From: Candidatus Eremiobacteria bacterium
Lineage (GTDB): Bacteria; Vulcanimicrobiota; Vulcanimicrobiia; Vulcanimicrobiales; Vulcanimicrobiaceae
DNA length: 64,000 nt
Reading direction: 5' to 3'
Assembly (NCBI GenBank): GCA_963737065.1
Contig: CAVTRC010000001.1
Span: forward strand, 1,440,001 to 1,504,000
Shown piece by piece: positions 1-64,000 of the stretch; position 1 is the stretch's first letter, and each line of letters opens with the position of its first letter. The notes beneath the pieces are model-generated. The model made no database searches. It was not told where the DNA came from and saw only the letters and a program-made list of their open reading frames with translations. The position numbers and the translations under genes are program-made.

Positions 1-813
1 CATCGTTCCGATCGCACCGCCCAGCAGTAACGCGAAGAGCGCGACGGAACCGAAGATCGCGTGCACGCCGCTCACGCGCATGATAAAGACCGGCGTAAAC
101 GTGACGGCCGCGAGAAACGTCGTCGAACGCAATGCGACGACGACCGCCATCAGCGAGAACCCACGCCAATCGTCATTGCCGGCGCGCGCGCGATGGGCGC
201 GATGCGCCGTCTTGCGAACTTCGTTAAAGCGCGGCAACGCGCGGACGAGGAGCGCGGCTACGGCGACCGCTGGAATGAGAAGAAACGCAACGCCGGGTAA
301 CCCGAATGCAAGGATCAGCGGAGCGGCTAAAACCGGTCCAACGGCGAAACCCAAGTAGCCGCCGACGGTGAAGGTGCTCATGCCCGACGCGCGTTTTCGC
401 CCGGCGAAGTAATTCGAGAACCGAGAGCTTTCCGGATGGAATGCCGCCACGCCGATGCCGGAAATCACTGCACCGGCGAGCATCACGGGCAGCGTCGGCG
501 CGATCCCGATCAATGCCGTGCCGCTCGTCGCGAAAAGAACCGCGACCGGGATGACCCACGCGCTGGACCGCTTGTCGGAGAGATAGCCGAAGAGCGGCTG
601 AACGACCGAGCCAAAGAGGTTCGCCGCGAGCGTCAGCGTCGCCGCAAGCGTAAGGCTCAGACCGCGATGCGCGACGAGCCACGGAATCATCGCCGGAAGG
701 ACGCCCTGATTGATGTCGTTCATCAGGTGCGCAGCGGTCAGTAACAGGAGGCCAGAGCGATCGGCTTTGCCCGCGGCGGCGGTGGCTGAGGCAGGGGCGG
801 TCGCGAGCGCCAT
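1..813 (-). CDS. MFS transporter, Fsr (fosmidomycin resistance)-like; 3' end runs off window
   Basis: Not in the ORF track; read manually from ATG at 813: MALATAPAS...AAHLMNDINQGVLPAMIP...VVQPLFGYLSDK...GIGVAAFHPES...GMSTFTVGGYLGFAVGP. These are Fsr-subfamily MFS motifs with many hydrophobic helices. Confidence 0.85.
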   Translation of the reverse strand, partial: MALATAPASATAAAGKADRSGLLLLTAAHLMNDINQGVLPAMIPWLVAHRGLSLTLAATLTLAANLFGSVVQPLFGYLSDKRSSAWVIPVAVLFATSGTALIGIAPTLPVMLAGAVISGIGVAAFHPESSRFSNYFAGRKRASGMSTFTVGGYLGFAVGPVLAAPLILAFGLPGVAFLLIPAVAVAALLVRALPRFNEVRKTAHRAHRARAGNDDWRGFSLMAVVVALRSTTFLAAVTFTPVFIMRVSGVHAIFGSVALFALLLGGAIGTM

Positions 814-840
814 GCCTGAATCATCCCATACGCCGCGTTC

Positions 841-886
841 ATAAGTCCAATATATTATTCGACTTGGTTTGATAAGATAGCGATAT
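841..886. promoter_or_regulatory. Putative LysR-type operator sites in the divergent promoter
   Basis: AT-rich 71-bp gap between the divergent MFS and LysR genes. Two ATA-N9-TAT (T-N11-A) dyads at 841-855 and 872-886. Confidence 0.5.
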
Positions 887-1778
887 GGAGCTCCGGCAAC
901 TCCGCTACACTGTGGCCGTCGCGCAGCGGCTGAGTTTCACGCAGGCGGCCGTGGCGCTGTCGGTCGCGCAGCCGGCGCTCTCGCAGCAGATTGCCGGGCT
1001 CGAACGCGAACTGGGGGTGCGTCTCTTCGACCGAACGAACCGGCGCGTGAGCCTCACCGACGCGGGACGCGCATTCGTGCGCCGCGCGGAACGCATCCTG
1101 GCCGATATCGATGGGACCGCCGAAGAGATGACCGCGTACGCCGGCGGGTTGCGCGGCCGCGTCGTGGTCGGAACGTATCAGTCGTTCGCCGAGTATACGC
1201 TGCCGAAGCTGCTCGGACGCTTCCATGCGCGGTATCCCGGCATCGAGATCGCGCTTCGTGAAGGCATGGCGGACGATCTCCTTGCGGCCCTGGAAACGAA
1301 CGCCGTCGACGTCTTCATCGGCCACATCGCGGAGACTCGCTACGCGGGCGATCCGCAGCTTCGCTCGGAACCGCTTTATGATGACGAACTCGTTATTGCG
1401 GTCGGCGGATCGCACCGGCTCGCGTCGCGCAGCACCGTGCGGATGGACGAGCTGCGCGACGAACCATTCATCATTTTCCGCCGCGGCTCTTCGGTGACGG
1501 CGCGCCTGCTGCTCGAAGCGCGCAAGGCGCAATTCGAGCCGCGCGTCGTGTTCGAAAGCGTCGATTCGTTGACGATTCGCTCGCTCGTCGCCGAAGGGCT
1601 CGGCGTCGCGCTATATCCGCGCATGCTCGGCAATATGCCGGGGCCGAATGTGTCGTTGCTCTCGCTCACGCCCGAACGTCTCATCCGAAGCGTCGCACTC
1701 GTCCGGCGCGCCGCGCCGTATGCCCGCTCCGCTGAAACGTTCATCGATTTCATTCGCGACGCGATGGAGTATGCATGA
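885..1778 (+). CDS. LysR-family transcriptional regulator (CynR/GltC-like)
   Basis: N-terminal HTH MELRQLRY...SFTQAAVALSVAQPALSQQIAGLERELGVRLFDRT; 297 aa; C-terminal LVAEGLGVALYP. Confidence 0.95.
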   Translation: MELRQLRYTVAVAQRLSFTQAAVALSVAQPALSQQIAGLERELGVRLFDRTNRRVSLTDAGRAFVRRAERILADIDGTAEEMTAYAGGLRGRVVVGTYQSFAEYTLPKLLGRFHARYPGIEIALREGMADDLLAALETNAVDVFIGHIAETRYAGDPQLRSEPLYDDELVIAVGGSHRLASRSTVRMDELRDEPFIIFRRGSSVTARLLLEARKAQFEPRVVFESVDSLTIRSLVAEGLGVALYPRMLGNMPGPNVSLLSLTPERLIRSVALVRRAAPYARSAETFIDFIRDAMEYA

Positions 1779-2479
1779 GTCGTACGCGAACGCTCGAGCA
1801 AATCAATCGAAGCATCGTTGGATGCACGCGCTGCCCGCAGTTGCGCGCGTACTGCGCCGACGTGGCGCGCACGAAAAAGCGCGCGCACGCCGACGACGAG
1901 TACTGGGGCAAACCGGTGCCCGCATTCGGAAACGATAGCGCGCGCGTGATGATCGTCGGGCTTGCGCCCGGTGCACACGGCAGCAATCGTACGGGGCGTC
2001 CGTTCACGGGCGACGCGTCGGGCGATTTTCTGTACCCGGCGCTGCACCGTGCCGGTTTTGCATCGCACTCGCACGCTCGGCATCGCGATGATGGGCTCGT
2101 GCTGCACGACTGCATGATTACTGCGGCCGGACGTTGCGCACCGCCGAAGAACAAGCCGACGCCGGAAGAACTGCGCAACTGTTTTCCATATTTGCTCGAA
2201 GAGTTCGACGCGTTGACGGATCTGCGCGTGATGATCGGTCTGGGCTCGATCGGCTTCGATGCGATCCTCAAAGTGCTGCGCGAACGAAGGTTCGTGCTCG
2301 ACCCCGAGCGCCCGAGGTTCGCGCACGGCGCTGAAGTACGGGCGGAAAACGGAACCCGCCGCATCGTCGCGTTAGCGTCATATCACCCGAGTCGCCAAAA
2401 CACGAACACCGGCGTGCTCACCGCGCCGATGTTCGATGCGGTTTTCGCTAGGGCGAGGGAGATGCTGACGACGGCGTGA
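1775..2479 (+). CDS. Uracil-DNA glycosylase, family 5 (UdgB-like, 4Fe-4S)
   Basis: CxxC (CTRCP), family-5 motif GLAPGAHGSNRTGRPFTGD, RCAPPKNKP and YHPSRQNTNTG. Confidence 0.9.
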   Translation: MSRTRTLEQINRSIVGCTRCPQLRAYCADVARTKKRAHADDEYWGKPVPAFGNDSARVMIVGLAPGAHGSNRTGRPFTGDASGDFLYPALHRAGFASHSHARHRDDGLVLHDCMITAAGRCAPPKNKPTPEELRNCFPYLLEEFDALTDLRVMIGLGSIGFDAILKVLRERRFVLDPERPRFAHGAEVRAENGTRRIVALASYHPSRQNTNTGVLTAPMFDAVFARAREMLTTA

Positions 2480-2825
2480 CGGGCCGGCCGCACATGTCCG
2501 TTACTTGCGTGAGCCCTAACTTATATTGACGCGTTTGCGTGCGCGGATCCGGACGCGGATCACCGAACATCGAACGTGCCGCTTGATACGCTTTCGCGCG
2601 CGACTCGTCATCCGGCCCGCTCAGAATGAGTATCTGGGCAGGCGTTGCGTCGGCGTTTGCTTGGACGAAGACGTCTGCGCCGTCAATGCTCAAGCGCCGC
2701 TCCTCGCAGGAACGCAACGGAAGCGGTGTGCCGCTCGGTGACGGAGACGACGATTGCGCCGACGTCGAGTGTCCGCATGCGCACAGCGCGAGCAGCGCTA
2801 CTGAAACGAGAGCGTTCGTCCGCAC
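2448..2825 (-). CDS. Hypothetical lipoprotein, TonB-C-like fold possible
   Basis: Lipobox-like ALCAC after a hydrophobic N-terminus; SC...DMCGR Cys pair shared with the neighbouring ORF. Confidence 0.6.
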   Translation of the reverse strand: MRTNALVSVALLALCACGHSTSAQSSSPSPSGTPLPLRSCEERRLSIDGADVFVQANADATPAQILILSGPDDESRAKAYQAARSMFGDPRPDPRTQTRQYKLGLTQVTDMCGRPVTPSSASPSP

Positions 2826-3169
2826 GAGTCGACTGCCTTATCGGGAATCATCATCCCGCTCGAACCCGGTTTGAACGAAACGATATGCATCGGCGGCGCG
2901 TTGACCCCGGCGGGTCCGTAGCGCTGCTCCAAGCTGGTGCGCAGATCGTTAGCCTCTTCGATGTTCTCTTGCGAATCGACGGTCAAATACCGCTGAACGG
3001 TGCCGTTCTTCGCGAAGAGAATCTTGATGGCAATGCCTTTGTCGTTCCTGACCAGCTGCTGTCCGCACGATGGTCCCGGCGTGACCGCGAGCGACGGACG
3101 CACACATGCGAATGTCCCCGCCAGTGCCAAGGACACGACAAAGAAACCGGTGACGAGTCGAACTCTCAC
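2798..3169 (-). CDS. Hypothetical secreted protein, TonB-C-like fold possible
   Basis: Signal-peptide-like N-terminus; IKILFAKNGTVQRYLTVDS segment; SC...DSCGR Cys pair. Confidence 0.6.
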   Translation of the reverse strand: MRVRLVTGFFVVSLALAGTFACVRPSLAVTPGPSCGQQLVRNDKGIAIKILFAKNGTVQRYLTVDSQENIEEANDLRTSLEQRYGPAGVNAPPMHIVSFKPGSSGMMIPDKAVDSCGRTLSFQ

Positions 3170-3176
3170 GCTCGTA

Positions 3177-4955
3177 TTATCGGCCGGTCGCCTGCTGCTG
3201 GTCTGCCGGAGGCGTGCTCTTCAGGTAAAGATCTCGCAAGAGCGCTTCGGGCACGTCTGAAGGCGCGTCCATCATGACGTCGCGCGCGGACTGGTTCTTC
3301 GGAAACGCGATGACGTCGCGCAGATGGTTCTCGCCCGCAGCGAGCATCACGATACGGTCGATGCCGAGCGCCATGCCGCCGTGCGGCGGCGCGCCGTACT
3401 CGAGTGCTTTGACGAAGAAGCCGAACTGATCCTCGATCTGCTGCGCAGTCATGCCGAGCATCTCGAAAATCGCTCGCTGCTCCTCCGGCTTGTGAATGCG
3501 GATGGATCCCGAACCAAGCTCGTAGCCGTTGAGGACCATGTCGTAGTGCTGCGCCCGCATCTTGAGCGGATCGGTGCGCAGATACTGCCACTGTCCCTCG
3601 CCGGGTGAGGTGAACGGGTGGTGCGCCGGATACGGTTTGCCCGTCTCGTCGTCCACTTCCAAGTACGGAAAATCCAGCACCCAACAGAACGCGAACTGCT
3701 TCGGATCGCGCAAACCGCAACGGTCTCCAACGACGTTGCGCATCCTCCCCGCAACGGAGAGCGCAAGTGCTCGCGCGTCGGCAAAAAGCAGAATCGCATC
3801 GCCGGTTTCACTTTGCGTTGCAGCGCGAAGCTTCGCAAGGTGTTCATCGGTGAGAAACTTCTGCGCGGGCGATTTGACACCGTCGCTGCCGAGTGCAATC
3901 CATACCATACCCTTTGCACCGGCGGTTTTCGCCTCTTCCGTGAGCGCATCGAAATCGCGCCGTGAAAGCACCGCCCCGCCGGGATAACGCAACGCAACGA
4001 TCGCACCGTCCGCGTCGATGACCGACTTAAAGACGCCGAAATCGGTTGCCGCAAAGATGTCGTTGACGTGCGCCAGTTCGAGACCGAACCGTAAATCCGG
4101 CTTGTCGACGCCGTAGCAGTTCATCGCTTCGTCATAGGTCAAGCGTGGAAACGGCGCAAGGTCGACGTCCAGCACATCGCTCCAAACTCGACGCATGCAG
4201 GACTCCATCGTCTCGATCACTTCTTCTTGCGTGATGAACGACATCTCCACGTCGAGCTGCGTAAACTCTGGTTGGCGGTCCGCGCGCTGATCTTCGTCTC
4301 GCATGCAGCGCGCGATCTGCATGTACTTCCCGAAACCGGCGATCATGCAAATTTGTTTTAGCAGCTGCGGTGATTGCGGAAGCGCGTAGAAGTCGCCGGG
4401 ATAGAGCCGAGACGGCACGAGATAATCGCGCGCGCCTTCCGGCGTACTCTTGATCAGCATGGGCGTTTCGATTTCGACAAAGCCGCGCTCGTCGAAAAAA
4501 TCGCGCATCGTCTTTACGATCCGGTGGCGCAATACGATGTTATTCTGCATCCGCGGACGGCGCAGATCGAGATACCGGTACTCTAGACGCAAGTCGACGT
4601 CGACGTCGCCATCGACGTTCACTTGGAACGGCGGGACTTGCGAGCGATTGAGAACGTCCAGCGAGTCGACACCCACTTCAACATCGCCGGTCGCAAGCGC
4701 CGCGTTTTCGGTTCCCGCGGGACGCTTGCGGACGGTTCCTATGACGCGAAGCACGTCTTCACTGCGCAAGTGTTCGGCCTCTTTGAAACTCGGATGCTGC
4801 GGATCGAAGACGACTTGGGTGAGTCCCTCGCGATCGCGTAGATCGACGAAAATCAAGCCGCCGTGGTCGCGGCGCCGATTGACCCAACCGTTCAGCTCAA
4901 CGGTTGCGCCCGCATCGCTCGCGCGCAGGGCGCCACATGAAAATCGGGTACTCAC
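3177..4955 (-). CDS. aspS: Aspartate--tRNA ligase
   Basis: GWVNRRRDHGGLIFVDLRD, STPEGARDYLVPSR, YALPQSPQ, RADRQPEFTQLD, GAPPHGGMALGIDR. The GAPPHG His and RRRDHG fit the non-discriminating Asp/Asn type. Confidence 0.97.
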   Translation of the reverse strand: MSTRFSCGALRASDAGATVELNGWVNRRRDHGGLIFVDLRDREGLTQVVFDPQHPSFKEAEHLRSEDVLRVIGTVRKRPAGTENAALATGDVEVGVDSLDVLNRSQVPPFQVNVDGDVDVDLRLEYRYLDLRRPRMQNNIVLRHRIVKTMRDFFDERGFVEIETPMLIKSTPEGARDYLVPSRLYPGDFYALPQSPQLLKQICMIAGFGKYMQIARCMRDEDQRADRQPEFTQLDVEMSFITQEEVIETMESCMRRVWSDVLDVDLAPFPRLTYDEAMNCYGVDKPDLRFGLELAHVNDIFAATDFGVFKSVIDADGAIVALRYPGGAVLSRRDFDALTEEAKTAGAKGMVWIALGSDGVKSPAQKFLTDEHLAKLRAATQSETGDAILLFADARALALSVAGRMRNVVGDRCGLRDPKQFAFCWVLDFPYLEVDDETGKPYPAHHPFTSPGEGQWQYLRTDPLKMRAQHYDMVLNGYELGSGSIRIHKPEEQRAIFEMLGMTAQQIEDQFGFFVKALEYGAPPHGGMALGIDRIVMLAAGENHLRDVIAFPKNQSARDVMMDAPSDVPEALLRDLYLKSTPPADQQQATGR

Positions 4956-5866
4956 GTCGGCTCCTTCAGGGCAGCTTTGATTCCGGAAACGTAATAGTAT
5001 TGTTGCACGAGGTCGCGGGCAAACTTCGACTTCTCCGCGTGCGCGTCAAAAAATCCGAGCACGACCGGCATGTTTGTAAGCATCGCATGCAATCCGAGCG
5101 AGACCGGCGTCATGCCGAGATTCAACCGCACGCCAAAATCAGGATGCTTGCGATAAAACCGCACGGTCGAGCGTCCCGCGAGTTTCATTTTCTCTTTTTG
5201 ATCGTCGTGCGGGACGTCCTGGCAGTGATAGTTAACCGCATCCGGTTCGTAGCGAATCGTGATTCCCGCGCGTTGCAACCGATAGCCGAGTTCCAAGTCT
5301 TCATGACCGTACCCGGTGAAGTCTTCATCGAACTTTCCGACGCGCAGCAGATCATCGCGCCGCGCCGATGCGTTGCCCGTGAGGAAATACAGCCAGGGCA
5401 GCGTTTTTCGCGTTGGCTTATGCAAAGAACCACGCGCTTGCGGATGGTCGCGTTTGTACGCGTAGTCGTCGAGATCTTTCACTTGAACTTCCAGTCCGAC
5501 GACCGCAATGCCGGTTCGCTCGCGATGGTGGCGCAAATGTTGCGAAAGCAGATCGGGCGATGCGAGAATATCGGAATCGTTGAAAAGTACGACGTCGCCC
5601 TGTGCCGCATCGATTCCGGCGTTGCGCGCCATTGCGCGACCGGTATACGGGCCCGGCAAATGCCGGATATTGCGATGCTCGGCATGCACGCCGGCGAGAT
5701 ATTCCGCCGTCCCGTCCGTCGAATTGGAATCGCACACGAGCACTTCGAACGCACTCGCCGGCAAATTTTGCGCGAGCAGCGTCGGAATCACGTGAGCGAG
5801 CGTGTCCAACCGGTTATAGGTCGGAACGACGACGGAAATGTTAGGAGCCTGGCGGAGCATGGTCAT
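4952..5866 (-). CDS. Glycosyltransferase family 2
   Basis: SVVVPTYNR, DSNSTDGT, ARNAG, FNDSD, GYGHEDLELGYRL. Start trimmed to the ATG at 5866 (5860 also possible). Confidence 0.9.
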   Translation of the reverse strand: MTMLRQAPNISVVVPTYNRLDTLAHVIPTLLAQNLPASAFEVLVCDSNSTDGTAEYLAGVHAEHRNIRHLPGPYTGRAMARNAGIDAAQGDVVLFNDSDILASPDLLSQHLRHHRERTGIAVVGLEVQVKDLDDYAYKRDHPQARGSLHKPTRKTLPWLYFLTGNASARRDDLLRVGKFDEDFTGYGHEDLELGYRLQRAGITIRYEPDAVNYHCQDVPHDDQKEKMKLAGRSTVRFYRKHPDFGVRLNLGMTPVSLGLHAMLTNMPVVLGFFDAHAEKSKFARDLVQQYYYVSGIKAALKEPT

Positions 5867-6836
5867 TGAGCAATCGTTCGACGCCGTGGACGATTCGTGC
5901 GCGGAAGTGCGCAAGAGATGCCTCGTCGGCGAATTCCGGTTTGCGAACCAGCACGCTGGGCACACGGTACGGCGCCCACTCTTGCGAATTCAATCGGAAG
6001 AAGCGATGTTCGAAAGCGACTAACGTGGGCCTGCGCATGGCACTTGCGACATGAGTCGCACCGGTGTCGACGGTAACGATGCAACGGGCGCGTTCGAAAA
6101 GCGCCGCCCAGGTGTAGAACGGAAGGCTGTGCGCGACCGTAAACCCGCGCGTCTCGAACATTCGTGCGTACGGCTCCGATTCTTCGGGGCACGAAACGAC
6201 GAGCGCGTGATACCGCTCGCGCAGTTCTTCCGCAAGCGCTAGCGTGCTGGCTGCCGTGCTCCCGCTTACGAACCAGCGCATACCGAGGTGCAAGACGATC
6301 GGGCTTTCCGGAAGATGCGCGAGCGCCGCGCGGTCGCTCTCGTGCACATCCAACCGTAAGCGTTCGCGACGATCGTTCGCGCCCGCAAGGGAGACCAGCT
6401 TCAAGAGCTGATCGACTTCGTGCGGGACGACAAGCGACGGTTGCCGCTCGCACAGCTCCGGATCCGCAACGCTGATCATCACGCGGTTGAGATACAACGG
6501 CGCGGTGAGGCGCGCGAACCAACGACGCTGATACGTGTACCCCGCCCGGATTGCGGCGCGCGTCGCTCCGACGAGCTGCAAATCGATGCTGCGCGGCGCA
6601 AGCGCAATTGCAACGTCGAAACCATGAAACGACGCACCGAAGACGCTCGATTTTACTTCCCGAGGCAAATCAACCAGCTCGTCGATATCGCTGTTCCGTT
6701 CCATGACCACGCGGTTGTATGGACTGGTCACCATCGTGATACGCGCGTCGGGAAACGATGCTCGCACGGTGGCGATCGCGGGCGTCGAGAGAATGAGGTC
6801 GCCGATGCGATCGGTTCTCGAAAGGAGAATGTTCAA
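5841..6836 (-). CDS. Glycosyltransferase family 9 (heptosyltransferase-like)
   Basis: ILLSRTDRIGDLILSTP and VTVDTGATHVASA are GT9 signatures. Confidence 0.9.
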   Translation of the reverse strand: MNILLSRTDRIGDLILSTPAIATVRASFPDARITMVTSPYNRVVMERNSDIDELVDLPREVKSSVFGASFHGFDVAIALAPRSIDLQLVGATRAAIRAGYTYQRRWFARLTAPLYLNRVMISVADPELCERQPSLVVPHEVDQLLKLVSLAGANDRRERLRLDVHESDRAALAHLPESPIVLHLGMRWFVSGSTAASTLALAEELRERYHALVVSCPEESEPYARMFETRGFTVAHSLPFYTWAALFERARCIVTVDTGATHVASAMRRPTLVAFEHRFFRLNSQEWAPYRVPSVLVRKPEFADEASLAHFRARIVHGVERLLNDHAPPGS

Positions 6837-7729
6837 CGGCGCAGCGCGTCTTCCAATTCTTCATAGTACGCGTTGCGTGCGAGCCGGTTTGCTGCTCGCA
6901 ATTCGCGGTTGTCCAGCGGGCGGTCGGCCGAAGAATCGCCGGCCTCAACATGAAATCCGCGCGCTTTTTCGATGCCGCGGATCCACTTGTTCACCCCGCG
7001 CTGAACGGGATTGTTGCCCGTTGCCAGATACGTCCGCCAGTGCGGGTGGAGTTTCGCAAGGTGCACGGCCGTACGCGCTTGCGCGCGCGCCTGGCGCACC
7101 ATTTTTACGACGTCGCCGCTACGCCGGCGAGGTTTCCAATGATAGACGAGCGCCTTCGGATTGAACACGGCCTTTACGCCGCCAAAGCGCAGGCGCAATC
7201 CGACGTCGATGTCTTCCCAGCCGTACTCCGAAAAGGATTCATTGAATCCGCCGATCGCGCGAATCGTCACGAGCGGAACCGAAACGTTCGTCGTCCAGAA
7301 GTAGTTGCCGCTGTAGTTCCGCAGTTTCCAAACCGGCGGAGGCAGCTCGTCGAAACTCTCGACGTTGATCGCCCCGCCGCGCACGATCGCTTTCGGATGC
7401 GCGTGATGCGAGCGGAGATGTTCTTCGACGAAATTCGGTAGCGGCAAAACGTCGTCGTCGATAAAGATGATCCGCTCGCCGCTCGCGCGCGCGATTCCGG
7501 CGTTTCGGCCCTTCGCGAGCCCCGAGTTCTGCTGATTGATGACGACGAATTCGCACGATGCACGCGTTTGCGCACGCGCGATCACGTCGGCAGTGGAATC
7601 GCTCGACCCATCATTGACGAGCACTACTTCGTACGAATCTGCAGGAACGGTCTGCTCGAAACACGCGTCGAGCACGCGTTCCAACAACTGGGCTCGGTTA
7701 TACGTACAGAGCTGAATCGTCGCGCGCAT
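6833..7729 (-). CDS. Glycosyltransferase family 2
   Basis: CTYNR, VNDGSSD, GRNAG, FIDDD, YGWEDIDVGLRL. Start trimmed to MRATIQ at 7729. Confidence 0.9.
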   Translation of the reverse strand: MRATIQLCTYNRAQLLERVLDACFEQTVPADSYEVVLVNDGSSDSTADVIARAQTRASCEFVVINQQNSGLAKGRNAGIARASGERIIFIDDDVLPLPNFVEEHLRSHHAHPKAIVRGGAINVESFDELPPPVWKLRNYSGNYFWTTNVSVPLVTIRAIGGFNESFSEYGWEDIDVGLRLRFGGVKAVFNPKALVYHWKPRRRSGDVVKMVRQARAQARTAVHLAKLHPHWRTYLATGNNPVQRGVNKWIRGIEKARGFHVEAGDSSADRPLDNRELRAANRLARNAYYEELEDALRR

Positions 7730-7752
7730 GGTGGTGGCGGCTTCGACCGGCC

Positions 7753-9642
7753 TTATGCGATCAACTCCTCGACGGCGGCAGCGATGCGCGCCACATCGAG
7801 ATGCGCGATGCACGCATAGTCGCGGCAATGCTCCTTCGTATCGCCGGGATGGCAGCGAAACGTCGGACGCACCGTCGCCGTGCGCGGGCCAAGCGGCGCC
7901 CAGCGATCCGGGAAATCCGACTGAAACGGAAAGATGCCGACCGTCGGCGCACCAACGGCTGCGGCGACGTGCATCGCACCCGTCGTAATCCCGACAAACG
8001 CGCGCGCGTGCTGCGCGAGCGCCCCGAACGCACCAATCCCAAGCCGCCCTGCGATGTTTAGCAGCGATCCCTCGACGGGCGCCGCGTTCGACGCGCGGAT
8101 CGCCTCATTGATCCTCAGATCCGCGTTCGAACCGCTCAGTAAAATAGGCACGCGGAACATTCGTTGCAGCGCGCGTGAGAGCGCTGCCCAGCCTTCGGCG
8201 GGCCAGATACCGCGCTTCGTTGCAATCGCATTCGTCGGATGCAAGATGATGTACGTGTCCTTCAGCAGGGTCAGCGAGACACGGAGTTCGTCGGCGTGCG
8301 CGATATCGTTCGCCGTAGGAACGAATCGTGGCCGTATATCATCGGTGTCGCAACCGATGGCTCGCGCGTAGTCGAGGAGAATATCCGCCCATGGACTCGT
8401 AACATCGCCGCGTTCGCTTCGGACCACGACGCGTTTCGTGAAGCGGCCGGAATACAAGCGCCGCGCTTGACCCACGCGTATCGGAATCCGCGCGAGCTTC
8501 GCGACGCGCGCGGTACGCGGCGTCGCCCACGTTATGACGCACGCGTCGTATCCGCGCTCGTGCAGCAGGTGCGCGAGGGCCGTCTCATCGCCTCCCTCAT
8601 CGATAAGGACGTCGTTGACATCGGGCACACGTTCCAGCGTACTGCGATGTGCCGGCAACGTTAGGGCGTCGACGCGCGCGTAGCGTGAATGCAGTGCGCG
8701 TGCGACAACGCTTGCAACGAGCGAATCGCCGATCCCGCCACCCGCGCAGTACAGCAGCGCGCGATCGGTCACGCGTTGAGCGTCCGCGCCAACTCGCGCA
8801 TGATACATCCCGTCCAAAAACCTGGCTCGAGCAAGTGCGCGAACGACGCGAGGCGCGTTCTCGCTCGTCGCGATTCCGGCATAAATCGCAAGCAGCGGAT
8901 CGGGGAAGAGCCATCTCGCGCGAATCAGATTCATGCGGTGCGCACCGGTCGCCATGCGAACACGGCGCGACGGCTGCTTGTCGAGGAACTTGCGCGCCAT
9001 GCGCGCTTTCTCCATCGCCTTGCGCGTTTCGACTTCAAGCGTGTTTTCATCGGGCGGCTTGATGTGCCAGATGTAGGCATCCCACGCAAACTTCCAACGC
9101 ATTCCCGCTTCGCGCAGCCGGACGCCGAGTTCCGTGTCTTCCCATCCGTAGAGATGAAACGCTTCATCGAAGGCGCCGACCGCAACAAGCGAATGTTTGG
9201 GAATCGACACGTTGCACGTGCACAGAAACGCACGCGAGTAATTCGCAAACGTAGGTGCCGGGCGCTCTTCATAAGATGGCACATTGAGGATCGGTCCGTT
9301 CACTACGAAGTTGCTCGTCGTATGCGCCGCGTCATGCGCGGCAAGATAGCCCGGCGGTGCTACGACGTCATCGTCGCAAAACAGTACGAGATAGCCGCTT
9401 GCGCGTTCGATTCCGCAATTGCGCGCCTTGCCCCGATTCGGCTCGCCTTCGTAGACGTACGCGACGGGATAGACGCCGCGCGCGGCTTGCCGTTCGACGA
9501 CGCTCTTCGTTTCGTCGGTGGAACCGTTGTCGACGACGATCACTTCAAATGGCGGTGCGCCCGTCTGTTCTTCGAACGACGCGAGCGCGTGCTCGAGATA
9601 CGAGGCGCGGTCCTTCGTGGCAATGACGATGGAGATCCGCAT
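7753..9642 (-). CDS. GT2 + GT9 glycosyltransferase in a single ORF as sequenced; probably two genes (GT2 9642-8769, GT9 8772-7753) joined by a 1-nt insertion
   Basis: N-half has GT2 motifs (IATKDR, VDNGSTD, FCDDD, YGWEDTELG). C-half has GT9 motifs (GGGIGDSLVA, GITTGAMHVAAAVGAPTVGIF). See the finding on the junction. Confidence 0.85.
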   Translation of the reverse strand: MRISIVIATKDRASYLEHALASFEEQTGAPPFEVIVVDNGSTDETKSVVERQAARGVYPVAYVYEGEPNRGKARNCGIERASGYLVLFCDDDVVAPPGYLAAHDAAHTTSNFVVNGPILNVPSYEERPAPTFANYSRAFLCTCNVSIPKHSLVAVGAFDEAFHLYGWEDTELGVRLREAGMRWKFAWDAYIWHIKPPDENTLEVETRKAMEKARMARKFLDKQPSRRVRMATGAHRMNLIRARWLFPDPLLAIYAGIATSENAPRVVRALARARFLDGMYHARVGADAQRVTDRALLYCAGGGIGDSLVASVVARALHSRYARVDALTLPAHRSTLERVPDVNDVLIDEGGDETALAHLLHERGYDACVITWATPRTARVAKLARIPIRVGQARRLYSGRFTKRVVVRSERGDVTSPWADILLDYARAIGCDTDDIRPRFVPTANDIAHADELRVSLTLLKDTYIILHPTNAIATKRGIWPAEGWAALSRALQRMFRVPILLSGSNADLRINEAIRASNAAPVEGSLLNIAGRLGIGAFGALAQHARAFVGITTGAMHVAAAVGAPTVGIFPFQSDFPDRWAPLGPRTATVRPTFRCHPGDTKEHCRDYACIAHLDVARIAAAVEELIA

Positions 9643-9646
9643 ACCC

Positions 9647-10864
9647 CTACGACCCGCCGAGCGCAAGAAGTGATTCGGCCATCCGGTCCGCCGCGCCGAC
9701 GTGGGACGCGTAAAGTTCGCCCAGTCGGGATCGACTGCGAGCAATCCATTGGGGGTCGTCGTACCGTTCGAGCGCTACGCGCGCGACGCGTCCCGGCGTC
9801 AGCGTACCGTGCAACTCCACGATGAGCATGTCGTCGGCGTCGATATTGGGCTGCGTGTGGAAGCCGAAGCGCTTCGATACTCGCACTGCAACTTCGCGTT
9901 TGAGCGGCGCTCCGATCAGCGGAATGCGATCGAGATACGTGAGCGGTCCGTTGAACGTGATTTTTTCGGGAGCGTTGAGCGGCGTAATGGCGATCGTCGG
10001 AACACCGAGCGCCGCGAGCTCAATGCACTTCGTTCCGGGCAACGTAACGGCAAGCCGGCAACGCGTCGCGGCTGAGAGCGCGTTGCGCAGAATCGGAAAG
10101 CGAACGCCGCCGTCAACGCTCGTGAGAAAAGCGCGTCCGCCCTCTTCGAATACGTGCCCGCGCTGGGCAAACACGCGCGGATCTCCTCCAGCCTCGACCG
10201 CGTTGCGCACATCGGCGAGCGGCGTGAACGGGGAGATACCGAACCCAATGCCCAAGCCGGGACGCTCGCGGGCGATGCGAAGTGCCATCGTAAAGAAGAA
10301 CGGAATCATGTGCTCGACTTCGTAGCGGCGCGAACCGGGCATGACGAGGATGCCGTCATCCGGTGCGCCGGCTTCGAGCGGTTGCTGCGCTTCGAGCAGC
10401 GCACCGTCGATCGCGAGGTTGCCCACAATGTCGATACGGTCGTCGGGCGTTTGCCACCCGCGCAACTGTTCCGCGTTCTTCGCGTCCGCCGCAAAAAAGC
10501 GCGCGAATTTTTCGCGATAGCGGTTCTTCGAAAACTTGTACGTCGTCGCAACACCGCCGAGGCGCCCGTGGACGCGCAGCGCGTGCATCAAATCACCGCC
10601 GAGATACTGGACGACGTCGACGCTTCGCGGCGCACGTTCGATCGGACGCCCAAGCGCGTAGCGTAGATAGGTCTTCGGATCGTACACATGCGCACTGGGA
10701 TAGAGCCGCTGCGCGAGACCGGCTTCATAGCCCGTCGCGTAATCGTCCGGTACGCAAAAGAGATACACGTCGAGGCCGGGATCGCGTTCGTAGAGGCGTC
10801 GCACCAGCGGACGAAACCATCCCGCAATCTCTCCCGGCCCGTTTGCCGTAAACGCGATCCGCAC
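9647..10864 (-). CDS. Lipid-A-disaccharide synthase (LpxB)-related GT-B protein
   Basis: NGPGE N-terminal motif, IVGN, MPGSRRYE, LPGTKCIELAALGVP; located in the LPS cluster. Confidence 0.7.
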   Translation of the reverse strand: MRIAFTANGPGEIAGWFRPLVRRLYERDPGLDVYLFCVPDDYATGYEAGLAQRLYPSAHVYDPKTYLRYALGRPIERAPRSVDVVQYLGGDLMHALRVHGRLGGVATTYKFSKNRYREKFARFFAADAKNAEQLRGWQTPDDRIDIVGNLAIDGALLEAQQPLEAGAPDDGILVMPGSRRYEVEHMIPFFFTMALRIARERPGLGIGFGISPFTPLADVRNAVEAGGDPRVFAQRGHVFEEGGRAFLTSVDGGVRFPILRNALSAATRCRLAVTLPGTKCIELAALGVPTIAITPLNAPEKITFNGPLTYLDRIPLIGAPLKREVAVRVSKRFGFHTQPNIDADDMLIVELHGTLTPGRVARVALERYDDPQWIARSRSRLGELYASHVGAADRMAESLLALGGS

Positions 10865-10882
10865 CGAGTCGTCGCCGCAGTA

Positions 10883-11380
10883 CTACGACGCGTAACGAGC
10901 GATGATCTGCGCGATGACGTCGGTCGTGCTATGTCTCGCAAGATGAGGCGCTAAACGAATCTCGCCGCCGTGCTGCAGCACCACGGTGCGTTCGGGCAAC
11001 TCGTCTTCACGATACTGCGAACTTTTGACGTGGACGTCGGGACGGAGGCGCTCGAGCAGCACTTCGGGCGTGCGTTCGCCGAATTCGACGACGACGTCGA
11101 CGCTGCGCAGTCCCCGCAACACCGTCGCGCGATCTTCGAAGGGCACGAGTGGGCGGCGCTCGCCTTTGAGTGTGCGCACCGATGCATCGGAATTCAATCC
11201 GACGACGAGCGCATCGCCTTGCGCGCGTGCCCACGCAAGGTAGTTCACGTGTCCGGCATGGAGAACGTCGAAGCATCCATTGGTGAAGACGACGCGTTTG
11301 CCTTCGCGGCGCATCGCTTCACGCCAATGTGACGCCTCGTCAACGTCGAGCAGCCGGCCGAGGGACTTATCCGTGCTCAT
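10883..11380 (-). CDS. hldC: D-glycero-beta-D-manno-heptose 1-phosphate adenylyltransferase (RfaE domain II)
   Basis: VFTNGCFDVLHAGHV, GLNSDASVRTLKG, HSTT. Confidence 0.92.
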   Translation of the reverse strand: MSTDKSLGRLLDVDEASHWREAMRREGKRVVFTNGCFDVLHAGHVNYLAWARAQGDALVVGLNSDASVRTLKGERRPLVPFEDRATVLRGLRSVDVVVEFGERTPEVLLERLRPDVHVKSSQYREDELPERTVVLQHGGEIRLAPHLARHSTTDVIAQIIARYAS

Positions 11381-12350
11381 GCTCGACTAACGCAAGAATT
11401 TCGTCTGCCGAAGCGGTAGCAGTGCCGAGCTTTTCGACGACCGCGCCTGCCGCAAAGTTCGCAAGGTGCATCGCGCGTTCGATCGGTGCGCCGGCCGCGA
11501 GCGCGAGCGCGAGCACCGCGATGACGGTATCACCGGCGCCCGATACGTCGAAGACCTTGCGTGCAACGGACGGAACATTGAGACGCACGCCGTCGTCGCC
11601 GAAGAGCGCCATACCGTGCTCTCCGCGCGTGATGACGACGTACCGGCACTGCAGCGATTGCAGCAGCGCGGTTCCCACGCGCTCCAGTGACGCCTCGTCG
11701 GTAATCGCGACGCCGGTCGCGGCCGCCGCTTCGCTTACGTTGGGCGCGACGCACGTGACGCCCGCGAAGAGTGAGACGTTTTGCGGCTTCGGATCGGCAA
11801 GCACGAGCGGACACGCGCGCGCGGCGTCGACGATGTCCTCGTTTAACAGGCCTTTCGCGTAATCGCTCAGGATAACGGCGTCGACGCGCGCGGCGCGTTC
11901 GGCAACGTACCGCGCGATGCGGGCGTTGTCGGGACGCTGGATCGGAGCGACGACTTCCCAATCGGCACGCACCACTTGCTGATTGTGTGCGACGATGCGC
12001 GTCTTGCGCGTCGTTGGGCGGTCGCCCACGTTGAAGACGCCGTTGTCGTCTACGTGCTCCTCCGAAAGCAAACGCCGAACGTCGGCCGCGAAAGCATCGT
12101 CGCCGATTGTTCCGACGAATTCGACGTTCGCGTGGAGCGCGCGCAGGTTGTTCGCAACGTTCCCGGCGCCGCCGAGCGTAAAGGAATGATCGGTGACGGC
12201 GACCACGGGAACCGGCGCTTCGGGTGAAATGCGCGAAACGGTCCCCCAGATCCACTCGTCGAGCATCAGATCGCCGACGACGAGGATCTTGCGTCCGCGC
12301 ATACGGTCGAAGAGCGTGCGGGCGTCCGGAACTTGCAGCTGAACGCTCAT
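11367..12350 (-). CDS. hldA: D-glycero-beta-D-manno-heptose-7-phosphate kinase (RfaE domain I)
   Basis: GDLMLDEW, RISPEAPVPVV, GGAGNVA, LSDYAKG, VFDVSGAGDTV. Confidence 0.93.
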   Translation of the reverse strand: MSVQLQVPDARTLFDRMRGRKILVVGDLMLDEWIWGTVSRISPEAPVPVVAVTDHSFTLGGAGNVANNLRALHANVEFVGTIGDDAFAADVRRLLSEEHVDDNGVFNVGDRPTTRKTRIVAHNQQVVRADWEVVAPIQRPDNARIARYVAERAARVDAVILSDYAKGLLNEDIVDAARACPLVLADPKPQNVSLFAGVTCVAPNVSEAAAATGVAITDEASLERVGTALLQSLQCRYVVITRGEHGMALFGDDGVRLNVPSVARKVFDVSGAGDTVIAVLALALAAGAPIERAMHLANFAAGAVVEKLGTATASADEILALVEHEHG

Positions 12351-12943
12351 GCTGTTCCGTCGTCGAACATTAGGCGCTGTTCGACTAGATCGCAGACGAT
12401 GTGCGCCATCACCTGGTGCACCTCTTGAACGATCGCAGCATAGCCGTCGGGCCCAAGCAGCACGAGATCGCTGTGCTCGACGATCGTTCCGCCTCCGTTC
12501 CCCGTGAACGCGACCGTAACGGCGCCTTTCGCGCGCGCCGCTTCCATCGCGAGCACGACGTTCTTCGACGTGCCGCTCGTCGTCATACCGATCAATACAT
12601 CACCGGCTTGCACGAACGCTTCGACTTGCCGGCTGAAAATATGCTCGTAGCCGTAATCGTTACCGACGCACGTCAGCGTCGACGTGTTGACGGAGAGCGC
12701 TTCGCTATTGAGGCCCCGACGCTCGCGCAAATAGCGGCCGGAAAGTTCTGCGGCCATATGTTGCGCTTCCGCGGCGCTTCCGCCGTTACCGCACCAATAG
12801 ATGCGCTTTCCGGCGCGCAGCGCGGCGACGACCGCATCGACGATGGCTCGGACTTGTTCGCGATAGTGCGCTGCATCGAGCAATCCACGACGGTCGGCGA
12901 GCAGTGCGTCGAAATCGCGTTGCGCTTTGTAGTCGGTCGTCAC
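12347..12943 (-). CDS. gmhA: Phosphoheptose (sedoheptulose-7-P) isomerase
   Basis: CGNGGSAAEAQH, GNDYGY, TTSGTSKNV, QEVH. Start likely the GTG at 12943, overlapping the accB stop. Confidence 0.92.
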   Translation of the reverse strand: MTTDYKAQRDFDALLADRRGLLDAAHYREQVRAIVDAVVAALRAGKRIYWCGNGGSAAEAQHMAAELSGRYLRERRGLNSEALSVNTSTLTCVGNDYGYEHIFSRQVEAFVQAGDVLIGMTTSGTSKNVVLAMEAARAKGAVTVAFTGNGGGTIVEHSDLVLLGPDGYAAIVQEVHQVMAHIVCDLVEQRLMFDDGTA

Positions 12944-13395
12944 GGCTGAATCCAAAAAAGCTCCTCGCCTTGCGAAACCAGCTCACCATTCTCCGGAATG
13001 ATGCGCAGGACCGTCCCGGCGTAATCGCTTTGAATCTCGTTGAAGAGCTTCATCGCTTCGAGAATGCACACGACATCGCCGGCTTCGACGCGGTCGCCTG
13101 GGTTCACGAACGCTTCGGCATCCGGCGACGAGGATCGATAAAAAACGCCGGTCAGCGGCGCCGTGACGCGCTTCAGATTTGCCGGCGCGGCAGGCGGCGC
13201 ACCTGCAGCCGATCCTGGCGACGCCGCGGCTGCAACGGGCGCATGCGCGGCGGGTGCGACGACGTGTGCGCCCGCTTCACGACGCACTAATTCGTAGACC
13301 GCGTCACCGACTTTCACTTTGATGCGGTCGAGATCGTGCTCGTGCATGATCTCGAGCAGTGAAGCGATCGTCTCGGTCTCGTCTTCGTGTGCCAT
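12940..13395 (-). CDS. accB: Acetyl-CoA carboxylase biotin carboxyl carrier protein
   Basis: Ala/Pro-rich linker, APLTGVFYRS, biotinylation motif EAMKLFNEI. Start at MAHEDE (13395). Confidence 0.93.
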   Translation of the reverse strand: MAHEDETETIASLLEIMHEHDLDRIKVKVGDAVYELVRREAGAHVVAPAAHAPVAAAASPGSAAGAPPAAPANLKRVTAPLTGVFYRSSSPDAEAFVNPGDRVEAGDVVCILEAMKLFNEIQSDYAGTVLRIIPENGELVSQGEELFWIQP

Positions 13396-13399
13396 CTGC

Positions 13400-14671
13400 T
13401 TACTTTGCTTCGCCAAGGGCCGCCGCAACGTCTGCCGCACCGCCCAGCCGGACGCGCCGGTCCTCGCGCGTTTGCAAATCACGCACCACGATGTGACCGG
13501 CTGCGAGTTCGTCGCTGCCGACAATGAGCGCGAAGCGCGCGTTGTTCCGGTCCGCGATCTTTAGATGCGCGAGCAGTTTGCGATCTTCGTAGTCCATGAA
13601 GACCGGCGCTTCGAGCGAGCGCCGCAGTTCGATGGTAATCGGCACCAGCGCAGCGCGTGCTTGTGCGCCGAGTGCAATTGCCTGAACGCCGCTGCGCGGT
13701 AAGGCGCGCTCACCGTGCACCGCTTCGATCATCATCAAAAAGCGCTCGATTCCGAGCGCGAAACCGACCGCCGGCACATCCGGACCCCCAAGCGATTTCA
13801 CCAAGCCGTCGTATCGCCCGCCGCCGCACACGGTCGATTGGGCGCCCAGCGCACTGGACGTGATCTCGAACACGGTACGCGTGTAGTAATCCAAGCCGCG
13901 CACGATCATCGGATTGACGACGTACGGAATGCTCGATTCCTCGAGATACGCTTTGAGCGCGTTGAAGTGTTCGCGACATGCATCGCATAAGCGCGATTCG
14001 AAACTCGGCGCGGTTTCGACGAACGGCCGGTCGCGCTCGTCTTTACTGTCGAGCAGACGCAACGGATTGCGCTCGAGACGGCGTTGGGAATCGGGCGAGA
14101 GTTCGTGCAGATGCGGACGGAAGTGCGCGAGCAACGCTTCACGGTAGTTCGGACGGCACACGTCGTCGCCGATCGAATTGATATTGAGCTTGGCATCGAT
14201 GATGCCGTGGGCGCGCACGAGTTCCCAAGCGAGGCCAATCACCTCGAAATCGGCTTCAGGACCGGCGAAACCCGTGCACTCGACGCCGAACTGATGCGAC
14301 TGTCGATAACGCCCTTTCTGCGGGCGTTCGTATCGAAAGATCGGCCCGATGTAATAAAGCCGTTGCGGGCCCTGCGCAAAGAGATTGTGTTCGAGCGCGC
14401 CACGCATCACGGGAGCGGTCCATTCCGGACGCAGGGTCATCCAACGCTCGCCCTTGTCCGCAAACGTATACATCTCTTTCTCGACGATATCCGTCGTTTC
14501 GCCGACACCGCGAACGAACAGTTCCGTCGCTTCGAACATCGGCGTGCGAACCTCGCCGTAGCCGAAACGCCGCGCAAGATCGTGAATGACCGTCTCGAGC
14601 GCGAGCCATGCTCGTGAATTGGGCGGAAAAATGTCCTGGGTACCGCGCGGCGCGCTGATTTTGGACGGCAT
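13400..14671 (-). CDS. hisS: Histidine--tRNA ligase
   Basis: APRGTQD, LRPEWTA, FRYERPQKGRYRQ, VRGLDYY, GGGRYDGL, GFALGIER. Confidence 0.97.
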   Translation of the reverse strand: MPSKISAPRGTQDIFPPNSRAWLALETVIHDLARRFGYGEVRTPMFEATELFVRGVGETTDIVEKEMYTFADKGERWMTLRPEWTAPVMRGALEHNLFAQGPQRLYYIGPIFRYERPQKGRYRQSHQFGVECTGFAGPEADFEVIGLAWELVRAHGIIDAKLNINSIGDDVCRPNYREALLAHFRPHLHELSPDSQRRLERNPLRLLDSKDERDRPFVETAPSFESRLCDACREHFNALKAYLEESSIPYVVNPMIVRGLDYYTRTVFEITSSALGAQSTVCGGGRYDGLVKSLGGPDVPAVGFALGIERFLMMIEAVHGERALPRSGVQAIALGAQARAALVPITIELRRSLEAPVFMDYEDRKLLAHLKIADRNNARFALIVGSDELAAGHIVVRDLQTREDRRVRLGGAADVAAALGEAK

Positions 14672-14984
14672 GCGTTAGCACGCCCCAGAACGCATCGCGC
14701 ACCGGGTCTTCTTCGAGGCAAACGTTTTTTCGGGTGATCTCATCGTTGCTGCGTCGCTCACATATCGCAGAGCATATGCTCGCTCCTTGCGCCTCAATCT
14801 CACGCTGGTCTTTGCGGTCGGCGTGCGGTTTGCATTGTGCATCGTCGCGTCTCGCGCGGCGGCTGCGCGCTAAACACGAAACGGCCCGGGGGAATCGACC
14901 GCCACCGCTGGCCCTCGACGTCGACCCCGCATAGGCGACTGATTCGACCTCTAGACGAGATCGCACAGCTCGGGATGGAGCAGT

Positions 14985-16121
14985 ATGCGCGCTGCGATCT
15001 ACGTCGCTCTGCTCGTTGCCTGCATTGCCGCTGCACCCGAATTCACGCGTGCGGTGCTCGCGTCCGCGGCCGCCGTGCTCTTCGAAATGCTGCCGTACGC
15101 CGCTGCGACGGCGGTGCTCGCGCCGATCCTCGGTCGCTTTGCAGGGACAGTCCTGGCATATGCCGGTTGCGGCTGCAGTTCTGGCCCCGGCGCGCGCTCG
15201 ATTCCTGCGGCGCTTGCATGCGCCATGGTGTTCGGCCCGCACGTCGCACTCGCGCGGTGGCTCACGGCGATCGGCGTTGCAGCCGTGCGCGCCAGTCCAT
15301 CCGCGCACGAGCACCGGAGCGCGCCACTCGTTCACGAACTTGCGACGCTTGCGCCTGCGGCGTTGTTCGCGGGAGTGCTGACGGTCGCAGCACCATCACT
15401 TGCGATCGGACAGCGAACGCCCGCGCTGCAAGTCGTCGCCGGAGTTTTGCTCGGCTTTTTCGCGGCGCCGTGCGCGCTCGGCGGAATCGCGCTCGCGTCA
15501 TCGCTCCACGCGCAATCCGCGCTCGCAACCAGCGCAATGCTGTGCGTCGCCGGCATCGTCGACGTTCGCGTGTGGTGGAAGTCACACGCGTCGCATGCGC
15601 GTCCCGATCGCACAACGTATGCGTTGCTCGCGCTGGCGTGCGGTATCGTTGCGTTCCAGCACGGCGCTACGCTCGTGCATCCGCGCATGACCCTGCCGCT
15701 ATGCTGCTGCGCCGCCGTGTGCGCGATTCTCGCGTTTCGACGGAACATCGCGGCGGCGCGATTGCCACGTGTCATCGCCGCAGCGCTCGTAATCGTCGCG
15801 CTGCTCGGTTCACCGCCGCCGCCTCTCGTTGCGACCGAAGCGACGCTCGACACGCTCTATCCCGGTGAGCGCGTGGAGTTCACCGGTGCGTATGAGCCGC
15901 GCGCGGGCCGGGCGCAGGTTGTACGTTATGCAATTACGTGCTGCCGCGCGGACGCGCGTCCCGTCGGAGTCGAACTCGCAAACGCACCCGCAATTTCAAT
16001 CTCGCCGGGCATGTGGATCAGCGTGCGCGGAGTCGTGCAGCGGCGCGGCGATCAACTCATGCTCGTGGCCGAGCGGATCACGCGCGTCGCGCCGCCTGCC
16101 GATCCGTTCGTTTATCTGTGA
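14985..16121 (+). CDS. Membrane protein: DUF318 permease-like N-half fused to a DUF1980 (YcgQ)-like C-terminal domain
   Basis: FEMLPY...GCGC and APCA Cys motifs in a multi-TM region, LVHP, and C-terminal VRYAITCCRADA...W.SVRG...P.DPFVY. Confidence 0.65.
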   Translation: MRAAIYVALLVACIAAAPEFTRAVLASAAAVLFEMLPYAAATAVLAPILGRFAGTVLAYAGCGCSSGPGARSIPAALACAMVFGPHVALARWLTAIGVAAVRASPSAHEHRSAPLVHELATLAPAALFAGVLTVAAPSLAIGQRTPALQVVAGVLLGFFAAPCALGGIALASSLHAQSALATSAMLCVAGIVDVRVWWKSHASHARPDRTTYALLALACGIVAFQHGATLVHPRMTLPLCCCAAVCAILAFRRNIAAARLPRVIAAALVIVALLGSPPPPLVATEATLDTLYPGERVEFTGAYEPRAGRAQVVRYAITCCRADARPVGVELANAPAISISPGMWISVRGVVQRRGDQLMLVAERITRVAPPADPFVYL

Positions 16122-16143
16122 GCAGGGACGGGGAGAGACAACT

Positions 16144-16410
16144 ATGGCGAACGCAGGACTCGTCGAAGCGCTCGGTTATCTCGCCACCGCAATCGTTGCG
16201 ATCACGCAGCTTCCGCAACTCGCCAAGACGTTGCGCACGCACGACGTGAAGGGCCTTTCGCGCAACACATACGTGTTGATCGTGATCGGTTCCGCGCTCT
16301 ACGTTCCGTATGCCGTTGCAATCCACAGCATTCCCATTCTCATTACGAACGCCTGGATCGTCGTCGTTGCGGCCACGATCCTGAGCTACATCGTTCGCTA
16401 CGGTGATTAG
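16144..16410 (+). CDS. SemiSWEET / PQ-loop family transporter
   Basis: 88 aa, three TM helices, QLPQLAKTLRTHDVKGLS motif, PILITN. ATG at 16144. Confidence 0.85.
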   Translation: MANAGLVEALGYLATAIVAITQLPQLAKTLRTHDVKGLSRNTYVLIVIGSALYVPYAVAIHSIPILITNAWIVVVAATILSYIVRYGD

Positions 16411-16808
16411 GAGCGGTCGTCGCGCTTACGGGGCTCCAGCACTTCGACCGGAATGCCGTTGGGATCTTCGACGAATGCGATGGCGCGCGTGCCGCTGGGC
16501 GATCTGTAAACATCCTTGACGATTTTCACGCCGTTGCTTTTCAAGCGGGCGATGTAGGGTTCTAAATCGCCGTCGGACTCGATCGCTAAGTGCTCGTAGC
16601 GATTTCCCAGGTGATACGCCGGATGTTCTTCGAGATCGTAGACGAGCTCGATATACGCATTCCAATCATGACCGACGAAGGCCATGTCCGCGTTACCCGG
16701 ATAGTGGTGCGGGCCATCGAGCAGTTTCATCCCAAGCTTTCGCGTGTAGAAGTCGATCGATTCTTCCATGTCGTTCACGAAAATGGACGTATGAAGGAAT
16801 CGCGGCAT
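16407..16808 (-). CDS. VOC/glyoxalase family (lactoylglutathione lyase-like)
   Basis: FLHTSIFVNDMEESIDFY, IELVYD, YEHLAI, AFVEDPNGIPVEV. GGAGG RBS precedes the ATG at 16808. Confidence 0.88.
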   Translation of the reverse strand: MPRFLHTSIFVNDMEESIDFYTRKLGMKLLDGPHHYPGNADMAFVGHDWNAYIELVYDLEEHPAYHLGNRYEHLAIESDGDLEPYIARLKSNGVKIVKDVYRSPSGTRAIAFVEDPNGIPVEVLEPRKRDDRS

Positions 16809-16874
16809 TGAGTCTTCCTCCGAGCGGGTAGAACGAGGCAGTTCTTCGCGGATGTCTTTTGGAAATACCCGTCT

Positions 16875-18014
16875 ATGAAGCGCTACGATGCGGCCGTGAT
16901 CGGTCTCGGCGCAATGGGAAGCGCAGCGGCGGCGCATCTGGCGGCGCGAGGCGGGAGCGTGATCGGCCTCGAGCAGTATGCGCTCCTGCACGAGCTTGGT
17001 GCGTCGGCCGGCCGGACGCGCATCATCCGCAAAGCGTACTTCGAAGACGTGGCGTACGTCCCGCTGCTGGAGCGCGCGTACGAACTGTGGCACGATCTCG
17101 AGCATCGAACGGGGCGCACGCTCCTCGACCTCTGCGGCGTGCTCGTCGTCGGAAGCAACGCAACCGATGCGGCGCGCGGCGTTCTGCTCGCATCCGAACA
17201 ATATGGCATCGAAGTGCGCGTGATGGATGCGCCGGAACTCCGCCGCGCGTATCCGCAGATTCGCCCGCTCGATAATGAGATCGGCATCTTCGAACCGAAC
17301 GCCGGCATCGTATTTCCCGAAGCAGCGATTGCAGCACAGCTCGAGGTCGCGCGCGCGCGCGGCGCGACGTTGATCGGGAACACGCGCGTGACCGGATGGC
17401 AGCGCCGCCGTGCATCGCTCGTTATCGACGTCGACGGCAGGCCGGAATACGAAGTCGATCGCATTGTCGTGTGCGCGGGTCCGTGGACGTCCGAGATATT
17501 TGCGCGTTTAGGACTACCGATCACCGTGCAGCGCAACGTGCAATATTGGTTTACACCACAGACGGATGCGTTTTCAGCGGACCGTTTTCCGGCCTTCTTC
17601 GTCGAGCGTGCGGGCTTGCCGGCCCAGCTCTACGGATTCCCCGATCTTGGCGACGGTGTGAAAGCCGCGCTGCACGGCTACGGTCAGACGACGACGGCGG
17701 ACGATTTGAACCGTGACGTCGAGCCGTGGGAAGTTGCAGAGATGCGCGAGCTGCTCGAGGGCTGGATGCCCACTGCCGCGGGCGAACTGCGATTTGTCAA
17801 AGCCTGCATGTATGCGATGACGCCGGATCACCATTTTGCGATCGGCACAGATCGTGAGGACGCTTGCGTCGTGTTTGCCGCCGGGTTCTCGGGACACGGA
17901 TTCAAGTTTGCGCCCGTGATCGGTGAACTGCTTGCACAACTTGCGCTCGACGGCGCGACCGGGCTCGATATCGATTTTCTTTCACCCGTACGCTTTACGA
18001 AGGAGCTCATGTGA
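16875..18014 (+). CDS. solA: N-methyl-L-tryptophan / monomeric sarcosine oxidase family flavoprotein
   Basis: GLGAMGSAAA FAD motif, GRTRIIRKAY, CMYAMTPDHHF, GFSGHGFKFAPVIG. Confidence 0.85.
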   Translation: MKRYDAAVIGLGAMGSAAAAHLAARGGSVIGLEQYALLHELGASAGRTRIIRKAYFEDVAYVPLLERAYELWHDLEHRTGRTLLDLCGVLVVGSNATDAARGVLLASEQYGIEVRVMDAPELRRAYPQIRPLDNEIGIFEPNAGIVFPEAAIAAQLEVARARGATLIGNTRVTGWQRRRASLVIDVDGRPEYEVDRIVVCAGPWTSEIFARLGLPITVQRNVQYWFTPQTDAFSADRFPAFFVERAGLPAQLYGFPDLGDGVKAALHGYGQTTTADDLNRDVEPWEVAEMRELLEGWMPTAAGELRFVKACMYAMTPDHHFAIGTDREDACVVFAAGFSGHGFKFAPVIGELLAQLALDGATGLDIDFLSPVRFTKELM

Positions 18015-18015
18015 A

Positions 18016-18369
18016 ATGAACGACCTTGCGGCCAAAGATTGCGTACCATGCCGCGGAGGCATCCCGCCGCTCAACGACACAGAGATCGAGCCGTTGATCG
18101 CGCAACTTCCAGGATGGAACGTCGAGGAGCGCGCGTCGCCGAAATTCGGCAGTGTGAAATATCTCACGCGCGAATATCGTTTCACGAACTTCGCTGAGGC
18201 GATGAACGCGGCGAATGCGGTGGCCAAAATTGCCGAAGAGCAGCAGCATCACCCCGATCTTCACGTCGCATGGGGACGGCTCGGCGTCGAGATGTGGACG
18301 CATAAGATCGGGGGACTGACCGAGAGCGACTTCGTCTTCGCGGCAAAGTGCGACGCTGTTCTAACGTAA
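18016..18369 (+). CDS. phhB: Pterin-4-alpha-carbinolamine dehydratase
   Basis: CVPCRGG, AEEQQHHPDL, WTHKIGGLTESDFVFAAK. ATG at 18016. Confidence 0.9.
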   Translation: MNDLAAKDCVPCRGGIPPLNDTEIEPLIAQLPGWNVEERASPKFGSVKYLTREYRFTNFAEAMNAANAVAKIAEEQQHHPDLHVAWGRLGVEMWTHKIGGLTESDFVFAAKCDAVLT

Positions 18370-18461
18370 CGACTTTGGACGAATTTCCGTGAACGTTCGC
18401 CGCTTTCTCGGAGAGAGCGGCACTGTAGCCTCAGCGCGAGAACGAGTGATCGGACGCCGTT

Positions 18462-20000
18462 TCAGTTGTTCGCCGGAGGTTGCGCACCTTTTATGATTTG
18501 CGAAAACGGCGTCGAACCGTAATGCATGCCGAACACCGTCGTCGGACTGAGGTGTTCGCGCGCAATCGCGGTAAGCGCTTCATGTAAGTATTCAGGGGTG
18601 AACCACGAATCGTCGCCATCCGGCGCGAACAGATCGCTCGTGTAGAGCAGTCGATGGTCCGGGAAATATACCATCATCTGCCGCTCGGCAGTGGCCGTGC
18701 GGTATGGCACCAAGATGAGCCGGTTCGGTCCGTCGCCAAGTTGCATCGGGCGACTCACGAGTCGTAGATCCGCATGACGCGGATGCTTCTGCAAGTCATC
18801 GGGATCCATTCGATGGGGCGCAGCAATGAGACGACGCAAGATTGGCCCATTGAGATCGAGCGCATAGACCGGAATACGATCCGCTACGGCCTGCCGTACG
18901 CCCGCGATATGGGGCCACGAATCAGATGTCGTAACAACGGCGTTCACGCGCGCGTTGAACATACGTTGCGCGGCATCGATCGCGCGCTGCGTATAGTTCG
19001 GTGACCACGGCGCCTCGATAAGGACGACGCCGTCCTTTTGGCGCACGAATGCTACGTTCCAACCTCCGGGATACTGAACGATTCCCCGCGCTAGCGCGTA
19101 CGGTGACCGCGAGCCGCCGAAGCCGAGTGCGATCGAATCAACGCGGCGCAGCCGGCCGTGGTGTGCTTGGAACATTGCCGGTGGAACGGCCAGGCTTGGC
19201 TCGTCGAGTTTTTGATTGAACGCGAGGCGAATGATTACGGTGTGCGTATCGGGCAAGCCCAGTCTCGTGATCGTCCATTCACGCGGATACACGATTCCGC
19301 CCGGTTCGAGCGTCCATGCGTTATAGACGATCGTCGTCGGCACGTCGCCCCAGACATTCAGAAACGTCTGGCTCGGGTACGCACGAACGAAATCCAATCG
19401 CCACGGCAGCCCGCTTTGCGCGTTGATATAGAGCGTGCACGGTACTTCTCGCCAGCGAAACGTGATGACATGATGCGGCACCCCATGCAACACAACATCC
19501 CGTCGCAAACGGAGGCCTGGGGCCGAGAGAGCCGTCAATATTAGGCGTTCAGGAGCGAACGCGAACTGCTCGTCGTTTTGCGCGATGAGAGAGCCACCGC
19601 CGTACTGCGGTCCGTCTTTCCCTTCGATCGCGGCCACGTCGTCGTTGATAACCGTGACCCGCGGCGTCGCGTCTGGCTCCTGAAGCCACCACTTGTCCGC
19701 GGCATATGCTTCGCTCGTGCGCTCGATCTTTACGCGATGATTGACGAGATCGCGGGTCTGACGCTCGCGAAAGTGATCGATGAAGTACGGGCCGCTTGGA
19801 CGCTCCGACTGCTCGACCATGTCTCGTTCGCCAACCGCCGTGTATGTAATCGATTTGATCGATTGCAGCGCCGCAACACCGCCCATCGATTTCGCTGACG
19901 ATTCCAGCACAGAGCGGGCATTTTTCTCCGCCGAAGGCGCCACGCCCGAAAGGAAAACGAGCGCAATAACGACCAACGCGCGAATTTCCATGCGCGTCAT
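18462..20000 (-). CDS. Secreted protein with C-terminal metallo-beta-lactamase-like fold (degenerate metal motif)
   Basis: Signal peptide; VLIEAP; TTSDSWPHIAGVR where HxHxDH is expected; VYFPDHRLLYTSDLF; GMH. Confidence 0.65.
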   Translation of the reverse strand: MTRMEIRALVVIALVFLSGVAPSAEKNARSVLESSAKSMGGVAALQSIKSITYTAVGERDMVEQSERPSGPYFIDHFRERQTRDLVNHRVKIERTSEAYAADKWWLQEPDATPRVTVINDDVAAIEGKDGPQYGGGSLIAQNDEQFAFAPERLILTALSAPGLRLRRDVVLHGVPHHVITFRWREVPCTLYINAQSGLPWRLDFVRAYPSQTFLNVWGDVPTTIVYNAWTLEPGGIVYPREWTITRLGLPDTHTVIIRLAFNQKLDEPSLAVPPAMFQAHHGRLRRVDSIALGFGGSRSPYALARGIVQYPGGWNVAFVRQKDGVVLIEAPWSPNYTQRAIDAAQRMFNARVNAVVTTSDSWPHIAGVRQAVADRIPVYALDLNGPILRRLIAAPHRMDPDDLQKHPRHADLRLVSRPMQLGDGPNRLILVPYRTATAERQMMVYFPDHRLLYTSDLFAPDGDDSWFTPEYLHEALTAIAREHLSPTTVFGMHYGSTPFSQIIKGAQPPANN

Positions 20001-20027
20001 CCTAATGCGCCGGCGATGATAAATAAC

Positions 20028-20198
20028 ATGAAAGAACTATCAAAAGTTCAAGCGACTCGCTGCGGCGACTCAGCTGCGTTGGGGGCCTTTACCGGTACGT
20101 TTGCGCTGCCGGTCGTCCTTTCGCACGCGGGCGTCACATCGGTCACGCTCGCGTGTGCGATGCTCTGCGTCATCGGTTTGCTCGTGTCGGGACGCTAG
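20028..20198 (+). CDS. Small hypothetical membrane protein
   Basis: Short ORF with two hydrophobic segments filling the gap between convergent/divergent genes. Confidence 0.35.
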   Translation: MKELSKVQATRCGDSAALGAFTGTFALPVVLSHAGVTSVTLACAMLCVIGLLVSGR

Positions 20199-21769
20199 TG
20201 CAGGAAGTAGCGGTAACTCGAAAATACGAGCGCGACGCCGACGCGGTCGGCGGCGGCGATCACTTCTTCGTCACGCACGGAACCGCCGGGCGCAATGATC
20301 GCCGTACATCCGTCCCGTGCTGCCGCTTCCACGCCGTCGGCGAAAGGAAAGAATCCGTCGCTCGCACACGCGGCTCCGCGCGCCCAATCGCCGGCGCGAT
20401 GTGCCGCAATTTGGACGGCGCTGACGCGATTCGTCTGGCCGGCGCAGATGCCGCGCGTCGTGCCTTCTTTCACGATGACGATGCCGTTCGATTTCACATG
20501 GCGCACGACGTCCCACGCAAACGCGACGTCGTACCACTCTTGTGCGCTCGGCTGACGCCGTGAAACGACCGTCCACGCTTCGGCCTCCGCCGCGGGATCA
20601 TCGTCTTCCGCGAGTACGCCGCCCAGTGCACTGCGGACACGCAGTTCGTCGGCAAGCTCATCGGGAAGCGAAGGAACGAAGCGCATCACACGCAGATTTT
20701 TTTTCTTCCGCAGCATCGCAAGCGCCTCATCGTCGAAACGGGGCGCGGCGACAATTTCAAGGAAAAACTTTGACAGCGATTCCGCCGCGGCGCCGTCGAT
20801 CGCCGCATCGGTCGCAACGATTCCCCCGAATGCAGAAACGGGATCTGCCTGGAGCGCATCGTCGATCGCTTTGCCGACCGTCGAGCGCTGCGATACCCCG
20901 CACGGCACCGTGTGCTTCACGACCACCGCGCGCACGAAACGCTCGTGCTCGCTGCCGAACTCCGCGCCGAGCGGTGCGCGCGAAAGCAGACGCAATGTTG
21001 CGTCGAGATCAAGCAGGTTGTTGTATGAGAGAGCTTTACCGTGGAGCTGTGCCGGTAAACGTTCCGGTCGATCGAGATAGAACGCTGCGCGGTTCTGCGG
21101 ATTGGTGCCGTACCGCAGCCGTTGCGAAAGCGGCAGCGTGAGCGCAAGCGCACCCGGCAGCTCGCTTGGAAGAAATTCGCCCTTCGTCCCGAGATAATGC
21201 GATATGGCGACGTCGTACTCTGCTGTACGTTCGAACGCGGCAACTGCAAAGTCACGGCGCATGGAAACGGGTACGGCGCCGGCGGTAAATGCTTCCAAGA
21301 ATTCGGCATACTGCGATGGATGCGTGAGGACGCATACATGGGCAAAGTTCTTCGCCGACGCGCGCAACAACGAAACGCCGCCGATATCGATCTGTTCGAT
21401 GGCCTCGGCAAGCGTCGTGCCTTCTCGCGCAACCGTCTCTTCGAAAGGATACAGATTCACGACGACGGTCGTGATCGGCGCGATTGCATATTTTTCTGCT
21501 TGCGCCCGATGCTCGGCGTTGCCGCGATCGTAGAGGATCGCGCCGAAAACCTTCGGGTGCAGCGTCTTTACGCGGCCGTCGAAAAGCGCCGGGAACCCCG
21601 TCATCTGCTCGACGTCGTACGCAGGAATCCCGAAATCTTCGAGATGCTTTTTCGTTCCGCCGGTTGCGTAGATCACCGTCCCCGCGTCGTGCAGCGCCTT
21701 CGCTAATTCGACGGATCCCGCTTTATCGGACAGCGAAAACAGGGCAGCCGGTTTTGAGGTATCAGGCAA
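20195..21769 (-). CDS. purH: Bifunctional AICAR transformylase / IMP cyclohydrolase
   Basis: SLSDKAG, GRVKTLHP, VNLYPF, IDIGG, LRYGTNPQ, SAFGG, ASDGFFPF, APGGSVRD. Confidence 0.96.
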   Translation of the reverse strand: MPDTSKPAALFSLSDKAGSVELAKALHDAGTVIYATGGTKKHLEDFGIPAYDVEQMTGFPALFDGRVKTLHPKVFGAILYDRGNAEHRAQAEKYAIAPITTVVVNLYPFEETVAREGTTLAEAIEQIDIGGVSLLRASAKNFAHVCVLTHPSQYAEFLEAFTAGAVPVSMRRDFAVAAFERTAEYDVAISHYLGTKGEFLPSELPGALALTLPLSQRLRYGTNPQNRAAFYLDRPERLPAQLHGKALSYNNLLDLDATLRLLSRAPLGAEFGSEHERFVRAVVVKHTVPCGVSQRSTVGKAIDDALQADPVSAFGGIVATDAAIDGAAAESLSKFFLEIVAAPRFDDEALAMLRKKKNLRVMRFVPSLPDELADELRVRSALGGVLAEDDDPAAEAEAWTVVSRRQPSAQEWYDVAFAWDVVRHVKSNGIVIVKEGTTRGICAGQTNRVSAVQIAAHRAGDWARGAACASDGFFPFADGVEAAARDGCTAIIAPGGSVRDEEVIAAADRVGVALVFSSYRYFLH

Positions 21770-24700
21770 GCGCGAGCTCCGGATGGCGCTTTTCGTGCTG
21801 CGTCAGCGTCGCAGCGATAATCGACGATACGCCGGGCTCTTTCATCGTGATGCCGTACATGCGATCGGCGAGTTCCATGGTCTTCTTGTTGTGGGTGACG
21901 ATAATCATTTGTGCGTTGGCCGCAAGTTCGCGCACGATCGTCGAGAAACGCTCGACGTTTGCGTCATCGAGCGCTGCATCGACTTCGTCGAGCAGGTAGA
22001 ACGGCGAAGGCTTCACGTCGATCAGCGCAAAGATCAGCGCCGCCGCGGTCATCGCGCGTTCGCCGCCGGAAAGCGCCGTAAGCGGCATCAGTTTTTTGCC
22101 GGGCGGCTGCACCGACATCTCAATGCCGGTCTCGGAAAGATTCTCGCGATTCGTCTGCCACATCTTGGCCTGACCGCCGGGAAAGAGCTTCGCGTACATT
22201 TCCGTAAACGCGGCCGACACTTTGTCGAACGTTTCGTTGAACTGCTCTTGGCTCTGCGCTTCGATTTCTTTGATCGACTGCAGCAGCGTTTCACGCGCGG
22301 CGGCCAGGTCTTCGAGTTGCGTACGCAAGAACGTTTCGCGCTCGGCAACGTCTTGGCGTTCGGCCTCGGCGTTGAGGTTTACGTTGGCCGAGAGACGCGC
22401 CAGTTCTTCGCGCAGACGCGGCAGATCTTCCATCACCGCGTCGGATTCTTCGCCGTACCGTTGCTCGACGTCGCGACACTCGTCATCCGTCGCGGGATTC
22501 TGGGCGAATTGCGAGACGAGCATGCCGAGTTCGGCTTCGATCTCCGCAAGGCGCATGCGATGGCGTTCCCCGCCCGCGGCCGCTTCGCGTTCGTCGTTTT
22601 CCGCAGAACGTAAATCTGATTCGAACCGCAAGAGATCGTTCGCCATCGTTTCGCGCTCACGGCGCGCCGCATCGAGCTTGACGTCGAAGTCCGCAACACC
22701 ATGACGCAAGCCTTCGACATGTTCGTGCGAAGTGCGCGTCTGTTCGGCGAGCGCGCCGATTTCCGCCAACATTTGCTCGCGTGCGACCCGCGCGCGTTCG
22801 CTGTCTTGATCGAGCATACCGAGACGGCCTCTGGCCGCGTCGCGCTCGGCAGTAAGCGCGGCGGCACGTTCGCGCAGATCGCTCGCATGGCGGCTGGCGT
22901 CGCTCTGCGCGCGTTCCGCATCGGTGATCTCCTGGCGCGCACGCGCAAGTTCTGCCTCGAGACGCTGCCGCTCTTCGTCGCTGTGCACGGCATCCGGTTC
23001 GGGCGCGTCCAGCTCGCGTCCGCGCAACCGCGCATCCTGCGATTGTGCGACGAGTTCGGTGACGCGCGCTTGCGCCGCGCTCACTTCGGCCTGCATGCGC
23101 TCCAGGTCGCTCCCAAGCGCGGCCATCTCGGAACGCAACTCGGCGGCCTGCACTTCGATGCCCTGGAGCGTTTCGCGAGCAGCGTCACGTGCCGTAATCG
23201 AGGCTTCAGCGCGCCCGCTCGCCTCGTACGCTACGCGCTCCAACTCTTCGAGTTTCGCGCGCATTCCGGTAAGCGTTTCACGCAACGTCTGTGCTTGCAC
23301 GCGCCGAGCCAGAATCGACTTTTCGCGTCGAAAACGGCCGCCCGTGATCGCACCGCCGCCAGTAATCTGTTCGCCGGAAAGCGTGACGATCGTGTCGCGG
23401 AATCCGCGGCCGCGAACGAGCGCAATGCCGGTCTGCAGCGTATCGACGATTAGGACGTTGCCGACGAGGAAACGCACGATGCCTTCGTATTGCGGCTGCG
23501 TGCGAACGAGTGCGTGCGCGTAGCCGATCACGCCGTGGGTCCCGTGCAGCTCCGGCGTCATGTGCTTTGCTTCACGGTTAGCGAGTGTATCGAGCGGAAG
23601 GAGCGTCGCACGTCCCGACTCGTTGCGATTAAGAAACTCGATTGCGCGTTCCGCGTCTTCGGACGTCTTTGTAATGATGTTCGAAAGACGCGCACCGAAC
23701 GCAACGTCGAGTGCGCGCGCGTAGCGCTCGTCGGTCGTGATGAGGTTCGAAACGATGCCCTCGATGCCGCCGAGCTCGTTGCGCTGCCACGCTTCGATCA
23801 CCGCGCGCGTGCCCGGCACGTGACCCTCGAGCGACGCTTCGAGTTCTTCGATCGTGTGCAGACGCGACTCGGCAGCCTTCACTTCGCCGGTGTGTTCCCG
23901 ATGCGCCGCAAGGGAACGTGCGAGATGTTCCTGCGCCGCGATGACGGCCGCTTCCGCCGAATCGACGTGTGCGCGCGCTCGCGAAAGCTGCTGTTCGAGC
24001 GCTCCGAGTTGCGCTTCGCGTTCCGTATAACGCTGCGTCGCCGAGCCGGCTTTCATCTCGAGTTGCGCGGTGCGCTCGCGCGCTGCGTGGAGTTCGCCTT
24101 CGAGACGCTCGGCTTCGGCACGCAGATTCTCGCCCTGCACGCGGCGTTCGGCCTTCTTCGCGGCCATCGCGGCGGCCGTCGCTTCGACCTTGCGCAGCTG
24201 CGTGAAAATCGCGTCCAGCTGTGCGCGCGCTTGAGCGAGCGCGGTTTGCGTTTGCAACTCGCCTTGCCGCGACGCTTCCACGTCGCTCGCGAGCGGCGCT
24301 AAACGCTCTTCCAATTGTGCGATCGTCGCGCCGAGTGATTCGCGCTCGCCTTGCACGCGTGCGGCGTCTTCGTGGGTTTGCGTCGACTGCGCCTCGAGTG
24401 TTTCGCGGCGCGCCAGCGCCGCCGCGTAATCGGCTTCGATCCGCGCGAGCTCGCCCCGTTTGCTCTGCCCGTGCGAGCGGATCTCTTCGAGCTGTAACTC
24501 TTGCTGATACGCACGAGTTCGCAGCTCGGTGAGATTAGCGGCCAGTTTCGCTACGCGCGCGGCGGCGGCGCTACGTACTTCTTCTTGCTTCTCGAGGTCA
24601 ACGCGTAGCGTTTCGCGTTCGCTGCGGCGCGACGCGCTTGCGCGCATGTAGGAGAGAATTTCGAGGTCGCGCACGCGTGCGCTTAGCTTGCGGTAGCGCT

Positions 24701-25337
24701 TTGCGCGGCGTACTTGCGTATCGAGCTCCGGGACCCGGCGCTCGAGTTCTGCGATCAGGTCGTTGATGCGAATGCCGTTTTGTTCCGTCTGCTCGAGTCG
24801 GCGCATCGATTCATGTTTGCGGGCGAGAAATTTGTTGATACCGGCGGTCTCTTCGAAGAGCGCGCGGCGTTCCGTCGGTTTGCTCGTCAGAATCGCGTCG
24901 ATCTGGCCTTGCGAAACGATCGAATACGACCCCGGGCCGAGACCCGTGCCCATCAGCAGCTCGACGATATCTTTCAGGCGCACCTGATTGCGATTGATGA
25001 AGTACTCGCTCTCGCCGGCGCGATACGTGCGTCGCGTGATTTCGACTTCGCGGTACTCCGTGGGCAGTTTGCCGTCTTGGTTGTCGAAGTTCATCGAAAT
25101 CTCGGCCATACCGAGCGGCTTGCGCTTGTCGTTGCCGGCAAAGATTACGTCTTCGAGCTTTCCGGAACGCAGCTGACGGCTCGATGTCTCGCCGAGCACC
25201 CAGCGGAACGCGTCGACCAGGTTCGATTTTCCCGAACCATTGGGCCCGACGATGGCCGTGATGCCGTCCGAAAAATCGAGCGACGTTGCGTCCGCGAACG
25301 TCTTGAACCCAAACGCTTTGATCTTTTTTAATTTCAT
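21762..25337 (-). CDS. smc: Chromosome segregation protein SMC
   Basis: GFKTF, Walker A GPNGSGKSN, Q-loop VSQG, hinge GRATLLPL, LSGGE signature, LDEVDAALD. Start MKLKK at 25337. Confidence 0.97.
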   Translation of the reverse strand: MKLKKIKAFGFKTFADATSLDFSDGITAIVGPNGSGKSNLVDAFRWVLGETSSRQLRSGKLEDVIFAGNDKRKPLGMAEISMNFDNQDGKLPTEYREVEITRRTYRAGESEYFINRNQVRLKDIVELLMGTGLGPGSYSIVSQGQIDAILTSKPTERRALFEETAGINKFLARKHESMRRLEQTEQNGIRINDLIAELERRVPELDTQVRRAKRYRKLSARVRDLEILSYMRASASRRSERETLRVDLEKQEEVRSAAAARVAKLAANLTELRTRAYQQELQLEEIRSHGQSKRGELARIEADYAAALARRETLEAQSTQTHEDAARVQGERESLGATIAQLEERLAPLASDVEASRQGELQTQTALAQARAQLDAIFTQLRKVEATAAAMAAKKAERRVQGENLRAEAERLEGELHAARERTAQLEMKAGSATQRYTEREAQLGALEQQLSRARAHVDSAEAAVIAAQEHLARSLAAHREHTGEVKAAESRLHTIEELEASLEGHVPGTRAVIEAWQRNELGGIEGIVSNLITTDERYARALDVAFGARLSNIITKTSEDAERAIEFLNRNESGRATLLPLDTLANREAKHMTPELHGTHGVIGYAHALVRTQPQYEGIVRFLVGNVLIVDTLQTGIALVRGRGFRDTIVTLSGEQITGGGAITGGRFRREKSILARRVQAQTLRETLTGMRAKLEELERVAYEASGRAEASITARDAARETLQGIEVQAAELRSEMAALGSDLERMQAEVSAAQARVTELVAQSQDARLRGRELDAPEPDAVHSDEERQRLEAELARARQEITDAERAQSDASRHASDLRERAAALTAERDAARGRLGMLDQDSERARVAREQMLAEIGALAEQTRTSHEHVEGLRHGVADFDVKLDAARRERETMANDLLRFESDLRSAENDEREAAAGGERHRMRLAEIEAELGMLVSQFAQNPATDDECRDVEQRYGEESDAVMEDLPRLREELARLSANVNLNAEAERQDVAERETFLRTQLEDLAAARETLLQSIKEIEAQSQEQFNETFDKVSAAFTEMYAKLFPGGQAKMWQTNRENLSETGIEMSVQPPGKKLMPLTALSGGERAMTAAALIFALIDVKPSPFYLLDEVDAALDDANVERFSTIVRELAANAQMIIVTHNKKTMELADRMYGITMKEPGVSSIIAATLTQHEKRHPELALA

Positions 25338-25404
25338 TCTTACAGGCGCTCCGCGCTGCGCGCTGCGCGCAGGGCTCCCCGATTTAGCGTCATGCGGCCT
25401 AACA

Positions 25405-26118
25405 TCACAGCGAATCCTTGACGGCGTGGTCGAGTAACAGCGACAAAGCCGCCTCAGCGGCGGCCTGTTGCGCCGCCTTCTTCGATGCGCCCGTGCCGGT
25501 TCCCAACGTCTTTCCGTTGACAATGACGTCCGAGCGGAATTTCGGCATTTGCGGCGTGCCTTCGCTGCGCTCGCGGTAGCTCGGCGTAGCGGAAAGGTGC
25601 TCCTGCGTAAAATGCTGCAATCGCGTTTTGGCGTCCACGAGCGGGTCGGGTGCGTGATTGAGTGCTTTCACGTGCTCGTCGAGGACAAAGCGCGCCGCCT
25701 TGTCGTGCCCGTAGCGCAGCTCCAGCGCGGCAACGAACGCTTCGAACGCATCGGCGAGAATCGAAGTGTTCTCGCTTCCGCCGGCTCCACGCATTCCCGC
25801 GCCGAGCTGAACGAGCTCGGGAAAATCGAGCCGCCGCGCCGTCTGCGCGAGCTCAGCATCATTGACAATGGCCGCTTTGCGCAATGTGAGCCGGCCCTCC
25901 GGCTCATCGGGATAGCGTTCGAAGAGCCACCGCGCGGTGATTGCACCGAGAATCGAATCCCCGAGGTACTCCATGCGCTCGTTCGACACGCCGCCGTGCT
26001 CCTTTGCGTAGCTTTCGTGAACGAACGCTTGCTCGACCAGCGTCAGATCGCCGGCGACGCGAACGCCCGCGCGCCGTAACAGCGCGCGCAATCGCCGCCG
26101 GTGCACTTCGCCGCTCAT
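25405..26118 (-). CDS. rnc: Ribonuclease III
   Basis: NERMEYLGDSIL signature, ADAFEA, dsRBD DAKTRLQ...GTGASKKAAQQAAA. Confidence 0.96.
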   Translation of the reverse strand: MSGEVHRRRLRALLRRAGVRVAGDLTLVEQAFVHESYAKEHGGVSNERMEYLGDSILGAITARWLFERYPDEPEGRLTLRKAAIVNDAELAQTARRLDFPELVQLGAGMRGAGGSENTSILADAFEAFVAALELRYGHDKAARFVLDEHVKALNHAPDPLVDAKTRLQHFTQEHLSATPSYRERSEGTPQMPKFRSDVIVNGKTLGTGTGASKKAAQQAAAEAALSLLLDHAVKDSL

Positions 26119-26128
26119 CTTGAAGCTG

Positions 26129-27376
26129 TTAACGAACCTTTCCGAACACGATCACGCTGTTGTGTCCGCCGAAACCGAACGAATTGCTGAACGCGACGCT
26201 TACGTCGGCCTTTCGCGCGACGTTTGGTACATAATCGAGCGCGCATTCCGGATCGGGAAATTCGTAATTGATCGTGGGCGGGACAACACCGTCATGCACC
26301 GTCATCACCGTCGCCACGCCCTCGAGACCGCCGGCCGCACCGAGTGCATGGCCGTGCATCGATTTCGTCGAGCTCACCGCGAGGCGCGGATGCTCGCCGA
26401 AGACTTTTTGAATCGCCTGCGATTCCGCAATGTCGCCGAGCGGCGTGGACGTGCCGTGCGCGTTCACGTAGTCGACGTCGCCGGGTTTGAGTTGTGCCGA
26501 ATCGAGCGCACGTTGCAACGCGAGGATCACACCGTTGCCGTCGGGATCGGGCGCCACGATGTTGTACGCGTCGGCCGATTGTCCGTATCCGAGCACTTCG
26601 CAATAAATCTTTGCGCCGCGCGCTTTCGCGTGCTCGTACTCCTCGAACACCAAAATCCCCGCGCCCTCGCCCAGCACGAAACCATCGCGTTCCTTATCGA
26701 ACGGACGCGAGGCTTTCGTCGGGTCGTCGTTACGAGTCGACATCGCTTTCATCGAGCAAAATCCGCCGACGGCGAGCGGTGAAATGCACGCTTCCGTTCC
26801 GCCGGTCAGCATCGCGAGCGCATCGCCGTACGACACGGCGTTGTACGCGGTGACGATCGCATCGTTTGCCGACGCGCATGCGCTCGCGGTTGCAAAGAAC
26901 GGCCCGCGAAAGCCGTACCTCATCGAAATGTGGGCGGGTGCGGCGTTCGCCATCAGCATCGGGATAAAGAAGGGCGAGGTCTTCACCCAGTTCCCGTTTT
27001 GCGCCGCCTTCTCGGACTCGTACCAGAATGTTTGGATGCCGCCGATTCCCGTGCCGATCACTGCGCCGACGCGATCTTTAAAGGATTGATCGTCCGGGAA
27101 CGCCGCATCGGCGATCGCTTCTTTCGCCGCGACGAGTGCGTATTGCGAGAACCGATCCAGGCGCCGCGCCTCTTTTTTTCCGACCAGCTCATCAGCGTTG
27201 AAGTCTTTCACTTCCGCAGCGATGCGCGTGGTGAACAACGTGGCATCGAACACGGTAATCGGCCCCACGCCCGACTCGCCGGCTACGATCCGCCGCCAAA
27301 ACTCGGGAGCCGAATTTCCGAGGGGCGTGACGGCGCCAAGGCCCGTCACGACTACACGTCGCTTATCCAAAACCAC
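26129..27376 (-). CDS. fabF: 3-oxoacyl-ACP synthase II
   Basis: RRVVVTGLG, ASACAS catalytic Cys, NAHGTST, STKSMHGHALGAAG, SNSFGFGG. Confidence 0.96.
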   Translation of the reverse strand: MVLDKRRVVVTGLGAVTPLGNSAPEFWRRIVAGESGVGPITVFDATLFTTRIAAEVKDFNADELVGKKEARRLDRFSQYALVAAKEAIADAAFPDDQSFKDRVGAVIGTGIGGIQTFWYESEKAAQNGNWVKTSPFFIPMLMANAAPAHISMRYGFRGPFFATASACASANDAIVTAYNAVSYGDALAMLTGGTEACISPLAVGGFCSMKAMSTRNDDPTKASRPFDKERDGFVLGEGAGILVFEEYEHAKARGAKIYCEVLGYGQSADAYNIVAPDPDGNGVILALQRALDSAQLKPGDVDYVNAHGTSTPLGDIAESQAIQKVFGEHPRLAVSSTKSMHGHALGAAGGLEGVATVMTVHDGVVPPTINYEFPDPECALDYVPNVARKADVSVAFSNSFGFGGHNSVIVFGKVR

Positions 27377-27436
27377 ACCAACTTACGGCGGTCCGCAGAC
27401 GGCCCCTTGTGACTGCGGTGGTAAGATGTACCTAGG

Positions 27437-27892
27437 ATGAGCCCCATTCGATTGACCGCCGGCTGGGTTGCTATCGCAATCTTGTCCGTAGCAGCAGTCC
27501 CCGCCCAGGCCGACCAGGTATTCTCCACGGTCTCGACTGGTGGGGTGCATGCGCGCGCGTCCGATCCGCCGTACCCGCTCGGCGACGTTTACTATGCTCC
27601 ATGCGGCTGGAACGGCACGTCGGGCCGTGGCTCACGGAACAGACGCCCGCGCCATACCGAACGAAACGGCGGCACGACGATCACGGGCGAGCGCTTCTAT
27701 CCGTATGATATTGCCTCGAACGGCGATCGCAGCGGTGGACGTCGCGGCCGGGGTCACGGCAATCAAAACGGCTACTGCTCGGGACCGATGTCGGGGTACA
27801 ACCCGCGGCCGACGCCCCGGCCCGGTTCGCGCAAGCCAGGACCGCCGCCGAGACGCTACGTCCCGCAGCCGTATGCGTCGCCACGGCGATAA
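27437..27892 (+). CDS. Hypothetical secreted Arg/Gly/Pro-rich protein
   Basis: Signal peptide ending AQA-D; extended -10-like TGgTAAGAT 9 nt upstream of the ATG; low-complexity mature part. Confidence 0.5.
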   Translation: MSPIRLTAGWVAIAILSVAAVPAQADQVFSTVSTGGVHARASDPPYPLGDVYYAPCGWNGTSGRGSRNRRPRHTERNGGTTITGERFYPYDIASNGDRSGGRRGRGHGNQNGYCSGPMSGYNPRPTPRPGSRKPGPPPRRYVPQPYASPRR

Positions 27893-27894
27893 CG

Positions 27895-28075
27895 CGCGAA
27901 GGCGCCGTATGTGGCGATCAGACAATCCTTGCTGGCGGCACCTCGCTCTGGTCAGAATCCCGGCCTCGAGGCGCTGGCAGGCTTCTAACCAAGCGGCTTC
28001 TTTCTGGTTCATTGCACGCAGCTCGATGACGTTTGCTCCGCCGGTGGACATATCTACTTAGGGGAAATCGGCCGG
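27895..28075 (-). mobile_element. Decayed IS1202/ISNCY-like left end with transposase N-terminal HTH remnant
   Basis: [21 protein letters not shown]...QQGLSDRHIRRL from the ATG at 28012 resembles the ISNCY N-terminal HTH. GGACATATCTACTT at 28046-28059 resembles the GGACATTTCTA end motif. Confidence 0.5.
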
Positions 28076-28108
28076 CTCTACCTCGGCCGATACGCAGCGT
28101 TGCAGTCC

Positions 28109-28138
28109 TTGCGCGGGGCGGCGACCCTTTGCTATACT
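28109..28138 (+). promoter_or_regulatory. Putative sigma70 promoter of rpmA (near-leaderless)
   Basis: TTGCGC (28109-28114), 18-nt spacer, extended -10 TGcTATACT (28130-28138); ATG follows after 9 nt with no SD. Confidence 0.55.
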
Positions 28139-28147
28139 CTCCCGGCT

Positions 28148-28432
28148 ATGTTCGTTTTCGATCTTCAACTTTTCGCATCCAAGAAGGGCGCCGGGTCCAC
28201 CCGTAACGGCCGCGATTCGAACGCGCAGCGCCTCGGTGTGAAGCGGTTCGGTGGTGAGCGCGTGCTCGCCGGCAACATCCTCGTGCGTCAACGCGGCACC
28301 AAGTTCTATCCAGGCGAGAACGTCGGAATCGGTACCGATCATACACTCTTCGCGCTTGTCGAAGGCACGGTTGAGTTTTCGCAGCGCCGCAACAAGAAGC
28401 ACATCAACGTTCGGCCGCTTAGCGCTGCGTAA
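28148..28432 (+). CDS. rpmA: 50S ribosomal protein L27 with N-terminal extension
   Basis: [32 protein letters not shown]...[10 protein letters not shown]...DHTLFAL. Confidence 0.97.
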
Positions 28433-28455
28433 TCAGCTGCGGTTTCGTAAATGCA

Positions 28456-28480
28456 GAGGGCCGATTGCGGCCCTTTTTCT
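28456..28480 (+). terminator. Putative intrinsic terminator/attenuator between rpmA and obgE
   Basis: AGGGCCG-attg-CGGCCCT hairpin followed by TTTTCT. Confidence 0.65.
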
Positions 28481-28494
28481 ATTTCTGTAGCTGC

Positions 28495-29760
28495 ATGCAA
28501 TTCATCGACGAAGCCACGATCTCGGTCGCCGCCGGCAATGGCGGCGACGGCATCGTGGCATGGCGTCGCGAGAAATATATTCCAAAAGGCGGGCCGGCCG
28601 GCGGCGACGGCGGCCACGGTGGGAGCATCTACCTCGAAGCAACGCCCGAGCTCTCGACGCTCGTCGAATTTCGGTTCAAACGTCAGTTTTCGGCCGACGC
28701 GGGCAAACCGGGCGGGCAATCAAATAAATCGGGACGCAGCGGTGAAGATCTCACGATCGCAGTGCCGGTCGGCACGATCGTCTATCGCGCGCTCGAAGGC
28801 AAACCGGAAACGTTTCTGACCGATCTTGCGCAGCCCGGTGTTCGCGTCATCGTCGCGCGCGGCGGCAAAGGCGGACTCGGCAATCAACATTTTGCCACGA
28901 GCACGCGGCAGGCGCCGCGCATTGCATACCATGGCGAGCCGGGCGAACGCTGCACGCTGCGTTTGGAGCTTCGATTGCTTGCGGATTGCGGCGTTATCGG
29001 CGTCCCGAACGCCGGCAAATCAACGCTCCTCTCCGTGGTAAGCGCAGCGCGTCCGAAGATCGCGGACTATCCGTTCACGACGCTCGAACCGCAACTTGGC
29101 GTCGTGCGCGTCTCCGATGAAGAGTCGTTTTTTATGGTCGACGTGCCGGGCTTGATCGAGGGCGCGCATGAAGGCGCGGGACTCGGCGATCAATTTCTCA
29201 AGCACGTAGAACGCACGCGCGCGCTCGTGCATTTGCTCGACGGTGCAAAAGCGCTCGATGAGATACTGCGCGACAAAGAGACGATCGAACGCGAACTCGA
29301 CGCGTGGAATCCGAAGCTGCTCGAAAAACCAGCGCTCCTCGTCGTCAGTAAACTCGACTTGCCCGATGCGCGCGAACGCCTAGCGGAGTTGCGCGAACGG
29401 TTCGCCGGCGTGCGCGGGATCAGTTCGGCGACGCGCGAGGGCGTGCAAGACCTCGTCTACGCGATTTGGCAGACGATCAAAGATGCGCCGATGCCGGAAG
29501 TCGTGACGCCGCCGCCCGCGCAGATCGAACTCGTTCCGCGCGATGCGTTCGTCATCACGCGTGACGATAACGGCACCTTCGTCATTGCGGGCGAACGCAT
29601 CGAGCGCCTCGCGTCGATGACGAACTTCGAGTCCGAAGAAGCGCTCGCGCGTTTTGAACGAGCGCTTGCAAAGATGGGCGTCGAGAAGAAATTACGCGAA
29701 CTTGGCGCAGCGGAAGGGGATACCGTGCGTATCGGGCAGTACGAATTTACGTACTCATGA
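28495..29760 (+). CDS. obgE: GTPase ObgE/CgtA
   Basis: Gly-rich Obg fold (GGPAGGDGGHGG), GVPNAGKST, DYPFTTLEP, DVPGLIEGA, C-terminal KKLRELGAAEGDTVRIG domain. Start MQFIDE at 28495. Confidence 0.97.
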   Translation: MQFIDEATISVAAGNGGDGIVAWRREKYIPKGGPAGGDGGHGGSIYLEATPELSTLVEFRFKRQFSADAGKPGGQSNKSGRSGEDLTIAVPVGTIVYRALEGKPETFLTDLAQPGVRVIVARGGKGGLGNQHFATSTRQAPRIAYHGEPGERCTLRLELRLLADCGVIGVPNAGKSTLLSVVSAARPKIADYPFTTLEPQLGVVRVSDEESFFMVDVPGLIEGAHEGAGLGDQFLKHVERTRALVHLLDGAKALDEILRDKETIERELDAWNPKLLEKPALLVVSKLDLPDARERLAELRERFAGVRGISSATREGVQDLVYAIWQTIKDAPMPEVVTPPPAQIELVPRDAFVITRDDNGTFVIAGERIERLASMTNFESEEALARFERALAKMGVEKKLRELGAAEGDTVRIGQYEFTYS

Positions 29761-30377
29761 AGCTCGGTATCTTCGGTGGGACCTTTGATCCCATTCACAA
29801 CGCGCATTTGTTCCTTGCGGAATCCGCGCGGCTCATGGAGAACCTCGATCGCGTCCTGTTCGTGCCGACGAAGCTGCAACACTATCGTAACTCGGCGATC
29901 GAGAGCGCGGAGCACCGTTGCGCGATGGTGCTCGGTGCGATCGAATCAAACCCGGCTTTCGTGCTCGATGATTCCGATCTGCGCCCCGACGCGACCGGGT
30001 TCACCGCCGATCTGCTGCCGCGGTTGCATGCAAAGCACTCGGGCTCGACATTCACGTTTATCATCGGCGCGGATTCACTCGCGAGTTCGACGTGGGAACG
30101 CTTCCCGGAAGTACTCGAAAATCTCGAACGGTTCGTGATTGCACCGCGCCCCGGCGTCCGCGGCGAAGCGTTGCAACGTGTGATTTCCGCGGTGCCCAAA
30201 CACCTGCGCGAGCGGATTGCGACCCTCAACATGCCCGAGCTGCCCGAAAGCGCGACGCTCATTCGAACGCTCCTGTCGCAGGGACGCAGCGTACGGTATC
30301 TCGTACCGGAGGCGGTATGGCAGTACATCGTCGCGCACAAATTGTATGGCGTTGCGCCAGAACCGCTGCTGCGTTAA
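29757..30377 (+). CDS. nadD: Nicotinate-nucleotide adenylyltransferase
   Basis: GIFGGTFDPIHNAH, FIIGADS, SATLIR, YLVPEAVWQYI; follows obgE. Confidence 0.92.
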   Translation: MKLGIFGGTFDPIHNAHLFLAESARLMENLDRVLFVPTKLQHYRNSAIESAEHRCAMVLGAIESNPAFVLDDSDLRPDATGFTADLLPRLHAKHSGSTFTFIIGADSLASSTWERFPEVLENLERFVIAPRPGVRGEALQRVISAVPKHLRERIATLNMPELPESATLIRTLLSQGRSVRYLVPEAVWQYIVAHKLYGVAPEPLLR

Positions 30378-30769
30378 CGGTTGCAGCGCTGCTGGGCGCA
30401 TGTAGCGGCGGCGCGAACGATCCGCCGGACAATGGCCGCATCTGCGCGGCGTACGCAAGTGAAGGTTCACATGGCGAAGTGGTCGCCAGCGGCGTCGTAC
30501 GTCATGTGCTCGGGACACGCCGAGGACCGAGCGGCGAACATGAAGGCTTCTTACTGCAGCTCAGCGGCGAGTGCGATTTGATGCTCCGGGTCGAGACGAA
30601 CGTTGACCTCACCGGTCCCGTTCCGTTGCGCACCGGTGAACGCGTCATCGTGAAGGGCGAATACGAATTCAATCCGCTGGGTGGCGTGATCCACTGGACG
30701 CATCACGATCCGCGCGGGCATCATCCCGACGGCTACGTCAAGGGCGACGACGGCAAAGTGTATCAGTAA
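30317..30769 (+). CDS. DUF3465-family OB-fold lipoprotein
   Basis: GGAGG RBS before the ATG at 30317; lipobox LLGAC; HEGF, ETNVDL, GEYEFNPLGGVIHWTHHDPRGHHPDGY. Confidence 0.8.
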   Translation: MAVHRRAQIVWRCARTAAALTVAALLGACSGGANDPPDNGRICAAYASEGSHGEVVASGVVRHVLGTRRGPSGEHEGFLLQLSGECDLMLRVETNVDLTGPVPLRTGERVIVKGEYEFNPLGGVIHWTHHDPRGHHPDGYVKGDDGKVYQ

Positions 30770-30831
30770 CAGAGAATACGTTGGCACAACGACGACCGGA
30801 GCGCGCGAGCGCCGTTGAGAACAACTCGCGA

Positions 30832-31425
30832 ATGCACATCGTTCTCGCCAGCGCCTCCCCGCGGCGGCTCGAGCTCCTCACGTCGCTCGGCATCGATGTC
30901 GAGGTTCGGCCGAGCAACTACGGTGAACCCGACGATCCCGACGCAACGCCGCTGGATCTCGCGCGCCGGCACGCGCGAGCGAAAGCGCGCGATGTTCGCA
31001 GCGCGATCGGTGACGCGCAGCTCGTGGTGGCCGCGGATACCGTCGTCGACCTCGACGGCGTAGCGCTCAACAAGCCGCTCGGCAGCATGGACGCCGTTCG
31101 AATGCTTTCTCTCCTCTCCGGGCGCGAGCACCGCGTGCACTCGGCGTTTGCGCTCGCAATGCCCGGCCGGCCAGAGTTGGTCGAAGGCGACTCGACGACG
31201 CGAGTGCGTTTTTATCCGCTAACGGCGCAAGAAATCGGCGACTATGTTGCAACGGGAGAGCCGATGGATAAGGCGGGCGCGTATGGAATTCAGGGGCGTG
31301 CGGCCGCCCTCGTAGAAAGCATCGAGGGCGATTTTTATACGGTGATGGGCTTCCCGCTCGGTCGCTTCATTCGCACGCTGCAGCAATTAGGTTTTTCGCT
31401 GCCGATAACGAAAAAAACGCCATAA
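30832..31425 (+). CDS. maf: Maf family nucleotide pyrophosphatase
   Basis: VLASASPRR, AADTVV, LNKP, LSGREH, DKAGAYGIQG, VMGFP. Confidence 0.95.
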   Translation: MHIVLASASPRRLELLTSLGIDVEVRPSNYGEPDDPDATPLDLARRHARAKARDVRSAIGDAQLVVAADTVVDLDGVALNKPLGSMDAVRMLSLLSGREHRVHSAFALAMPGRPELVEGDSTTRVRFYPLTAQEIGDYVATGEPMDKAGAYGIQGRAAALVESIEGDFYTVMGFPLGRFIRTLQQLGFSLPITKKTP

Positions 31426-31458
31426 TTATGGCATCGTAAAGGGCTACCGGGGGCCGTC

Positions 31459-32265
31459 ATTTTCACTTATCGCGACGAACGCAGATTGTTTGCGCTCATA
31501 ACCGTCATTATCGTGGCCGCACTGGTTGCTATATTGCAAATCAACGCGGAACGATCGGGCAATGAAAGCCCGCTTTCGACGGCCGTAGTGAGCCTCGCGT
31601 CGTTCATCGAGACCGCGTCGACCGTTACGGTTAGTAGTGTGCGCGGCGCAGGTAGCGCGGTCGTTGCGATCCCGCAACTCGAGCGCGAAAACAAAGAACT
31701 GACCGCGCGCAACCGCTCACTCGAACAAGAGAATACGCAGTTGCACGAACTCGCCGCGCAATATGCGAGCGAAGCGAGCGTTCGTCCCATCGTCGACACC
31801 GCGCCGCGCGGCGTGGAAGCGCGCGTGGTAGGCTTCCCGCCGGAAAACGAATCGCGCACGGTAACGATCAATAAGGGCAGCAGCAGCGGTATTCATAAAG
31901 ACGACGGCGTTCTTGCGGGCGGCGGAATCGTCGGTCGCGTCGAATCGGTGACGCCCTTTGCCAGTAAGGTCGTGTTGATTACCGACTACACGAGCCGGAT
32001 CCCCGCGGTGACACGTCGCGGACGCTATTGGGGCATCGCGCGCGGCAATCTTTCGACCGTACGGGTCGAGTACATTCCGCAAGACGCAAAAATCAAAGCT
32101 GGTGACATCGTCGTCACGGGCGAAGGCCGTTCATTCCGCTCCGGCATTCCAATCGGCACGATTGCACGCGTCGAACGCGGCGATGCAACGCTCTATCAAA
32201 CCGCAATTCTGCAACCGTCCGCTGATATCGGCTCCCTCGATCGCGTTGTCGTTGTCCCGAAATAG
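31459..32265 (+). CDS. mreC: Rod shape-determining protein MreC (start uncertain: ATT 31459 or TTG 31486)
   Basis: N-terminal TM, coiled coil (LERENKEL), INKGSSSGI, GIVGRV, VLITD, GDIVVTG, GIPIG. Confidence 0.9.
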   Translation: MFTYRDERRLFALITVIIVAALVAILQINAERSGNESPLSTAVVSLASFIETASTVTVSSVRGAGSAVVAIPQLERENKELTARNRSLEQENTQLHELAAQYASEASVRPIVDTAPRGVEARVVGFPPENESRTVTINKGSSSGIHKDDGVLAGGGIVGRVESVTPFASKVVLITDYTSRIPAVTRRGRYWGIARGNLSTVRVEYIPQDAKIKAGDIVVTGEGRSFRSGIPIGTIARVERGDATLYQTAILQPSADIGSLDRVVVVPK

Positions 32266-32773
32266 GCTTCAACTTTCGCGTCCAATTGCTCCGACGTGGT
32301 GGATTTCCGCGCTCTGGCTCATCGCGGCTGCACTGCTGCAGGTTACGCTCGTGCATCTTGCCGCATTTCGAAACGTTGTTCCGAGCATCGTCTTCGTTGC
32401 CGTCGTGTGGTACGCAATCCGCGTCGATCTTTGGCAAGCTGCCGCATACGGGCTTGCGGGCGGATTGCTGGAAGATCTACTCGCTACGGGCACCGGAGCC
32501 GCGTTTACTATCTCCACCGTAATCGGCGCAATTACCGCGCAAGTGATTTCGCGCGGATTTTTCGCCGATTCATTTCCACTCGTCGCGACGATCACGATAG
32601 CCGCGACGTTCGCCCGTCAGTTAGTGTTTTGGGTCGTGTGGGGCTTCGAAGGCTATCCGCCGGGTCTGGCAACGATGCATTTTCACGAAGCGATCGTTCA
32701 AGCCGCAATGAACGCCGCGGTCATGATGCTCGTTATGTTGGTCCTACGACGTTTTAGCGACGATTACGGATGA
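32252..32773 (+). CDS. mreD: Rod shape-determining protein MreD
   Basis: Multi-TM protein with GLAGGLLEDLL, lying between mreC and mrdA. Start approximate. Confidence 0.85.
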   Translation: MSRNRLQLSRPIAPTWWISALWLIAAALLQVTLVHLAAFRNVVPSIVFVAVVWYAIRVDLWQAAAYGLAGGLLEDLLATGTGAAFTISTVIGAITAQVISRGFFADSFPLVATITIAATFARQLVFWVVWGFEGYPPGLATMHFHEAIVQAAMNAAVMMLVMLVLRRFSDDYG

Positions 32774-34641
32774 TCGTCGACCGCCGGCGCGTACCGCGCA
32801 TTTCATGGCAAAAATCGCCGTGGCGCATCGCGGGTTTTGCCACAATCGTCATCGCTGCGATCGTAGCGCTAATCGTTCGATTGGTTCAAGTCCAAGTGGT
32901 GCAGGGCGAAGCGTTTCGCGCCGCGGCGCAAGCGAACCAGATTCGGTTGATCGAAGTCGCGGCGCCGCGCGGAATGATCCGCGACCGTAATGGCGACGTA
33001 ATGGTTCGCAGCCGTCCGTCGTTCGTCGTCGCGTTGATTCCTTCGGAAGTTACCGACGTCAAAGGCGATCTCCGTACGCTCGCTTCGATCCTCCGCGTTC
33101 CGGAATCGTCGCTGTGGCAACAGCTGCTTCATCATCACGGCGTCAATTACAAGAACTTCGACGAAGTTCAAGTCTACGAACCGTACGGTCCGGTCATCCT
33201 CGCCTCGGACTTGCCCGTCGCGAAAGTCGCGCGTCTATCGGAGCAAATGACCGACATGCCGGGCGTCGATCTCGAAGTGCAACCGATTCGCGATTATCCC
33301 AGAGGACCGGTCGGTGCAGCCGTCTTCGGCTACGTCGGCCAAATCACGGAAGCGGAATACACTAAGCGCAAAAACGAGGGCTACACGCCGAACGACGTTA
33401 TTGGTAAGGACGGGCTGGAGTGGGAGTACGACAAGTATCTGCGCGGCATTGCGGGCGGACAACAAGTCGTCGTCGATGCGCAAGGTCAAGTCGTGCCGAG
33501 CATCAAGCTGCCCTCGCGTCAAGCGACCCCAGGCGATACGCTCGTCACCACGATCGATTGGCGATTAGAACAGATCGTGCAACAAGCGCTCGTCGACGGC
33601 ATCCGTAAATGGGCCGGCAAGAAAAAACTCGCCGGGGGCGTCGTGGTCGAAGATCCGTGGACCGGCGGCATTCTTGCGATGGCGAGCGTGCCGCAATTCG
33701 ACCCGAACGACTTCGCTGCGGACAATTGGAAAAAAGTTTCGAAGTATCTGCTCGATCCCACCGATCCGTTGTTCAATAACGCAATCGGTGCAGCGACACC
33801 GACCGGTTCGACGTTCAAAATGGTAACGGGCAGCGGCGTCCTTACCGAAGGGCTCGTGAAGCCGCACGAAGTCGTCTACGACAGCGGCGCGTGGGACTGC
33901 GGCGGCTATATCGCGCGCGATATCGCGTCGGGCGGGCTCGGCAACACGACGTTCGTGCCGGCGCTCGCGGCGTCGTCCGACGGATTCTTCTACCAAATGG
34001 CGTGGCGCCTAGGACGCGTACGGCTAGAGAAGTGGGCGCGCCTTTTCGGACTAAGCTCGAAGACGGGAATCGATCTGCCGGGTGAAAACGCCGGCAACTG
34101 GCCGACGCCTGAATGGGAAATGAAGAATTTCGGCGTGCCCATGGAACCGAGCGAAGTGTGCATGCTCGGTATCGGCCAAGGCGCGATGCAAGCCACGCCG
34201 CTGCAGATGGTCAACATCGCATCCGCCGTCATCAACGGCGGCACGTTATGGCATCCGCATATCGCAAGCCGCATCATCGATCCGCACGGCAACGTCGTGA
34301 AGACGTTCTCGCCGCAAATCATTCGTCACATTCCCGCGAAGCAAGACGCGCTCAAATACGTGCGCGAAGGCATGGCGAAAGTAACCGATCCAGGCGGCAC
34401 CGCGTACGGCTGGAAAATCAAAGACTTGCCGTTCTCCGGCAAGACCGGTACAGCGGAAACGGGGAACGGCGCGGGCGCCAACACGACGTGGTTCATCGCC
34501 TGGGCGCCATCCGATCATCCGAAACTCGCGATGGCGGTCTTCGTCGACCGTTCCGGCGGTTACGGCGCGTCCGTCGCAGCGCCGATCGCACGCGACATTT
34601 TAGTGAAGTTCTTCAAGAAGTCGCCTGACATCATTCAGTAA
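32770..34641 (+). CDS. mrdA: Penicillin-binding protein 2
   Basis: APRGMIRDRNG, RDYP, GKDGLE, GSTFK (SxxK), SSD, KTGTAE. Confidence 0.93.
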   Translation: MIVDRRRVPRISWQKSPWRIAGFATIVIAAIVALIVRLVQVQVVQGEAFRAAAQANQIRLIEVAAPRGMIRDRNGDVMVRSRPSFVVALIPSEVTDVKGDLRTLASILRVPESSLWQQLLHHHGVNYKNFDEVQVYEPYGPVILASDLPVAKVARLSEQMTDMPGVDLEVQPIRDYPRGPVGAAVFGYVGQITEAEYTKRKNEGYTPNDVIGKDGLEWEYDKYLRGIAGGQQVVVDAQGQVVPSIKLPSRQATPGDTLVTTIDWRLEQIVQQALVDGIRKWAGKKKLAGGVVVEDPWTGGILAMASVPQFDPNDFAADNWKKVSKYLLDPTDPLFNNAIGAATPTGSTFKMVTGSGVLTEGLVKPHEVVYDSGAWDCGGYIARDIASGGLGNTTFVPALAASSDGFFYQMAWRLGRVRLEKWARLFGLSSKTGIDLPGENAGNWPTPEWEMKNFGVPMEPSEVCMLGIGQGAMQATPLQMVNIASAVINGGTLWHPHIASRIIDPHGNVVKTFSPQIIRHIPAKQDALKYVREGMAKVTDPGGTAYGWKIKDLPFSGKTGTAETGNGAGANTTWFIAWAPSDHPKLAMAVFVDRSGGYGASVAAPIARDILVKFFKKSPDIIQ

Positions 34642-34657
34642 CGGCGACGCTCACTCG

Positions 34658-34978
34658 CTACGTCACGTGTGCTCTCGCCGCGATGACCATGAGGGCGGCG
34701 TCGGCCGCTTCGCGGACGGACTCGTCGGGATCGTCGCGGCGAAGTGTCCCGAGTTGATCGATACACCACGGTTCGCCGACCATCACCAGGCGTTCGACGA
34801 GGTCGAACCGGCCCGCGACGTCGAGTGACGGTTCCGTTTGCTCTTGCGGCTCCCGCGATGGTGCTTCGATCGCGTGCGTTGCTCGCCCGCGTCGCAGCAG
34901 CGCGCCGATGACGAAGAGCAGCGCGCCGATGACGAAGAGCGCTAAAAGAACGTTTGCGAGCGGGTTACTCGACAGCAA
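34658..34978 (-). CDS. Small single-TM protein with C-terminal HEAT-like helices (module copy B)
   Basis: N-terminal TM, then RFDLVERL...DPDESVREAADAAL. Overlaps the stop of the large upstream gene. Start approximate (TTG 34978). Confidence 0.7.
   Translation of the reverse strand: MLSSNPLANVLLALFVIGALLFVIGALLRRGRATHAIEAPSREPQEQTEPSLDVAGRFDLVERLVMVGEPWCIDQLGTLRRDDPDESVREAADAALMVIAARAHVT
34896..34940. repeat. Perfect 21-bp tandem duplication
   Basis: agcagcgcgccgatgacgaag at 34896-34916 and 34917-34937; encodes LFVIGAL twice. Confidence 0.95.
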
Positions 34979-37900
34979 TGTGCGCTGCACCGCGCAGCGC
35001 TTCCATAACGTCCGCAAGCCCGTCGTCGAGCGTACGGTTGACGCTGGAGGTCAATACGCGATGGAACTCTTCGATCGGCAGCTCGTTGAGGACGGTCAAG
35101 ACGTTGAGCAGCTCGGCTCGGTAGTGCTCGAGGCCGTCGACTCGGTTTTCGTCGTTAAAAATCGTCGTGCCGAGCAGCTGCGCGTTGATCAACCACGGTG
35201 CAACTCCACCGACGGGTACAACTTCGAGTTCGGGCAGTAACGCGCGAACGACATCAAGTTCGACGCTGCCCTCGACGCGAATCACGCCGTCCGGCGGGCT
35301 CTTCGGACGCCCGGTCGGCGCAAACGCGAGATCGTTCACTAGATTCACGAGAGCGTCGCGGCTTTCACGATCTTCGAGATCCTTGCCGGTGATCTGCAGT
35401 CGCGGCATGCGTAAACGCACGAAGAGTTTCTCGAGCGGCGCACGCAGCGCGCGACTCGCGGATGCGAAGGTTGCCGTGAGTTGCGGCGAACCGTCGGCGA
35501 CCGATTCCGGAAACAGCATCCGCATCGCGAAGAGATGCTGGATCAAGCCGCCTGCAGAATCACTGCGCTCCAGCATGCGTAGCGTATGGCCCAGACGCTC
35601 CGGCGTGAAATCGACGTATAGCACCGGCGTCGAAAAATCTTCGTGGAGCGCCGCAGCGGGCGCGACCAGTGCTTCGGTTTGCGCAGCGACGATCTCGGCG
35701 ATCGCGCGCGGCGGCTCCGATTCGACGATTTCCGGGTGCGGTTGTCGCTGCGGTTCTGCTTCGGGCGGTGGCGGCGGTTCGTACGCCGGTGCTTCAGCGG
35801 GAAAGATGCGCGCAATCGAAAGCGCACTGCCGGCAACGGATTCGCTGAGCGAGGGCTGCGCTTGGACGCGAACCGTCGGCGCGGCGATGGCAAACGTCGT
35901 CCCTTCGCCCCATTCGAAAACGGCCCGCGTGTCGAGCGGTGTTCCCGCGGCGAGCGGCGACATCACCATCATTTCCCAGCGAACGCGCAATTCGACCTGC
36001 GGATTCAGATCGGCGAGCACCAGACCCCGTGCGGACCACAATTGCGACGCACCGGCATCGTCGTTGACCGGCATGCCGTTGATCGTCGTGGACGACGGAA
36101 CGTACACCGCGAGATTCGTCGGAACAACGCGAATCGCCAACCGTTCCGCCGGACCGTCTCCCTCGTTGCGCAGGCGCACTTCGTAATACAGCCGTTCGCC
36201 GGCGTCGACCACTTCCGCCGGAATCGCGAACAACTGCGCGCTTTGCGCGAAGTGTGCTTCCGAATGCGTTGCAATATCGAGCGATGGAAACGGCACGGGG
36301 CTGATGCCTTTGGCGTGCAGCCATCCCTCGAGCGCCAGCGAGCGATTTCCACTAATCGCGCGCAACAATCGCAGTGTCACGCGGGCGGTGTGCGTGTTTT
36401 CGGCAGCGATATCGGCAAATGCAAGACCGTCCCGGTCGCGGCGCGCATCGACCGCGCGCTCGACAACGAGTTCGGGCGGCAGCGAGAGCGACAAACGTGC
36501 ATCGCGTAGAATATCCGAACCGCTGTTATGTACGCGAACGACGAGATCGACGGTGCGATTCGGACGCAGCGGTTCATGCGATTCCAGTTCCCACTCGACG
36601 CGATCGACGCTCGCGCGCGAACGCACGACGATCGATGCCGTGCCGAGATCGACCGCGCCGTCCGCGTGCTCTAACACAACCCCGAGCGATGCGGTCGAGC
36701 GATCGGGTACGCGCGACGCGATCGATGCATGCACCGTGAAGATTCGCTCCTGATGAGGCACCACAACCCCGAGTTCGACGGGGCCGGCATACAGGGACGG
36801 TTCAGCACCGCCTTCACTGACCCGAACGTCGGTGAGATACAGGCCCGGAACGAGACGCAAGCGAACGTCAGATTCCGCCGCCGTTCCGTCGTTGTAGACG
36901 TGAACGTCGAACGTGACCTCGTTGCGCGCGTGCGCGACGCTGTGATTTGCCTCAACGAAATTGCGCGCGCGGCTGAAACGCGGGGACACGCGCACTGCCA
37001 AACGCCGGCTGAACGAACGCTCACCGTTTTTCCAGCGCAACGATGCATCGATCGGCAGCACCGTTTTTCCGGCAGCGGGCACGGCAACAGTTGCGGCGAT
37101 GCCGACTTCCACCATTCGTCCAGCGGGAAGCGAGCCGAGCGAAAACGTGAGATCCGGAATCGAATCGTCGCTCACCGGCTGCGCGTCCATGTGCGCGGAA
37201 CCGGGCGCATACATCAGTCCGGCAGGCAGGACAAACGACACCTGCACGCGTTGCGCAATGCCGGTCCCATTATTCACCGCGCGTAGAATCATTGGAACTT
37301 GCATGCCGGGCGTCACTGCATCATCGCACAGGACGCTGAATGCAGTGTCTTCGCCGTCGAAATCAACCGGCGATACGACGACGATCTCGGCCGATGCGAT
37401 AGCAAATTCGGCCGATTCACGTGAACCGGCGGTCCCGGAAATTTTGATTCGTGTGCCGTCCGCGAGCGGTGAGTCAATCTGCGCCTGATATTCGACGAGC
37501 ACCGATTGTCCCGGCGAGAGACGCTCGCTGACGACGGTCGCGCTGTCGTAGTCAAACGCTTCGCCTTCGATGCCCGCGATGAGACGGCCGTCCACGCGCG
37601 CGCTACGCGCAATGTACGTCGTATGTTCGGGGGCGGGAAGAATCACCACGACATCGTGCGCGCTCGACGCGCCGCTGTTGCGAACGGTGGCGCGAATCGA
37701 AATGACATCGCCGGGATGGGGCTGCGCCGGCGCCGATAACGTCACGAGCGTCGACGCGTTGTGCAGTTCCGGACGGCTGCGTACCGCGACGCGGGCGATG
37801 TTCGACCCGACGAGCTCCGTTTGATCGGTGACGAGCGCTGCTTGGAACATCAGTTCGCTCGCGTCTTCGATGATGTCGTTGACGCGGAACGTGCACGTGA

Positions 37901-38210
37901 CGCGGCGCTGCGCGTTTGATTCGAGATCTGCAACTGGCGCGCCGTTGGGATCGATGAAACTCGCGTCGCTTTCCAGCGGCGCGTCGTCGACGAGATCGCC
38001 GCCGGCAACGTGCTCGCAGCCTTGCGGATGCGCAAAGCGCACGCGAAGGCCGGTCGCCGCCGCACCGCCAAGATTCGAAAAACTGAACGTCGCGCGAATC
38101 GTTTCCCCGGGAAGAACCGTGCGCGTGGGATCCAGCGCCAACGTCCGAAGGCTCTCGATCAAAGCCGGAGAGCCCGGGGCAAAAATGCCGGTCAACGACG
38201 TTGACGCCAC
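34965..38210 (-). CDS. Large protein with six DUF11-like Ig repeats and a helical C-terminal domain (module copy B)
   Basis: 1081 aa; repeated PG-x-V-x6-N-x-G...LP...Y-x-PGS-x3-(D/N)G motifs; Pro/Glu-rich linker; no signal peptide; purine-rich RBS before the GTG. Confidence 0.85.
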   Translation of the reverse strand: MASTSLTGIFAPGSPALIESLRTLALDPTRTVLPGETIRATFSFSNLGGAAATGLRVRFAHPQGCEHVAGGDLVDDAPLESDASFIDPNGAPVADLESNAQRRVTCTFRVNDIIEDASELMFQAALVTDQTELVGSNIARVAVRSRPELHNASTLVTLSAPAQPHPGDVISIRATVRNSGASSAHDVVVILPAPEHTTYIARSARVDGRLIAGIEGEAFDYDSATVVSERLSPGQSVLVEYQAQIDSPLADGTRIKISGTAGSRESAEFAIASAEIVVVSPVDFDGEDTAFSVLCDDAVTPGMQVPMILRAVNNGTGIAQRVQVSFVLPAGLMYAPGSAHMDAQPVSDDSIPDLTFSLGSLPAGRMVEVGIAATVAVPAAGKTVLPIDASLRWKNGERSFSRRLAVRVSPRFSRARNFVEANHSVAHARNEVTFDVHVYNDGTAAESDVRLRLVPGLYLTDVRVSEGGAEPSLYAGPVELGVVVPHQERIFTVHASIASRVPDRSTASLGVVLEHADGAVDLGTASIVVRSRASVDRVEWELESHEPLRPNRTVDLVVRVHNSGSDILRDARLSLSLPPELVVERAVDARRDRDGLAFADIAAENTHTARVTLRLLRAISGNRSLALEGWLHAKGISPVPFPSLDIATHSEAHFAQSAQLFAIPAEVVDAGERLYYEVRLRNEGDGPAERLAIRVVPTNLAVYVPSSTTINGMPVNDDAGASQLWSARGLVLADLNPQVELRVRWEMMVMSPLAAGTPLDTRAVFEWGEGTTFAIAAPTVRVQAQPSLSESVAGSALSIARIFPAEAPAYEPPPPPEAEPQRQPHPEIVESEPPRAIAEIVAAQTEALVAPAAALHEDFSTPVLYVDFTPERLGHTLRMLERSDSAGGLIQHLFAMRMLFPESVADGSPQLTATFASASRALRAPLEKLFVRLRMPRLQITGKDLEDRESRDALVNLVNDLAFAPTGRPKSPPDGVIRVEGSVELDVVRALLPELEVVPVGGVAPWLINAQLLGTTIFNDENRVDGLEHYRAELLNVLTVLNELPIEEFHRVLTSSVNRTLDDGLADVMEALRGAAHIAVE

Positions 38211-38259
38211 AAGCGTGTCTTTCCCTTCAACGAGAGTTGCGACCTATGGTAGCGCGCGC

Positions 38260-38667
38260 CTAGTCCGTACGTTGCGAGTCGAGCAGCAAGAGTGTCTGCG
38301 CGATCCGGTCGGCACGCAGGCCCGGGTGTTCGGCGAGAAACGATTCAACGCTGCGACGCCGGCCGCTCGAGATCAGCACGTGTGCAGCGGCCAGTGACAC
38401 CGCTTCCGCAGGATCGTTCAACGCGTGTTCGAGCAGCTGCTGAGACCGTTCGTCTTCGAGCGCCGCGACGGCAAAGACCAAGTCGCAACGGGCCGATTCG
38501 GAAAGCCCGGCGAACTCGTCGCCCGCTTCGTTCGTCCAATCGGTCGTCGCATACACCGGCTCTTCCGATCGCTGCACCGGTACACGCTCGGGCCGCCGGG
38601 GCGCCATCCATGCGTACACGCCGATTGCGGCGCCCGCGATGATGATAAGGATAACGGCGACGGTCAC
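38260..38667 (-). CDS. Small single-TM protein with C-terminal HEAT-like helices (module copy A)
   Basis: TM VAVILIIIAGAAIGVYAWM, then RCDLVFAVAAL...LEHALNDPAEAVSLAAAHVL. GTG at 38667 lies just after the large gene stop. Confidence 0.75.
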   Translation of the reverse strand: MTVAVILIIIAGAAIGVYAWMAPRRPERVPVQRSEEPVYATTDWTNEAGDEFAGLSESARCDLVFAVAALEDERSQQLLEHALNDPAEAVSLAAAHVLISSGRRRSVESFLAEHPGLRADRIAQTLLLLDSQRTD

Positions 38668-38677
38668 GAGCGTGAAC

Positions 38678-41600
38678 CTACACCGCGTGTGCGTGGAGCG
38701 ACGTGCGCACGACGTCGAGTGCGGCATCGAGCGCGATATCTCGCCGGCGCTGCAGCGCGTCGAGGAATTCGGCCGCATCCGTTTCCGCAAACGCGTCCAA
38801 CCGTTCGACCAGCATCGCGCGATAGTGCGCGAGCTGCGGCGTTCCATCGGGCAACAGCCGCGCAGCGATCGCCCATGGCAATGCCGATGCAAGTTCCGCG
38901 TCGGCGAGACGCTCGCTCATCTCCGCGATCTCCGAGGGATCGAACGCACCGCGCAGCACGACGTTGACGTTCGGCGTCTCCGCCGGCACACCGCGCGCGC
39001 CCGCAATCTCGTGCAGAAGTCGCTCGATCGTCGCTCGCATCGATGGCGTTTCGATGTCGCGGGCAGCGATGACGTAATTCGGCAAGCGCAGCTTGATGAA
39101 CAGACGATCGAGTTCCTCGCGCAGTACGTCGCGCATTGATGTTACGGACGTGATGTGCGTATCGCCGATTGCTTCGGGGAAGAAGGCGCGCAACGCGAAG
39201 AGATGGGTGATCAACCCGTCGAAGCGCGCTTCATCTAAGAAGCGAAGAATACGCGCGTGCCGGTCGGCGGTAAACGTCACCGCGACCCCGACGCCACCCT
39301 CTGCCGCGAGCGACCCTTCGACGACTCCCAATTCAAACGCGTCGGTGCCGGCGATCTCGTCTTGCACGCCGTTGCTCGCGGCGAGCGCCGGATACTCATT
39401 GTGCGCGAGCCAGCCGCGCGTCCCGTGCCCGTTGTGCGCGTCGCCGTTGACGGGCGTCGCGGGCGGAAGTTCCATGAAGCGCTCTTCGGTCAGTGCCCGC
39501 TGCGTCGCTCCGCCGAACGCCGGTCCGAGCATACCGTCCAAGCCGAACGGCAACCCCGGAATAGCATTTGCGAAGACGGGCGTCGCGCGCACCTTCAGTT
39601 CGTTCGATAGGATTTCGTCGTCGCGGTCGCCGTCGTAGCGGATGTTCGCGATACGAACGATCGCCTCGCCCGCCGGCAACTGGTTGTGCACGACATCACG
39701 GAAACGAATCGTTGCATCGACGCCGGGATCGACGTCGTTGAGCACGATGCCGCGCCCGCTCGCAAGCGCGGAGAGCGCTCCGACGTCGCGGATCGGCACG
39801 TCGTTGACCGTCGTGGAGTTCGGAACGTAAATGAGTTTGTCCGGCTGGCTGCAGAGGATTTGCACGCGGCGCGCCGGACCGTCGCCGCCGTTGCGGACGT
39901 GTAGCGCCCATTCGATCGTTTCACCCGCGTCGACCATATCCAACGGTTCGCTGCGCAGCGTGCCGACCGAGAAATCCGGCTCGGCCGTCGTAACGATCGT
40001 CAGCCGTTCGAGCGGCAGCGGCAACATCGCATCGGACGTCAAGACTGCATCCACGGTGACCGGAAACTCTCTCGCGAGACTGCGTAGCAAACGCAATCCG
40101 AGCCGAGCTTCCGCAGTGGCGCCCGGCGGAATCTCACCGAAGACGAGTTTCGACTTTTCGCGCGTCGCGCCGTCGACCGTCTCCAGCCGCGCTTCCGGCG
40201 AAACGTACAGACGCACGCGGACATTGTGCGCAACGTCAGTGCCGACGTTTGTCACACGAACGGCAACGTCGGCAAGCTGATTCGGACGCAACAGCTCTTC
40301 GCTTTCGAGTTGCAGATGTGACGTCAGCCGCGAGAACGCGGGATGGGAATCCACGCGCCAGAGCACATCGCCGAGCGGCGTTTCGCCGAGTTCACGTGAA
40401 TGGAGGCTTGCCCCGAGGCGCAATTCGCTGCGATCCGCATACGGCGTGCGCACGCGCGCGCGCACGTGAAACTTCCGCGTCGTGTACGGTTCGAGTGTTC
40501 CGATCTCGCCGGCATCGCCGTCGAGTGCGACCCGAGAAGCTTTTTCAGTTACCCGAATTTCATCGAGCGCCGAATCAACCCGCAGGTGCAGCACGCAATC
40601 GGTCGCCGGAGCACTGCCGTCGTTCGCAACGGCGATCGTTGCCTCCACTTCTTCGGCGGGACGCACGACGGCGGCGCCGACGCGTGCAATCGTGTTGCGG
40701 CGCGGTGCGAGCGACGGTTGCGAGTGCACGACGACGGTGCGTTCGAAACGGCGCTGCGATACCTCGGCCGATGGCTCCCACTCGACGTTCGCAGCGATCG
40801 CGAGCGCTGCGCCGTCGGCAAGCGGCGATGTGACGATCGCTTCACAGTGCAGGTCGACACGTTCATCCGCATCGATCCGCCCGAGTTCAAAAACGAGTCC
40901 GTCTTTTTTCTTCGCTTCGCGCAGCGGGCGCCCGTCGATTTGTGTTGCGCCGCGAACGGGAATCAGCGTATCCGGTAGTTCGATCGTCGCAACGACGCCT
41001 TCGGCCGCGGCCGACCCGGCGTTGTGTGCGCAAAGCGCGAGCGTTACGCGTTGTCCCGGGCGAACATCGTGCGTCGGCTCGACGGTAAATGACGTGCCGT
41101 CGCCGTCGAAGTGCGGCGCGGCACGGACGACGAGCGATGCGGGCTGCAGCTCGAATGCGGCGGTCTCTTGTGACGCGACCGATGCACGCGCGGAGATCAC
41201 GGTTCCGTCGTCGAGCGGTGAATCGATGCGCACGCGATAGACGAGCGTGGTGCTGCCGCTTGCAGGCAGCGCGGTCGTGACGATCGGCGCATACACGCGA
41301 TCGAACGGTAAGCCGAGATCGCGTTCGACCTCGCGTCCATTGACGCGGACCGAGCCGGGCACGTAGCTCGTATGTTCCGGAACCGGCGCAACGACCACGA
41401 CGTCGCGCGCGCTCGATTCACCCGCATTGTGCAACCGAACGGTGATGTGCGCTTCCGTTCCGGGCAGCGGTTCGGAACGCGCTTCGATTGCAACACTGGT
41501 CAGCGCATTTTCCAGCTGCGGCCGGCTGCGCGCAATCAGGCGCACGATGTTCGAGCCGACCGGCGCGACTTCGAAGGAAGCCACCGCGGCCTGCAGTTCG

Positions 41601-41962
41601 ATCGTCGTTCCGTTTTCGATTGCACCCGCTACGCTGTATGCAATTTCAAGGCGGCGTTCTTCGCCGGGACCGACGTCCCCGATGTGCGCACCCGCTCGCG
41701 CGAGCAGCGGCGAATTGCCCTGTTCGTCGTCGAGATCCGCGCCGTCGAGTTGCCCGGTACTGACGAGATACACGAGTCCGTCGGGTAAATTAAAACGCAC
41801 GCGGACACCGGTTGCGAGCGCTCCGCCTTGATTGCGAAACGTAAATGCAGCACGCACCGTCATTCCAGGTTCCAACTCGCGGTCGGGCGAAACGACGAGC
41901 GTTCGGAGACCTTCCGGTAACGTCGGAGCTCCTGGCGCAAAAACTTCGGAGAGCGTGCGCAT
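38678..41962 (-). CDS. Large protein with six DUF11-like Ig repeats and a helical C-terminal domain (module copy A)
   Basis: Start MRTLSEVFAPG at 41962 aligns with copy B (LTGIFAPG); six NxG repeats; C-terminal GLITHLFALRAFFP...LDRLFIKLRLP. Confidence 0.85.
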   Translation of the reverse strand: MRTLSEVFAPGAPTLPEGLRTLVVSPDRELEPGMTVRAAFTFRNQGGALATGVRVRFNLPDGLVYLVSTGQLDGADLDDEQGNSPLLARAGAHIGDVGPGEERRLEIAYSVAGAIENGTTIELQAAVASFEVAPVGSNIVRLIARSRPQLENALTSVAIEARSEPLPGTEAHITVRLHNAGESSARDVVVVAPVPEHTSYVPGSVRVNGREVERDLGLPFDRVYAPIVTTALPASGSTTLVYRVRIDSPLDDGTVISARASVASQETAAFELQPASLVVRAAPHFDGDGTSFTVEPTHDVRPGQRVTLALCAHNAGSAAAEGVVATIELPDTLIPVRGATQIDGRPLREAKKKDGLVFELGRIDADERVDLHCEAIVTSPLADGAALAIAANVEWEPSAEVSQRRFERTVVVHSQPSLAPRRNTIARVGAAVVRPAEEVEATIAVANDGSAPATDCVLHLRVDSALDEIRVTEKASRVALDGDAGEIGTLEPYTTRKFHVRARVRTPYADRSELRLGASLHSRELGETPLGDVLWRVDSHPAFSRLTSHLQLESEELLRPNQLADVAVRVTNVGTDVAHNVRVRLYVSPEARLETVDGATREKSKLVFGEIPPGATAEARLGLRLLRSLAREFPVTVDAVLTSDAMLPLPLERLTIVTTAEPDFSVGTLRSEPLDMVDAGETIEWALHVRNGGDGPARRVQILCSQPDKLIYVPNSTTVNDVPIRDVGALSALASGRGIVLNDVDPGVDATIRFRDVVHNQLPAGEAIVRIANIRYDGDRDDEILSNELKVRATPVFANAIPGLPFGLDGMLGPAFGGATQRALTEERFMELPPATPVNGDAHNGHGTRGWLAHNEYPALAASNGVQDEIAGTDAFELGVVEGSLAAEGGVGVAVTFTADRHARILRFLDEARFDGLITHLFALRAFFPEAIGDTHITSVTSMRDVLREELDRLFIKLRLPNYVIAARDIETPSMRATIERLLHEIAGARGVPAETPNVNVVLRGAFDPSEIAEMSERLADAELASALPWAIAARLLPDGTPQLAHYRAMLVERLDAFAETDAAEFLDALQRRRDIALDAALDVVRTSLHAHAV

Positions 41963-42046
41963 GACGCGAGACGCTTCGACAGGCGCAGGGCGCCCCCTTG
42001 ATTCGCTTACATTGAGTTTGTCTAAATTTTGAAAGGCTTTGAGTCG

Positions 42047-43243
42047 ATGTTGGCAGTGCACGATAAACGGATTGCGGACGCGGTTGCTCGCTTAGGTGCG
42101 GAGAACGCATTCCAAGTGTTAGCACGCGCCCGAGAGATTGAGGCGACGGGTCGTCGTGTCGTCCACATGGAGATCGGTGAACCCGATTTCGATACGCCGA
42201 AGCACATCAAAGACGCCGCGGTCGCCTCGCTGATGGCGCACGACACCCACTACACGCCGTCGGCAGGTATCATGCAACTGCGCGAAACGATCGCTGATTA
42301 CGCGACGCGATTTCGCAAAATGCCGAAGCCGTACACGCATGCCAACGTCACCGTCGCACCGGGTGCGAAACCGATCATCTGGAATATTTTGAGTGCGATC
42401 CTCAATCCAGGTGACGACTTCATCTACTTCGATCCCGCGTATCCGGCATACGGGTCAGCGTCGTCGTATCTGCAGGCAAACGTCACCCGCATCCCGCTGC
42501 GCGAATCGCGTGACTGGCGGATGGATCTCGACGAACTGGCCAGTCGCGTGAGCCATCACACGAAAGCCATAGTGATCAACTCGCCGCATAATCCGACCGG
42601 CGGCGTTCTGCTGCGCGAAGATCTCGAACGCATCGCCGAGCTTGCACAGAAATACGATTTCCTCGTCATCGCCGACGAAATCTATAGCCGCAACTTTTAC
42701 CTCGATACCGAATTCATCTCGATCGCGTCGCTACCCGGCATGCAAGACCGTACGATCGTCGTTGACGGCTTCTCAAAAGCGTATGCGATGACCGGATGGC
42801 GTCTCGGCTATGCAATCATGCCGGAAGACATCTGCAAGATCGTCACGCTCTTCAATAACAACACATTCAGCTGCGTTGCGACGTTCGTGCAAAAGGCCGG
42901 CGTCGCGGCGCTCACAGGCGATGACGCGCCGGTGCGTGAGATGAACGAAATTTTCCGTACGCGGCGCGACAAATTGGTCAAAGGCCTCAACGAGATTCCG
43001 AGCATGAGCTGTACGCTGCCCGAAGGCGCGTTCTACGCGTTCCCCAACGTCAAACAAATCACGAAGAACGATCGGGCACTAGCGAGCTTCCTCTTAGAAG
43101 AAGGCGGCATCGCGTGCGGCGGCGGCTCCTCTTTCGGCCCCGCCGGTGAAGGCTATCTTCGCTTCTCCTACGCCGCCTCGCTCGATGACATCGACTACGC
43201 GCTCTCGCAAATCCGCGCCGTGTTGCCGAAGTTCAACGGCTAA
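42047..43243 (+). CDS. PLP-dependent aminotransferase class I/II (aspartate aminotransferase-like)
   Basis: IGEPDFDTP, INSPHNPTG, ADEIY, DGFSKAYAMTGWRLGY, GAFY, YLRFSYA. Confidence 0.95.
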   Translation: MLAVHDKRIADAVARLGAENAFQVLARAREIEATGRRVVHMEIGEPDFDTPKHIKDAAVASLMAHDTHYTPSAGIMQLRETIADYATRFRKMPKPYTHANVTVAPGAKPIIWNILSAILNPGDDFIYFDPAYPAYGSASSYLQANVTRIPLRESRDWRMDLDELASRVSHHTKAIVINSPHNPTGGVLLREDLERIAELAQKYDFLVIADEIYSRNFYLDTEFISIASLPGMQDRTIVVDGFSKAYAMTGWRLGYAIMPEDICKIVTLFNNNTFSCVATFVQKAGVAALTGDDAPVREMNEIFRTRRDKLVKGLNEIPSMSCTLPEGAFYAFPNVKQITKNDRALASFLLEEGGIACGGGSSFGPAGEGYLRFSYAASLDDIDYALSQIRAVLPKFNG

Positions 43244-43309
43244 CGCCGATCATCCGAAGCGAGGCGGCGGAAGCGCAGAATTGAAGGGCGAAGGGCCGCA
43301 TCGCAAGAG

Positions 43310-43642
43310 ATGCGGTCCTTTGCATTCTTCCTTATCTGCGCGGCGCTCGTTCTCGCTCTCGCACCACTGCGAGTCTGGGCAGTCGTGCGATTGATGACGC
43401 ACTATCGCACGGACGAGTATCTTTCAAATGCGCGCGCGCGCCGGCTGTATGTCTTTCACATGGCGGCCGGCATCGCGACCGTAGCGCTCATTGCCATCGC
43501 CGCGTACACGTCGCACGTTTGGTGGGTCGACGTCGCCGCGTGGCTGTTTTGCGCATTCGCCCTGTACCGCACCGGGACGAAACTTCGGATGCGGCTCGAC
43601 GGCAGCTATCGCGAGTTTTACAAAAGCATCCAGTGGCGGTAA
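43310..43642 (+). CDS. Hypothetical membrane protein
   Basis: 110 aa with three hydrophobic segments; fills the intergenic space. Confidence 0.55.
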   Translation: MRSFAFFLICAALVLALAPLRVWAVVRLMTHYRTDEYLSNARARRLYVFHMAAGIATVALIAIAAYTSHVWWVDVAAWLFCAFALYRTGTKLRMRLDGSYREFYKSIQWR

Positions 43643-43647
43643 CGCGC

Positions 43648-44286
43648 TTACGGTTTCGAGGCGGGATTCTCCCAAGCGAACGCGCCGTTCGGATTCGGTT
43701 TCACCCACACGATGAGATCCCAGATCGTCGGAAACTCGAAGATCGTCACAACATCGCTCGCGCTCTTGACTTTGCCAAGTTTTACGAGCGTTGCCGGCGA
43801 GGGACTCGTGAGCGAGCCTCCGGCCGCAACCCAGTCTTTATTCCACACCCATTGATCGTATTTCATCGCGCCGCTCGCATCTTTGCTGACGTAGTGCACG
43901 TGGCCGTTCAGTTCGACCCAGCGGCCCGGATCGACGCCCCATAATGTCGGGCGCGGCTCATTGTTCGGGCGCAGTACCGAGAAATCGGCGCCGAGTAAGT
44001 CGCCGTTCTTGTCGTACCAGAGCTGGCTCGGATGTGATTGGTCGGACGACCACTGTTTGTTGGCATAACTGATCGCACCGGTGTCATCGGGCGCGGTGTA
44101 TCGCACGTACCCCGCCTTCACCGCGTCGCTGACGTTCGGATAGCGGCGGGTGAGGTCTTGCTGCACTTGCTGAACGAACTGCGTCTCGCTCAACGTCAGC
44201 GGACCGGTGTTGGTCGGGCCCTCATCGGCTCGTGCGACGGTCACAAATGCAAACATCGCAATAAACGCCAGCGCGGCAAAACGCAT
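43648..44286 (-). CDS. Hypothetical secreted protein
   Basis: Signal peptide ending ARA-D; GGAGG RBS; YPNVSDAVKAGY, GHVHY, WVKPNPNGAFAWENP motifs. Confidence 0.75.
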   Translation of the reverse strand: MRFAALAFIAMFAFVTVARADEGPTNTGPLTLSETQFVQQVQQDLTRRYPNVSDAVKAGYVRYTAPDDTGAISYANKQWSSDQSHPSQLWYDKNGDLLGADFSVLRPNNEPRPTLWGVDPGRWVELNGHVHYVSKDASGAMKYDQWVWNKDWVAAGGSLTSPSPATLVKLGKVKSASDVVTIFEFPTIWDLIVWVKPNPNGAFAWENPASKP

Positions 44287-44354
44287 CTTCACGATCGAAT
44301 CCCTCCTAAGCCGTAGCATTTCTGATATCGAAGCAGCGCGCGAGGATGTGACCG

Positions 44355-45995
44355 TTACTGCGTGCGCGTAAAAATCAGCGATCGTAATCCCCGGCCCGCG
44401 CTTAACGTAAAGCCGGTAATCGCGCCGGCCGAGTCACGGGTGAAGCGAATCAAAAACCCAGCATCGGACGTGAACGTGTCCACCATTTGCGGCTGCAACT
44501 TTCCGGCAGCTCCTTGCGGCAAATAGCGGCCGGGTTCCAGCGATAGTGTTCGATCGCTTGCGCGCAGCTGCCACGTTACGTCAAGCTCCGGGCTGTAGTA
44601 CGTTCCGGTTGCGCCGCTCAACCGTGTGCCGGTTGCAGTCACCGGCGCGAATTTGCGCGCAAATGAAGCATCGTCACCGCTGCCGATGCGCATTCCCCTC
44701 ACGTTGCCGTCATTCGTCGTCAGAAATGTGACGGGCGTCGAGCCGACGCGGAACGACGATCCGCCGGTAGCGACAAGCGGATATTCCGTTCCGCCGAGCG
44801 CGAGCATAACGCTCGACCCGCGAACCGCAACGCGAAACACCTCGGCGCCTGCTTCATCAAAGTATGAGCCTGCCAATGCGCTTGCCGTAACGGTCCTCTT
44901 GCCGCGACGCGCCGCCGCTGAGCTCGGCGCTTTCACGCGCTGCAGGTACGGTGCGAGGACGATATCCTCGACCTGTTGCGCCAGCGATTCCGGCGAAGCG
45001 GCGTCGGAATTGCACAGCACGACGACCGACGTGTGAACGCTGGGAAAGCGGTCGAACGCCGCGCGGTACCCGATCCATGCGCCGCCGTGCGAAACGGAAT
45101 GAAGCCCACGGTAGTCGCCGATGAAGAGTCCGCGCGCGTAGTGCAGCGCCGTCCCGTTGTTCAGATGACCCGGCGTCTGCAGTTGCTTGATGAGTTCGGC
45201 GCCGCCGACTTTCGGATGATAAAAGTTCTCATCCCACTTTGCCGCGTCATCAATTGAGATCTGAACGCCGCCGTCACCGGTTTGCTGCCAGTTCGACATG
45301 CTGTTCTTAAAGCGGCCGCCCGGTGTGGGTGCGTATCCCATCGCGCGGTTAGGAATGAGCATCGCGTAGTCGGTGCGGTACAGGGTGTGCGTCATGCCGA
45401 GCGGCTGAAAGATATTGCGGCTCACGTATTGCGAGAGCGTTTGTCCGGTGACGCGTTTGACGATCGCGGAAAGCAGGAAGTAGTTCGTGTTCGAGTATTC
45501 GTATCGCGTGCCGCTCGCAAACTCAAGATGCCGCTGACGGACGATCAGCGAGAGCGCATCTTCATCGGTCGTCGCTTCTTCCAGCCGGTGGCCGGCGAGA
45601 TCGAGCAGATCGGTATAGTCGCGCAAGCCGCTCGTGTGCCACATCAATTCGTTTAGCGTTATGGGGGCGCCGTAGTCCGGAAGCTCGGGGATAAATTTGT
45701 GGATGTCGTCGGTGAACCGCAGTTTGCCTCTATCGACCAGCATCGTGATCGCAGCCGCGGCAAATTGCTTGGAAACCGATCCGACGTCAAAAACCGATTC
45801 GGGCGTTATGCGGACATTGCGTTCGAGATCGGCCATTCCGTAGCCGCGCGCGTACGCAACGGCACCGTTACGCAAAACGCCGAGCGCGCAGCCCGGCGTC
45901 ACTGAAGTGTAGCTCTTGAACACGCCGTCGATGCGAACGCGCTGCGGAGCTTGCAGTGCGGTTGAGAGCGCAAAAACGAGGCCGAACGGCAACAT
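44355..45995 (-). CDS. Serine hydrolase, beta-lactamase class C / D-aminopeptidase family
   Basis: GSVSKQF (SxxK), HTSGLRDY, YEYSNTNY (YxN), PLGM, HGGAWIGY. Confidence 0.92.
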   Translation of the reverse strand: MLPFGLVFALSTALQAPQRVRIDGVFKSYTSVTPGCALGVLRNGAVAYARGYGMADLERNVRITPESVFDVGSVSKQFAAAAITMLVDRGKLRFTDDIHKFIPELPDYGAPITLNELMWHTSGLRDYTDLLDLAGHRLEEATTDEDALSLIVRQRHLEFASGTRYEYSNTNYFLLSAIVKRVTGQTLSQYVSRNIFQPLGMTHTLYRTDYAMLIPNRAMGYAPTPGGRFKNSMSNWQQTGDGGVQISIDDAAKWDENFYHPKVGGAELIKQLQTPGHLNNGTALHYARGLFIGDYRGLHSVSHGGAWIGYRAAFDRFPSVHTSVVVLCNSDAASPESLAQQVEDIVLAPYLQRVKAPSSAAARRGKRTVTASALAGSYFDEAGAEVFRVAVRGSSVMLALGGTEYPLVATGGSSFRVGSTPVTFLTTNDGNVRGMRIGSGDDASFARKFAPVTATGTRLSGATGTYYSPELDVTWQLRASDRTLSLEPGRYLPQGAAGKLQPQMVDTFTSDAGFLIRFTRDSAGAITGFTLSAGRGLRSLIFTRTQ

Positions 45996-46130
45996 GGCGA
46001 GATTTCGCGTTCCACGCTGTAATTTTGCCGCCCTTTCTCAGGCGACGCTAATGATCGTGTGCGCGTCGGCGTCTATGCTTGGAAAGCGGATCCGACTTAC
46101 ACGCTTTTATCAACATGAGGACCACGAGCA

Positions 46131-47300
46131 ATGCGCACTCCCGTATTCCTTGCACTATCAGCAACGCTCGCGCTTACCGCCTGCGGCGGGGGTAGCGGCG
46201 GCACGTCGAGCGGCGGAAACGCGCCGATACCAAATCCGACATCGGGCGGCGGACTCTCGTCGCAGGCGCAAGCCGAAACCGCAATCACGGTTGCGAATTC
46301 TCTCGGCGACCCGGTAAAAAACGTCACGAATTTCAACAATGCCGTATCCGGCGCATCGGCCGTCATGCGAGGCGGACAAGTCATCGCCATGACGGGCGGC
46401 GCGGGCGAATGCACGAACGGAATTGAATTTTTCGCGCCCGATAAGAATAACGATCCGAACTCGACCGAAGCGCAGTACTTCTACGACAGCGGATGCACGG
46501 AGCTCGCTCGTGACATCGTGCGAATTTTCGCCGTCAACGGCACCTCGGAGACCGTAAACCGAACGGAAAAACAGTACGCGATCGACAACTCCTCGCCGAC
46601 CGCGCAGCGCACGAGCACGGTGGCTTTTATCAACGGCAGCTACAACGTCGACGGGTTCCCCAACGTTGCGCACGGCTTCGATCGCTCAGCAACGAGCGAA
46701 CTCGACATCAGCGGCGCGAAAACGCTGCTGAACGACGACGAACTCGTGATGCTTGCGGGCAGCAACGGCGTCAACGCATACTGCTCGGATACCGCCGGCT
46801 ATAACGCGACCGGAATCCCGTCGCTAAACGAAACGTTCGGCAGTGAAGGCGGCACCTCGAGCGGCACGCGCACCGTGAACACGGATGGCTCGGTCACGTG
46901 GCAATCGACGAACAGCGGTACCGCCTATAAAGGCGCGATCGGGTCGTTCGCGATCAACATCGGTTCAGCGAATACCGCGTGCCCGATCGCGGCGCCCGAG
47001 TACACGCTCTCGGGCGGCACGCCCGTGGGAACGTATTCCGTTCCGGTGAGCGCCACATTCAGCCGCGGTTTGCTGACGAACCTTACCGTGACAAACGCGC
47101 AATTGGCGAACGGCAATACGCTCAACGTATCGACGAACGGCGGCGTCCAACCGCAGAACAGCCAGTTCATCACCGGGACGATCGGCAACAACGGCACACA
47201 AATCGCAACGTTTGCGGTAGACGCGTTCGGCGACGGAACGCTCACGGTGACGCGCAGCGGAGCACAATACGTCATGAGTGACTGGCACGTCGTGAAGTAA
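46131..47300 (+). CDS. Hypothetical Gly/Ser/Thr/Asn-rich lipoprotein
   Basis: Lipobox LTAC-GGG, GAGG RBS, beta-rich composition, four Cys in the mature part. Confidence 0.8.
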   Translation: MRTPVFLALSATLALTACGGGSGGTSSGGNAPIPNPTSGGGLSSQAQAETAITVANSLGDPVKNVTNFNNAVSGASAVMRGGQVIAMTGGAGECTNGIEFFAPDKNNDPNSTEAQYFYDSGCTELARDIVRIFAVNGTSETVNRTEKQYAIDNSSPTAQRTSTVAFINGSYNVDGFPNVAHGFDRSATSELDISGAKTLLNDDELVMLAGSNGVNAYCSDTAGYNATGIPSLNETFGSEGGTSSGTRTVNTDGSVTWQSTNSGTAYKGAIGSFAINIGSANTACPIAAPEYTLSGGTPVGTYSVPVSATFSRGLLTNLTVTNAQLANGNTLNVSTNGGVQPQNSQFITGTIGNNGTQIATFAVDAFGDGTLTVTRSGAQYVMSDWHVVK

Positions 47301-47321
47301 GCGAGCCGCTTCGATCGCAAC

Positions 47322-47354
47322 GAAAAGCCCGCCGGGTTAACGCGCGGGCTTTTC
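47322..47354. terminator. Bidirectional intrinsic terminator
   Basis: GAAAAGCCCGC...GCGGGCTTTTC inverted repeat between convergent genes. Confidence 0.8.
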
Positions 47355-47372
47355 ATACGACAGCGCGCGGCA

Positions 47373-48389
47373 TTACAGCAGCTTCATCGCGCGTTTCACA
47401 TCGAGCATCACGGACGAAGCAATCTCGCGCGTGCGCGCCGTGCCGTCTTCGATGATCGCGTCGACCTGCGAGGGATCTTGGCGAAACGTGGTAAGGCGTT
47501 CGCGGATCGGACGCAGATACGCGTTGAGTTGTTCCGCGAAGTCGGTTTTATCCGCGACGCACCCGAGCGCACCGCTCCGGCATCCCGCCGCCACCGCGTC
47601 GAGCTTGAGCGGATTCACGAACTTCCACATCGCGAAGACCGGGCAAATCTCCGGCCGGCCGGGATCGCCTCTGCGCACTTTTTGCGGATCGGTGATCATG
47701 GAACGAACTTTCTTCGTCGTCGTTTCTTCGTCGTCCGCGATGAGAATGGCGTTGTTGTAGGATTTCGACATCTTGCGGCCGTCGATGCCCGGCACTTCGG
47801 CGAAATCGGTCAGCGTCGCTTGCGGCTCGATGAGCACGTCTTGGCCCTCGCCGTACACATGATTGAACCGGCGCACGACCTCGCGCGCAAATTCCAAGTG
47901 CGCGACTTGATCGCGACCGACCGGCACGCGTTCACCGCGCACGATCGCCACGTCGCACACCTGCAGCAGCGGATATCCGAGAAAACCGTATGTCGCGACA
48001 TGCGAACCGAGTTCTTCGATTTGGCCTTTCCACGTCGGAACACGTTCGAGCCACGAGACCGGCGTGATCATCGAGAGCAATGTGTGCAATTCCGCAATCT
48101 CCGGGACGGCGGATTGCAAGAAGATCGTCGCCTTCTTCGGGTCCACGCCGGCCGCAAGCCAGACTGCCACCATGTCGTTGCGCGCATCGCGAATCGTCTG
48201 CGGATCTTGATAACCGGTCGTGAACGCGTGCAGATCGGCGATTTCAAAGTACGCGTCCGCCGTGTCGCAAAATGCGCTCCACTGTGTCAGCACGCCCATG
48301 AGATGGCCGAGGTGCAGGCCACCCGTCGGCCGCATGCCCGACATCACGCGTGGCTTGGCGGACGTCGTCATCGAGCTAATGGTCGTCAT
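47373..48389 (-). CDS. trpS: Tryptophan--tRNA ligase
   Basis: SGMRPTGGLHLGH, IADLHA, GFLGYPLLQ, VPVGRDQ, KMSKS. Start 48389 or 48371. Confidence 0.96.
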   Translation of the reverse strand: MTTISSMTTSAKPRVMSGMRPTGGLHLGHLMGVLTQWSAFCDTADAYFEIADLHAFTTGYQDPQTIRDARNDMVAVWLAAGVDPKKATIFLQSAVPEIAELHTLLSMITPVSWLERVPTWKGQIEELGSHVATYGFLGYPLLQVCDVAIVRGERVPVGRDQVAHLEFAREVVRRFNHVYGEGQDVLIEPQATLTDFAEVPGIDGRKMSKSYNNAILIADDEETTTKKVRSMITDPQKVRRGDPGRPEICPVFAMWKFVNPLKLDAVAAGCRSGALGCVADKTDFAEQLNAYLRPIRERLTTFRQDPSQVDAIIEDGTARTREIASSVMLDVKRAMKLL

Positions 48390-48399
48390 TATCCCGCCG

Positions 48400-49158
48400 C
48401 TAATACGCCACCGATAGGCCGCCGAACTCCCGCGCACTCGCAATCTTGCGACGCACGAATGCCCGCGCGAAGCGCACCGCATCGGTGAGCGCGTCCCCTT
48501 GGGCGAGCGCGCAGGCAAGCGCCATCGCAAGCAAACATCCGGTACCGCGTAATTCGCCCTCGACGCGCGATCCGTCGAAGAGCTCCACGTCGTCTCGTGT
48601 CGCGAGCGCATCGACGGGATTTCCCGGCAAATGTCCGCCTTTGAGCAACACCGCACGGCAGCCGAACTGCTGCACATCGCGCGCGGCTTGCGCGATCGAA
48701 TCGCGATCGATCTCGCGTCCGCCCAGAAGGCGTTGCGCTTCCGGAATATTCGGCGTCGCGATCACGCTCGGAAGCGTGAGCAATGCGTCACGAAGCGCGA
48801 CGATCGTGTCGCCGTCCACAAACGTTCCGCCACGCGAGGCGCGAAAGACGGTGTCGACGACGATCGGCAGATCGTAATAGCGCCGCAGCCCTTCGCTCAC
48901 GATCGCGACGATTTCCACGGACGGAAGCGCACCGACACGCACGGCCGCGATCTCCGACGGATGCGCCGTCTCGAATTGCGCCCGAATAATATCGGCGGAA
49001 AGTGTTTCGACGGCATGCAGCCCGTGTTCGTCTTGCGCCGTCACGGCCGTCCGTACCGTGATGCTGCGGACGCCGAGTTCGTGGGCGACGAACATGTCGA
49101 GGCCGACACCCGCGATGTTCCACGGATGCGTTGTGCCGATCGACAGAACCGTCGTCAT
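48400..49158 (-). CDS. thiD: Hydroxymethylpyrimidine/phosphomethylpyrimidine kinase (divergent)
   Basis: TAVTAQ, ATPNIPEA, VLLKGGH, RGTGC; adjacent to thiE. Confidence 0.8.
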   Translation of the reverse strand: MTTVLSIGTTHPWNIAGVGLDMFVAHELGVRSITVRTAVTAQDEHGLHAVETLSADIIRAQFETAHPSEIAAVRVGALPSVEIVAIVSEGLRRYYDLPIVVDTVFRASRGGTFVDGDTIVALRDALLTLPSVIATPNIPEAQRLLGGREIDRDSIAQAARDVQQFGCRAVLLKGGHLPGNPVDALATRDDVELFDGSRVEGELRGTGCLLAMALACALAQGDALTDAVRFARAFVRRKIASAREFGGLSVAY

Positions 49159-49228
49159 TCCACGTTACTCAAGCAGGACACTTGGGGATTCGAGTATACC
49201 GGCACACGACGAAAACGAACATACGGCG

Positions 49229-49870
49229 TCAACGTTCGCCGGCGGCGCGCCATAGGTCGACGAGCTCACGTGTCGCGCACTCGGGGTCTGCCGCGGCGGA
49301 AATGGCCGAAATGACGGCCGCCATCCCGACGCCCGTCTCGCGTACGGCGGCGACGTTGCGCGCCGTGATCCCGCCGATCGCCGCGACGGGCATCGTCGCG
49401 ACCTCCGCGACACGGCGCAATCCATCGACGCCGATCGGTTCGCCGGCGTCGGTCTTCGATGCGGTCAAATATACCGAGCCGACGCCGATGTAGTCGGCGC
49501 CGAGACGATTCGCAATGCGCGCCTCTTCAACAGTACCGCATGAAAGTCCGATGATTCGCGCACCGATCGTCGCGCGCACCGGCGCGAGATCGACGAAGCC
49601 GTCGTCGTCAGGGCCCAAATGCACGCCGTCGCAGTCAAATTCCGCGACCGCACGCCAATCGTCGTTCACGATCAGCAGGGCTCCGACGTGCGAGGTCATG
49701 TCGCGAAGCGCGCGTAGATGGCCTGACACGATGCCATGTTTCGCGCGGTATTGCACGATGTGCACGCCGGCATCGAGCGTCGCGCGAGCGAGCCGCAGCA
49801 CGTCATCGTCTTCGTTGAGGATCGCGTAGATGCCGCGCAAGCGGCTTACGCGCGCGGCATCCGTCGCCAC
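49229..49870 (-). CDS. thiE: Thiamine-phosphate synthase
   Basis: VQYRAK, IVNDD, DGVHLGPDD, IGLS, ADYIGVG, T-x-SK, AIGGI. Confidence 0.93.
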   Translation of the reverse strand: MATDAARVSRLRGIYAILNEDDDVLRLARATLDAGVHIVQYRAKHGIVSGHLRALRDMTSHVGALLIVNDDWRAVAEFDCDGVHLGPDDDGFVDLAPVRATIGARIIGLSCGTVEEARIANRLGADYIGVGSVYLTASKTDAGEPIGVDGLRRVAEVATMPVAAIGGITARNVAAVRETGVGMAAVISAISAAADPECATRELVDLWRAAGER

Positions 49871-50022
49871 AACACGATATTTGCGATCAAATACAGAACG
49901 AACGCGATGCTGATACCGACGGCAATGACCATGTTATGGCGCTGCACGGCAAGCGGCACGATCAGTGCGAAACAGATCACGCCGAACATCACCACAGTCA
50001 TAATACGGGTGAATGGAATCAT
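49846..50022 (-). CDS. Small two-TM membrane protein (58 aa, below the ORF-track cutoff)
   Basis: MIPFTRIMTVVMFGVICFALIVPLAVQRHNMVIAVGISIAFVLYLIANIVLWRRMPRA; ATGA overlap with the parB stop. Confidence 0.7.
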   Translation of the reverse strand: MIPFTRIMTVVMFGVICFALIVPLAVQRHNMVIAVGISIAFVLYLIANIVLWRRMPRA

Positions 50023-50888
50023 TCTTGAATATCGAGCAACAGATCGCCCAGGCGCATGAATTCGTTGTCGTTCGTGAAACGAAACTCGATGCGGCCGCCG
50101 CGTCCGCTGCGCACGACCGCGACGTGGGTGCCAAACCGCGCGCGCAGCCGCGATTCAAAGTCATGCTCTTCGGGCGAAAGCTCGCGCGCCCGCGGAACTT
50201 TTTGCGCGTTCGGCGTCTCGACCGCACCGGTGAGACGCTCGAGCGCGCGAACCGACAAACCTTCGTTCACGGCGCGTTGTGCAAGTTGGATCCGTTGATC
50301 CGCAGGCGCTGCAAGCAATGCGCGGGCATGCCCCGCCGAGAGGCGACCGTCGGCGAGCATCGCTTTAATCGCGTCCGGTAACTGCAGCAAGCGTAGGCCG
50401 TTGGCGATAACCGGGCGGCTCTTACCGAGGCGCTGCGCAACTTCGTCTTGCGTGAGGCCGTACTCTTCGACCAAGTACGAGAATCCCGCCGCCTCTTCCA
50501 ACGGGTTCAAGTTCTCGCGTTGCAAGTTTTCGATGATCGCAACTTCAAGCGAATCGCGATCGTCGGCCTCGCGTACGATAGCGGGAATCGTGTTTTTGCG
50601 CAATGCCGCGCACGCACGCCAGCGACGCTCACCCGCAACCAGCTCGTACTTCTCACCGCGCTTGCGCACGATGATCGGCACGAGCACGCCGTACACGGCG
50701 ATCGAGGCTTGCAATTCGTCAAGCGACGCTCGATCGAACGTTGTGCGCGGCTGATGTGGGTTCGGCGTAATCGCCGCGACCGGAAGATCGCGCAGCGTTT
50801 CACGCGGCGCAGGCGCAGTCGGTACCGGGACATCACCGAGCAGCGCGCCGAGTCCTTTGCCGAGTCCGCGTTTCGGCGCTTGACTCAC
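50019..50888 (-). CDS. parB: Chromosome partitioning protein ParB/Spo0J
   Basis: RGLGKGLGALL, NPHQPR, AGERRWRA, IENLQRENLNPLEEA, GKSR, SAGHARAL. Confidence 0.97.
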   Translation of the reverse strand: MSQAPKRGLGKGLGALLGDVPVPTAPAPRETLRDLPVAAITPNPHQPRTTFDRASLDELQASIAVYGVLVPIIVRKRGEKYELVAGERRWRACAALRKNTIPAIVREADDRDSLEVAIIENLQRENLNPLEEAAGFSYLVEEYGLTQDEVAQRLGKSRPVIANGLRLLQLPDAIKAMLADGRLSAGHARALLAAPADQRIQLAQRAVNEGLSVRALERLTGAVETPNAQKVPRARELSPEEHDFESRLRARFGTHVAVVRSGRGGRIEFRFTNDNEFMRLGDLLLDIQE

Positions 50889-51673
50889 GCGCCGTGTCCG
50901 ACGGCATGAGCGTTCTCCGGCGCGAGCACTTCGCGTGCGAGCGAAAGGTACGCTTGCGCGCCGCGGCTCTTGACGTCAAAAAGAATGACGGGCTTGCCGA
51001 ATGACGGCGCTTCCGAAAGCCGGATATTCCGTGGAATCTGCGTTTTGAACATTTGCTCCGGAAAGAATTTTTCGAGTTCGTCGAGCACTTCCATCGCCAG
51101 TCGCGTGCGCCCGTCGAACATCGTAACGAGCACACCGCTCACGTGAAGCGTAGGATTGAGCGCTTCGCGCACGCGGCGCACGACCGCGGTGAGCTGAGAC
51201 AGTCCTTCGAGTGCGTAGTATTCCGCCTGCACCGGAATGATGAGTTCTTCTGCGGCGGTGAGCGCATTGATCGTCAGCAGCCCGAGCGACGGTGGACAGT
51301 CTATCAACACGAAATCGAATCGCGACGCGACCGGCGCGAGCGCTTGACGCAATCGCGTTTCGCGTGAAAGCGCGGAAACGAGTTCGATCTCTGCGCCGGC
51401 AAGATTGATCGTTGCGGGGACGAGCAGCAGACTGTCGAGTTCCGTGCGCTGTGCGACGTCATCGATCGTCGCATCCTGCATCAATACGTTGTACACGTCG
51501 TGAGCGAGCGCGTGTTTCTCGATGCCGAAGCCGGTCGTCGTATTGCCTTGCGGATCGCAGTCGACGACGAGTACTTTGCGCCCTTGCACCGCGAGCGCGG
51601 CACCGAGATTTACGGCCGTCGTGCTTTTCCCGACGCCGCCTTTCTGATTGACGAGGGCGATGATTCGACTCAA
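50885..51673 (-). CDS. parA: Chromosome partitioning ATPase ParA/Soj
   Basis: NQKGGVGKSTT, DCDPQGN, DCPPSLGLLT, EYYALEG, PRNIRLSEAPSFG. Confidence 0.97.
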   Translation of the reverse strand: MSRIIALVNQKGGVGKSTTAVNLGAALAVQGRKVLVVDCDPQGNTTTGFGIEKHALAHDVYNVLMQDATIDDVAQRTELDSLLLVPATINLAGAEIELVSALSRETRLRQALAPVASRFDFVLIDCPPSLGLLTINALTAAEELIIPVQAEYYALEGLSQLTAVVRRVREALNPTLHVSGVLVTMFDGRTRLAMEVLDELEKFFPEQMFKTQIPRNIRLSEAPSFGKPVILFDVKSRGAQAYLSLAREVLAPENAHAVGHGA

Positions 51674-51691
51674 ACGGAGATCCTGAAAATG

Positions 51692-53071
51692 TTACGGCAC
51701 CCCCGCGAGATACTCGACGAGAAGTGCGTACAGTGTCTCGCGCTCGTTACGTTCGGGCTGCTCCGTGACCTGCTCGAAGAGCCACTGCAACGCACGGCCG
51801 ACGCGGTAATCGCCGCGAAATCCCGGCGCTGCTAAACCGCGCTCGACCATTGCGGACATGACGTCGCCGCCATCGATCGCAAGGTCAGTTACCGAGAAGG
51901 CGGGTTTCCGTTCGACTTCGGCCCATACGCGCGCTTCGAACCGTTCGTTCGAATCGTCGCGCTTCGGCATGCCCGATCCGGCGATGTCCGCCGCGCGCAC
52001 TGCAAACTGCCGGCGCAGATCGTGTAAGCCGATCCGACGGATGAAACGGCGGACCGCGGCATCGCTGAGCTCGGGATCCTGGTTGTACATATGATGGCGT
52101 ACGAGATGGTCGACGGTCGCGACGTCATCGTTCGAGAATCTTAGCCGACTAAGCATCTCTTGCGCCATTTCGGCGCCGACGATCTCGTGCCGGTAGAAAT
52201 GGCCGTCTTCCTTCGTGCGCGGTTTCCCGATATCGTGCAGCAGGGCCGCAACACGAAGGATCGCGTCGCCGGGTGGCGTCGCATCGATCGTCTCCAGGTT
52301 GTGGCGCCAGACGTCGTATGCGTGCCACTCGTTCTGCTCGACGCCGACGCCTTCGAGCAGCTCGGGCCAAAAGTGCGCGAGGACGCCGGTTTCGGCCAAC
52401 AGGCGAAGTGCCGTCGAAGGGGCGGCCGCGTCGTGGAACACCTTCATGAGCTCATCGCGGATACGCTCGGGCGAAACCGTCTTCACCAACGGCGCCGCGG
52501 AACGCATCGCATCGAGCGTTCGGGGCGTGAGATCGTAGCCGAAGCGCGCGGCGAACTGCGCCGCGCGCAGCATGCGGAGCGGATCCTCTTCAAATGATCT
52601 CCGCGTCAGGATGTCGATGCGGCGCGCACGGATGTCCGCTTCGCCATGGTACGGATCGACCAGCACGCCGCTAGGAAGGCGGCGCGCTATCATGTTCATC
52701 CGAAAGTCCCGCCGTGCGAGGTCGTCCTCGATCGGAATCTCCGGGCCGCTTTGGACCTCGAAGTCTTTGTGGCCGCGCCCGGTCGATTTCTCGCTCCGCG
52801 GCAGCGCGACGTCGATCGTCCGCCCGTCGACGGTCAGCTTCAGCACGGCGAACGCCACTCCGACAAGGTCGACCTTCCCAAGCGGCTGAAGCCGCGCGCG
52901 CAGTTCTTCGAGCGGCACGCCGGTCACAACGTAGTCTGAATCCTTCGCCGGCGCGAGGCCGCCTTCAATCTCCGCGCGCAGTTCATCGCGGACGCGCCCA
53001 CCGACCGCGTAGAGCGAGCCGGCAGGCAAGGTGGCGATTAGCCGCTCGTCAAGGTGATGCAGTCGGTACAT
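51692..53071 (-). CDS. cca: CCA tRNA nucleotidyltransferase (class II) with HD domain
   Basis: VGGRVRD, DSD, ALPRSE, DLARRDF, EDPLRMLRA, ERI, LLHDIGK. Confidence 0.88.
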   Translation of the reverse strand: MYRLHHLDERLIATLPAGSLYAVGGRVRDELRAEIEGGLAPAKDSDYVVTGVPLEELRARLQPLGKVDLVGVAFAVLKLTVDGRTIDVALPRSEKSTGRGHKDFEVQSGPEIPIEDDLARRDFRMNMIARRLPSGVLVDPYHGEADIRARRIDILTRRSFEEDPLRMLRAAQFAARFGYDLTPRTLDAMRSAAPLVKTVSPERIRDELMKVFHDAAAPSTALRLLAETGVLAHFWPELLEGVGVEQNEWHAYDVWRHNLETIDATPPGDAILRVAALLHDIGKPRTKEDGHFYRHEIVGAEMAQEMLSRLRFSNDDVATVDHLVRHHMYNQDPELSDAAVRRFIRRIGLHDLRRQFAVRAADIAGSGMPKRDDSNERFEARVWAEVERKPAFSVTDLAIDGGDVMSAMVERGLAAPGFRGDYRVGRALQWLFEQVTEQPERNERETLYALLVEYLAGVP

Positions 53072-53082
53072 CCTACGGGTCG

Positions 53083-53098
53083 TGTTTCACGTTAAACG
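53083..53098. promoter_or_regulatory. parS-like site 1
   Basis: TGTTTCACGTTAAACG versus consensus TGTTTCACGTGAAACA (2 mismatches); about 1.4 kb from parA. Confidence 0.7.
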
Positions 53099-53118
53099 AC
53101 AATTTGTAATGGGGCGAG

Positions 53119-53134
53119 TGTTTCACGGTAAACT
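53119..53134. promoter_or_regulatory. parS-like site 2
   Basis: TGTTTCACGGTAAACT (3 mismatches to consensus); starts 36 bp after site 1. Confidence 0.55.
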
Positions 53135-53344
53135 TCTTCACTCCGCGGCCCGCTTCCGATGCGTGCGTCGGTACTGGAGCAGGCGAGGCGCGCCTCGAAC
53201 TCGCTTAGCTTTCCGACGTCTGCAACCATTTGTCGCGGTAATCGCGTGAAGTTCGGTTCGCGTAAGAAGCGCAAATCGTTCAGCGGTGAAGATTGGGCTT
53301 GCTGCGATTGAGACTCGACGTACCGGTTATATCTCGCGCTCTTC

Positions 53345-53510
53345 TAACGTGTGCCGACCAGCGGGTGTCGTGTAACGTATGCCGACCAGCGGATGTCGCG
53401 TAACATGTGCCGACCAGCGGGTGTCGCGTAACGTGTGACGACCAGCGGGTATCGCCTAACGCGGCGACCAGCGGGTGTCGCGTAATGTGTGCCGACCAGC
53501 GGGTGTCGCG
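53345..53510. repeat. Tandem array of six ~28-bp units, no spacers
   Basis: Consensus TAACGTGTGCCGACCAGCGGGTGTCGCG; units start at 53345, 53373, 53401, 53429, 53457 (26 bp) and 53483. Confidence 0.95.
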
Positions 53511-54128
53511 ACGACGTCGCCGGTTTGGCCCGGAGCTGCGGCGCGGCCAATGGACGCCAGGCGTTCGACGGGACGGATTCGTGCTCGTCGGCGGCGACAT
53601 CGAACCGGACCGCGACGGCGGCCACGATCCCGAGTCAGTGTGCGAAGCGCGCCCGGGGGCCAGACGACGCAGCGTCGTCAATGTCGGACGCAGCGTTTCA
53701 TCCACGGCTGTAGATCGTTGGGATGCCGCGGCATGCAAACTCGCCAACGTGTACCAGGGGGGTACGCTGCTCCGAACCTCGGCCACGAACTCGACCTTTC
53801 GACATGAACCGCCATCGCGTTCACACTGAATCCGGATCGGCCTCCATTGGGCCGCTCAAAGGGATCGCGCCGGCAGCACGTCACTGCATCAACGGGAGGC
53901 CGGTAGCTTGCGAAGGCGTGCTGTCATAAGACAGGCGTCGTCGAACGCGGAAAACGTCGATGCGCAAGCCATGGCTCGTGGCGTTCTGTCGCATCCCGAG
54001 CGCACGCGCATCGAAGAGCCGCTCGCGACTGCAATTCTCGCTGGCTTTCTCGCTGCGATCCGCATGCGAACCGGCTAAAACCCGAATCAGCCGCGCATGG
54101 TTCCGTGGACGCGCCGCGCGTTGAGCCG

Positions 54129-54839
54129 CTACGCCCGGGGAGCCATACAGAGCGGACGCTTCTCGGGAATTCCAACGCGGCGCGGGAAACGCTGCGGCGT
54201 GTAGCCGGTCTTCTCCACGATCACGAGCTGACGGACCAATCCCGCTTCGCCCGCGGGCGGCAGCTGCGGAACGACGCGTTCGACTCGTGCGCCGAGCATA
54301 AGCGCGGCATCTTCGAGCGCCTGGTACTCGCGTTCGTCCATCGTGCCCCGCTGAAGCACGGCGCGCCCGCCGTTGTGAATCAACGGCAGCAACAGTTCCG
54401 CGACGGTCGGCGCGGTTGAAACGGCACGCGCCGTGCCGGTGTGAAAATGCTCCCGCAAATCGACATCGTGCCCCGCAACCTCGGCTCGCCGCGCGAAGAC
54501 TGAACCCTCCAGCTGGAACTCCGACAACAGCTCTTCGAGGAAGCGCGCTTTCTTCGTCGTCGACTCGATCATCATGACGGGTACGCCGGTCACGATCGCG
54601 AGCGGGATCGCGGGCAGACCGCCGCCCGAGCCGACATCGACGAGCGATTGCGTGACGTAGCCGGCGATCGAAACGCTGTCGACGATGTGCGGAGCGAACT
54701 CAGATGCCTCTTTGGCGCCGGTCACGTTGAACTTCGCGTTTGCTGCAAGCACGCGCGCGCCGTAGCGCGCCAACCGCTCCCGATATGCTTCGGGAACCTG
54801 CCCGTCTAGGAGGGAGAGCAACGCATCGAACGCGCTCAC
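54129..54839 (-). CDS. rsmG: 16S rRNA m7G527 methyltransferase
   Basis: FNVTG, HIVDS, DVGSGGGLP, RAE, TARAV, FPRRVGIPEKRPL; directly follows mnmG. Confidence 0.95.
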   Translation of the reverse strand: MSAFDALLSLLDGQVPEAYRERLARYGARVLAANAKFNVTGAKEASEFAPHIVDSVSIAGYVTQSLVDVGSGGGLPAIPLAIVTGVPVMMIESTTKKARFLEELLSEFQLEGSVFARRAEVAGHDVDLREHFHTGTARAVSTAPTVAELLLPLIHNGGRAVLQRGTMDEREYQALEDAALMLGARVERVVPQLPPAGEAGLVRQLVIVEKTGYTPQRFPRRVGIPEKRPLCMAPRA

Positions 54840-56677
54840 GCGCTCGCTGCGCTTCGTTCCCGATGGGCGAAAAGACGGATGATCGCGATATCGGCCGGCG
54901 TTACGCCGGGGATACGACTTGCTGCGCCGAGCGTGCGCGGCCGCCGCGCAGCGAGTTTTTCGCGTGCCTCACGAGACAGTGCCAGAATTGCGGCATAGTC
55001 CAGGGTTTCCGGGATGACGACTCGCTCGGTGCGCGCGGCTTTTTCGATGGCGAGCTCCTGACGGTGCACGTAGCCCGCAACTTTCAGTTCGATCGCGGCG
55101 CGCTCGCCGAGTTGGCCGCCCACCGGCGGGTCGAAATACCGCGCAATGTCGGCAAACGTTAGCGTGGGCCGGCGCAGTGCGTCCGCGAGCGTCGCACCCG
55201 CGTCGAAACGCTGGTCGCCGATCTGCTCGACGGTCACGCGTGTGCGCTCGGCCCGCCGCAGTACGTTGCGCAGTGCGGTTTGGCGGTCGTTGAACGCCTC
55301 CCATGCTTCATCGGAAACGAGACCGATTTCGCGGCCGATCGGCGTCAATCGCGCATCGGCGTTGTCGTGTCGCAACACGACGCGGTGTTCCGCGCGCGAC
55401 GTCAGCATGCGATACGGTTCGTCGACGCCTTTGCTCACGAGATCGTCGATTAACACGCCGATGTAGGCATCGCTTCGCCCGAGACGCAACGGTTCACGCC
55501 CTTGCAGCGTGCGCGCTGCATTCACACCCGCGATCAGGCCTTGCGCAGCAGCTTCTTCATATCCCGACGTGCCATTGAGTTGCCCGCAATGGAAGAGATT
55601 TTGCACGCGATGCGTTTCGAGCGTATCGCGCAATTCCGTCGGCGGCACCATGTCGTATTCAACCGCGTAACCCGCGCGCAACATCACGCACGATTCCAAT
55701 CCCGGTAACGTGCGTAACATTTCTATTTGCACTTCAGCCGGCAATGACGTTGAAAACCCGCCGACGTAGAGCGTTGGTTCGTTCCAGCCCTCAGGTTCGA
55801 TGAAGATCGAATGCGTCGGATTATGCGCGAACTTTACGACTTTATCTTCGATCGAAGGGCAGTAGCGCGGGCCGATGCCTTCGATCAAGTCCAACCCGTA
55901 AAGCGGCGAACGATGCAGATTATCGCGCACGAGTTTGTGCGTGCGCTCGTTCGTCTGCGTGATGTAACAATTCAATTGCGGACCGGCAAAACGCAGTTCA
56001 CTCATGTACGAAAACACGAGCGGTATGTCACTCGGCGGCTGCAATTGCATCGCGTCGTAATCAACGCTCGTCTTGTCGATGCGCGGCGGCGTTCCAGTTT
56101 TCAGACGTCGCGTCGGAAACCCCATGCGGCGAAGCGCGCGCGAGAGCCCAACCGAGGGTGCTTCACCGAAACGGCCCTCGCCTTGCACGACGTCGCCGCG
56201 GAATGTTTTGCCGCCGAGAAACGTCCCCGTCGCGAGCACCACCGCAGTCGCGGAATGACGCGTGCCGTCCGCACAGACGACGCCCCGCACGGCGCCCGCT
56301 TCGACGATTACATCCTCGACGAGGCCCTGCACGATCTCGAGGTTCGGCTGCGCGCGCAGCACGTCGAGAGCCGCATGCCCGTACGCTGGTTTATCCATCT
56401 GTTGCCGCAAGGCGCGCACTGCGGGGCCTTTGCTCTCGTTGAGAAAACGCGAATGGACGCTGCAACGATCGGCGAGGACTGCCATCGCGCCGCCGAGCGC
56501 GTCGATCTCGCGCACGAGCTGGCCCTTCGCGCTGCCGCCGATCGACGGATTGCACGGGAGCGTGCAAATTTTCTGCGGATCGCCCGTGAGCAGGACGGTC
56601 GGCACGCCAAGTCGCGCCGAAGCAAGCGCCGCTTCGACACCCGCATGACCGCCTCCAACAATGATCGCCCCGTTCAC
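54836..56677 (-). CDS. mnmG: tRNA uridine-5-carboxymethylaminomethyl modification enzyme GidA
   Basis: GGGHAGVEAA, CNPSIGG, SKGPAVRA, LKTGTPPR, GPRYCPSIEDK, GQLNGTSGYEEAAAQG, EPYRMLTSRAE. Confidence 0.98.
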   Translation of the reverse strand: MNGAIIVGGGHAGVEAALASARLGVPTVLLTGDPQKICTLPCNPSIGGSAKGQLVREIDALGGAMAVLADRCSVHSRFLNESKGPAVRALRQQMDKPAYGHAALDVLRAQPNLEIVQGLVEDVIVEAGAVRGVVCADGTRHSATAVVLATGTFLGGKTFRGDVVQGEGRFGEAPSVGLSRALRRMGFPTRRLKTGTPPRIDKTSVDYDAMQLQPPSDIPLVFSYMSELRFAGPQLNCYITQTNERTHKLVRDNLHRSPLYGLDLIEGIGPRYCPSIEDKVVKFAHNPTHSIFIEPEGWNEPTLYVGGFSTSLPAEVQIEMLRTLPGLESCVMLRAGYAVEYDMVPPTELRDTLETHRVQNLFHCGQLNGTSGYEEAAAQGLIAGVNAARTLQGREPLRLGRSDAYIGVLIDDLVSKGVDEPYRMLTSRAEHRVVLRHDNADARLTPIGREIGLVSDEAWEAFNDRQTALRNVLRRAERTRVTVEQIGDQRFDAGATLADALRRPTLTFADIARYFDPPVGGQLGERAAIELKVAGYVHRQELAIEKAARTERVVIPETLDYAAILALSREAREKLAARRPRTLGAASRIPGVTPADIAIIRLFAHRERSAASA

Positions 56678-56697
56678 GATGTGCTAGTGTATCAGAT

Positions 56698-57036
56698 ATG
56701 GTGAGGGCGCACACCCAAACGGTCGCTACCGTCGCATTGATCGTGACCGTGCTGTCCGGCCGGGTACTCGACGAAGGCAACGGCCGCGTTCTCGAGGGCG
56801 TTCACGTTCTCGCACAGGGGCCGACGACCACCGAAGCGACGACCGATCGTGACGGCCGCTTCGCGCTCGGCAAACTCAAGCCGGGACCTTATACGGTCAC
56901 CGCGCAGTCGGACGAAGTCCCGATGCAACTGTTCCACACGACGCTCGCGCCCGCGCACACGACCTATCTCGAGATGAAAGTTTGCAGCACGCGCTATGAC
57001 GCGCACTGCGGACCGCCGCCGCGCGGCCTACCGTAA
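56698..57036 (+). CDS. Carboxypeptidase-regulatory-like (prealbumin-fold) domain protein
   Basis: LSGRVLDE.NG..LEGVHV...ATTDRDGRF....LKPGPYTVTA pattern. Confidence 0.7.
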   Translation: MVRAHTQTVATVALIVTVLSGRVLDEGNGRVLEGVHVLAQGPTTTEATTDRDGRFALGKLKPGPYTVTAQSDEVPMQLFHTTLAPAHTTYLEMKVCSTRYDAHCGPPPRGLP

Positions 57037-57050
57037 AGAAGACGAGAAGC

Positions 57051-57611
57051 TCAGGCCTTCCCTAACGCAGGTTCGTGTTTGGCGAAGGGCCGCAAGCGCA
57101 GCGCTAGGCCGATCATCATGACGCCGAAAACAATCGCGTACGCGCCGATGAGCCAAATGACGGTCAAAATTCCGGCGAGCGGATAGACGATCATCAAGAT
57201 GCCGAAGACGAGCGACGCAATCCCGCCCAGTATCAACAGCCACTCGTTGTGAATCTCTTTGCGCAGCCGGAACGCCGCGACGAGCTCGAAGATACCGGTC
57301 AGAATCGCCCACGCCGCAATCGTGATGTAGAGCGCAAACGCCGTTAGGCGCGGATCGAAGAAGGTTATGGCGGCGATGATAAGGCCGACGACGCCCTCGA
57401 TGATGAATGCGCCCCAGCGTTCATGCGCTTGTGCCGCGCGAATTGCCGCGACGATGGCGAAGACGCCGTCGACGAATGCATACGCGCCGAAGAGAATCAC
57501 CAGTACAGCGCCGGTCGCTCCCGGCCATGCGAATGCGAGAATACCGAAGACGATCGCGGCGATGCCGCGGATCAGGACCGCCCACCAATTACGGGCGAGG
57601 GCGTGTAGCAT
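57051..57611 (-). CDS. HdeD/DUF308 family membrane protein
   Basis: RNWWAVLIRGIAAIVFGILAFAWP, FGAYAFVDG, WAILTGIFE; GGAGG RBS. Confidence 0.9.
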   Translation of the reverse strand: MLHALARNWWAVLIRGIAAIVFGILAFAWPGATGAVLVILFGAYAFVDGVFAIVAAIRAAQAHERWGAFIIEGVVGLIIAAITFFDPRLTAFALYITIAAWAILTGIFELVAAFRLRKEIHNEWLLILGGIASLVFGILMIVYPLAGILTVIWLIGAYAIVFGVMMIGLALRLRPFAKHEPALGKA

Positions 57612-57620
57612 GAAGCCTCC

Positions 57621-58964
57621 TTATTTGCCGATGCAGAATCTCGCAAAGACGCCCGTGAGCACTTCCTCGGCCGCAACATCGCCGCTCACGTGTCCCAATA
57701 CAGCATACGCCTGTTGCAAATCGCTGACTATCCAGTCGGTTGCGTCGCCGCGTCGCAACGTCGCCCGCGCTTCGGTGAGCGCCGAGAGCGCGGCATTTAC
57801 GGCATCGAACTCAAAGAGCGACGCGAGATGCGGCCGCTCGAGATCCGGCACTTCACCGCCCCATCCCACGCGGGCAATCGCCGCGCGAATCGCGCGAAGC
57901 GTGCCCGGCTCGCGCACGGAACCAACGATCGCACCGCTGACGTTTGCTTCGTGCGCACCGTCTTCGCCGAGATCGGCTTTGTTGAAAAATACGACGCGTT
58001 CGCGTTCGGCTGTGGCGATCAAAAGCGCACGCGTCTCGGCATCGAGCGGTTGAGAGCCGTCGAGTACGACGAACGCAATGCGCGCCGACGTTAAGACACG
58101 GCGCGTGCGTTCGATGCCGGCGGCTTCGAGACGGTCGGCATGTTGACGAATCCCCGCGGTATCGACGAGGCGCACGCGGACGCCGTCGATTGCGATCGAC
58201 TCCTCGATCGTGTCCCGCGTCGTCCCCGGAATTTCGGAGACGATTGCGCGCTCTTCGCCGAGCAAGGCATTCAGCAAGGACGACTTCCCCGCGTTCGGTG
58301 GCCCAACGATTGCGACGGTGACGCCTTCGCGCACGAGCCGTCCGATTTCGCCGTCGTGTCGCAGTTGCTCTAGCCGCTCGAGCATCGCGCGCAGTTCGGC
58401 ATCCACGCGTGCGCGATCCGGCTCGGGCACTTCGTCCGGGAAATCGATCGCGCCGCTGCATTCTTCGACGATCGCCGTCAAGCGCGCGCGCAACGCACGA
58501 ATCTCGTTCGCCAATCCTCCGCCGAGGTTCGCGAACGCGGCACGCGCCGCGGAACGCGTCTCAGCATCGATGAGATCGGCAACGGATGAAGCGGCGTGAA
58601 GATCCATCTTTCCGTTCATGAAGGCTCGCCGCGTGAACTCGCCCGGCTCGGCCAGGCGCGCGCCGCGCGCTAGCAGCGCCCGCACGACGTCGTTTGCGAC
58701 GACGGGCGAGCCGTGCACGTGCAATTCGAGCGTGTCTTCGCCCGTGTACGAATGCGGCGCAGGCGAAAACAACACGAGCCCGCGGTCAACGGCACGATGG
58801 CGTTCGTCGACAATTTCCGCGTAGTGCGCGTAACGCGGACGCAAGGCCACGTCGGGCACGATCTGCGCGGCCAGCGCGCGTACCTCCGGCCCGCTCACGC
58901 GAACGATCGCGATTGCGCCGCGTCCGGGCGGCGTCGCGATCGCGGCAATCGTATCGACGCTCAT
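57621..58964 (-). CDS. mnmE: tRNA modification GTPase MnmE/TrmE
   Basis: DTIAAIATPPG, SYTGED, EPGEFTRRAF, GPPNAGKSS, GTTRD, DTAG, NKAD, C-terminal FCIGK. Confidence 0.98.
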   Translation of the reverse strand: MSVDTIAAIATPPGRGAIAIVRVSGPEVRALAAQIVPDVALRPRYAHYAEIVDERHRAVDRGLVLFSPAPHSYTGEDTLELHVHGSPVVANDVVRALLARGARLAEPGEFTRRAFMNGKMDLHAASSVADLIDAETRSAARAAFANLGGGLANEIRALRARLTAIVEECSGAIDFPDEVPEPDRARVDAELRAMLERLEQLRHDGEIGRLVREGVTVAIVGPPNAGKSSLLNALLGEERAIVSEIPGTTRDTIEESIAIDGVRVRLVDTAGIRQHADRLEAAGIERTRRVLTSARIAFVVLDGSQPLDAETRALLIATAERERVVFFNKADLGEDGAHEANVSGAIVGSVREPGTLRAIRAAIARVGWGGEVPDLERPHLASLFEFDAVNAALSALTEARATLRRGDATDWIVSDLQQAYAVLGHVSGDVAAEEVLTGVFARFCIGK

Positions 58965-60550
58965 TGCAGCGACCAGTCCTGCGTTTGTCCGAAGTTGTAG
59001 AGCATGTTCGGCGCGACGCCGTGCAGCGACGGATTGATCGCTTCGTATTCGGTGCGGTACACGGTAAAGACGGCCGTCACATTATCGAATATCCGCTGCT
59101 GCATGATATGGAAATCCTGCGTTCGGCGTGCCTGGTCAACGGTTCGCGCTTGATCGTAGAACGCTGCATCGTAACGCGCGTCGCACATGCGCGCCAAATT
59201 CGGTCCCGCCGGCGCGCGATTCGCGCAGATCCACGGCTCCGACGTCTCCGGGTCGAGGCCGCCGTACCAGCCGCTGGCCGCAACGTCGAACCGGCCGCCG
59301 TAATAGATGCCGCCTTGTCCCGCCGGCGCCGCCAACACGCTCGGTGCCGCCCCGCGCAGTATCGCGTTCATCCCCGCGTCGCGAAGATTCTCTTGCACGA
59401 CGGTCGCTACCGAGCGCGACATGACGTCCGCGTTGTTGAACGCGATGCGCACGTCGCCGGTGTAGCCTGCAGCGCGCACGAGCGCCCGCGCTCGCGCCGG
59501 ATCGTACGGGCGCGCAACGATCGACGCATCGTGTTCCGTAAAGACCGGCGGCACTTCCGTCGTCGCTAGCGGTGAAAGAGCGTGATAGACGGTTCGTTGC
59601 AGGGTCGCGCGATCGATCGCGTAAGCGACGGCTTCACGCATCCGACGGTCGCGCATAGCAGAGCCTTGCGTTTGCAACTCGAGCAAATCGCTTTCATTGC
59701 GCGGGACGGCGATCGCCGATACGTCAGGCAATCGCCGCACTTCTTCGACTTGAGACGCGGTAATGTCGGTGAAGTCGACCTCGTGCGCGCGCAATGCTAC
59801 GAGCGCCGCGTTTTCATCGGGAACGATCTTGACGACGAGGCGCTGGAGCTTCGGATGCTGCCACGAATACGGATTCCGCTCCATCATCACGCGATCGCCG
59901 CGACGCCACTGCGTGACGTAGAACGGCCCGGTGCCGAAGGGATGATTGTTCCACTCGGCATGACGCATGTCGGGATTGTCGTGAAACGCGTGCGCGGGAA
60001 GAATGCCGAAGATGTAGTCGCTTGCCGCGAACAGTTCGCGCGGCGCGCCCACCCACGGCGCCTTTAAATGAAACACAATCGTGTATTTATCCGGCGCATC
60101 GACCGAGGCGACGCGCAGATACGGCGCCATTTCGCTGATCGCATTGCGCGTATCCGTCGCCGCCCGAAACGTGAACACGACATCATGCGAGGTGAACTCC
60201 ACGCCGTCGGCAAACCGAACGCCGCGGCGCAAATGATACGTGATGGTCCGCGCGTCGTGCGAGATACCGCCGTTCGTCACCGTCGGAACCTCTTCGCACA
60301 GGATCGGGATCGCATGATTGCGGGGACTGATTCCGACAAGCGGTTGTGCGTAGACCTGCGTCAAGTCGATCAGGCGCTGCCCGAATGCGAGCAGCGGATT
60401 AAGCGTCCAGATGTCGCCGCGCTGCGCGATACGGACTTCACCCGGCGTACCCCAATGCGAGCTCGATCGCGTACACGCGGTCAGCAGCGCAAGCGCGCTT
60501 AGTTTAACAGCGCAAGAACAGGCAACGCGCCAAGCTGTCGACGATCGCAT
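58961..60550 (-). CDS. Peptide/nickel ABC transporter substrate-binding lipoprotein (family 5)
   Basis: Lipobox LTAC, TLNP, ITYHLRRGVRFADG, GTGPF, REAVAYAIDR. Confidence 0.88.
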   Translation of the reverse strand: MRSSTAWRVACSCAVKLSALALLTACTRSSSHWGTPGEVRIAQRGDIWTLNPLLAFGQRLIDLTQVYAQPLVGISPRNHAIPILCEEVPTVTNGGISHDARTITYHLRRGVRFADGVEFTSHDVVFTFRAATDTRNAISEMAPYLRVASVDAPDKYTIVFHLKAPWVGAPRELFAASDYIFGILPAHAFHDNPDMRHAEWNNHPFGTGPFYVTQWRRGDRVMMERNPYSWQHPKLQRLVVKIVPDENAALVALRAHEVDFTDITASQVEEVRRLPDVSAIAVPRNESDLLELQTQGSAMRDRRMREAVAYAIDRATLQRTVYHALSPLATTEVPPVFTEHDASIVARPYDPARARALVRAAGYTGDVRIAFNNADVMSRSVATVVQENLRDAGMNAILRGAAPSVLAAPAGQGGIYYGGRFDVAASGWYGGLDPETSEPWICANRAPAGPNLARMCDARYDAAFYDQARTVDQARRTQDFHIMQQRIFDNVTAVFTVYRTEYEAINPSLHGVAPNMLYNFGQTQDWSLQ

Positions 60551-60644
60551 TCACGACCAGTTGCAGCGACGCCGCGAAGAATGCCTTCATGCATATGGCG
60601 ACCCGGACGGATCGTTGACGGCGCTCGTAAGCGTGAACGAAACG

Positions 60645-61088
60645 CTAGAGCGCATTGCGCTGCGCGACGATTGCATCGTAAAGTCCTTGCGGATCGTCCG
60701 TGCCGAGTGTGACGCGGGCGCCGTCACGTTTTGTGATCTCGACGGCTTGAAATCCGCCTACATTCCAGAGCCAGCCGTGCCAGATCGTCCAGTGAATGCC
60801 CCAGCCCTCGAGCAAATTCGTCTCGGTTCCTTCGACGCTTTGGATATCCGCCAACGCAACGGACGCCGCCGGCCATCCCCACCCGAACGACCACGACACC
60901 GCGTCTGAATCAACGCGCGTCGTGAGGCGCGAAAAGATCGCGATTGCCACTGCCACGATGACGCTGCCGATCGCGAGGCCCGGCCCGGTCGAGGGTTCCG
61001 TACGCGAAAAGAAAACAAACATCGCGAGCACGACGATCGCAATCCAATACATCCACGTCGAGTGCTGCCGATGCTCGTACCGTTCCAT
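60645..61088 (-). CDS. Hypothetical membrane protein (two TM + bacterial PH-like domain)
   Basis: Two TM helices, then GWGIH...GWLWNVGG..AVEI...LGTDDP. Confidence 0.75.
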   Translation of the reverse strand: MERYEHRQHSTWMYWIAIVVLAMFVFFSRTEPSTGPGLAIGSVIVAVAIAIFSRLTTRVDSDAVSWSFGWGWPAASVALADIQSVEGTETNLLEGWGIHWTIWHGWLWNVGGFQAVEITKRDGARVTLGTDDPQGLYDAIVAQRNAL

Positions 61089-61154
61089 GCCGGTTCTTAC
61101 CGGGCGGCGGCGAAAAGGTTGCGTAAGAGCCGTTGCGCACGGGCGGCGTTGACG

Positions 61155-61823
61155 TTACTTCGGAAATACGACCACGCAGCGTTCCGGCTCTTCACCCTCC
61201 GACTCGGTTCGTACCGCCGAATTCTCGGCAAGCGCGATGTGGACGATCTTGCGTTCCGACGGCAGCATCGGTTCGAGCTTGACCGCTTTATTGTCGCGCG
61301 TCACGCGTTCGAGCGTGGCAAGCGCGACATTCTTCAACTGGTCCGCACGCCGCGCGCGATAGCCTTCGGCATCGATCGTATAATAACGGCGATTGTTTCG
61401 TACGCCGGCATTGATGATGTTGTTGAACACCAAATTGAGCGCTTCCAGCGTATTGCCGTGCCGTCCGATCAACATCGCGAGATCAGGACCCGTCACTTCG
61501 AGATATTCGCCCTCTTGGCGGGGGATGTAGCTGATCTCGGTATTTGTCACGCCCATGCGAGCGAGAATCTCATTGAGGAGATCGCGCGCAGGTAGCGCAT
61601 CCGGCGGGAACTCATGCTTCTCACCGCTGTGATAGGCGCCAAGCGGCGCGGCATAACGGCGCCCACCGACGTTTCCGCCACGTCGACCGCCGCCGCCACC
61701 GCCACTACCGCCGCGCCGCTGTCCGCCGCCGCCGCCCGTGCGCGTTTCGTTCTTGCCGGGAATCTGGCGGTCGCGAATGTTCGCGGGCTGTTCTTCGAAC
61801 TCGAAATCGTCTTCGTACAACAT
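61155..61823 (-). CDS. jag: Jag/EloR (KhpB) KH-R3H RNA-binding protein lacking the Jag_N domain
   Basis: LIGRHGNTLEAL (KH), EPMLPSERKIVH (R3H), SEGEEPER; downstream of yidC. Confidence 0.9.
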   Translation of the reverse strand: MLYEDDFEFEEQPANIRDRQIPGKNETRTGGGGGQRRGGSGGGGGGRRGGNVGGRRYAAPLGAYHSGEKHEFPPDALPARDLLNEILARMGVTNTEISYIPRQEGEYLEVTGPDLAMLIGRHGNTLEALNLVFNNIINAGVRNNRRYYTIDAEGYRARRADQLKNVALATLERVTRDNKAVKLEPMLPSERKIVHIALAENSAVRTESEGEEPERCVVVFPK

Positions 61824-62696
61824 CTAGGAATTCGCGCCTTTCGTCTTCTTCTTCACCTTATACGTCTTCGCCGCGCCCGATTGCTTCGGCGCTTTCTTCT
61901 TTGGCTTTGCGCCGTCGGTCGGAACGTTGACATCTTGCGCCGCCGGAACGTCGGTAATTGCGTGCGCGCTATCCAGGAACGACAGCGGCTCGTGATAGCG
62001 GCGCAGCAAATAGAATTGCTGGGCCATTTGGAAAATGTTCGAGGAGAACCAGTAGAGCACCATCGCGGACGGCCATTGGTACTTGAAGCCGATGAATCCA
62101 AGCATGACCGGCGAGAGGATCGACATCATCTTTTGCGTCTGCGCTTGCTGCGGATCCGTCGCCGGCATGCTGCCGAAGCGCACGCTCACGTACATCGACA
62201 GCGCGTAGAGCACGAGCAGCAGCAAATCTGCATGCGCGAGGCTTGCCGCAAAGACCGGCACGCCGAAAAGCACCGGCGAGTGCTGCGCAATAACGCTTCC
62301 AATCCACAAGAAGTCTTGATTTTCGTACTGCGACTTGTGCTGGAGCACCATATAGAAGACGCTGATGATGAACGGGTATTGTACGATCAGCGGCAAGCAC
62401 CCGGAGAGCGGATTGGCACCGGCTTCTTTATACAGTGCCATCGTTTCGCTTTGAAGTTTCTGCGGATCGTTCTTATAGCGCGTCTGCAGCTGCTTGATCC
62501 TCGGCGCAACCTTTTGCATCGCCATCATCGACTTGAACTGCTTGCTGTTCAGCGGCCAGAAGATGAGGCGAATGAGCGCGGCAAGGATGATCAAACTGAT
62601 GCCGAGACTGTGAATCGGCGTGTTGATCGCGTTGACCAGCCATGCCATGCCGTTGACGATCGGATCGAGCCAGCTGGTGGCGAGAATCAGGTGCAA
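61824..62696 (-). CDS. yidC: Membrane protein insertase YidC (short, Gram-positive-like form)
   Basis: GISLIILAALIRLIFWPL, MQKVAP, LYKEAGANPLSGCLP, FLWI, LYWFSSN. Confidence 0.95.
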   Translation of the reverse strand: MHLILATSWLDPIVNGMAWLVNAINTPIHSLGISLIILAALIRLIFWPLNSKQFKSMMAMQKVAPRIKQLQTRYKNDPQKLQSETMALYKEAGANPLSGCLPLIVQYPFIISVFYMVLQHKSQYENQDFLWIGSVIAQHSPVLFGVPVFAASLAHADLLLLVLYALSMYVSVRFGSMPATDPQQAQTQKMMSILSPVMLGFIGFKYQWPSAMVLYWFSSNIFQMAQQFYLLRRYHEPLSFLDSAHAITDVPAAQDVNVPTDGAKPKKKAPKQSGAAKTYKVKKKTKGANS

Positions 62697-62699
62697 CGC

Positions 62700-62936
62700 T
62701 TACCTTTCCAAGTGAGAGCACACAGTTGCCGGGACGAAATCCACGCCGCCGGGGTGCCCTGGGTGACAGCGAGCGATGCGCCGGAGTGTCAGCCACGTTC
62801 CGCGCAGCGTTCCAAATCGTTGAATGGATTCGACCGCGTACTGAGAGCAGCTCGGATAGAACCGGCAATGCGGTCCCAGCAGAGGCGAGATCGCGATCTG
62901 ATAGACACGAATCGGAAGCATGAAGAAATAGCGCAC
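62700..62936 (-). CDS. yidD: Membrane protein insertion efficiency factor YidD
   Basis: YQIAISP...[10 protein letters not shown]...RIARCHP..PGGVD. Start GTG at 62936. Confidence 0.95.
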
Positions 62937-62946
62937 GGTTCTTGCC

Positions 62947-63264
62947 CTATACCAATGCCCGCTCGAGATCGTTTCGCAACTGAGCAAAGGGCGTCGTGGC
63001 GGCGGCGGGCCGCGCGACGACGAGCAGACGCAGGCGGCGCTCTTTGAGCGCTCCGCGCAAAATCGCCGCCACGCGGCGGCGAACGGTGTTCCGGACGACG
63101 GCCCCTCCGACGGGCTTGCCGACCGTGATGCCGACCACCGAAGTGGTGTCCTTCGGGAGCGGATCGGCACGGTAAACGGTCAAGGCTGCGGTGGCGATAC
63201 GCCGGCCGCGCTGACGCAGTCGATTGAATTCCCAACTGCGACGCAGGCTGGCATAAGCGCGCAT
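62947..63264 (-). CDS. rnpA: Ribonuclease P protein component
   Basis: [27 protein letters not shown] (RNR motif). Start ATG 63264, overlapping the rpmH stop. Confidence 0.92.
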
Positions 63265-63398
63265 CAGACGGTCAGGCGGTGACGCCCCTTCTTGCGACGG
63301 CGCGACAAGACAGCCCGGCCGTTCTTCGTGGACATCCGCTCGAGGAAGCCGTGCACGCGTTTGCGCCGGCGGTTGTGCGGCTGAAATGTCCGCTTCAT
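63264..63398 (-). CDS. rpmH: 50S ribosomal protein L34
   Basis: Read manually: [44 protein letters not shown]. Confidence 0.98.
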
Positions 63399-63538
63399 AG
63401 CTTGCTCTACTCTCCAAGGCAAAAATGGCCGCCACTCGGCGGCACACAGCCCCTAAGTATAGGGTCCGGCGCTCGGGGGCGTCAAGGCGACATCGTAACA
63501 CCACGTTACAATTTGCATTTGCCGGCGGGGTGATAGGG

Positions 63539-63715
63539 ATTTCCACACCTGTGGACAGGCCTGTGGACAACCTCAGCGCGCGACCATCCGCGAGCATCGA
63601 AAAATCGGCATGAAACCGGGCTTTTTCGCGCGTGTCAAGTATCCCGCGAAGGCTGCGCAAATTGCGTAAAAACACCGTAAAACTCGATAAAAATGCACTG
63701 TGGATAAGTGGATAA
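63539..63715. promoter_or_regulatory. DnaA-box cluster in the rpmH-dnaA intergenic region (oriC / dnaA autoregulatory region)
   Basis: Perfect TGTGGATAA at 63699-63707. Near-consensus boxes: AGTGGATAA 63707-63715, TGTGGACAA 63562-63570, TGTGGACAG 63550-63558, ATTTCCACA 63539-63547. Locally AT-rich. Confidence 0.88.
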
Positions 63716-63852
63716 ATTCTGCTCCAAAAACCGCAGGAGAGAGGCCCCATTAAGCCAACCGAAAGCGTCCTCACGGGACCCCAGGAGGGGGCGGCGGGAT
63801 GCGGCGCTTCATGGTGGTCCGAGCTACTTTTTGGTCGATGGGGACACAGAGG

Positions 63853-64000
63853 ATGGCGCTTGCGGTTGGCAACTCCGACATCTCAAACGAGCTGTGGAAT
63901 TCCGCCCTGGAGGCACTCGAACGGAAGTTTTCCAAGCCAATTTTCGAGATGTGGATCAAACCGATCCGACTGGTCTCGATGCACGGCGGGGAACTGCTGC
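63853..64000 (+). CDS. dnaA: Chromosomal replication initiator DnaA (5' part only)
   Basis: MALAVGNSDISNELWNSALEALERKFSKPIFEMWIKPIRLV matches DnaA domain I; divergent from rpmH. Confidence 0.93.
   Translation, partial: MALAVGNSDISNELWNSALEALERKFSKPIFEMWIKPIRLVSMHGGELL

Follow-up and report, generated by a model that had tools for sequence, protein, structure and literature searches.

Four genes within the window, the 64,000-nucleotide stretch of DNA analyzed here, appear from sequence comparison to constitute a conserved, uncharacterized two-gene module present in two anciently duplicated copies, each comprising a big gene and a small gene. In the preferred reading, which draws entirely on computational evidence and is given a probability of about 0.5, the big protein is a cytoplasmic rod of Ig-like domains, and a small protein resembling ZipA in design anchors it to the inner membrane. 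The big protein would be made without a signal peptide and would remain in the cytoplasm. Its C-terminal α/β domain (CTD) is predicted to bind the small protein's HEAT-like domain. From the positive-inside rule, the small protein is predicted to cross the membrane once, with a cytoplasmic HEAT part and an N-terminus that lies at the membrane or beyond it. Ig-like domains measure ∼4 nm each, and at this assumed spacing the six domains would form a rod of roughly 25 nm, held on the inner side of the cytoplasmic membrane by a flexible leash of 50–90 residues. The highly conserved distal domain, Ig1, and a conserved linear motif following Ig6 would both remain available to a binding partner. The contact between CTD and small protein would represent the core of the module, CTD-only versions of the second (B) copy being found in five species, four of them with a small partner.

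The arrangement resembles, by analogy, the ZipA-FtsZ design, and the most likely guess about its purpose is a structural one, as a submembrane tether, spacer or scaffold. More tentatively, and at well below even odds, the module could be a bacterial cytoplasmic Ig-domain tether in which a CTD of new fold is clasped by the ZipA-like HEAT anchor and the invariant tip domain of the ∼25-nm rod keeps some cellular structure at a fixed spacing below the membrane; no description of such a tether in bacteria was found. Were this the case, the target of the tip could be the machinery of cell-wall synthesis, intracytoplasmic membranes or a filament, and the tether would so far be restricted to the Vulcanimicrobiaceae, having been duplicated early, after which several lineages would have trimmed or lost the B copy.

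Gene organization and neighborhood

All four open reading frames described in an earlier note were recovered on the minus strand at the coordinates it had reported (Table 1), and either candidate start of smallB overlaps the bigB stop codon. The big proteins show no signal-peptide-like start, in agreement with that note, but at ∼1,090 aa they are large rather than giant. The operon had also been described as converging on mreCD-mrdA; the PBP2 gene (mrdA; 32770–34641) is indeed convergent with it and reaches the NCBIfam equivalog cut-off, and mreC is likewise convergent with the operon, but the ORF read as mreD had no HMM match. The cell-shape or envelope role suggested from this convergence is not borne out, since the PBP2 gene is kept in 63 of 66 loci (those of the 2 × 2, CTD-only-B or single-next-to-PBP2 classes), about as well as an unrelated, divergent aminotransferase gene located upstream (79 of 80 loci), which points to general synteny rather than to a functional link. 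No transporter or secretion genes were detected among 18 neighboring proteins scanned, and the RTX and HlyD/ABC families that would mark a type 1-secreted RTX adhesin were absent both from these neighbors and from the four proteins. Searches with the PADLOC-DB component models for anti-phage defense returned no family for any of the four at E ≤ 0.01.

Table 1. Coordinates of the module genes and of the regions distinguished within the big proteins.
Feature	Positions	Strand	Length	Description
bigA	38678–41962	−	1094 aa	ATG start at 41962; ORF and translation
bigA residues 1–792	39587–41962	−		N-terminal lead strand and Ig-like domains 1–6, from secondary structure and pLDDT
bigA residues 793–837	39452–39586	−		Conserved post-Ig6 segment (PVFANAIPGLPFGLDG...), mostly predicted disordered
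bigA residues 838–890	39293–39451	−		Variable, disordered linker; pLDDT 30–39
bigA CTD, residues 891–1094	38681–39292	−		α/β domain; predicted smallA docking site
smallA	38260–38667	−	135 aa	GTG start, 10 nt past the bigA stop
bigB	34965–38210	−	1081 aa	Collinear paralog of bigA; in a monophyletic bigB clade
bigB CTD (B-type)	34968–35633	−		Homologous to the bigA CTD
smallB	34658–34978 or 34658–34990	−	∼106–110 aa	Start TTG 34978 or GTG 34990

The Ig-domain rod of the big proteins

Both big proteins consist of six DUF11-type β-sandwich domains, a disordered linker and a CTD of ∼200 aa. Their description as collinear paralogs with six repeats and a common C-terminal domain is well founded, the two sharing 35% identity over 802 aa (E 1e-130) and 29% over the C-terminal ∼210 aa (E 1e-22); domain by domain, identity is 27–48% across the N-terminal lead, the six domains, the post-Ig6 segment and the CTD, versus 9% in the linker. 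The six β-sandwich domains are seen in the full-length AlphaFold model (mean pLDDT for bigA 83.6), and both proteins belong by curated cut-off to the DUF11/CLIPPER family, as defined by PF01345 (bigA, E 3.5e-29, 101.9 bits; bigB, E 9.8e-23, 81.1 bits; cut-off 24.6) and TIGR01451 (bigA, 81.4 bits; bigB, 65.6 bits; cut-off 24). BigA additionally matches the Pfam families CARDB and NPCBM_assoc.

Orthologs of bigA form more than 120 clusters (63–100% identity). The most conserved part of the protein is Ig1 (residues 34–145), where mean column identity is 0.91 and 55% of positions are invariant; the corresponding identities are 0.84 for Ig5 and Ig6, 0.70 for Ig3, 0.72 for the CTD and 0.31 for the linker. 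In the post-Ig6 segment, residues A793, P795, F797, A798, N799, I801–L804, F806, G807, G810, G813 and P814 are invariant in 25 orthologs, pLDDT is below 50 from residue 813 on, and an LPF-like motif recurs in distant relatives (P0210, P0184, P0222, and P0150); the segment may be a linear binding motif.

Sequence searches of the PDB returned nothing at E ≤ 0.01. The best Foldseek match of the full model, in keeping with a cytoplasmic location, was to chain 7som_D from the intracellular Ig-like arrays of the ciliary central apparatus (E 1.9e-24), followed by chains of 7sqc and 9ijj, with TM-scores of ∼0.1, and further matches included titin (3b43, 5.4e-16), α-2-macroglobulins (4u48, 7.4e-15; 5a42, 9.4e-15), complement proteins and integrins. 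With α-2-macroglobulins, complement proteins, titin and integrins so close behind, the modeled similarity appears to be generic for β-sandwich arrays.

The small proteins and membrane topology

SmallA is composed of an N-terminal transmembrane (TM) helix (residues 1–19), a basic stretch, a linker and a HEAT-like helical domain (∼44–131), and smallB, orthologs of which are found after bigB, of a TM helix and a HEAT-like hairpin; each contains a single N-terminal hydrophobic helix. The two are not detectably similar by BLASTP (E 3.3), but alignment of profiles built from 63 smallA and 33 smallB orthologs with hhalign gave a probability of 96.1% (E 3.2e-9, 102 columns), so that the R-x-D-L-V...DP-x-E-x-V-x2-AA pattern previously pointed out in both, along with the TM helix, reflects real homology and smallB is, on profile evidence, a remote paralog of smallA. 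They may be HEAT-repeat proteins, HEAT_2 (PF13646) matching 56 of 63 smallA orthologs at E ≤ 0.01 (best 4.8e-7), although the copies in the window fall short of the curated threshold: smallA scores 17.6 bits against a Pfam cut-off of 27.7, and the HEAT match of smallB has an E-value no better than 0.43.

Topology was judged from hydropathy and charge counts, with the TM helix lying within the first ∼30 residues. The 15 residues before and after the TM helix of smallA contain on average 0.06 and 3.46 K+R, respectively, with the excess on the C-terminal side in 62 of 63 orthologs, and the values for smallB are 0.67 and 3.12 (31 of 33). By the positive-inside rule both are predicted to be N-out/C-in anchors with a cytoplasmic HEAT part. 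As for the big proteins, a hydropathy heuristic detected a signal-peptide-like hydrophobic start in none of 122 family members, distant relatives included (median maximum 12-residue hydropathy 0.81).

These observations bear on a rather unlikely alternative, in which the big proteins are exported by a non-classical route to form an adhesin-like stalk, a periplasmic spacer or an S-layer-like structure, with the small protein, its HEAT part being periplasmic, anchoring or assembling them. DUF11, CARDB and NPCBM_assoc are described as overwhelmingly extracytoplasmic families, typical of cell-surface stalks (PMC12617251), the locus adjoins the cell-wall genes mreC and mrdA, bacterial α-2-macroglobulins are among the fold matches, and the cultured relative Vulcanimicrobium alpinum is a diderm (PMC9758169), so that a periplasm exists. 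Against export, not one family member possesses a signal-peptide-like N-terminus, the charge bias places the partner-binding domain in the cytoplasm, the neighbors include no transporter or secretion genes, and RTX repeats, a sorting signal and a thioester are all missing. The isopeptide bond typical of extracellular DUF11/CLIPPER stalks is also not conserved in the Ig region, where no column exceeds 80% Lys in 25 bigA orthologs and none reaches 60% in a 62-member alignment. This argument, which was made from alignment columns for the Lys of the Lys-Asp-Asn triad (as given in PMC12617251), is tempered by the Lys-poor, Arg-rich composition of the genome overall (10 K versus 98 R in bigA) and by the absence of the isopeptide from some DUF11 domains even outside the cell (PMC12617251).

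The C-terminal domain and its predicted complex with smallA

Retention of the big protein at the membrane would depend on its CTD, which is modeled with high confidence in bigA (pLDDT 93.0, pTM 0.90) and, from the order of its elements, looks like two β-α-α units. No match was obtained in Pfam, the best PDB match by sequence had an E-value of 0.28, and Foldseek found no match at E ≤ 0.001 in either the PDB or BFVD (viral folds). An alignment of 62 family members shows H920, D969 and R976 to be invariant and E971, Y1047 and R953 to be nearly so.

In 68 of the 69 loci that could be assessed (those with at least 450 bp downstream of bigA), the next gene after bigA is that of the predicted partner, smallA. 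Under the start rule applied, on which these positions depend, smallA begins between −8 and +34 nt relative to the bigA stop in each of the 70 start-callable loci and overlaps it in 29. Three runs of CTD-smallA complex prediction gave ipSAE values of 0.78, 0.74 and 0.77 (median 0.77), versus 0.00 for the best of three controls; in calibration, 116 of 157 solved complexes attained this mark, as did 2 of 215 mismatched pairs, counts that hold only roughly here because the pair was folded with custom unpaired alignments. Partner pLDDT was at least 83, and the runs agreed in at least 80% of contacts. Conservation of the CTD residues in the predicted interface exceeds that of the remaining domain (0.64 versus 0.52; 245 of 10,000 random sets reach this value), whereas the smallA interface shows no such excess over the remainder of its fold (0.70 versus 0.71; 5,680 of 10,000 random sets). 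Neither sequence nor fold searches found a similar solved complex. Docking of the bigA CTD on the HEAT part of smallA is thus supported by a controlled prediction which, together with the adjacency and the overlapping or nearly abutting stops and starts, renders plausible the earlier proposal that the small proteins tether the big ones to the membrane.

In five loci an open, unbroken ORF for the B-type CTD alone starts at or near the smallA stop. It is a stand-alone ORF of 196–213 aa in L026 and L036, while in L028, L033 and L039 the ORF measures 296–307 aa from its first in-frame start and a shorter start is presumed. A smallB-like ORF follows in L028, L033, L036 and L039, the last lacking the hydrophobic helix, and none was found after the CTD-only ORF of L026. 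The maintenance of these genes in five divergent species, four with a smallB-like gene, would fit a functional core formed by a CTD-HEAT membrane complex with a regulatory, signaling or enzymatic activity, to which the Ig rod is a dispensable accessory arm; the invariant residues listed above and a matchless fold leave room for such an activity. This explanation is nevertheless unlikely, as no catalytic family or motif was detected with Pfam or NCBIfam, the rod is always retained in the bigA lineage, where Ig1, Ig5 and Ig6 are better conserved than the CTD, and the nearly invariant R953, L958, R959 and P961 are modeled in the protein–protein interface rather than in a pocket.

Comparison with known systems

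ZipA is a bitopic protein in which an N-terminal TM helix is followed by a basic stretch, a linker and a cytoplasmic globular domain, and the latter captures the C-terminal part of the soluble FtsZ, holding it at the inner membrane. Topology and logic match those predicted for smallA and bigA, in that smallA combines an N-terminal TM helix with a C-terminal domain predicted to be cytoplasmic and partner-binding. No ZipA family model was found among Pfam and NCBIfam matches at E ≤ 1. The captured part would here be a folded domain of 200 aa, unlike the short tail of FtsZ, and the protein on the tether would be a rod of Ig domains instead of a tubulin homolog.

Bacterial α-2-macroglobulins (ECAM/YfhM) are periplasmic β-sandwich arrays anchored in the inner membrane and are often encoded beside a PBP gene. 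Long β-sandwich arrays at the inner membrane would be common to both systems, and 4u48 and 5a42 are among the fold matches, but the big proteins have no thioester, bait region or lipoprotein signal, their anchoring is predicted on the opposite face of the membrane, and the PBP2 gene is convergent rather than co-oriented. The only match to A2M or thioester domains was A2M in bigB (E 0.19, 12 bits versus a cut-off of 21).

Fibrillar adhesins with DUF11 (CLIPPER, PF01345) stalks likewise carry a rod of tandem DUF11/CARDB-type domains, one end of which bears a domain of another kind (PMC12617251). The big proteins differ in lacking a signal-peptide-like start (none in 122 members), an adhesive tip domain, a sorting signal and the conserved isopeptide Lys; no further Pfam domains were found, and their CTD, matchless in fold, is predicted to dock on a membrane anchor from the cytoplasm.

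The ASH/MSP-type scaffolds of the ciliary central apparatus, which supplied the best Foldseek matches, and titin are, as proposed for the big proteins, cytoplasmic rods of tandem β-sandwich domains that serve as structural scaffolds. These are eukaryotic and have no sequence homology to the big proteins, and TM-scores of ∼0.1 indicate that the match concerns the type of repeated domain and does not extend to the assembly.

Distribution and duplication history

Among 67 resolved loci, 34 contain both pairs (2 × 2), 28 the A pair only and 5 the A pair with a CTD-only B gene. In the trees, bigA and bigB are reciprocally monophyletic and the species order in one clade mirrors that in the other, which bears out the contention that the duplication is old. 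A-only loci nest among 2 × 2 species (L032 beside L037, L075 beside L044, and L070 beside L059), and B presence changes at least six times on the bigA tree. These trees show that the B pair was lost repeatedly, and the core unit is one big and one small gene rather than the 2 × 2 set.

The 2 × 2 architecture had been put forward as a heteromeric assembly, and a filament, lattice or scaffold with an obligate need for both copies could draw on the two intact adjacent pairs in 34 loci, on the old paralog clades that both track the species tree, and on the five genomes (four with a smallB-like gene) in which a B-type CTD is kept beside a full A module, a hint that the B pair may act with the A pair. 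The neighborhood survey did not uphold the four-gene order as a unit, however, and with 28 of 67 loci carrying only the A pair, nested among 2 × 2 species, and at least six changes of B presence, the A pair evidently works without B and an obligate A/B heteromer is distinctly improbable.

At the other extreme, a lineage-specific hypothetical repeat protein might lie beside an unrelated small membrane protein by chance. Gene order is broadly kept in the family, as the upstream aminotransferase gene illustrates, and adjacency alone is therefore weak evidence. This explanation is already disfavored and very improbable, given that the pair was duplicated as a pair, with the small genes being remote paralogs just as the big genes are paralogs, that big-gene stops overlap small-gene starts, that the trimmed B module retained exactly the CTD, accompanied in four of five loci by a smallB-like gene, and that the complex prediction passed while its controls all scored 0.00.

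The named relatives all belong to the Vulcanimicrobiaceae (Eremiobacterota), a little-studied family of soil and peat bacteria.

Organization of the locus

The four genes bigA, smallA, bigB and smallB are co-oriented and tightly packed, as the earlier note had described, and an open reading frame (ORF) was found for each (table). The two big proteins are indeed collinear paralogs, with 35% identity across 802 aa (E 1e-130); identity by domain ranges from 27 to 48%, with the exception of the linker (9%), and that of the last ∼210 residues is 29% (E 1e-22). No similarity between smallA and smallB is detected by BLASTP (E 3.3), whereas the profiles of 63 smallA and 33 smallB orthologs align over 102 columns with 96.1% probability (E 3.2e-9). 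The small proteins, likewise suspected to be homologous, are therefore remote paralogs, and the big and small genes were duplicated together.

Coordinates of the four-gene module and of neighboring ORFs in the window
Feature	Position	Strand	Description
bigA	38678-41962	-	ORF, ATG at 41962, 1094 aa
bigA N-terminal lead	41864-41962	-	omitted in library protein P0005
smallA	38260-38667	-	ORF, GTG 10 nt past bigA stop, 135 aa
bigB	34965-38210	-	ORF, 1081 aa
smallB	34658-34978 or 34658-34990	-	two candidate starts, both overlapping the bigB stop
ORF between mreC and mrdA	32296-32757, alternative 32102-32773	+	ORF, mreD by position
110-aa ORF	43310-43642	+	no Pfam/NCBIfam family
223-aa ORF	43648-44319	-	no Pfam/NCBIfam family
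389-aa ORF	46131-47300	+	no Pfam/NCBIfam family

The gene call for bigA in the sequence library (P0005, 1061 aa) begins 33 codons downstream of the ATG listed in the table. The N-terminal lead that it omits shows 48% identity between bigA and bigB and is kept in orthologs, where tblastn matches begin at residue 1 in most loci, which makes the longer start preferable.

The genes mreC, maf and mrdA, which encodes PBP2 (520.8 bits; equivalog cut-off, 455), lie downstream and converge on the operon. No Pfam or NCBIfam model matched the ORF in the position of mreD, which is only 34–54% identical in related loci. A divergent class I/II aminotransferase gene lies upstream. Of three further ORFs near the operon, the 223-aa ORF was detected only in L001 and L002, the closest loci. 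Neither a tRNA gene nor an Rfam family reaching the gathering score was found anywhere in the 64-kb window (1-64000). A search for promoters and terminators was uninformative, with 0 promoter-like and 12 terminator-like sites (9.6 expected). PADLOC matched none of the four module proteins.

Domain architecture

Pfam and NCBIfam matches of the big proteins are limited to DUF11/TIGR01451, CARDB and NPCBM_assoc, and their last ∼290 residues matched no model of either collection. In an AlphaFold model of bigA (mean pLDDT 83.6, pTM 0.40), built from a 62-member family alignment, residues ∼1-792 are predicted to form six beta-sandwich domains (Ig1–Ig6), followed by a conserved segment, disorder from 813 to 881 (pLDDT < 50) and an alpha/beta C-terminal domain (CTD; 891-1094). 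Among 25 bigA orthologs mean column identity peaks in the distal Ig1 (0.91, 55% of columns invariant), with 0.84 in Ig5 and Ig6, 0.82 in the motif after Ig6, 0.72 in the CTD and 0.31 in the linker. In the small proteins an N-terminal transmembrane helix is followed by a basic stretch, then by a variable linker and a HEAT-like helical part; 56 of the 63 smallA orthologs match HEAT_2 at E ≤ 0.01, smallA of the window falling below the Pfam cut-off.

Full-length bigA gave 0 matches at E ≤ 0.01 among PDB sequences, and the family profile matched only 2kut_A, over 32 residues (E 0.0035). For the whole bigA model, Foldseek ranked intracellular Ig-like arrays from the central apparatus of cilia highest (E down to 1.9e-24), ahead of alpha-2-macroglobulins, complement proteins, titin and integrins. 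All TM-scores were close to 0.1, so these matches, the ciliary arrays included, indicate only the kind of domain that is repeated.

Folded alone from 50 aligned sequences, the CTD was modeled with a pLDDT of 93.0 and a pTM of 0.90 and, from the succession of its elements, resembles a pair of beta-alpha-alpha units. Foldseek returned nothing at E ≤ 0.001 for it from the PDB (best E 0.6, TM 0.14) or from the BFVD viral models (best E 0.27); by sequence, no Pfam match fell below E 0.02 in any of the 50 members, the best PDB match had an E of 0.28, and the ESM Atlas held no usable match. The CTD is a confidently predicted fold unmatched in the PDB or among viral models.

Predicted binding of the CTD to the small protein

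Complex prediction with the CTD (alignment A2) and smallA residues 40-135 (alignment A3) gave scores of 0.78, 0.74 and 0.77 in three runs (median 0.77), compared with 0.00 for the best of three controls. Of 157 solved complexes 116 attain the same score mark, as do 2 of 215 mismatched pairs; these counts calibrate this pair only roughly because self-made alignments were used. Partner pLDDT was at least 83, and contacts agreed by at least 80% between runs. The model supports docking of the CTD on the HEAT part of smallA. The predicted interface comprises CTD residues 25-32 and 69-84 (bigA 904-911 and 948-963), including a helix, LRxxLDRLFIKLRxPxY, that is common to A- and B-type CTDs, and smallA residues 57-65, 87-100 and 125-131. 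On the CTD side its conservation exceeds that of the remaining domain (0.64 versus 0.52; matched by 245 of 10,000 random sets), whereas the smallA side is not enriched (0.70 versus 0.71; matched by 5,680 of 10,000). Tethering to the membrane by the small proteins, as had been proposed, is favored by the modeled docking. The predicted clasp between CTD and HEAT anchor offers a compact target for structure work.

Predicted membrane topology and proposed organization

In the 15 residues following the smallA helix the mean number of Lys and Arg is 3.46, versus 0.06 before it, with the C-terminal side higher in 62 of 63 orthologs; the corresponding values for smallB are 3.12 and 0.67 (31 of 33). 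Under the positive-inside rule, this bias predicts that the HEAT part is cytoplasmic. The main rival explanation is that the big protein is an exported envelope protein, as is usual for proteins with DUF11 domains: tandem DUF11/CARDB domains are taken as markers of surface proteins, and the family has lately been given a new name that reflects a role in the "Extracellular Region" (PMC12617251). Export is at odds with the charge bias of the anchor and with the big proteins themselves, none of 122 having a signal-peptide-like hydrophobic start, and no secretion genes lie nearby. The isopeptide Lys described as a hallmark of extracellular DUF11/CLIPPER stalks (PMC12617251) is conserved in none of the six big-protein domains.

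The best-supported reading is accordingly a cytoplasmic Ig-rod held at the inner membrane face by a small anchor. The six Ig-like domains of the big protein would form a rod carried by a flexible leash; the CTD of this protein would be clasped by the HEAT part of the bitopic small protein, holding the rod at the membrane, and the conserved Ig1 tip and conserved linear motif would be left free to bind a partner. As a bitopic membrane anchor the small protein may be likened to ZipA. The module, with its genes, paralogy, architecture, co-occurrence and history established, is real, conserved and uncharacterised; all support for it is computational, its fold, docking and topology being predicted, and the role that we infer would be structural or that of a tether.

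We know of no characterised counterpart of the big and small module. No description of the pair was found in the literature on Vulcanimicrobium/Eremiobacterota or on DUF11/PF01345/TIGR01451 (titles and abstracts of the papers listed, outside subscription journals), and nothing relevant to a cytoplasmic combination of DUF11, Ig-like and HEAT domains stood among the papers listed for it. A paper on "tafi" that came up as DUF11 literature was set aside, its matches concerning DUF1102. If the proposed organization is true, a signal-less DUF11/CARDB array on the cytoplasmic side would break the surface-marker rule, and the Ig-rod tether would join a short list of bacterial sub-membrane scaffolds.

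Distribution among relatives

More than 120 clusters of bigA orthologs were found (63–100% identity), and the source names given for them are all hypothetical protein, uncharacterized repeat protein or DUF11 domain-containing protein. A CTD profile search of 1.84 billion representative proteins returned only 246 at E ≤ 0.001. In hits of about 740–1,300 aa the CTD lies at the C-terminal end, and many shorter hits look like fragments; among 23 long hits scanned, 17 contained DUF11, CARDB or NPCBM_assoc and six no Pfam family. A distant branch of ∼940-aa proteins is from Candidatus Lustribacter wherever a name is given, a member of the Vulcanimicrobiaceae, the same family as the window. Two library proteins considered as fusions of CTD and small protein (P0129 and P0142) resemble metagenomic gene calls with frameshifts and were discarded as evidence.

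The locus survey covered 80 fetched loci, with 47 further relatives outside the set. Names were of Vulcanimicrobiota type for 67, unclassified for six and from other phyla for seven, all of one series of metagenome-assembled genomes (MAGs). These seven (L003, L004, L009, L020, L023, L041 and L056) are titled Acidiferrales, Acidoferrum, Verrucomicrobiia or Babeliales. Their bigA is 61–77% identical to that of the window, nests inside Vulcanimicrobiota clades and has the same gene order; their titles look wrong. The big-small family has so far been seen in only one family-level lineage. The only cultured member, Vulcanimicrobium alpinum, is described as a diderm growing as rods or filaments 1.5–92 µm long with vesicular internal membranes (PMC9758169), and the pair may therefore bear on particulars of Eremiobacterota cell biology. 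None of the fetched loci is labeled as V. alpinum WC8-2.

Gene order and history of the duplication

In 68 of the 69 loci whose sequence extends 450 bp or more downstream, bigA is followed by smallA. L010, the sole exception among assessable loci, has no detectable smallA and an aberrant bigA end: the match to bigA extends no further than residue 912, and just 22 CTD residues can be recognised ahead of a stop at 9058 (L010:8738-9546). Its contig is short, and bigA is probably broken or misassembled there. Taken as the first in-frame ATG, GTG or TTG from 12 nt before the bigA stop, the smallA start lies -8 to +34 nt from that stop in the 70 loci with a callable start, overlapping it in 29.

Classification rests on 67 resolved loci, 13 of the 80 being too short to judge. 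The full set of both pairs (2x2) occurs in 34; bigA-smallA is followed directly by the PBP2 end in 27, by other genes in one (L073), and by an ORF corresponding only to a B-type CTD in five (L026, L028, L033, L036 and L039). This CTD-only ORF overlaps the smallA stop with its start in L026 (196 aa) and L036 (213 aa); in L028, L033 and L039 it measures 296–307 aa from the first in-frame start, and we infer that its actual start is near the smallA stop. A smallB-like ORF follows in four of the five, the L039 copy without a hydrophobic helix; none was found after the L026 gene.

An obligate 2x2 heteromeric assembly, as the earlier note had envisaged, does not fit the 28 genomes with bigA-smallA alone, and the core of the module is instead one big and one small gene. 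The suggested link to cell shape through mreC-mrdA likewise found support only in position: the mre genes converge on the operon, and PBP2 neighbors the module in 63 of the 66 loci classed as 2x2, CTD-only B or single next to PBP2, a synteny no better than that of the unrelated divergent aminotransferase upstream (79 of 80 loci).

In trees of 122 family members (FastTree) and of 45 (IQ-TREE, LG+C20 PMSF, quick search), bigA with library protein P0141 and bigB with P0128 form separate clades, each with a support of 100 in both trees. Species order is similar within the two clades, so the duplication is older than the sampled radiation, in keeping with the age first proposed for it. Loci with bigA-smallA alone stand beside 2x2 species on the tree (L032 with L037, L075 with L044, L070 with L059), and the presence of B requires at least six changes on the bigA tree (39 rows with B, 24 without). 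The B pair was thus lost repeatedly after the duplication or, in one clade, trimmed to its CTD. Genomes with the full 2x2 set, with a rod-less B or with the A pair alone form a natural series that provides ready-made comparisons.

Several loci depart from the common layout in detail. In L013, a chromosome-level MAG, smallA reads in-frame into bigB as one 1226-aa ORF (L013:13265-16945, plus strand) in which the TM-HEAT part precedes a complete bigB. In close relatives, L007 among them, a stop and a short gap separate the two genes, and the read-through may be an indel error of assembly; were the fusion real, the HEAT part would lie on the same side of the membrane as the beginning of bigB. Extra ORFs spanning 2–4.5 kb lie between smallB and the PBP2 end in the 2x2 loci L002, L007, L009, L012, L017 and L025. 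In the last of these ∼1.2 kb separates smallA from bigB (L025:13660-14900), and longer bigB ORFs occur in L020 (1305 aa) and L025 (1328 aa).
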